NCBI GenBank assembly: GCA_965662175.1
Contig: CBFIGT010000021.1
Location: 1 to 26,602 of the forward strand
From: Arcobacter sp.
GTDB lineage: Bacteria; Campylobacterota; Campylobacteria; Campylobacterales; Arcobacteraceae
DNA: 26,602 bases
Direction: 5' to 3'
In this document: in pieces, positions 1 to 26,602 of the stretch
Layout: each line of letters begins with the position of its first letter
Numbering within the stretch: the first letter of the stretch is position 1
Made by a program: the position numbers and the translations under genes
Notes under the pieces: model-generated
Seen by the model: the letters and a program-made list of their open reading frames with translations, nothing else
What the model was told of the DNA's origin: nothing
Databases searched by the model: none

Positions 1-77
1 TTTTTCTCATTCTTCTCTCCACTTTAACTAATTTTAACATAGTATTTTTCTATGTCCTATTTAGTGTAGCCAGATCA
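1..77 (-). mobile_element. Left end of an IS3-family-like insertion sequence (IRL at 53-77 plus first codons of orfA); element continues beyond the window start
   Basis: Minus strand from 77 reads TGATCTGGCTACACTAAATAGGACA (5'-TG start and internal GGACA, as in IS3-family IRs), then a GGAG SD (20-17) and ATG AGA AAA at 10-2. It begins exactly where the IS1634-like reading frame breaks. Confidence 0.7.
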
Positions 78-342
78 TTGGAATAAAATTTTGAGTTGTT
101 AAATTTGACAATAGTTCTTTTAATAATATCTTTTTATTTGATTCACTAATTGAGTTTGCAAAAAGATTTTGGGATAGTTCATTTATTCTTTCAAGAGCTT
201 TTTCATAAAGTTGTTCAATCTCATCTTCATTAGAACTACAACCAATAGTTTCAACTACTTTATATCCTCTATTTGTTCTATCTAATATTTGAACACTAAT
301 ACTTCCACTAGCATTTTTCTTTTTTCTAACTCTTAAATTCAT
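61..342 (-). pseudogene. IS1634-family transposase, N-terminal fragment, truncated by IS insertion
   Basis: N-terminus RVRKKKNASGSISVQILDRTNRGYKVVETIGCS is typical of IS1634 transposases. Only 93 aa; the last residues (MIWLH*) are read from the inserted IR. Confidence 0.7.
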
Positions 343-467
343 AAAGAAATTTTAACTAATTTACACTTGGGACACACAATTAGCACTTAAATTCTCTCTA
401 CAAAGCCCTTAGATAAGGGATTGTTGTTTTTTAATTGATGATTTTTTGAGTTATCGCGGAAGTCAGG
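78..467 (-). mobile_element. 5' part of an IS1634-family-like insertion sequence
   Basis: Minus-strand terminus CCTGACTTCCGCGATAA at 467 resembles IS1634/IS1549-type ends (recalled, not searched). Dyad CCCTTA-GA-TAAGGG at 406-419. Transposase N-terminus follows. Confidence 0.65.
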
Positions 468-489
468 AAGAGAATAAAGAGAAAATTGA

Positions 490-1332
490 TTAAAATTTTT
501 CTCTAAACTCTTTACATGTAATAAATGTAGATGAAAAGTTTGATATTAAGCTTTCAAGTTTACTTTCACAATTTTTAAGTCCATGATAATGTATGAAGTG
601 TTCTAAAGGTTTTAAATCAAGTTTTTCTTGATGTTCATCCAACTCTCTTGGATGTAAGTAGATAAAAGTTGGTGTACCTTCTTTGTTTTTTTTATGCATA
701 AAATATTTAGTAAACCATGCTGGAAAAAATCTAAGATAAAATCCTCCACTAAAACCTACTCTTTTATTTGCAAATTCTATAACAGGAACTGGAATTTCTA
801 GTATATCAATTGTTTTATTTCTAATTATAGGAAAGTTAGCCTTAGTTTGAAAGCCAGGAATTCCATAAAGATAAGTATAGGCAGGATAAACAGAAGAAGA
901 GTATGTTATTTCTTGTTCTTTTAATACATCATAATACCATTCTAAATTTTCTTTTTTAACTGACCATGATGGCGCTCTATATCCAACAACTTTTTCACCT
1001 ATTATATCTTCTAAATTAGAGCATGATATTTTTAAATCTTCTCTAAATTCATCTTCACTCATTGTATAAACAAGTTTATGTAAATGACTATGTGATGCAA
1101 TTTCATGTCCCGCATTATATAATTTTTTAACAATATGAGGTTTGTTTTTAGCAATATCTCCTACAATAAAACAAGTAGATTTAACATTATATTTTGCACA
1201 TAAATCAATTGTTTTGTCTATAGTATAGTCTAAATTTGTTTTCGTATTATGAAATTTACTTAAATCAACATCATAATTTGAATGGTACCACTCTTCTATA
1301 TCAAAAGTTAAAAAATTATTAATATTTTTCAT
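490..1332 (-). CDS. Polysaccharide deacetylase, CE4/NodB fold, DUF3473-type (XrtA/PEP-CTERM-locus-like)
   Basis: Motifs TFDIEEW, HEIASHSHLH, GYRAPSW, SGGFYLR, YLHPRE. GGAG SD upstream. Confidence 0.9.
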   Translation of the reverse strand: MKNINNFLTFDIEEWYHSNYDVDLSKFHNTKTNLDYTIDKTIDLCAKYNVKSTCFIVGDIAKNKPHIVKKLYNAGHEIASHSHLHKLVYTMSEDEFREDLKISCSNLEDIIGEKVVGYRAPSWSVKKENLEWYYDVLKEQEITYSSSVYPAYTYLYGIPGFQTKANFPIIRNKTIDILEIPVPVIEFANKRVGFSGGFYLRFFPAWFTKYFMHKKNKEGTPTFIYLHPRELDEHQEKLDLKPLEHFIHYHGLKNCESKLESLISNFSSTFITCKEFREKF

Positions 1333-1344
1333 TATATCTCCATA

Positions 1345-2295
1345 TTATATTACATCAAAATCTGATAAATTAGATTCCCATTTTTGTAAATCAAAAATCT
1401 TATCATCGAATACATTTTCTTCTAAAGCTAAGCCTATAAAGTTAATATTTTTAGGTTCATATTTAAGTGGTACCTTAATCAAATTTATAGGTGAATAGGA
1501 AATATTTCCTATATACATAATAGTGTCTATCTCTTTTTTATGTTTTTTATAAATATAGTTTACACTTGACTCAATATTTTTTTTGCTAAGAGGTTGTACA
1601 TCAATCAAGTAAGCAACTTTAGTATTCTCAAAATCTTCAATTTTATAAAAAAATTTAAAATCATTAATTTCAATTATTTTATGGCTAGAGGAGTATCTTT
1701 GTTTAATAAAAGATAAGTCGAAAACTTTTTTTATATCTTTTTTTTCATATACATCTTTTGTAAAATAAGAGAGGAACTTACTACAAATAAAAGATGAATA
1801 TAATTTTGTAAGAGGAGACAAAAAACTTAGTTCTTTTTTTAATTTTCCTATATTAACAGGTAAAACAAAAAAGTTTAATCTACCAATATCTTTATACTCT
1901 AGCACTTTTTTAAATATGGGATAACTATTATCATTAGGATAAGCAAATAAAAATGATATATTTTCAGCTTTACAAATTTCATTAAGTGTTATTGACATCA
2001 TAACAAAATGTTTTAAAGATCTAAACTCTTTTTTTATCATAACATCAACAAAAAGTCCCATCTCATAAATCTTTTCAAAATAGTTATATTTATAGGGAAT
2101 TACAGTTTTAATACCTACAATAATATCTTCTTCTTTTATAAAGCAGTGATATGAATATCCCTTATAACTATTTAAAAATTGTCTATCAAACTCTTTTACA
2201 TCTTTATGTTTATTAAAAACATCAAAAAAAAGTTGACATATTTGTTCTTTTTCAACTACAGTTAACTCTGTAGTTTTTTTTAAAATATAATCTAT
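1345..2295 (-). CDS. GNAT-family acyltransferase (316 aa if started at ATA 2295; the ORF track gives only 1345-2061)
   Basis: Frame is stop-free from 2061 to 2295 (checked codon by codon). AAGGA SD lies 6 nt before ATA. GNAT-like motif A (VDVMIKKEFRS) and FAYPN segment. Confidence 0.7.
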   Translation of the reverse strand: MDYILKKTTELTVVEKEQICQLFFDVFNKHKDVKEFDRQFLNSYKGYSYHCFIKEEDIIVGIKTVIPYKYNYFEKIYEMGLFVDVMIKKEFRSLKHFVMMSITLNEICKAENISFLFAYPNDNSYPIFKKVLEYKDIGRLNFFVLPVNIGKLKKELSFLSPLTKLYSSFICSKFLSYFTKDVYEKKDIKKVFDLSFIKQRYSSSHKIIEINDFKFFYKIEDFENTKVAYLIDVQPLSKKNIESSVNYIYKKHKKEIDTIMYIGNISYSPINLIKVPLKYEPKNINFIGLALEENVFDDKIFDLQKWESNLSDFDVI

Positions 2296-2306
2296 GTTAA
2301 ATCCTT

Positions 2307-3041
2307 TTAAAAAATAGCTCCACCTGAAATAGGTATATTTGCACCTGTAATATAATTTGAGTCTTTTGATAAAAGAAGTTTAATTATTGGCGTGACATCA
2401 TTAACATTTGCATTTCTTTTCTTAGGATTATTATAAGCTGATAATTCAACTAATTTCTCATTAATATCTGAAAGAAATTTAGTTTCAATCATTGATGGAG
2501 ATACTGCATTGATATTTATATTCTTATCTGCATATTCACTAGCTAAAGATTTTACTAATCCTAATAATGCATATTTAACTGTAGTATAGTGTACTAAGTT
2601 TTTTGGAGGTACATTTAGTGTTACGCTTGATAAAACAACAACTATATTTCCCTCTTTTTTTTCTTTAATTAATTTTGGTATAAATTTATTTAAAATATTT
2701 ACAAAAGCTTTTAGACTAATATTTATATCTTTTTCAAAATCACTCCAAGATATATCTTTAAATCTAAGAGTTGAAAATTTTGAAGCAGCAAAATTAACTA
2801 TTTTATTAGGAGTTCCATATTTTGATTCAATTTCATTTAACAAATTATTAACATCTACATCATTTGATAGGTCTGCTTTAATAGTAATAATTTTCTTATT
2901 TAAACTTTTAGCTAGCTCTAAAATATTTTTATCACAGCTATTATAATGTGCAATAATTAAACTATCATTCTCAATATTTTTAATTAAATCTAAGCCTAAA
3001 TCAGAAGAAGCACCTATTAATAAAATAATATCATTATTCAT
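2307..3041 (-). CDS. Short-chain dehydrogenase/reductase (FabG-like ketoreductase)
   Basis: LIGASSDLG nucleotide-binding loop, VLSS, YTTVK (YxxxK), NAVSPSMIET, ITGANIPISGG. Start moved to ATG 3041, which overlaps the MaoC stop and follows GGAG. Confidence 0.88.
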   Translation of the reverse strand: MNNDIILLIGASSDLGLDLIKNIENDSLIIAHYNSCDKNILELAKSLNKKIITIKADLSNDVDVNNLLNEIESKYGTPNKIVNFAASKFSTLRFKDISWSDFEKDINISLKAFVNILNKFIPKLIKEKKEGNIVVVLSSVTLNVPPKNLVHYTTVKYALLGLVKSLASEYADKNININAVSPSMIETKFLSDINEKLVELSAYNNPKKRNANVNDVTPIIKLLLSKDSNYITGANIPISGGAIF

Positions 3042-3453
3042 CCATAACTCCAACTTTAATTTTTGCCTTAGATACTTTTTGATTTTTTTGATTTTCAATA
3101 CTTGCTTTTATTTCTATTTGCTTATATGCACTATTAATATATGACACTTTTCCACTTATTTTTAAATTGTCATCTACAAAAACAGGTTTAGAAAATTGTA
3201 TATCAATACCTTGTAAAATACAATATTTTCCAGGTAAATAAACACCTACTAAAGTAGAGTAAAATGATGCAGTTAGCATTCCATATACTACAGTAGAATC
3301 AAAACCTTTTTCTTTTGCATAAGAAACATCAATATGTAAAGGGTTAGTATCATTTGATATCTTTAAAAAATTTTCCATCATATTTGATGTAATTACAACT
3401 TCAAAAGATTCACTTAATCCTTCAGCTATATCTTCAAATTTGTATTGATTCAT
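3034..3453 (-). CDS. MaoC/PaaZ-type hot-dog dehydratase
   Basis: Hydratase-2-like motif SNDTNPLHID...VVYGML and FSKPVFVDD. Confidence 0.88.
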   Translation of the reverse strand: MNQYKFEDIAEGLSESFEVVITSNMMENFLKISNDTNPLHIDVSYAKEKGFDSTVVYGMLTASFYSTLVGVYLPGKYCILQGIDIQFSKPVFVDDNLKISGKVSYINSAYKQIEIKASIENQKNQKVSKAKIKVGVMDE

Positions 3454-3701
3454 TACTGTTTTTCTATTTTTTCTAATATTAAACTATTCATTTCACCTAC
3501 ATCTTTTAGGTTTAATAATTCAGGTAAAGAGAACTTTATTTTAAACTCTTTTTCTATAGCACTAACTAGATTTATATGATTTAAAGAATCCCAATCTTCA
3601 ATTGTATCAGAGTTTGTATTATCATTTATTATTAAATCTTCATCATCAAAAATATCTCTAAATATTTCCTGTACATTATTAAATATCATCTCTTTTGTCA
3701 T
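3453..3701 (-). CDS. Acyl carrier protein
   Basis: Acidic 82-aa protein with WDSL phosphopantetheine site; 1-nt overlaps with both neighbours. Confidence 0.92.
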   Translation of the reverse strand: MTKEMIFNNVQEIFRDIFDDEDLIINDNTNSDTIEDWDSLNHINLVSAIEKEFKIKFSLPELLNLKDVGEMNSLILEKIEKQ

Positions 3702-5476
3702 TAGTTAACCTTTATAAATTTATTTTTATTTTCATAATTAGATATGTCTAATTTCCATATACTATTATCTTCATCTTTCTTTACTAGTTCAAAACCAAAT
3801 TTTGAGTAGAGATCTTCAACCATTCCATTCTTATTACTTTTATAGTAATATCCTCTAATTTCATTTATGTTTCTTTCTTTACATCTTTTAACTAGTTCAT
3901 CCAACATTGCAAATTCCATATCTCTTTTTAAAACTCTACAGCTCATAAGCCATAAATCAATATGTGCAATATTATCAATTATTGATGCAATTGAAATTGC
4001 TATTAAACCATTGTCTCCAAACTTATCTGTTAATTTTCCATATATTTTAATAAAACTATCATTTAATAAAACCTCTTCCATTTCAGCAGATGTATACCTT
4101 TTTGTAGTTAGATTAAATTGATTTGTTTTATTTGTAAGTTGAGTAATTCTTTCTAAATAAATTGTGTTAAAATCATTAATCTCTGCACTCATGTTTAATG
4201 AAATTAGAAAATCATCATAAGATTTAAAGTTTGATTCTTCTTCAACTCTTTTTTTGTTATCTTCATAATATTTGTTTCTATTTATGTCATCATTTGATAG
4301 TGAAATAATTTCAAAATAAGCTTCTTTATCAATGTAGTCAATAAAATCAATAACATTATTACCTACATTTGGAACACTTACTGATTTAACTTGAGAAGAA
4401 ACAATTTCTCTTTCAACGGGATTATCATCAATAAATACTAAACTATCTATACCTATATTTATCTCTTTTGCAATTTCAACAATATTATGATGTTTTGGTT
4501 CCCAATTAGCTTTAAAGGAAGTAAAATCATCAAATTTCAATATTGTATCTGGGTGTTCAAAACCCTCTTTTGCATTTTTGAAATCATTTTTTGAACAAAC
4601 ACTAAGAATGATTCCTCTATCTTTTAGCTCTTTTACATATTTCTGAAATTGAGTGTAGGTTTCTGAGATAGCAGTTTCGCTACCAATTGATATACCAGAT
4701 AAGCCATCATCACCTATTACTCCACCCCAGCATGTATTATCTAAATCTAAAACCAAGCATTTTTTTGTTTTACCAAAAACTGCACCTATTATTTTAGATA
4801 TATTTTGGGCTAAGTGAGGAATTGCATTGTAACTTATTGCATATTTAGATGTATGCCATAAGGACTTATCAAACCAATTTATTAAACCCATACTTGCTGA
4901 TAAATAGTTAATATCATTTATATATAAATTTTTGATTTCATTTGCTGCTTTTGCAAATTCTAAATTTATTTTATTAATAAAATTTGTTTTTCCATGAATA
5001 TCATAAAAATCTAAATTACCTAAACTTCTGTTAAGTGGCAAATCAAAATTATTTTGAATAATACTACACTCATATTTTGCTAAAGAGTCCCATATACTTT
5101 TAAATTTATTATATAAAGAGGCTAGTTTATTTTCAATGATATTTGCATCATCATTAAAATTAGGATATTCCAAAATATTTAAGTTTGTTGTGTGAATATA
5201 TATTATATCGGGTGCAAACTTTTTCAAGATTTCATTATCAAAAACTGAGTCTTCATAATATTTATTAAATTCAGACTCATAAAACTCTGTTTCAATTCCA
5301 AGATTTAAAAGAAATAGTTCTAAAATATTCTTTATTTCAGATGTAGTTGAACCACCTAAAATTGCAACTTTTTTTTTCATAAAATTACTTTTTGTATTTA
5401 AAAGTTCTTTCTTTAAACTTTTCTTCTTTCTTAATATAAACTCTACATCTAAGGGGTAACTTAAAGCTTTTAACAT
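3701..5476 (-). CDS. fkbH: FkbH-like HAD-IIIC glyceryl transferase/phosphatase
   Basis: HAD motif I LDLDNTCWGG, CSKN, NWEPK, FIDDNPVER, KTNQFNLTT, DKFGDNG, and the WLMSCRV Cys motif. Confidence 0.9.
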   Translation of the reverse strand: MLKALSYPLDVEFILRKKKSLKKELLNTKSNFMKKKVAILGGSTTSEIKNILELFLLNLGIETEFYESEFNKYYEDSVFDNEILKKFAPDIIYIHTTNLNILEYPNFNDDANIIENKLASLYNKFKSIWDSLAKYECSIIQNNFDLPLNRSLGNLDFYDIHGKTNFINKINLEFAKAANEIKNLYINDINYLSASMGLINWFDKSLWHTSKYAISYNAIPHLAQNISKIIGAVFGKTKKCLVLDLDNTCWGGVIGDDGLSGISIGSETAISETYTQFQKYVKELKDRGIILSVCSKNDFKNAKEGFEHPDTILKFDDFTSFKANWEPKHHNIVEIAKEINIGIDSLVFIDDNPVEREIVSSQVKSVSVPNVGNNVIDFIDYIDKEAYFEIISLSNDDINRNKYYEDNKKRVEEESNFKSYDDFLISLNMSAEINDFNTIYLERITQLTNKTNQFNLTTKRYTSAEMEEVLLNDSFIKIYGKLTDKFGDNGLIAISIASIIDNIAHIDLWLMSCRVLKRDMEFAMLDELVKRCKERNINEIRGYYYKSNKNGMVEDLYSKFGFELVKKDEDNSIWKLDISNYENKNKFIKVN

Positions 5477-5501
5477 GATCTAACATCCTTTCAAAAAAAT
5501 G

Positions 5502-5510
5502 ATTATAGCA
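5502..5510 (-). promoter_or_regulatory. Extended -10 sigma70 promoter (TGCTATAAT) upstream of fkbH
   Basis: Exact TGnTATAAT match about 25 nt before the ATG; AAGGA SD at 5490-5486. Confidence 0.6.
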
Positions 5511-5526
5511 AATTTATTATAATAAC

Positions 5527-6462
5527 TTATTTAGTTTTTAACTCTTTATAGTTTATTTTTTGTAATACAATTGTGGCTGTTCCCCATAAAGAAGATGGTA
5601 CCACTTGTAATATATGCATAACTATAGCAGTTGCGAGTGCTTCTTCTTTTGAAATACCATAATAACCTAATGCTAATACCATAGCAGCATGATAAGTACC
5701 TATTCCACCAGGATTTAGTGGTATTATAAATCCAATTGATGTTATTGTAAAGATAATAAAAAGTTGTGTAAATGTAAAGTGAAAATCCATGCCATAATAA
5801 AAAAGTAACCAAAGACTTATAAGATTTACAAAATAAATTATAAAGGTTAAAATTATAATATAAATTATTGATTTTAAATTTAATCTTGATGAAAAAAGAT
5901 AGTGTAATTTAAAAAGTGTATTTTTTATTTTTTTATTAGGAAAGTTCCAAAAGAGCTTATAAAAATATTTATTTTTACTTTTTAAAAGATAAAGAAAAGT
6001 TAAAAATCCTATAAATGACACAATAGCTATGTTTTGCCAAAAAAGTGTTTTTGACTCTAAAAATGTAACTATTAAAAACATTGATATTAAAACTAAAAAA
6101 TCAAAAAATCTTTCGATGATTAGATAAACTAAACTTTTTTTTAGTTTTAAGTTTGACCTTATTTTAAGATAAAAAATTCTAGAGAACTCACCTAATCTTG
6201 CAGGTAAAATAGTGTTAAATAAAGCTGTAACCATACAAGCATTGAATGAGTCCATCCAATTATTATAGTATTTTGAAATATACTGCCATCTAAATGCTAA
6301 TACAGCCACTTGGAAAAAAATAGTAAAAACAATAAACAGAAGTAAATAAATTGAAACTTTTTGAATGGTTTGTAACAATATAACAAAATCTACATTATTA
6401 AATATAAACCAAACAATAAAGATTAATATTGATAACTTAAGAAGGAAAATTAACTCTTTCAT
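5527..6462 (-). CDS. Lysylphosphatidylglycerol-synthase TM / flippase-like membrane protein (UPF0104)
   Basis: Multiple TM segments; AFRWQ, NTILPARLGEFSR, ERFFD, PLNPGGIGTYH motifs. Confidence 0.85.
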   Translation of the reverse strand: MKELIFLLKLSILIFIVWFIFNNVDFVILLQTIQKVSIYLLLFIVFTIFFQVAVLAFRWQYISKYYNNWMDSFNACMVTALFNTILPARLGEFSRIFYLKIRSNLKLKKSLVYLIIERFFDFLVLISMFLIVTFLESKTLFWQNIAIVSFIGFLTFLYLLKSKNKYFYKLFWNFPNKKIKNTLFKLHYLFSSRLNLKSIIYIIILTFIIYFVNLISLWLLFYYGMDFHFTFTQLFIIFTITSIGFIIPLNPGGIGTYHAAMVLALGYYGISKEEALATAIVMHILQVVPSSLWGTATIVLQKINYKELKTK

Positions 6463-6465
6463 TAA

Positions 6466-7446
6466 TTAATTTTCTGCTTTTATTGATAGCTGGTTATTTT
6501 CGTTATTATTAAATATGAAATTAACTTTTTCTCTATCTTCATCACTTAATACAATATTAACAAGTGCTTTTGTTCCTGATTGTATTAAATTATCTTTATT
6601 TGGTACTTCAAACTCAACAATAATTCTTCCAAACTCAGGGTCCATTACTGGAATAACCTTTTTAACAGGGACTTCCATAATAACAGCAGGTGTAGTTAAA
6701 AATGTTATAGTAACAACTTTATTTTTCTTAACAAAAGGAAGTAATCCAGGCGCTAATCCGGCTTTAACTTTTATTCTTGAAATGTCAACTATACTTCCAA
6801 TATTTTCACCTTCACTTAGGATTTTCCCCTCATATACATCTAATTTTGAAATATAACCTGAAATAATAGCTTTTACCAAAGTATTTTCTAGCCTATCTTG
6901 TAATTTGAAAAGCTCAACTCTTTTTTCAGAAATATTTTGTTCTTTCTCATAATAAACTGTTCTTGATGAATTTTCTGATTCATTTTTTCTATATAAAGCA
7001 TTTGCATATTCATTTTTTGCTTCATTAAATTTTTCTTCTGAAGTATAACCTTGAGCGTAAAGTTTTGCTACTTTTTCTAAATTCATTCTTGCTAAATGAA
7101 TGATAGTAGGATTAGTACCTCCTCCACCATAATTTTTGTATCTATATAAATTTTTTTCTGAAACTTCAATCTCTTTTTCTAGTTGTGCAATCTGTTTTTG
7201 AATAACTTTTTCATCAATAGAGAAAATTACATCATTTTTATTTACAAAACTACCAACATTGTTTTTTATCTCACTAACTTTTCCATTAATTGAAGTTATT
7301 GTTTGAGATTTATATGGGTATGATGTACCTTCAAGCTCTATACTTAACTTTTTATCTTTTTTTTGAATTTGTCTTTCTTCAGGTTTTTGTGCACAACCTA
7401 AAAATACTAAACTTAGTATCAATGTAGAAAAAATAATTTTAGTCAT
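6466..7446 (-). CDS. HlyD/RND-type periplasmic adaptor (membrane fusion) lipoprotein
   Basis: Lipobox VFLG-C, two half-lipoyl motifs (INGKVSEI..VGSFV; ISGYISKLDVYEG) flanking a coiled coil, then PVMDP..GRIIVEFEVPN. Confidence 0.8.
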   Translation of the reverse strand: MTKIIFSTLILSLVFLGCAQKPEERQIQKKDKKLSIELEGTSYPYKSQTITSINGKVSEIKNNVGSFVNKNDVIFSIDEKVIQKQIAQLEKEIEVSEKNLYRYKNYGGGGTNPTIIHLARMNLEKVAKLYAQGYTSEEKFNEAKNEYANALYRKNESENSSRTVYYEKEQNISEKRVELFKLQDRLENTLVKAIISGYISKLDVYEGKILSEGENIGSIVDISRIKVKAGLAPGLLPFVKKNKVVTITFLTTPAVIMEVPVKKVIPVMDPEFGRIIVEFEVPNKDNLIQSGTKALVNIVLSDEDREKVNFIFNNNENNQLSIKAEN

Positions 7447-7464
7447 ATTTCCCTCTTTCTTATT

Positions 7465-8181
7465 TTATGGTAGTTTTTGTAATTTTATATCTGTAACCAA
7501 AGGTACATAACCTCGATTAATTGCTAGATTTTTAATCTTATCAATTGTGTGATTATCTTCAATATACCAATAATCGACACTATAACATTTTATAGATTCT
7601 TTTATATTAAATCTATGCGCCTCTTCATGTAAAAAATAGCTGTTTGTTTCAAAATTATGAGTTGAAATTGTTGACTCTAATAAAACAGAATCAACATTTA
7701 ACTCATTAATTATTTCAAAACCTCTATTTATCATAATTTTTAAATCCGGATATAGGATTTTAATTTTATTAATTAACTTAATTATATTATTTTTAGATGT
7801 TAATTTATGGTGTAAAATTGAATCTATTGTATCCAACATTAATCCATTATAGCCTGATTTTATAATTGATGGGATAATTTGTGTTAAAACTAAATTTTCC
7901 CAGAAAAAATCAAATCTAATAAAGTAACTATCCCAGATTATACTTTTATTTAGAAGTTTGTTTTTTGCTTCTAAATCTTTAAAGTAAGCTCTGTAATGGT
8001 TAACTTCCCCCAGACTTAAATAAGCATATGTAGAGGCTTTGAACTCTCTTACATCTTTGTAATTATCAGGGTCTAGGATTATAGTTTCGTATTTATTTAA
8101 CTTTTTTGTACAAGCTGCACTACCGTAATAAATAAAAAACGATTCTATTTTTAAGCTATTTAATATATTCATCTTTCTCAA
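7465..8181 (-). CDS. Endo-alpha-1,4-(N-acetyl)galactosaminidase-like hydrolase (PelA N-terminal GH166/GH114-like)
   Basis: IYYG, AYLSLGEV, GYNGLMLDTIDS, NRGFE, VLLES motifs. Start is TTG 8181 or ATG 8172. Confidence 0.75.
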   Translation of the reverse strand: MRKMNILNSLKIESFFIYYGSAACTKKLNKYETIILDPDNYKDVREFKASTYAYLSLGEVNHYRAYFKDLEAKNKLLNKSIIWDSYFIRFDFFWENLVLTQIIPSIIKSGYNGLMLDTIDSILHHKLTSKNNIIKLINKIKILYPDLKIMINRGFEIINELNVDSVLLESTISTHNFETNSYFLHEEAHRFNIKESIKCYSVDYWYIEDNHTIDKIKNLAINRGYVPLVTDIKLQKLP

Positions 8182-8292
8182 TTAATTTATTTTATAAACA
8201 AAACACTAAAGTATATTTAAAAGTAACTTAATATATTATAATTTAAATAATATAAATTCTCTCTCTTTTGTTTTCTTTTATCAAGTTTTAGT

Positions 8293-8298
8293 TATAAT
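8293..8298 (+). promoter_or_regulatory. Putative -10 box (TATAAT) for tkt
   Basis: TATAAT followed by CGCAA, the same context as the purE promoter; AGGA SD before ATG 8340. Confidence 0.5.
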
Positions 8299-8339
8299 CG
8301 CAAAATTATTAAAACTAACTACAATAAAATAGGAAAGAT

Positions 8340-10250
8340 ATGTCAAATAACTTACTTCAAAAACAAGCAGATACAATTAGATTTTTAGCTTCTGATATGG
8401 TTCAAAAAGCGAAATCAGGACATCCTGGGGCTCCTATGGGTCTTGCAGATATTGCAACGGTATTAAGTAAACACTTAAATGTAAATCCAAATAATTCACA
8501 ATGGTTAAATAGAGATAGATTAGTATTTTCAGGTGGTCATGCAACAGGATTAGTTTATTCATTATTACACTTATGGGGATTTGATGTAACAATTGATGAT
8601 ATTAAAAACTTTAGACAAACTCATTCTAAAACTCCAGGTCACCCTGAATATGGTCATACTCATGGAGTTGAGATTACAACTGGACCTTTAGGTCAAGGTA
8701 TTGCAAATGCAGTTGGTTTTGCAATGGCTGCAAAATATGCAAAAAATATTTTAAGTTCTGATGTAATTAATCATAAAGTTTACTGTTTATGTGGTGATGG
8801 GGATTTACAAGAAGGGCTTTCTTATGAAGCAACTGCAACAGCTGGTCACTTAGGACTTGATAATTTAGTTATTATTTATGATTCAAATGAAATTACAATT
8901 GAGGGTGATACTTCTATTGCTTGGAGTGAAGATGTTAAGAAAAGATTTGAAGCTATTGATTTTGAAGTTTTAGAGATTGATGGACATGATTTTACTCAAA
9001 TTGATGAAGCTTTAGTTAAAGCAAAAGATGCTTCTAAACCTGTTATGATTATTGCACATACAGCTATTGGAAAAGGTGCTGCTACTATGGAGGGAAGTCA
9101 TCATACACATGGTGCTCCTTTAGGTGAAGAAGAGATTGCAGCTTCAAAAGTAAAAGCTGGATTTAATCCTGAAGAGAAGTTTGTAGTTCCTGCTGAAGTA
9201 AAAGCTGCCTTTGATAAATCACAAACAGGTGCAGAAATTGAAAAAGCATGGAATGATTCATTATCAAATGAAGCAAAAACAGAAATTGAAAAACTACAAA
9301 ATCCTGATTTTGATTCTATTGTTTATCCTGAGTTTGAAGCTGATACTTCAGTTGCAACAAGAGATTCAAATCATAAAATCTTAAATGCTATCTCTGAAGC
9401 TATTCCTGGATTTATGGGTGGAAGTGCCGATTTAGCTCCATCTAATAAAACAGAATTAAAAGGTGCTGGTGATTTCCCAAATGGTAAAAATATTCACTTT
9501 GGTATCAAAGAGCATGCTATGGCATCTATTTGTAATGCAATGAATTTATATGGATTATTTAGAGTATTCTCAGCAACTTTCTTTGTATTTTCTGATTATT
9601 TAAAACCAGCAGCTAGAATTGCAGCTCTTGCTTCAATCCCACAACATTTTGTATGGACTCATGATAGTATTGGTGTTGGAGAAGATGGTCCAACTCACCA
9701 ACCAATTGAGCATTTAACACAATTTAGAGCATTACCAAACTTTTATACATTTAGACCAGCAGATGCAAGCGAAAATGTAAAATGTTGGCAAACTGCACTT
9801 AAAATAAATGCTCCAACTGCATTTGTATGCTCAAGACAAGGATTAAAAGTCTTAAAAGATGATAGAGCATTTGGAGATGTGGAAAATGGTGCATACTTAG
9901 TTAAAAAAAGAGATAATGCAAGTGTTACTATTATGGCTAGTGGTAGTGAGCTTATGTTAGCACTACAAACAGCTTGTTCTTTAGAGGAAGAGGGAGTTAT
10001 TGCAAATGTTGTTTCAGTTCCTTGTTATGACTTATTTATAGAGCAAGAAGCATCTTATATTGATCATGTAATTGATAAAAATACAAAAGTATTTGCTGTT
10101 GAAGCTGCCCGTGGATTAGAGTATTATAAATTTGCTGATGTAGTTATTGGTATGGATACATTTGGTGCATCAGGTCCTGCAAATGATTTATTTGATGAGT
10201 TTGGATTTACAGTTCCAAAATTAAAAGCTAATATTTTACGAAACTTATAA
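8340..10250 (+). CDS. tkt: Transketolase
   Basis: SGHPGAPMG, TTGPLGQG, GDGDLQEG TPP motif, THDSIGVGEDGPTHQP. Confidence 0.98.
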   Translation: MSNNLLQKQADTIRFLASDMVQKAKSGHPGAPMGLADIATVLSKHLNVNPNNSQWLNRDRLVFSGGHATGLVYSLLHLWGFDVTIDDIKNFRQTHSKTPGHPEYGHTHGVEITTGPLGQGIANAVGFAMAAKYAKNILSSDVINHKVYCLCGDGDLQEGLSYEATATAGHLGLDNLVIIYDSNEITIEGDTSIAWSEDVKKRFEAIDFEVLEIDGHDFTQIDEALVKAKDASKPVMIIAHTAIGKGAATMEGSHHTHGAPLGEEEIAASKVKAGFNPEEKFVVPAEVKAAFDKSQTGAEIEKAWNDSLSNEAKTEIEKLQNPDFDSIVYPEFEADTSVATRDSNHKILNAISEAIPGFMGGSADLAPSNKTELKGAGDFPNGKNIHFGIKEHAMASICNAMNLYGLFRVFSATFFVFSDYLKPAARIAALASIPQHFVWTHDSIGVGEDGPTHQPIEHLTQFRALPNFYTFRPADASENVKCWQTALKINAPTAFVCSRQGLKVLKDDRAFGDVENGAYLVKKRDNASVTIMASGSELMLALQTACSLEEEGVIANVVSVPCYDLFIEQEASYIDHVIDKNTKVFAVEAARGLEYYKFADVVIGMDTFGASGPANDLFDEFGFTVPKLKANILRNL

Positions 10251-10266
10251 TTAATTCTTACAAAAA

Positions 10267-10302
10267 GCATAGATGAAATTTTTCATCTATGCATCTTTTT
10301 TT
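10267..10302 (+). terminator. Intrinsic terminator after tkt
   Basis: 11-bp stem GCATAGATGAA / TTCATCTATGC with a 4-nt loop, followed by ATC and a T7 run. Confidence 0.8.
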
Positions 10303-10369
10303 ATTTTCTCAACTTTTTTTTATATTAAATCCATATAATGACTCTATATTATTTTAATGGAGTTTATTT

Positions 10370-11224
10370 ATGTCAATAGGATTTATAGGACTTGGAAATT
10401 TAGGTAGTGCAATTACGACACGGTTAAAAGAGCAGGGTGAAGATGTAATTATTTATAATAGAAACAAAGAAAAAATAAAAGATATGGATTTTCAAAAAGC
10501 TGAAACTCCAAAAGAGTTATTAATTTCTTGTGATGTTATATTTATGTGTTTGTTTGATTCAAATGCAGTTAACAATATTTTATCAATGGAAAATGGTTTA
10601 CTTTGTAAAGAGCTTACAGGTAAGACTATTATCGATTTAACAACAAACCACTATAGCGATGTTTTAAAGTTTCATGATGCTGTAGATGGTATTGGTGGAT
10701 ATTATTTAGAAAATCCAGTTTTTGGAAGTGTTGCTCCTGCATTAATTGGTGCCTTAACTGTTGTTGCTTCTGGTAAAGAAGAGGTATTTAATAAACAAAA
10801 ACCACTTTTGGAAAAAATCGCAAAAGAGATTTTCTTTTTAGAAACTCCATCAAGTGCTACAAAAATGAAACTTATAAACAATCTTTGTTTAGGTTCATTT
10901 ATGGCAACCCTTGCTGAGTGCACTTCTTTAGCTGAAAATTGTAGTATTGATAAAGCTAAAGCTTTGGAGATTTTAGGAGTTGGTGGTGGTCAATCACTTG
11001 TGCTTAAAGCAAAAACTCAAAAACTAATAGATGAAGATTTTTCACCTCATTTTTCAAATAGTGCTATAAATAAAGATTTGCATCTTTTACAAGATTTAGC
11101 ATATGAATTAAATCAACCACTTTATACAGCAGCTATTCCAAAAGAGCTATTCTCAAAAATGAGAATGGATGGAAGAGGGGATGAAGATTTTTCTTCGATT
11201 TATCAACTGTTTAAAAATAAATAA
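10370..11224 (+). CDS. NAD(P)-dependent beta-hydroxyacid dehydrogenase (3-hydroxyisobutyrate dehydrogenase / glyoxylate-succinic semialdehyde reductase family)
   Basis: GFIGLGNLG, YNRN, ENPVFGS, catalytic MKLINN, KDL. TATAAT at 10334-10339 and GGAG SD upstream. Confidence 0.88.
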   Translation: MSIGFIGLGNLGSAITTRLKEQGEDVIIYNRNKEKIKDMDFQKAETPKELLISCDVIFMCLFDSNAVNNILSMENGLLCKELTGKTIIDLTTNHYSDVLKFHDAVDGIGGYYLENPVFGSVAPALIGALTVVASGKEEVFNKQKPLLEKIAKEIFFLETPSSATKMKLINNLCLGSFMATLAECTSLAENCSIDKAKALEILGVGGGQSLVLKAKTQKLIDEDFSPHFSNSAINKDLHLLQDLAYELNQPLYTAAIPKELFSKMRMDGRGDEDFSSIYQLFKNK

Positions 11225-11233
11225 GGATTTAAA

Positions 11234-11626
11234 ATGCCACACTTACAATTTGAATTAAATAAAAAAATTTCTGATGAAACAAAAGAGGAGTTTATTTATG
11301 AAATAAGAGATTGTTTTTCCCAAGTTATGGATACAGGAACTGATCATATAGCTATTTCTATTAGGGAGTATAATAAATATAATCTCTCTATTGGAAGAGC
11401 TGATTTTAAAGATGATGTCTGTTTGATGAATCTTGATATTAGAGAGGGAAGGACAATTGAAAAAAGAAGAGAGTTGGCATTGAGGTTTATGGATATTGTT
11501 AGAAATAATTTAGGAATAAAGCAAAAAAATCAATATATAACATTCACAGAGCATAAGGGTGAGGATTTTCATTTAGTTGAAAAATTCTTGGCAAATTGGG
11601 AAACTGGCGAAGATCCTCTCGTTTAA
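11234..11626 (+). CDS. Tautomerase-superfamily protein (double beta-alpha-beta size, catalytic Pro1)
   Basis: Begins M-P; DIREGRTIEKRRELA motif; AAGGA SD. Confidence 0.75.
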   Translation: MPHLQFELNKKISDETKEEFIYEIRDCFSQVMDTGTDHIAISIREYNKYNLSIGRADFKDDVCLMNLDIREGRTIEKRRELALRFMDIVRNNLGIKQKNQYITFTEHKGEDFHLVEKFLANWETGEDPLV

Positions 11627-11652
11627 TTTAAAAAAACTACTATAAATTTATA

Positions 11653-11699
11653 TTAATATATCAAGATATCTTGATATATTAAATATTTTTAGCTATACT
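11653..11699 (+). promoter_or_regulatory. ars promoter (-35 TTGATA 11671-11676, 17-bp spacer, -10 TATACT 11694-11699) overlapped by a 30-bp perfect palindrome, probable ArsR operator
   Basis: TTAATATATCAAGATATCTTGATATATTAA (11653-11682) is a perfect inverted repeat covering the -35 box. Confidence 0.75.
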
Positions 11700-11723
11700 T
11701 TCTAAAAAATTTTTGATAATAAT

Positions 11724-11835
11724 ATGCAAATCTTCTTAAACTATATTTGATTAGTTTAGAAAAACTGCAATCAAAGAGATTATGACTTTAGATATGGAAT
11801 TTCCACAAATAAAAAGGGCTTATAATAATGACTGA
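11724..11835 (+). pseudogene. arsR: Internally deleted arsR remnant
   Basis: ATG 11724 gives MQIFLNYI*. A second frame from 11746 gives FD*FRKTAIKEIMTLDMEFPQIKRAYNND*. These resemble, from memory, the extreme N- and C-termini of Campylobacterota ArsR; the position between promoter/operator and ars genes fits. Confidence 0.55.
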
Positions 11836-12181
11836 AACACTTTTTGTGTATGGCACACTTATGCCAAACTGTCCCAATGGGCATGTTTTAGAAAATATAG
11901 TTGGTAAATTTGTGCCAGCTACTGTAAAAGGAAAACTTGTAGATGCAGGTTGGAGTGCTAGTATGGGTTATCCTGGTATTAGACTTGATAAACAAAATGA
12001 TACTATTCATGGATATCTGTTTTATTCTAGTAATTTAATTAATCATTGGGATTATTTAGATGAGTTTGAGGGTGAAGAGTTTGAAAGAACTCCTGTAACA
12101 GTTGAGAGATATGATGAGCTTGAAGTTGAAACATATATTTATACATTAAAACATGAAATTTATGAAATGGAAGAGTTATGA
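11828..12181 (+). CDS. Gamma-glutamylcyclotransferase (AIG2/BtrG-like) family protein
   Basis: LFVYGTL, GYPG, LDEFEG..FER, TYIY motifs. ATGA overlap with arsB. Confidence 0.85.
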   Translation: MTETLFVYGTLMPNCPNGHVLENIVGKFVPATVKGKLVDAGWSASMGYPGIRLDKQNDTIHGYLFYSSNLINHWDYLDEFEGEEFERTPVTVERYDELEVETYIYTLKHEIYEMEEL

Positions 12182-13431
12182 TTCTTGCTGGTTTAATATT
12201 TTTAGTAACCCTTATATTTGTAATATGGCAACCTAAAAACTTACAAATAGGTACAAGCGCTGTAATTGGTGCTATTGTTGCTTTAGTTCTTGGAGTTGTT
12301 AGTTTAAATGATGTTTTGATTGTTACAGATATTGTTTGGGATGCTACTTTAGCATTTATTGGGATTATTATTTTATCTATGGTTTTAGATGAGATTGGAT
12401 TTTTTGAGTGGTGTGCTATTAAAATGGCGAAACTATCAAAGGGAAATGGACAACTTATGTTTGTTTATGCTTTGATTTTAGGTTCATTTGTTTCAGCACT
12501 TTTTGCAAATGATGGAGCAGCTTTAATTTTAACTCCAATATTATTGGCAAAAATGAGAATATTAAAACTTAATGCTAAAACAATTTTAGCATTTTTACTT
12601 GCAGGTGGATTTATTAGTGATAGTGCATCACTTCCTTTTGTATTTTCAAACCTTACAAATATAGTAACAGCAAACTATTTTGATATAGGATTTATAGAGT
12701 ATCTATCAAATATGATTATTCCTTATATTGTAAGTACAATAGTTTCAATAATTGTATTATGGTTAATTTTAAGAAAAGATATTCCAAAAAGTGTTGATGT
12801 GTCACTACTTAAAAACCCAGATGATGTATTAAAAAGTAAATCACTGTTTAAGTTCTCATGGATATTTTTAGCTCTTTTACTACTAGGATATTTTATCGGT
12901 GATAACTATAACTTACCTGTATCTTTATTTGCTTTAGGTGGTGGATTGATATTTTTAGTTATTGCTAGTGTGTCAAAACATGCAAATGCTAAAGAGATTA
13001 TAAAAACAGCACCTTGGCAAGTTGTTTGGTTTAGTATAGGGCTTTATATAGTTGTTTATGGTCTTAAAAATGCTGGATTAACTGATTATTTAACAACTAT
13101 ATTAAAAGATTTATCAATGCAAGGTGATTTTATAGCAATAATGGGAACAGGTTTTTTATCTGCATTTTTAAGTGCAATTATGAATAATATGCCAACAGTT
13201 ATGATTATGGATATAGCACTTCAAGATATTGGAAATCAAACCTTAGCATATGCAAATATTATTGGGTGTAACTTAGGACCTAAAATGACTCCATTTGGTA
13301 GTCTTGCTACGCTATTATGGTTACATGTTTTATCACAAAAAGGTGTTAAAATTGGTTTTTGGCAATATAGTAAGTTTGGTTTAATTGTAACACCACCGGT
13401 GTTATTTATAGTTTTATTAACATTAATATAG
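12178..13431 (+). CDS. arsB: Arsenite efflux permease ArsB
   Basis: IWQPK, ANDGAALILTP, SNLTNIV, MNNMPTV, LGPKMTPFGSLATLLWLHVL. Confidence 0.95.
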   Translation: MILAGLIFLVTLIFVIWQPKNLQIGTSAVIGAIVALVLGVVSLNDVLIVTDIVWDATLAFIGIIILSMVLDEIGFFEWCAIKMAKLSKGNGQLMFVYALILGSFVSALFANDGAALILTPILLAKMRILKLNAKTILAFLLAGGFISDSASLPFVFSNLTNIVTANYFDIGFIEYLSNMIIPYIVSTIVSIIVLWLILRKDIPKSVDVSLLKNPDDVLKSKSLFKFSWIFLALLLLGYFIGDNYNLPVSLFALGGGLIFLVIASVSKHANAKEIIKTAPWQVVWFSIGLYIVVYGLKNAGLTDYLTTILKDLSMQGDFIAIMGTGFLSAFLSAIMNNMPTVMIMDIALQDIGNQTLAYANIIGCNLGPKMTPFGSLATLLWLHVLSQKGVKIGFWQYSKFGLIVTPPVLFIVLLTLI

Positions 13432-13434
13432 GAG

Positions 13435-13543
13435 TATGATTTAAAGTTTTTTGTTTTCACTTAGGCTTCACTTTGGGTACCCCAAAATCAAAGATTTTGA
13501 CCCTAAAGTTGCAGAACCGTTCTAACAATAAATTTAAATCATA
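13435..13543. repeat. Nested inverted-repeat (long hairpin) element between arsB and arsC
   Basis: Outer TATGATTTAAA (13435-45) / TTTAAATCATA (13533-43); middle ACTTTGGGT / ACCCTAAAGT; inner CAAAATC-AAA-GATTTTG (13483-99). Confidence 0.7.
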
Positions 13544-13576
13544 AGTTTAAAATCTAAAAAATAAAGGATAAAAAAA

Positions 13577-13978
13577 ATGGAAAAAAAAGTATTGATTTTA
13601 TGTACAGGAAATTCTTGTAGAAGTATTATTGCTGAGGCTTTAATAAATGCTAAATTAGAAGGAATTTCTAGTGATTCAAGTGGTGTAAGAGCTAGTGGTA
13701 GAGTAAATCCTAATGCTAAAAAACTATTAGAAGATAAAGGTATTTGGAAAGAGGAGTATCACTCAAAAACTATTGATAAAGTTATAGATAATGAGTATGA
13801 TTTAGTAGTTACAGTTTGTGACCATGCAAATGAAACTTGTCCTATGTTCCCAAAAGTTACTAAAGTGATTCATGTTGGATTTGAAGACCCAGATGGAAAA
13901 GGTTTTGAGGCATTTGAAGAGACTTATAAAGAGATTGAAGAGATACTTTTACCAAAAGTTCTTGAGGCTTTAAAATAG
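13577..13978 (+). CDS. arsC: Arsenate reductase, LMW-PTP (thioredoxin-coupled) type
   Basis: CTGNSCRS P-loop, VTVCD...CP resolving cysteines, FEDP. Confidence 0.93.
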   Translation: MEKKVLILCTGNSCRSIIAEALINAKLEGISSDSSGVRASGRVNPNAKKLLEDKGIWKEEYHSKTIDKVIDNEYDLVVTVCDHANETCPMFPKVTKVIHVGFEDPDGKGFEAFEETYKEIEEILLPKVLEALK

Positions 13979-14061
13979 ATGTTTGAATAATGATGAGATA
14001 AAAGCCTTTTTTTAAAAACTATTCAGATATAGTAAAAAAAAATTTAATATAAAGTAATATC

Positions 14062-14949
14062 TTGAATGAAAATAGATTAGGGCAATTGTATGCTATTTTA
14101 GCATTTACTTTTTGGGGTGCAATTGCTCCTATTTATTTTAAACAAGTTGCTAGTGTAGAGCCATTAGAGGTTTTAATACATAGAATTTTTTGGTCATTTT
14201 TAATATTAATTCCTTTACTTTTTATTACAAAACAAGTGGATGTTTTTAAAGCACTTATAAAAGATTTTAAAAAACTAAAATATCTTTTATTTAGTACATT
14301 TTTTATCTCATTAAACTGGCTTGTATTTATTTGGGCTGTTGCAAATGATAAAATTATGGAAACATCACTTGGATACTATATTAATCCACTACTTAGTGTA
14401 TTTTTAGGATATATATTCTTTAGTGAAAGGATGAGCAAATATCAATATATTGCTATTTTTATAGCTTTTTTAGCTGTTTTTTATCAATTAATTAGCTTAG
14501 GTTCAATTCCAATAGTTTCTTTAACATTGGCATTTAGTTTTGCTTTTTATGGAATGATTCGAAAAAGAGTAAATATAGGCTCTATTGTTGGGCTATTTAT
14601 TGAAACTTTGATACTAATGCCTTTTGCTTTACTTGGAATTTACTACTTAATTACTACAAATAAAATATCATTTTTACACTCAACAAGCGATATTGATATT
14701 TTTTTAAGTTTAGGAGGAGTAATTACAATTATTCCTTTGCTTCTATTTAATGGAGCTGCAACTAGAATGAGTTTAACAAGCTTAGGATTTTTTCAATATA
14801 TTGGCCCAAGTTGCTCTTTTTTATTAGCTCTTTTTATTTATAATGAAGCTTTCAATAGTGATAAATTTATTACTTTTTTTCTTATTTGGTTTGCGCTTGT
14901 AATTTTCTCACTAGATTCAATTAATACTAAATATAAGAGTAGAAAATAG
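14062..14949 (+). CDS. rarD: EamA/DMT-family transporter RarD
   Basis: HRIFWS, NWLVFIWAV, SLGYYINPL, GFFQYIGP. TTG start. Confidence 0.9.
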   Translation: MNENRLGQLYAILAFTFWGAIAPIYFKQVASVEPLEVLIHRIFWSFLILIPLLFITKQVDVFKALIKDFKKLKYLLFSTFFISLNWLVFIWAVANDKIMETSLGYYINPLLSVFLGYIFFSERMSKYQYIAIFIAFLAVFYQLISLGSIPIVSLTLAFSFAFYGMIRKRVNIGSIVGLFIETLILMPFALLGIYYLITTNKISFLHSTSDIDIFLSLGGVITIIPLLLFNGAATRMSLTSLGFFQYIGPSCSFLLALFIYNEAFNSDKFITFFLIWFALVIFSLDSINTKYKSRK

Positions 14950-14974
14950 CTTTATCATTAAATTAGATTTTTTT

Positions 14975-14983
14975 TGATATAAT
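14975..14983 (+). promoter_or_regulatory. Extended -10 promoter (TGATATAAT) for the purE operon
   Basis: TGnTATAAT about 32 nt before the purE ATG; AAGGA SD. Confidence 0.65.
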
Positions 14984-15015
14984 CGCAACTATTTATAAAA
15001 TACCAAAGGAAAAAT

Positions 15016-15510
15016 ATGAATTTTGTTTCAATTATTATGGGTAGCAAATCAGATTATGAAATCATGAAAAATTGTGCTGATACATTTGAAAAGTTCAATG
15101 TAAAATATGAGATGATTATATCATCAGCGCATAGATCTCCCCAACGAACAAAAGATTATGTAAAAAGTGCTGAAGAAAAGGGTGCTGTTGCATTTATAGC
15201 TGCTGCTGGTATGGCTGCACACTTAGCTGGAGCATTAGCTGCAAGTACAACTAAACCTGTAATTGGAGTTCCTATGAAAGGTGGAGCAATGGATGGTATG
15301 GATGCTATGCTTTCTACTGTTCAAATGCCATCAGGAATGCCTGTTGCAACAGTTGCCCTTGGAAAAGCAGGTGCAATTAATGCAGCATATTTAGCAATGC
15401 AAATTTTAGCAATTACTGATAAAGAGTTAGCAATTAAGTTAAAAGAGGACAGAATTGTTAAAGAAAAAGCTGTTGAAATTGATTCTAAAAGTATTGAAGT
15501 ATTAATCTAA
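15016..15510 (+). CDS. purE: N5-carboxyaminoimidazole ribonucleotide mutase
   Basis: IMGSKSD, SAHRSP, AGMAAHL, STVQMPSGMPVATV. Confidence 0.97.
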   Translation: MNFVSIIMGSKSDYEIMKNCADTFEKFNVKYEMIISSAHRSPQRTKDYVKSAEEKGAVAFIAAAGMAAHLAGALAASTTKPVIGVPMKGGAMDGMDAMLSTVQMPSGMPVATVALGKAGAINAAYLAMQILAITDKELAIKLKEDRIVKEKAVEIDSKSIEVLI

Positions 15511-15743
15511 TGAAAAATGTTGCCTTATTTACACTACCAAATTGTAAATGGTGTAATGAAGCTAGAGCTTATTTCAAGGCAAAAAAGATTAGATACAATC
15601 AAATAGATCTATCCACAAATAAAAAAGCTTTGAGTGATTGCAAAAAACAAGGGTGCAAAGGTGCTCCTGTAGTTTTGGTTGAGAACACTTGGATTTGTGG
15701 TTTTGATAAAAATAAAATAAACAAAGCATTAGGAATAAAATAG
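15510..15743 (+). CDS. Glutaredoxin/NrdH-like redoxin
   Basis: CKWC active site, cis-Pro motif GAPVV, ICGFD; 77 aa. Confidence 0.85.
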   Translation: MKNVALFTLPNCKWCNEARAYFKAKKIRYNQIDLSTNKKALSDCKKQGCKGAPVVLVENTWICGFDKNKINKALGIK

Positions 15744-16625
15744 ATGATTACATTTTCACAACTTCTTTTAAAATTACAACAATTTTGGGCAGAGCAAGGT
15801 TGCAATATTGTTCAGCCTTATGATATCCCAGCAGGAGCTGGAACTTTTCACCCAGCAACACTTTTAAGAAGTTTAGACTCAACACCTTGGAGTACAGCTT
15901 ATGTTGCACCAAGTCGTAGACCAACTGATGGAAGATATGGTGAGAATCCTAATAGATTAGGAGCTTATTACCAATTTCAAGTTTTAATAAAACCAAGTCC
16001 TGATAATATCCAAGACTTATACTTACAATCTTTAGAGTATTTAGGTTTAGATATCTCTAAACATGATATTAGATTTGTAGAAGATAACTGGGAATCACCA
16101 ACACTAGGTGCTTGGGGACTTGGATGGGAAGTATGGCTTGATGGTATGGAAGTTACTCAATTTACATATTTCCAACAAGTAGGTGGAGTAGCATGTGATC
16201 CTGTTGCCGTTGAAATTACATATGGAACAGAGAGACTTGCTATGTATTTACAAGAGGTTGATTCTGTATTTGATATAGTATGGAATGAAAATGCACATGG
16301 TAAAACTACTTATGCTGATGTACATAAAGAGGGTGAATATGAGTTTTCAAAATATAATTTTGAAGTTGCAAATGTAGAGATGCTTTTTAAACACTTTGAT
16401 GATGCTTTTAATGAGTGTAAATCATGTTTAGAAGCAGGCTTACCTCTTCCTGCTTATGACCAGTGTATGATAGCTTCACATGCTTTTAATACATTAGATG
16501 CTAGAAAAGCTATATCTGTAACTGAGAGACAAAACTATATTCTAAAAGTAAGAGAGTTATCTCAAGGTTGTGCTATTTTATATAAAGAGCAAGAGCCACA
16601 AAGACTTAAAAGAATAGGTAAATAA
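15744..16625 (+). CDS. glyQ: Glycine-tRNA ligase alpha subunit
   Basis: [39 protein letters not shown]. Confidence 0.98.
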
Positions 16626-17377
16626 TGAAAATAAAAGATATTTATGATTATTTAGATCTTATCTCACCTTTTGAATTACAAGAAAAATGGGATAATTCAG
16701 GATTAATTGTAGGTAGTTTTGATGATGAGTTCAATAAAATTTATATCTCTATTGACTTGGATGAAGAGTTGGTTGATGAAATAGATGAAAACTCTTTGGT
16801 TATAACTCATCATCCATTGATTTTTTCACCACTAAAAAGAGTTAATTTTGATTCTTATTCAACTAAGATTTTAAGAAAATTAATTCAAAAAAATATATCT
16901 TTAATCTCTATGCATACAAATATTGATAAAACACATCTTAATAAATATGTTGGTAAAGATATTTTAGGATTAGAAATTGAAGAAACAGATGAATTTATTT
17001 CTTATGCAAATGTAAATAGCTCTTTTGATGAGTTTTATAAAACTATTGCTTCTAACTTAGGCTTAGAAGAGTTGAAATATGTAAAATGTAGTGATGAGGT
17101 GAAAAAAGTAGCACTTGTTACAGGTGCTGGAATGTCTTTAATTAGTGAAGTTAAGGCTGACTGTTTTTTAACAGGTGATATAAAATATCATGATGCCATG
17201 GAAGCAAAAAGTAGAGGAATATCATTAATTGACATAAGACACTATGAAAGTGAACATCACTTTAGTTCCCTTTTATTAGGACTTATTGAAGATTATTTGA
17301 AAATAAATAAATTAAAAGCTATAATATCAGATTCAAAAAATCCATTCAGTTTTTATAGTACAAGGAGAAACGGTTGA
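16625..17377 (+). CDS. Nif3/YbgI (DUF34) dinuclear metal-centre protein
   Basis: WDNSGL, ITHHPLIF, HTNID, TGDIKYH, HYESE. Confidence 0.93.
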   Translation: MKIKDIYDYLDLISPFELQEKWDNSGLIVGSFDDEFNKIYISIDLDEELVDEIDENSLVITHHPLIFSPLKRVNFDSYSTKILRKLIQKNISLISMHTNIDKTHLNKYVGKDILGLEIEETDEFISYANVNSSFDEFYKTIASNLGLEELKYVKCSDEVKKVALVTGAGMSLISEVKADCFLTGDIKYHDAMEAKSRGISLIDIRHYESEHHFSSLLLGLIEDYLKINKLKAIISDSKNPFSFYSTRRNG

Positions 17378-18093
17378 ACAAGTATTTAGAAGATTTAGTA
17401 AAGTTATCAAAGTTTGATGGAAAGATTAGTTCTTATGAACCACAAATTGAGAATGAGAAAGAAAAATTAGCAACATTTGTAGAGATTGCTGAAGAGATTA
17501 AAAAGAACATAAATGAAATTTATGCTCAAATTGATGATGTAAAATCAAAAAGAACTAAAAACAATATTCACTTAGCAGAGTTAAAATCAAAATTAGATGA
17601 TATCTCTAAAAAAGGTGCCATTGTAAATACAGAAAAAGAGATAAAAGCTTTACAACTTGAAGAAGAGATTGCAAAAGAGCAAATTTCATTTGCAAATGAA
17701 GAGATTGAAAGACTTGATAAACTATCAGCTAATAAAGAAGAAGAGTTAAAAGAGTTACAAGAGAGATTAACTGAAGAAGAGAATGGAATAAAAGATTTAC
17801 AAGTAGCTGTTGATACTGCAATTGAAAATATCAGCAAAGAGAGAAATGTAATTTATCAAGAAAGAGCTGAATTATTAGCAAATTTTGATAATAAAATTTT
17901 AACTTTCTATGAAAAAATTAAAAGATGGGCTAAAGATACAGCTGTTGTTCCTGTTAAAAAACAAGCTTGTTATGGATGTTTTATGAAAATATCTGATCAA
18001 ACTTATGCAGAAATAATCAAATCTGACGAAATTATAAACTGCCCACACTGTGGAAGAATAATTTACAAAGAAGAAGAGACTCAAGAGGCTTAA
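17374..18093 (+). CDS. Coiled-coil C4 zinc-ribbon protein (DUF164; HP0958/FlgZ-like)
   Basis: Long coiled coil plus CYGC...CPHCGR; position between nif3 and waaA is conserved in Campylobacterota. Confidence 0.88.
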   Translation: MNKYLEDLVKLSKFDGKISSYEPQIENEKEKLATFVEIAEEIKKNINEIYAQIDDVKSKRTKNNIHLAELKSKLDDISKKGAIVNTEKEIKALQLEEEIAKEQISFANEEIERLDKLSANKEEELKELQERLTEEENGIKDLQVAVDTAIENISKERNVIYQERAELLANFDNKILTFYEKIKRWAKDTAVVPVKKQACYGCFMKISDQTYAEIIKSDEIINCPHCGRIIYKEEETQEA

Positions 18094-18095
18094 TA

Positions 18096-19247
18096 TTGAG
18101 CCTTTTTTCTCTTTTTTATTATGTAGTAGCACTTTTACTATATATTTTAGCACTCCCCTTTATTTTAATAAAGTCAAGAACTCCAAAATATAAAGATGCC
18201 TTACCTGCTAGATTTTTCCTAAAAAATAATAGCTCTTTTGAAGAATCAAAAGTTTGGTTCCATGTTTGTTCATTTGGTGAAACAAAAGCAATTAAACCAA
18301 TAGTAGATGCTTTAGATGATGAAGTTAATATTTCAGTAATAACTAATACAGGATTTGAAGAAGCAAAAAAATTATCTCCAAATGTTAGGTTTTTACCTTA
18401 TGAATTATTAATTCCTTTTTGGATTAGAAAACAAAAACTATTATTAGTTATGGAAGCTGAACTTTGGTATATGCTTTTTTTATATGCAAAATTAGAGAAA
18501 ACAAGAACTGTTTTAATAAATGCAAGAATAAGTGATAGATCTTATAAATCTTATAAAAGATTTTCTTGGGCTTATAAAAGAGTTTTTGCAAATATTGATA
18601 AGGTTTTTGCACAAAGTGAAGTTGATAAAAAAAGACTTGAAGAACTAGGTGCAAAAAATGTTGAAGTTATAGGAAATATAAAACTTGCAACACTACCAAA
18701 AATTACAAAAGAGTATAAAAAAGCTGATGATTTTTTAATAACAGCTGGAAGTACTCATGAAGAGGAAGAGGAGTTAATTTTAAACTCTTATGATAGAAGT
18801 TTAGGGAAGTTAGTAATTGTTCCAAGACATCCCGAACGATTTGATAAAGTAGAAGAGATTATTAAACTTTATGTAAAAAATAAAAATTTAACATATCATA
18901 GATTTTCTCAAAAAGATGATTTTTCTAGTGATATTATTTTAGTTGATGTGATGGGTGAGTTAAACAATATTTATGCAATCTCAGATGCTGTTATTTTAGG
19001 TGGAGCATTTGGAAATAAGTATGGTGGACACAATCCTATAGAGCCAGCTTTTTTTGGCTGTAGATTAATAAGTGGTGAAAATATTTTTAATCAAAAATCA
19101 CTTTTTGAGTGTGTAAATGATTATACTTTAGTTAATAAAAGTGAATTAAAAGATATAATGCAAAATATAAAATCACTAGAAAAATCCTCTTTAAAAGAGG
19201 TTGGAACAATAGAACCAATAATAAGGGAAATAAATGGAAGTAGATAA
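18096..19247 (+). CDS. waaA: 3-deoxy-D-manno-octulosonic acid (Kdo) transferase
   Basis: WFHVCSFGE, EAELW, INARISDRS, GSTHEEE, VPRHPERF, GGHNPIEP. TTG start. Confidence 0.95.
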   Translation: MSLFSLFYYVVALLLYILALPFILIKSRTPKYKDALPARFFLKNNSSFEESKVWFHVCSFGETKAIKPIVDALDDEVNISVITNTGFEEAKKLSPNVRFLPYELLIPFWIRKQKLLLVMEAELWYMLFLYAKLEKTRTVLINARISDRSYKSYKRFSWAYKRVFANIDKVFAQSEVDKKRLEELGAKNVEVIGNIKLATLPKITKEYKKADDFLITAGSTHEEEEELILNSYDRSLGKLVIVPRHPERFDKVEEIIKLYVKNKNLTYHRFSQKDDFSSDIILVDVMGELNNIYAISDAVILGGAFGNKYGGHNPIEPAFFGCRLISGENIFNQKSLFECVNDYTLVNKSELKDIMQNIKSLEKSSLKEVGTIEPIIREINGSR

Positions 19248-19983
19248 AGCATATAAAGTTTTAGCAAAACAAGAGAGAATTTCAAATGGTAAAGCTAAAG
19301 AGCTTATTGATAAAGGATTAGTAAAAGTTGGAAATAAAAAAGTTTTAATTGCAAGGGGAGATATCTCTGTTAATACAGTTTTTTCTGTAAAAGAAGTTGC
19401 ACCTATTAAAGTAATATTTCAAGATGATGACATCTTAGCTGTTGATAAACCGGCGTTTTTAACAGCAGATGAAATCTCTAAAAAATTTCCAAGTTATTTT
19501 TTACTAAATAGACTTGATAAAGAGACAAGTGGTGTAATGCTATTTGCTAAAAATGAAGAGTTTCAAAAAAGTGCAATTGCTGAATTTAAACATAATAGAG
19601 TTTATAAAGAGTATGTTGCTGTCGTTGAGGGTAAAGTTATTGAAGAAGAGATTATAGAAAAACCTATTTTAACTATTAAAAATAACAAAGGTGTTGCAAG
19701 AAGTAAAATTGATGCTAAAAAAGGTAAAAGTGCTACTACACGTGTTTATCCAATGTTAGTTGAGGGTAATAAATCTAAAATCAAAATTGTTATTGATACA
19801 GGTAGAACTCACCAAATTAGAGTACATTTAAATAGTATTGGATTACCTATTATTGGAGATACAGTTTATGGAAAACCATCATCTCATGTAAATAGAGTTT
19901 TACTTCATTCAAAAATTACAAAAATATTTGATTATGAGTTTGAAGCAAGAGTACCAAGAGAGTTTAATATCTACGGACTTTAA
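19234..19983 (+). CDS. RluA-family RNA pseudouridine synthase with N-terminal S4-like domain
   Basis: VDKP, NRLDKETSG catalytic Asp, TGRTHQIRVH, PIIGD..YG, LHS. Confidence 0.92.
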   Translation: MEVDKAYKVLAKQERISNGKAKELIDKGLVKVGNKKVLIARGDISVNTVFSVKEVAPIKVIFQDDDILAVDKPAFLTADEISKKFPSYFLLNRLDKETSGVMLFAKNEEFQKSAIAEFKHNRVYKEYVAVVEGKVIEEEIIEKPILTIKNNKGVARSKIDAKKGKSATTRVYPMLVEGNKSKIKIVIDTGRTHQIRVHLNSIGLPIIGDTVYGKPSSHVNRVLLHSKITKIFDYEFEARVPREFNIYGL

Positions 19984-19987
19984 TTAA

Positions 19988-20018
19988 TTTTTAAGGAAAT
20001 TAAATAATTCCTTAAAAA
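19988..20018. terminator. Inverted repeat / probable terminator at the end of the purE-pseudouridine synthase operon
   Basis: TTTTTAAGGAA (19988-98) / TTCCTTAAAAA (20008-18). AT-rich, with no clear U-tail on the plus strand. Confidence 0.45.
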
Positions 20019-20155
20019 TAAATATCCCGTAAAATAGGCATTTTAATATATAAATTCAAAATTTAAATATTAAGAATAACTTAAAAATAGTCAGATTAAA
20101 CTTACTTGAAGTTTATTTTTAGTACTATTTCGAAATTTCAGTTTGGAGAAGAGTT

Positions 20156-21511
20156 TTGTTTGATGTAATTACAGGTTCCATAAAAAGCGCAGTTAATAAA
20201 ATAAGATTTAAAGATGATGCTGCATCATTAAAAAAAGCAACAACAGAATTAAGAAAATCATTATTAAAAGCTGACGTACATCATAAAACAACAAAAGATT
20301 TAATTACAAATGTTGAGTTAAGAACTAAAGAGTTAGGAATAGGTCAAAATTCATTTCTAAAAGCTTTACAAGAGGGTTTAACAGATATATTAACAACAGA
20401 GGGAAGACAAGGTTTTATTTTCTCTAACACTCCTCCAACTACTGTTTTAATGACAGGTTTACAAGGAAGTGGTAAAACAACTACAACTGGAAAACTAGCA
20501 AACTATTTAAAACTAAGAAAGAAAAAAGTTCTTATTGCCGCATGTGACTTACAAAGATTAGCAGCGGTTGAACAATTAAAACAAATATCAGCTCAAATTG
20601 ATGTTGATTTATATTTTGATGATAATGAAAAAGACCCAATAAAAATAGCAAAAGCTGCTCAAGAAAAAGCAAAAAAAGAGCTTTATGATGTCTTATTAGT
20701 GGATACAGCAGGTCGTCTTGCTATTGATGAAGAGTTGATGAAGCAATTAGCTGATGTTAAAAATGCATTAAATCCAGATGAGATTTTTTATGTTGCTGAT
20801 TCATTAACAGGGCATGATGCTACAAGAACAGCAACTAGCTTTAAAGAACAAATTGGTATAGATGGTGTTATTTTATCAAAATTTGATGGTGATACAAAAG
20901 GTGGAGTTGCAATATCTTTAGCTTCACAAGTTGGAGTTCCATTAAGATTTATTGGTATTGGTGAAAAAATGCCTGATCTTGAGGTATTTATTCCTGATAG
21001 AATTGTATCTAGACTTATGGGTGCTGGGGATATTGAGGGACTTGCTGAAAAAACATCAGCTATTATTGATGAAAAGAAAGCAAAAGAAGTTCAAAAAAAG
21101 ATTAAAAAAGGTGAATTCAACTTTAATGACTTTTTAGAACAACTTCAAATGATGAGTAAATTAGGTTCTATGAAATCAATTTTAGGAATGATTCCTGGAA
21201 TGTCACAAATGGTTGGACAAATCAAAGATATGGATTTTGAGAACTCTGATGAGATTAAAAGAATTAAAGCCTTAATTGGATCTATGACTCCAAAAGAGAG
21301 AGAAGAACCAAGCTTATTAAATCCAAGCAGAAAGAAAAGATTAGCTAAGGGTTCAGGATTAACTGAAGTTCAAGTTAATAAGATTTTAAAACAGTTTAAA
21401 AGTGCTTCTAAGATGGCTAAAAAACTATCAAGCAAAGGTGGGATGAAAGGTTTAACAAACATGATGTCTCAGATGAAAGGTCCTGGCGGAATGCAGGGAC
21501 TTCCAAGATAA
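20156..21511 (+). CDS. ffh: Signal recognition particle protein Ffh
   Basis: GLQGSGKTTT, DTAGR, SKFDGDTKGG, Met-rich M domain with SMTPKER. Confidence 0.98.
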   Translation: MFDVITGSIKSAVNKIRFKDDAASLKKATTELRKSLLKADVHHKTTKDLITNVELRTKELGIGQNSFLKALQEGLTDILTTEGRQGFIFSNTPPTTVLMTGLQGSGKTTTTGKLANYLKLRKKKVLIAACDLQRLAAVEQLKQISAQIDVDLYFDDNEKDPIKIAKAAQEKAKKELYDVLLVDTAGRLAIDEELMKQLADVKNALNPDEIFYVADSLTGHDATRTATSFKEQIGIDGVILSKFDGDTKGGVAISLASQVGVPLRFIGIGEKMPDLEVFIPDRIVSRLMGAGDIEGLAEKTSAIIDEKKAKEVQKKIKKGEFNFNDFLEQLQMMSKLGSMKSILGMIPGMSQMVGQIKDMDFENSDEIKRIKALIGSMTPKEREEPSLLNPSRKKRLAKGSGLTEVQVNKILKQFKSASKMAKKLSSKGGMKGLTNMMSQMKGPGGMQGLPR

Positions 21512-21524
21512 ATTAAATAACACA

Positions 21525-21572
21525 TATAGTATTGAGTTGTAAACTTTCTAGAGTTTAGAATTCAATACTATA
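21525..21572. other. Long near-perfect hairpin between ffh and rpsP
   Basis: TATAGTATTGAGTT-G-TAAACT pairs with AGTTTA-G-AATTCAATACTATA (one G.G mismatch, one G.U). Confidence 0.65.
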
Positions 21573-21591
21573 AATTAAAAAAAGGAAAAAC

Positions 21592-21822
21592 ATGACAGTA
21601 ATTAGATTAACTAGAATGGGAAGAAACAAAAAACCATTTTACAGAATCGTTGTAACAGACTCAAGAAAAAGAAGAGATTCAGGATGGATTGAATCAATTG
21701 GATACTTTAACCCAGTAGCTGAGCCAAAAGTATTAAAAATTGATGAAGAGAGATATAACTATTGGTTAAGTGTTGGTGCAAAACCATCTGACAAAGTTAA
21801 AAAATTAGCTGAATCAAAATAG
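21592..21822 (+). CDS. rpsP: 30S ribosomal protein S16
   Basis: [34 protein letters not shown]. Confidence 0.98.
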
Positions 21823-21831
21823 TCAACTCCC

Positions 21832-22071
21832 ATGATTACTAATTTCATTGAAAGCTATACAAAGCTTATTGTAAGTAATCCAGAGGCAATAAAAGTATCA
21901 GAAGAGCAAATTGATGATACTTTTGTTGAAGTTACTATTAGTGCTGATTCATCTGATATTGGTAAACTAATTGGTAAAAATGGAAATATGATTAATGCTT
22001 TAAAAACTATTGCAAATGGTTGCAAAGCAAAAGATGGTATATCTTACAAGATACAAGTTATCGCAAACTAA
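21832..22071 (+). CDS. khpA: KH-domain RNA-binding protein (KhpA/UPF0109)
   Basis: DIGKLIGKNG GxxG loop; located between rpsP and rimM. Confidence 0.9.
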   Translation: MITNFIESYTKLIVSNPEAIKVSEEQIDDTFVEVTISADSSDIGKLIGKNGNMINALKTIANGCKAKDGISYKIQVIAN

Positions 22072-22080
22072 GAGTTAAAT

Positions 22081-22605
22081 ATGAATGAAATATATGTGGC
22101 AAAATTAGGTAAAAGTGTAGGTTTAAAGGGTGAAATGAAAATTTTCATAGATTCTGATTTTCCTGAACAGTTTACAAAAGGCGCTATATTTACTACTAAT
22201 CGAAAAATAAAGCTTACTGTAAAATCTTTTAATCCTACTAGAGAGAGTATCTGTTTTGAAGAGATTAATGATATAGATGAAGCTAAAAAACACACAAATC
22301 AAGAACTTTTTTCTACAATTGAGAATACAAAAGAGTCATGTACTCTTAACAATAATCAATATTTTTGGTTTGATATTATTTCATGCGAAATTTATGAAAA
22401 TGAGAACTTATTAGGCAAAATAATAGATATTCACCGATATCCAATTAGTGATTATTTAGAGATTAAAACTAATGATTTATTAGTAAGTCAAGGTTTACCT
22501 AAAGTTTTTTTACTACCTTATGAAGATAATTATATTTTGGATGTTGATATTAAAAATAAAAAAATCTCTGTAAAAGATGCAAAAGCTATTTTAGAAAATA
22601 GCTAA
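22081..22605 (+). CDS. rimM: Ribosome maturation factor RimM
   Basis: GKSVGLKGE, YFWFDII, FLLPY; synteny with rpsP. Confidence 0.93.
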   Translation: MNEIYVAKLGKSVGLKGEMKIFIDSDFPEQFTKGAIFTTNRKIKLTVKSFNPTRESICFEEINDIDEAKKHTNQELFSTIENTKESCTLNNNQYFWFDIISCEIYENENLLGKIIDIHRYPISDYLEIKTNDLLVSQGLPKVFLLPYEDNYILDVDIKNKKISVKDAKAILENS

Positions 22606-23834
22606 TAATTACATCTTTTATTGTACTCTTCTTGTGTGAAGTCATAGGCTTCAGCATCAATTTTTAAGTTATTTTTATACTCTTCTGTAATATTCAATCT
22701 CTCCATTTCATTATCAAATGGACCTACAAATATCTCTATTAGATTTTTATCATCTCTACAAAGATTAACTCTATTATCTATTTTTAAGATTTTATCTAAG
22801 AAAGATTTATATATATCTTTTTGATTTGTAGATATTTTTATTACTTTAACAAATGTTTTAAGCTCTTTTTTCTCCTCTTTAATAGTAGGGTTATTATCTA
22901 TTTCAGGCTCAACACTCACTTTTTCTATATTAGTAGTTTCAACCTTTTTCTCTTCTGTATTTTCAATGGCTACTTTAGTATCTAAAGTAGCATTTTGATT
23001 ATCTAACTCTTCTTCATTACTAATGTTGCTATTTTCTTCTACACTTGTATTTTCATCTTTTTGAACCATAGCTTCATCTGTTTTACTCTCTTCAGTATTT
23101 ATTTTATCCTCTGTTTCAATAACTTTATTAATTTCATTATCAATCTTAGCATCAACACTCATATTTGGATTTACAGGAGGAATAGTCTCTTCTAATCTTT
23201 TTCTTTCAGCCTCTTTTATCTTCTCAATTTGAGCTTGTCTTTCAGCTTCTAATTGTCTTTTAGCCTCTAAGTATAGTTTCTCTTTCTCTTCAGCTTTTTG
23301 AGCTTCCACGGCACTATTTTCAACTATTTCATATTTTGTTAATAGATTTAATTTTTTATTTAATCTATTTGCATCAATATCTTTTGTATCGAATTTATAC
23401 TCATCTTTTTGAACTTTTGTTTCTTGCTCTTGTGGCTCCACTTTAACAGGTTCTGGATCAAAAAAACCTGTAAAATATAGAACTGTACCAAGTAAAACTA
23501 TAGAAAAAAGAATGGCTAGAATTATAATTAAGATTTTGTGTAGTTTACTTTGTTTTTTTTGAACACCTGTTTTTTCATCTTCAATTTCTAAATTCTCTAT
23601 CTCTTCACTTTGTGAAGAGTCTGTTTGCTCATTATTTAAATTAATATCATCGACAGCTGTTATTTCATCATTTGGGTTAGGTTCAAGCTCTTCTATTAGT
23701 TTTTCATCATCAATTGAATCTTTTTCAGAATCATTATCTAATTTTTCTGATGATTTATTTTCCTCTTCTAAACCTAAATTTTGCATTGTTTCTTCTAAGA
23801 TTTCTGCTTCAGTTTTTTCTTGATTTTCTGCCAT
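22602..23834 (-). CDS. Hypothetical bitopic membrane protein: acidic N-terminus, one TM helix (aa ~101-121), coiled coil, acidic linker, C-terminal SPOR-like domain
   Basis: Hydrophobic stretch ILIIILAILFSIVLLGTVLYF after KKQSKLHK; C-terminal IFVGPF motif; two Cys in the C-terminal domain. Confidence 0.65.
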   Translation of the reverse strand: MAENQEKTEAEILEETMQNLGLEEENKSSEKLDNDSEKDSIDDEKLIEELEPNPNDEITAVDDINLNNEQTDSSQSEEIENLEIEDEKTGVQKKQSKLHKILIIILAILFSIVLLGTVLYFTGFFDPEPVKVEPQEQETKVQKDEYKFDTKDIDANRLNKKLNLLTKYEIVENSAVEAQKAEEKEKLYLEAKRQLEAERQAQIEKIKEAERKRLEETIPPVNPNMSVDAKIDNEINKVIETEDKINTEESKTDEAMVQKDENTSVEENSNISNEEELDNQNATLDTKVAIENTEEKKVETTNIEKVSVEPEIDNNPTIKEEKKELKTFVKVIKISTNQKDIYKSFLDKILKIDNRVNLCRDDKNLIEIFVGPFDNEMERLNITEEYKNNLKIDAEAYDFTQEEYNKRCNY

Positions 23835-23836
23835 TT

Positions 23837-24262
23837 TTACTCTTTAGATAATTTTCTATTTTGTTTTTGTTTGCTTAAAATTTTGTGTTTGTTCTCTTCA
23901 TAATATTTCTTTCTATACTCTCTTAACTCTTCTTTTTTCTTTTCTCTATACTCTTTATCATATTGAAGACGTTTCTCTTTGTTCTCTTCATAATACTCTT
24001 TTTTTCTATCTCTATATTCATTGATTTTTTTTACAATTTTTTCTTTTCTACTATCAACATGAGATTTTTGTTTTTTAATAATCTCTTTGATTTTTAAATC
24101 AAAATTCTCAACATTTAAATCATCTTCATAATCATAAATTACTTTAGATGCACCACTTTGTTTCTCTTTTTCTTGCTTCTTCTTTAAGTAGTATTCTCTT
24201 TTTTTCTTTTTATGTGCTGAAAAATTCTCTTCTCTAAGTTTTTTTAATTGTTCTAAATCCAT
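23837..24262 (-). CDS. Hypothetical highly charged helical protein with 15-aa repeats
   Basis: K/E/R/Y-rich; KKEYYEENKEKRLQY / DKEYREKKKEELREY / RKKYYEENKHKILSK. Tightly packed between flgG and the next gene. Confidence 0.65.
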   Translation of the reverse strand: MDLEQLKKLREENFSAHKKKKREYYLKKKQEKEKQSGASKVIYDYEDDLNVENFDLKIKEIIKKQKSHVDSRKEKIVKKINEYRDRKKEYYEENKEKRLQYDKEYREKKKEELREYRKKYYEENKHKILSKQKQNRKLSKE

Positions 24263-24277
24263 GCTATTCTAAATTAA

Positions 24278-25069
24278 CTATGATCTTTTCAATGAGTTTA
24301 CAGTACTTAACATACTATCTGTAGTTTGAATAGATTTTGAATTTGCTTCATAAGCACGTTGAGCTGTTATTAAATCAATCATTTCATTAACTAAAGCAAC
24401 ATTTGACATCTCTATCATTCCCTGTCTTAAACCCCCAAACTGCTCTTCAGTTGGATTACCCTCAATTGGATCTCCTGAGGCAGTTGATACTTTAAATAGT
24501 GTTTCTCCAATTGGAGCTAATCCTGCTGGATTTATAAAATCAGCAAGTGTAATTTGTCCTAACTCTTCTTCAAGACCTGTTGCTGGATTTGTAGCTGTAA
24601 CAAGTCCACTTTGTGCAATGTTAATATTTAAATAATTGTCAGGTATTACAATCTCAGGGTCTAATAAATATCCACTTCCATTTACTATTGAACCTTCATT
24701 ATTTACTTTAAAACCACCATTTCTAGTATATGCTGTATCACCATCTGGCATTGTTAATTTAAAAAATCCATCACCCTCAATTGCTATATCTAGTACATTT
24801 CCTGTAGTTTGAATATCACCTTGAGTAAATGATTTTTGAATTCCTGAAATTTTAACACCAAGACCTACGTCAATACCTGTTGGATTTGTTGTATTATCAC
24901 CTGTTCGTCCACCTGTATAATTTAATCTTTCATACATTAAATCTTGGAATTCAGCTCTATCTTTTTTGAAACCAGCTGTATTTACATTGGCAATATTATT
25001 TGAGGTAACATCAATTTGATGTTGTTGTGCATTCATTCCGGTTGCTGCTGTGTATAAACCTCTAATCAT
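24278..25069 (-). CDS. flgG: Flagellar basal-body distal rod protein FlgG
   Basis: SNNIANVNTAGFKK..AEFQDL, YTRNG, EMSNV, ITAQRAYEANSK; 263 aa. Confidence 0.95.
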   Translation of the reverse strand: MIRGLYTAATGMNAQQHQIDVTSNNIANVNTAGFKKDRAEFQDLMYERLNYTGGRTGDNTTNPTGIDVGLGVKISGIQKSFTQGDIQTTGNVLDIAIEGDGFFKLTMPDGDTAYTRNGGFKVNNEGSIVNGSGYLLDPEIVIPDNYLNINIAQSGLVTATNPATGLEEELGQITLADFINPAGLAPIGETLFKVSTASGDPIEGNPTEEQFGGLRQGMIEMSNVALVNEMIDLITAQRAYEANSKSIQTTDSMLSTVNSLKRS

Positions 25070-25099
25070 AGAAAATCCTTTTGGGAATAGTATTTAATC

Positions 25100-25188
25100 A
25101 TTATATTTAAAGAAATTTTAAATTCAGATAAATTTAAATTATTATTTTTTGGCTATTAAGAGTAAATTTAAAACAAATTATATATAAT
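25100..25188. promoter_or_regulatory. Divergent putative sigma70 -10 boxes for flgG (minus, 25105-25100) and cheY (plus, 25183-25188)
   Basis: TATAAT about 30-35 nt upstream of each ATG. The very AT-rich context limits specificity. Confidence 0.4.
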
Positions 25189-25223
25189 GTATAAAAATTT
25201 TAAACTTTATAAAAGGTGTATAG

Positions 25224-25592
25224 ATGAAAATACTAATAGTTGATGATAGTTCTACTATGAGAAGAATTATCGGAAATGTTGTTATGCAACTTGGAATTGA
25301 AAAAGAGAGTTTTGATGAAGCGGAAGATGGCTTAAAAGCTTGGAATATGTTATCAAACAAGCAGTATGACGTAATTTTAACTGACTGGAATATGCCAAAT
25401 ATGAATGGTTTAGAGCTAGTTAGAAAAGTAAGAGGTGAGGGAAATCACAAAAATACGCCAATAATAATGATTACAACAGAGGGTGGTAAAAGTGAGGTTA
25501 TAACCGCATTAAAGGCAGGTGTTAACAACTATATTGTAAAACCATTCAACGCTGAAATATTAAAAGATAAATTAGATGGTGTTTTAAAGTAA
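25224..25592 (+). CDS. cheY: Chemotaxis response regulator CheY
   Basis: Single receiver domain: VDDSSTMRRI, TDWNMP, ITTEG, YIVKPF; adjacent to a cheZ-like gene. Confidence 0.92.
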   Translation: MKILIVDDSSTMRRIIGNVVMQLGIEKESFDEAEDGLKAWNMLSNKQYDVILTDWNMPNMNGLELVRKVRGEGNHKNTPIIMITTEGGKSEVITALKAGVNNYIVKPFNAEILKDKLDGVLK

Positions 25593-25616
25593 AAACCTAT
25601 TAGAAAAGGCATGAGT

Positions 25617-26602
25617 ATGAGTATGAGTCAGGAAGAAATAGAATCATTGATGAATGGTTTAGATATTACAGAAAATGAAAATTCAAAAGAAGAAGATACA
25701 AAAGAAGAAGATGCTCTTGAGGAAGATAATGACTCAAAAACTATGTCTGAAGAGGATATAGAAGCATTAATCGCACAAACTAGTGTATCAACTGAGTCTA
25801 ATGAAGATAATGAAGTGGTTGATAATGATTCAATAGATGATTTGTTAAAAGAGTTAGAAAATAGTGATTCTAGTTCATCTGACATTGAAAGTGATGATTC
25901 AATAGATGATTTAATAAATAGTTTAGAAAACAAAGATGATGAAAATAATGAAATAGCAGCTTCAGATGTAGAAAAAGTTGAAAATAGTAAAGATGAAGAT
26001 ACAGAAGCTGTAGATACAAGTGATATTGATGAACTTTTAGAGGGTTTAAAAAGTAGTAGTAGCGATAATGATTATTTAAAAGATTTAGATGATTTAAATA
26101 TAAATGAAGAGGCTGAAACTTTAGATGATTTAGATTTAGCAAAAGATGAAGAGATATATGAAAATCCTAAATATAGATATAAAAATGTAGTTTCTGTAGA
26201 TAAAATAAATATACCTAATCAATTAGGTGAAGTTGCAAATGATTCTGAAGAGAAGGCTACTAAAATATTTGATGCTTTAAGTTATATTCTTGAAGATAAT
26301 GCAAGTTTGAGAAAAACAGTAAAAGGTTTAGACTCATTTATTCAATCACAACAAAAAATGTTAGAAACATTAAATGCTAAGTTTCCAAATGTAAAAGAGT
26401 TTTCTGATAATTTAGAACTAGTAAAAAGCTTAGCTGATATGCCAAGTGATATTCAAACAAGATTATCAAATAGAGATAAAGAGTTGTTTGAAGCTATGGA
26501 GCTTATGCAGTTTCATGATATAAATAGACAAAAAATTGAGAGAGTGATGAATGTTGTTGTAAATCTTTCAAAACAATTAAATAATATTCTTGATGATAGT
26601 TG
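25617..26602 (+). CDS. cheZ: CheZ-like CheY-P phosphatase (epsilonproteobacterial type), 3' end beyond the window; absent from the ORF track
   Basis: Frame is open from ATG 25611/25617/25623 to the window end. N-terminus MSQEEIESLM; core NQLGEVANDSEEKATKIFD, KFPNV, and MQFHDINRQKIERV with the DxxxQ motif at 26517-26531. Confidence 0.85.
   Translation, partial: MSMSQEEIESLMNGLDITENENSKEEDTKEEDALEEDNDSKTMSEEDIEALIAQTSVSTESNEDNEVVDNDSIDDLLKELENSDSSSSDIESDDSIDDLINSLENKDDENNEIAASDVEKVENSKDEDTEAVDTSDIDELLEGLKSSSSDNDYLKDLDDLNINEEAETLDDLDLAKDEEIYENPKYRYKNVVSVDKINIPNQLGEVANDSEEKATKIFDALSYILEDNASLRKTVKGLDSFIQSQQKMLETLNAKFPNVKEFSDNLELVKSLADMPSDIQTRLSNRDKELFEAMELMQFHDINRQKIERVMNVVVNLSKQLNNILDDS

Follow-up and report, generated by a model that had tools for sequence, protein, structure and literature searches.

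A predicted acyl-exchange route linking an FkbH-type donor cassette to a Pel-like locus in an Arcobacter species

A six-gene cassette in an Arcobacter genome, taken together with its flanking genes and an operon on a second contig, points to a route in which undecaprenyl-P-HexNAc would lose its acetyl group, receive lactyl on the freed nitrogen, be flipped and end up on a Pel-like polymer, a reading to which we give a probability of roughly 0.45. The new element is a sequence overlap with contig C91 that places the cassette in a lipid-linked, Pel-like context. The DNA analysed (the window, 26,602 nucleotides) carries six minus-strand genes, identified through its list of open reading frames and profile searches, whose junctions overlap or lie 11-12 bases apart, in keeping with the tight, co-oriented layout described in an earlier note. 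The features are:

61..466, minus: end of an IS-like element; its 93-aa transposase-like start is encoded here, and the insertion breaks DUF2304 in the window's allele
467..493, plus: final 8 codons and stop codon of a GacJ/Rv3632-like DUF2304 gene (C91 match), converging on the CE4 stop
490..1332, minus: CE4 de-N-acetylase of DUF3473 type, 280 aa (PF11959, DUF3473; PF01522, Polysacc_deac_1)
1345..2295, minus: tandem-GNAT N-acyltransferase, 316 aa, ATA at the start position (Acetyltransf_9 28.8 bits, cut-off 25)
2307..3041, minus: SDR reductase, 244 aa (adh_short_C2 133 bits)
3034..3453, minus: MaoC/PhaJ-type dehydratase, 139 aa (PF01575 63 bits)
3453..3701, minus: dedicated acyl carrier protein (ACP), 82 aa (PP-binding 24 bits, cut-off 20.8)
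3701..5476, minus: FkbH-type loader, predicted glyceryl-ACP synthase, 591 aa (TIGR01686 and Pfam FkbH_N)
5502..5510, minus: extended -10-like motif TGCTATAAT, a sequence motif match only, directly upstream of the fkbH Shine-Dalgarno
5527..6462, minus: LPG_synthase_TM membrane protein, predicted flippase for lipid-linked sugar (PF03706 150 bits; TIGR00374, 'flippase-like', above cut-off)
6466..7446, minus: HlyD-type periplasmic adaptor of a Pel-like locus (PF16576/PF13437)
7465..8181, minus: GH114 glycoside hydrolase-like protein (PF03537 27.4 bits, cut-off 27)

The six genes are real and their catalytic motifs are intact. FkbH scores 279.5 bits against TIGR01686 (cut-off 146.65), is 54-55% identical to the FkbH proteins of loci L143, L144, L147 and L187, and carries DLDNT at 244 and MSCRV at 511, which we take to fill the roles of the HAD DxDxT motif and the C-terminal cysteine in this family. 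The adjoining ACP has its DSL motif at 38, and the genome encodes one AcpS. The closest solved structure to MaoC is an (R)-specific enoyl-CoA hydratase (1iq6, E 7e-14); its D35/H40 and the YxxxK of the SDR, whose start codon (ATG, 3041) overlaps the stop codon of maoC, are each invariant in nine of nine aligned sequences, and the best 120 of 707 SDR homologues lie at 60-86%. The GNAT, with 128 homologues, is modelled at pLDDT 94 with an NMT/Eis-like fold (Z 18.6), and its hydropathy profile revealed no signal or TM stretch. CE4 retains the motifs TFDIEE, HSHLH, RAPSW and YLHP, is 60% identical to the GNAT-adjacent CE4s of L041 and L044, and matches ArnD weakly (E 0.002). As previously remarked, no PKS/NRPS-sized frame occurs among the listed open reading frames of the window, and C91 likewise has none for a PKS/NRPS extension module.

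The extended -10 box that had been assigned to the cassette is present as the motif TGCTATAAT, expected from base composition at about 0.6% per 50 bases; a generic promoter scan of the window gave no excess over shuffled sequences (65 vs 62.3), and hence we treat the fkbH promoter as a motif match only. The GNAT frame lacks a canonical start, having instead ATA at 2295 behind the Shine-Dalgarno AAAGGA. Only when read from there is the GNAT domain detected: the frame from the first ATG (2061) is 78 residues shorter and matches no family. Translation from this ATA is putative.

The idea of a stand-alone operon did not survive inspection of the flanks. The LPG_synthase_TM gene, which has the same orientation, ends 50 bases upstream of the six-gene set, and no terminator-like site was called in the gap. 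Orthologues of the HlyD protein occur in 2 of 40 relatives, both adjoining CE4/LPG genes, and the GH114 protein presumably resembles the PelA hydrolase domain. On the other side, the CE4 end connects through an alternative path of the assembly to the Pel-like operon on C91, where the complete DUF2304 gene resides: window positions 467-591 match C91 9468-9592 at 123 of 125 bases, the last 77 exactly, and a 77-base overlap is the modal one in this assembly (34 of 76 exact end-overlaps). Differing by two bases, C91 represents another strain's allele. The IS-like element, which we take to be of the IS1634 family, contains a frame (61-342) that is 60% and 42% identical to terminal frames on contigs C153 and C57 and has no Pfam match.

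C91 codes for PelF (NF038011, 165 bits against a cut-off of 100), a PelG-like protein, a predicted GT-C transferase of 733 aa, a PpgS/GacI-like GT2 of 228 aa, whose best match is PpgS over its full length (206 bits vs a cut-off of 370), and DUF2304 (38.5 vs a cut-off of 25.5). The top 20 structural matches of the 733-aa model, which is of moderate quality (pLDDT 75, built from 10 sequences), are all GT-C-fold enzymes or their relatives, among them AglB (Z 17.6, rmsd 4.5, 331 aligned), ArnT (Z 16.8, rmsd 6.5, 424 aligned), PglB and PMT. Pfam gave no direct match for the PelG-like protein, which is 39% identical to a protein of genome G052 that itself scores 27.5 with PF16933, under the cut-off of 29; contig C10 carries another locus, in which PelG is clear. 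Family profiles named none of PelB, C, D, E or PelA on C91, which is cut at its start. In three genomes of another family (G052, G087, G418), PelF-PelG-x-GT-C-HD-GYP faces HlyD-CE4-LPG-FemAB-like GNAT-DUF2304-GT2, with the FemAB-like GNAT in place of the FkbH cassette. LPG_synthase_TM orthologues adjoin CE4, GNAT and GT2 in these three genomes and in G021 and G040, and a TIGR03019-like GNAT is present in the orthologous loci of G052 and G021.

What the data show directly is the identity of the genes, their motifs and neighbourhoods, the link between contigs in the assembly and the predicted folds; we infer every substrate assignment for this organism, the choice of lactyl rather than glyceryl and a Pel-like acceptor. 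In this scheme FkbH likely charges the ACP with glycerate, whereupon MaoC and SDR would convert glyceryl-ACP to pyruvoyl-ACP and then to lactyl-ACP. The GT2 and DUF2304 proteins of C91 are predicted to make the lipid-linked sugar, CE4 to deacetylate the resulting undecaprenyl-P-HexNAc, and GNAT to place lactyl on the freed amine; the LPG_synthase_TM protein would flip the product, and the 733-aa GT-C-fold protein would transfer it to a Pel-like surface polymer. FkbH loading, dehydratase-ketoreductase (DH-KR) lactyl formation and polyprenyl-P-HexNAc synthesis by GT2 and DUF2304 are assigned by analogy with established families. The earlier note had placed an N-acyl swap on a surface polysaccharide; the swap logic stands, with the substrate shifted to what is likely a lipid-linked monosaccharide and not the polymer itself. 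It had also called the lactyl-ACP chemistry proposed, whereas PMC4765723 reports DH-KR proteins as characterised for turning glyceryl-ACP into lactyl-ACP.

Comparative genomics indicates that the six-gene set is a joining of two mobile modules, FkbH-ACP-MaoC-SDR and GNAT-CE4. The four donor genes recur elsewhere and across phyla, usually ahead of an MBOAT gene: among the best-scoring family-f26 loci fetched, FkbH, MaoC and SDR occur in 7 of 7, with MBOAT next in all 6 scanned, and L156 and L187 keep the four genes in the same order. Two FkbH-NRPS loci that were fetched had no MaoC or SDR match. The complete series of six domains, in unchanged order, turned up once more, in a spirochaete (L028), where the MaoC-SDR frame has an internal stop; L148 and L149 have a broken MaoC as well. 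The L028 GNAT belongs to a clade other than that of the window's, and hence the coupling of donor block and GNAT-CE4 likely arose twice. L029 has FkbH-ACP-GNAT-CE4 without MaoC/SDR and a GNAT near-identical to that of L028; together with the stop in the latter, this favours glyceryl in those loci.

The deacetylate-and-re-acylate logic gains comparative support from the second module. CE4 directly follows GNAT in 67 of 95 loci (9 at a contig edge), or 32 of the 47 clusters to which they reduce at 80% identity, and in two loci the gene in this position is PIG-L, a deacetylase unrelated to CE4. Upstream of GNAT, the 47 clusters show FabH+SDR(+ACP) in 15, AMP-ligase+ACP+SDR in 3, FkbH+ACP in 1 (L028/L029), ACP with an FkbH fragment in 1 (L024) and SDR only in view in 3; 15 of the 38 clusters with room upstream have no donor cassette. 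Most GNAT-CE4 relatives lie in repeat-unit-type capsule/O-antigen loci with no DUF2304 or ArnE/F-type gene in view; their substrate may not be that of the window's locus. The nearest CE4 relatives (L041/L088, L044) stand behind a polyprenyl-type GT2 and an ArnE/F-like protein, and in a quick tree the window's CE4 groups with such GT2/flippase-linked versions (support 96 and 99).

In its logic the route would resemble NodB/NodA, ArnC/D/T and also the lactyl starter of FR901464 while being identical to none. The FR901464/lankacidin starter likewise brings together FkbH, ACP, dehydratase and reductase, a likeness in gene set; here these are four discrete genes with no PKS/NRPS, the product likely going to a sugar amine. 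ArnD-type de-N-acylation acts on a lipid-linked sugar. In Nod factor synthesis, according to PMC5080398, a deacetylase frees an amine to which a transferase adds an ACP-borne acyl group, the same logic of deacetylase, acyltransferase and dedicated ACP. In contrast, the window has a 316-aa tandem GNAT, a predicted C3 acyl in place of a fatty acid and a likely lipid-linked monosaccharide substrate; CE4 scores 39.9 with the NodB model (cut-off 240), the GNAT has no NodA family among its Pfam matches up to E 1 and no NCBIfam match, and no NodC chitooligomer synthase was found, the sole linked GT2 being the PpgS-like one. GacI/GacJ and PpgS/Rv3632 make polyprenyl-P-HexNAc for a GT-C enzyme, according to 10.1101/180810. 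The GacI/GacJ/GacK/GacL, PpgS/Rv3632 and ArnC/D/E/F/T routes have counterparts in the present locus in a putative polyprenyl-phosphate GT2 with DUF2304, a candidate flippase and a predicted GT-C-fold transferase; what they hand over is HexNAc or an amino sugar with a free amine, whereas re-acylation by a dedicated ACP cassette and a Pel-like acceptor are predicted here. The Pel system has counterparts here in PelF (above cut-off), a putative PelG-like exporter and a GH114 protein, to which C91 adds GT-C and the lipid-linked sugar module, with no PelB, C, D or E identified on it. A DUF3473-type CE4 also adjoins a GNAT in exopolysaccharide loci of the XrtA/PEP-CTERM type (TIGR03006, TIGR03019), a pair whose chemistry is, to our knowledge, uncharacterised. 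We rejected membership in that pair: CE4 reaches 216 bits against the TIGR03006 cut-off of 276, and the GNAT matches neither TIGR03019 nor, by profile, the GNAT of G052.

It is unlikely that the same lipid-linked route moves a glyceryl or acyl-CoA-derived group, with MaoC/SDR as cassette passengers or serving another acyl chain. The L028/L029 pair and the enoyl-CoA hydratase match of MaoC fit such a version, and a 3-hydroxyacyl-CoA dehydrogenase following the GNAT of L039, the nearest of known context, makes acyl-CoA donors possible, as does the similar pairing in L100; yet the window's MaoC and SDR are whole, overlap adjoining genes and retain their catalytic residues, the four-gene block persists across phyla, and the cassette has no FabH or thiolase. 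Quite unlikely, too, is an N-lactyl swap in the cytoplasm on UDP-HexNAc or the nascent repeat or polymer, the modified sugar being built in by PelF or another transferase. Both CE4 and GNAT are predicted to be soluble, Pel-type polymers are partly deacetylated, and the capsule/O-antigen setting of most relatives would suit it; the tree placement of CE4 argues for a lipid-linked substrate instead, as do the orthologous loci, in which CE4 and a GNAT stay together with GT2, DUF2304, LPG_synthase_TM and a GT-C-like gene.

The N-acyl sugar might be lipid-linked as proposed and the GT-C acceptor be lipid A/LPS or an exported protein. This would agree with the matches to ArnT (lipid A) and to AglB, PglB and PMT (proteins), with HlyD and outer-membrane efflux genes suggestive of a protein export system, and with G040, which carries the module as GT2-GNAT-CE4-PMT_2-LPG with no Pel genes in its 15 kb contig; we hold it decidedly improbable, given that the pelF-pelG operon encloses the GT-C gene both in the window's genome and in all 3 f17 genomes fetched. 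Equally improbable is a locus decaying in this strain, with the GNAT start lost, DUF2304 cut by the insertion and no acyl swap. A canonical start in 82 of 83 GNAT homologue loci, the IS-like insertion itself and the failure to find FkbH in any of 7 same-genus genomes speak for decay. Conversely, all six frames are open with the Shine-Dalgarno kept, the insertion removes only 8 DUF2304 codons and an intact allele exists on C91, and P0002 (a one-residue GNAT variant) and P0013 (the nearest relative, 61% identity) are also called from internal ATGs, fitting an old, tolerated non-canonical start.

N-hydroxyacyl amino sugars occur in bacterial surface glycans, and few genes are assigned to re-acylation of the C2 amine. 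The lactylation route favoured here would add a full predicted pathway from donor to GT-C; analogues are known for every one of its steps, so that the novelty would lie in how they are combined and not in the kind of system. More doubtful is a general, so far undescribed acyl swap on undecaprenyl-phosphate amino sugars, in which CE4 and tandem GNAT would replace N-acetyl by the group of a plug-in cassette (3-hydroxybutyryl, glyceryl, lactyl or aminoacyl); the present locus would then be the first to equip a Pel-like biofilm polymer with an N-lactyl-hexosamine side chain, as a hydroxy-acid equivalent of what the FemAB-type version does in related genomes. The GNAT-CE4 pair with plug-in donors offers a testable rule, from cassette to acyl group, across several phyla, and the FemAB-like GNAT versus the FkbH cassette with tandem GNAT constitutes a natural swap in the same Pel-like setting. 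If true, the lactylation route would extend polyketide lactyl-starter chemistry to glycans, and Pel-like polymers could bear branched, acylated side sugars, with consequences for biofilm charge, hydrolase sensitivity and phage binding.

The six genes that the earlier note had described as co-oriented and overlapping or tightly spaced are all present, in a 2.6-Mb assembly of 27.8% GC of which the window is an entire contig:

490-5476, minus strand: FkbH, ACP, MaoC, SDR, GNAT and CE4 genes, each with a family match above the cut-off
5510-5502, minus strand: motif TGCTATAAT, upstream of fkbH
Upstream of fkbH, ending 50 bases before it, minus strand: GH114, HlyD and LPG_synthase_TM genes

Neighboring cassette genes overlap or are separated by 11-12 bases, and catalytic motifs are present in all six products. 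The operon does not stand alone as had been claimed, since the GH114, HlyD and flippase-like LPG_synthase_TM (LPG) genes continue on its strand almost to fkbH. At 8181-8340 this whole block stands next to transketolase, at a site which in 5/5 same-genus genomes (L162-L166) holds an ORF of 2000-2700 aa, a VWA/RTX/LapA-type adhesin in the one scanned. With different genes beside transketolase in these genomes and in the window, the site looks like a variable surface-structure slot. Elsewhere (23837-24262), a 141-aa Lys/Glu/Tyr-rich repetitive ORF lies between flgG and a gene for a 410-aa membrane-anchored protein; neither the ORF nor the latter neighbor has a Pfam match.

HlyD orthologues point to two other genomes, G052 and G021, in which genes for a CE4, LPG, a FemAB-like GNAT, DUF2304 and a GT2 are clustered; in G052 this cluster adjoins PelF and PelG. 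Searching the window's genome with their proteins uncovers a second contig, C91, coding for:

PelF, above the cut-off
a PelG-like protein
a 451-aa protein
a 733-aa membrane protein (model pLDDT 75), with GT-C-fold proteins in its top 20 structural matches
an HD-GYP protein
a GT2, best match PpgS, below the cut-off
DUF2304

The predicted structure of the 733-aa protein matches AglB (Z 17.6) and ArnT (Z 16.8). According to one paper (10.1101/180810), GacI/GacJ and PpgS/Rv3632 are GT2 and DUF2304 pairs making polyprenyl-P-HexNAc for GT-C enzymes. Over its last 125 bases C91 differs from window 467-591 at two positions, the final 77 bases being identical, and 77 bases is the modal exact end-overlap in the assembly (34/76). 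The window retains the final 8 codons of the DUF2304 of C91, whose stop overlaps that of the CE4, and then enters another element:

1-466: end of an IS-like element that carries a transposase-like start, interrupting DUF2304 eight codons ahead of its stop

From this overlap and the DUF2304 tail retained before the IS-like sequence, we read two alleles, one with the cassette running into C91 and one with an insertion at that point. Contigs C153 and C57 have related transposase-like starts at their ends. We reject contamination as the origin of C91, given the graph overlap and a tetranucleotide correlation of 0.98 (rank 17 of 53). The same genome has a second Pel-like locus (L181, contig C10, 233-12605), with genes for a PelF-like GT4, a clear PelG, a TPR protein, a Spherulin4 hydrolase and two 607-aa proteins lacking a Pfam match.

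We favor, at a probability of about 0.45, an N-lactyl swap on undecaprenyl-P-HexNAc, which would be flipped and its sugar transferred to a Pel-like polymer. The GT2 and DUF2304 would make undecaprenyl-P-HexNAc, from which the CE4 would strip the acetyl group; the GNAT would N-lactylate the amine with lactyl-ACP supplied by FkbH, ACP, MaoC and SDR; and LPG_synthase_TM would flip the lipid-linked sugar for a GT-C enzyme to move it onto the polymer. The gene identities and links are observed, the folds are predicted, and we infer each substrate assignment.

Related loci show several variants of this arrangement. G052, G087 and G418 share this gene set minus the FkbH cassette, and their GNAT is of the FemAB-like kind, which gives no profile match to the window's GNAT. 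The GT-C-like gene is whole in G087 and G418; in G052 (L159, 8920-13510) there are two tandem copies, each split in two ORFs. G040 has the order GT2-GNAT-CE4-PMT_2-LPG, and LPG is the only member of the set in G410. In a quick tree, the window's CE4 groups at 60% identity with the GNAT-adjacent CE4s of loci L044 and L088, both located after a polyprenyl-type GT2 and an ArnE/F-like gene; this group is sister to the CE4s of G052 and G021. In G036, of the same family as the window's genome, a MaoC-SDR/FkbH/ACP cassette is separately coupled to a GNAT and LPG; this locus (L154, 6749-15367) comprises a MaoC-SDR fusion, FkbH, ACP, a hexapeptide transferase, GNAT, LPG_synthase_TM and a 656-aa membrane protein.

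The GNAT gene of the earlier note holds up in its frame and domain, but its canonical start is absent. The domain is detected only when the frame is opened at an ATA at 2295 (region 2293-2306), which follows an intact Shine-Dalgarno and aligns with the homologues' Met; a canonical start occupies the matching position in 82/83 homologue loci with alignments reaching the N-terminus. One could accordingly imagine a decaying locus, which we hold improbable: P0002, differing by one residue, and P0013, the nearest relative at 61% identity, are likewise called from internal ATGs in their protein records, hinting that a non-canonical start is tolerated and possibly conserved in the lineage. At least half of the stretch's words occur in sequencing runs from 4 studies, with smaller shares in RNA runs, uninformative on expression or the ATA codon. 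The model of the GNAT (128 homologues) is a tandem GNAT (pLDDT 94), predicted to be NMT/Eis-like (Z 18.6), and a sequence search of solved structures gives only weak AAC(2') matches (E 0.006). Transfer of a glyceryl or CoA-borne acyl group in place of lactyl is unlikely, with glyceryl a live alternative; the CoA-binding GxG loop is absent in 68/72 GNATs, including one locus with a CoA-type neighbor, and is no guide to an ACP versus a CoA donor. Somewhat less likely again is action of the CE4 and GNAT on a UDP-sugar or the polymer, and lipid A or a protein as acceptor is as improbable as decay.

Preference for the lactyl swap draws on the pairing of GNAT and deacetylase. Two scans gave 98 GNAT loci, of which 95 with a called GNAT ORF were kept and 3 dropped; these include kin, are not independent and favor two subgroups. 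CE4 is the next gene in 67/95 (9 loci end at a contig edge) and a PIG-L deacetylase in 2/95; of the 47 clusters formed at 80% identity, 32 have CE4 next.

Genes upstream of GNAT, by cluster
FabH+SDR(+ACP): 15/47
AMP-ligase+ACP+SDR: 3/47
FkbH+ACP: 1/47
ACP with FkbH fragment: 1/47
SDR only: 3/47
no such cassette: 15/47
no room: 9/47

A 3-hydroxyacyl-CoA dehydrogenase lies downstream in 2 clusters, and most of the loci belong to capsule or O-antigen gene clusters. Among 400 same-phylum genomes there are no full-length GNAT relatives and 10 matches to the N-terminal domain. The search for the six-gene set mostly came up empty; L028 (Spirochaetia MS502-68) has all six in the window's order, with an in-frame stop separating MaoC and SDR; its close twin L029 lacks MaoC/SDR. 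Their GNATs fall in a different clade from the window's (FastTree), so the cassette-GNAT coupling likely arose more than once. MaoC-GNAT fusions occur within NeuB/NeuC-type nonulosonic acid clusters (L150, 7540-8757; L152, 7863-9062), L150 additionally with a PIG-L deacetylase, a parallel deacetylate-and-re-acylate set.

FkbH matches of any kind occur in 8/61 genomes, the window's own counted, and MaoC matches in 21 of 301. The 7 top-scoring genomes of the MaoC search, all of family f26, have FkbH, MaoC and SDR together (7/7; L143-L149), with MaoC broken in two and a methyltransferase inserted in two; a methylated ester, O-methyl-lactyl or methyl-glyceryl, would be in keeping with the latter. 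MBOAT is the next large gene downstream in 6/6 scanned; in these loci FkbH-ACP-MaoC-SDR is followed by MBOAT as well as an unknown protein of 360-430 aa. Bordetella O antigen, with its O-methyl-lactyl cap, may be a precedent. The middle wbm genes are predicted to modify the terminal sugar (PMC3849452). All four donor genes in order occur in one Subdoligranulum record and one spirochaete-phylum genome. Close SDR orthologues in three other phyla number 0/351, 1/201 and 0/201 genomes, with none in viral contigs and 1 in a plasmid record. On Sinorhizobium meliloti pSymB, a VOC protein, MBOAT, ACP and FkbH-like gene lie together (L182, 3801-9689); FkbH matched in 40 Sinorhizobium records.

Rejected roles are core fatty-acid synthesis, with FkbH not found in 7/7 same-genus genomes, and a PKS/NRPS starter, with no partner PKS/NRPS. 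Dehydratase-ketoreductase proteins that convert glyceryl-S-ACP to lactyl-S-ACP are characterized, according to a review (PMC4765723), and by analogy the window's MaoC/SDR may do likewise. The cassette shares with NodB/NodA a principle, including a dedicated ACP (PMC5080398), and works in like manner to the Gac/PpgS/Arn lipid-carrier routes and the FR901464 lactyl starter; on tested features it falls outside the Nod, PKS-loading and XrtA-pair families. Open-access literature, without supplements, yielded no description of this gene combination; nor, with most subscription journals outside its scope, anything relevant on FkbH/ACP/MaoC or deacetylase/GNAT/ACP in polysaccharide loci, nor a text with Pel terms for the window's phylum. 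The cassette set is a real, patchily distributed system, and the recurrence of its donor block across genomes in different contexts argues that the block is a mobile unit supplying different transferases.
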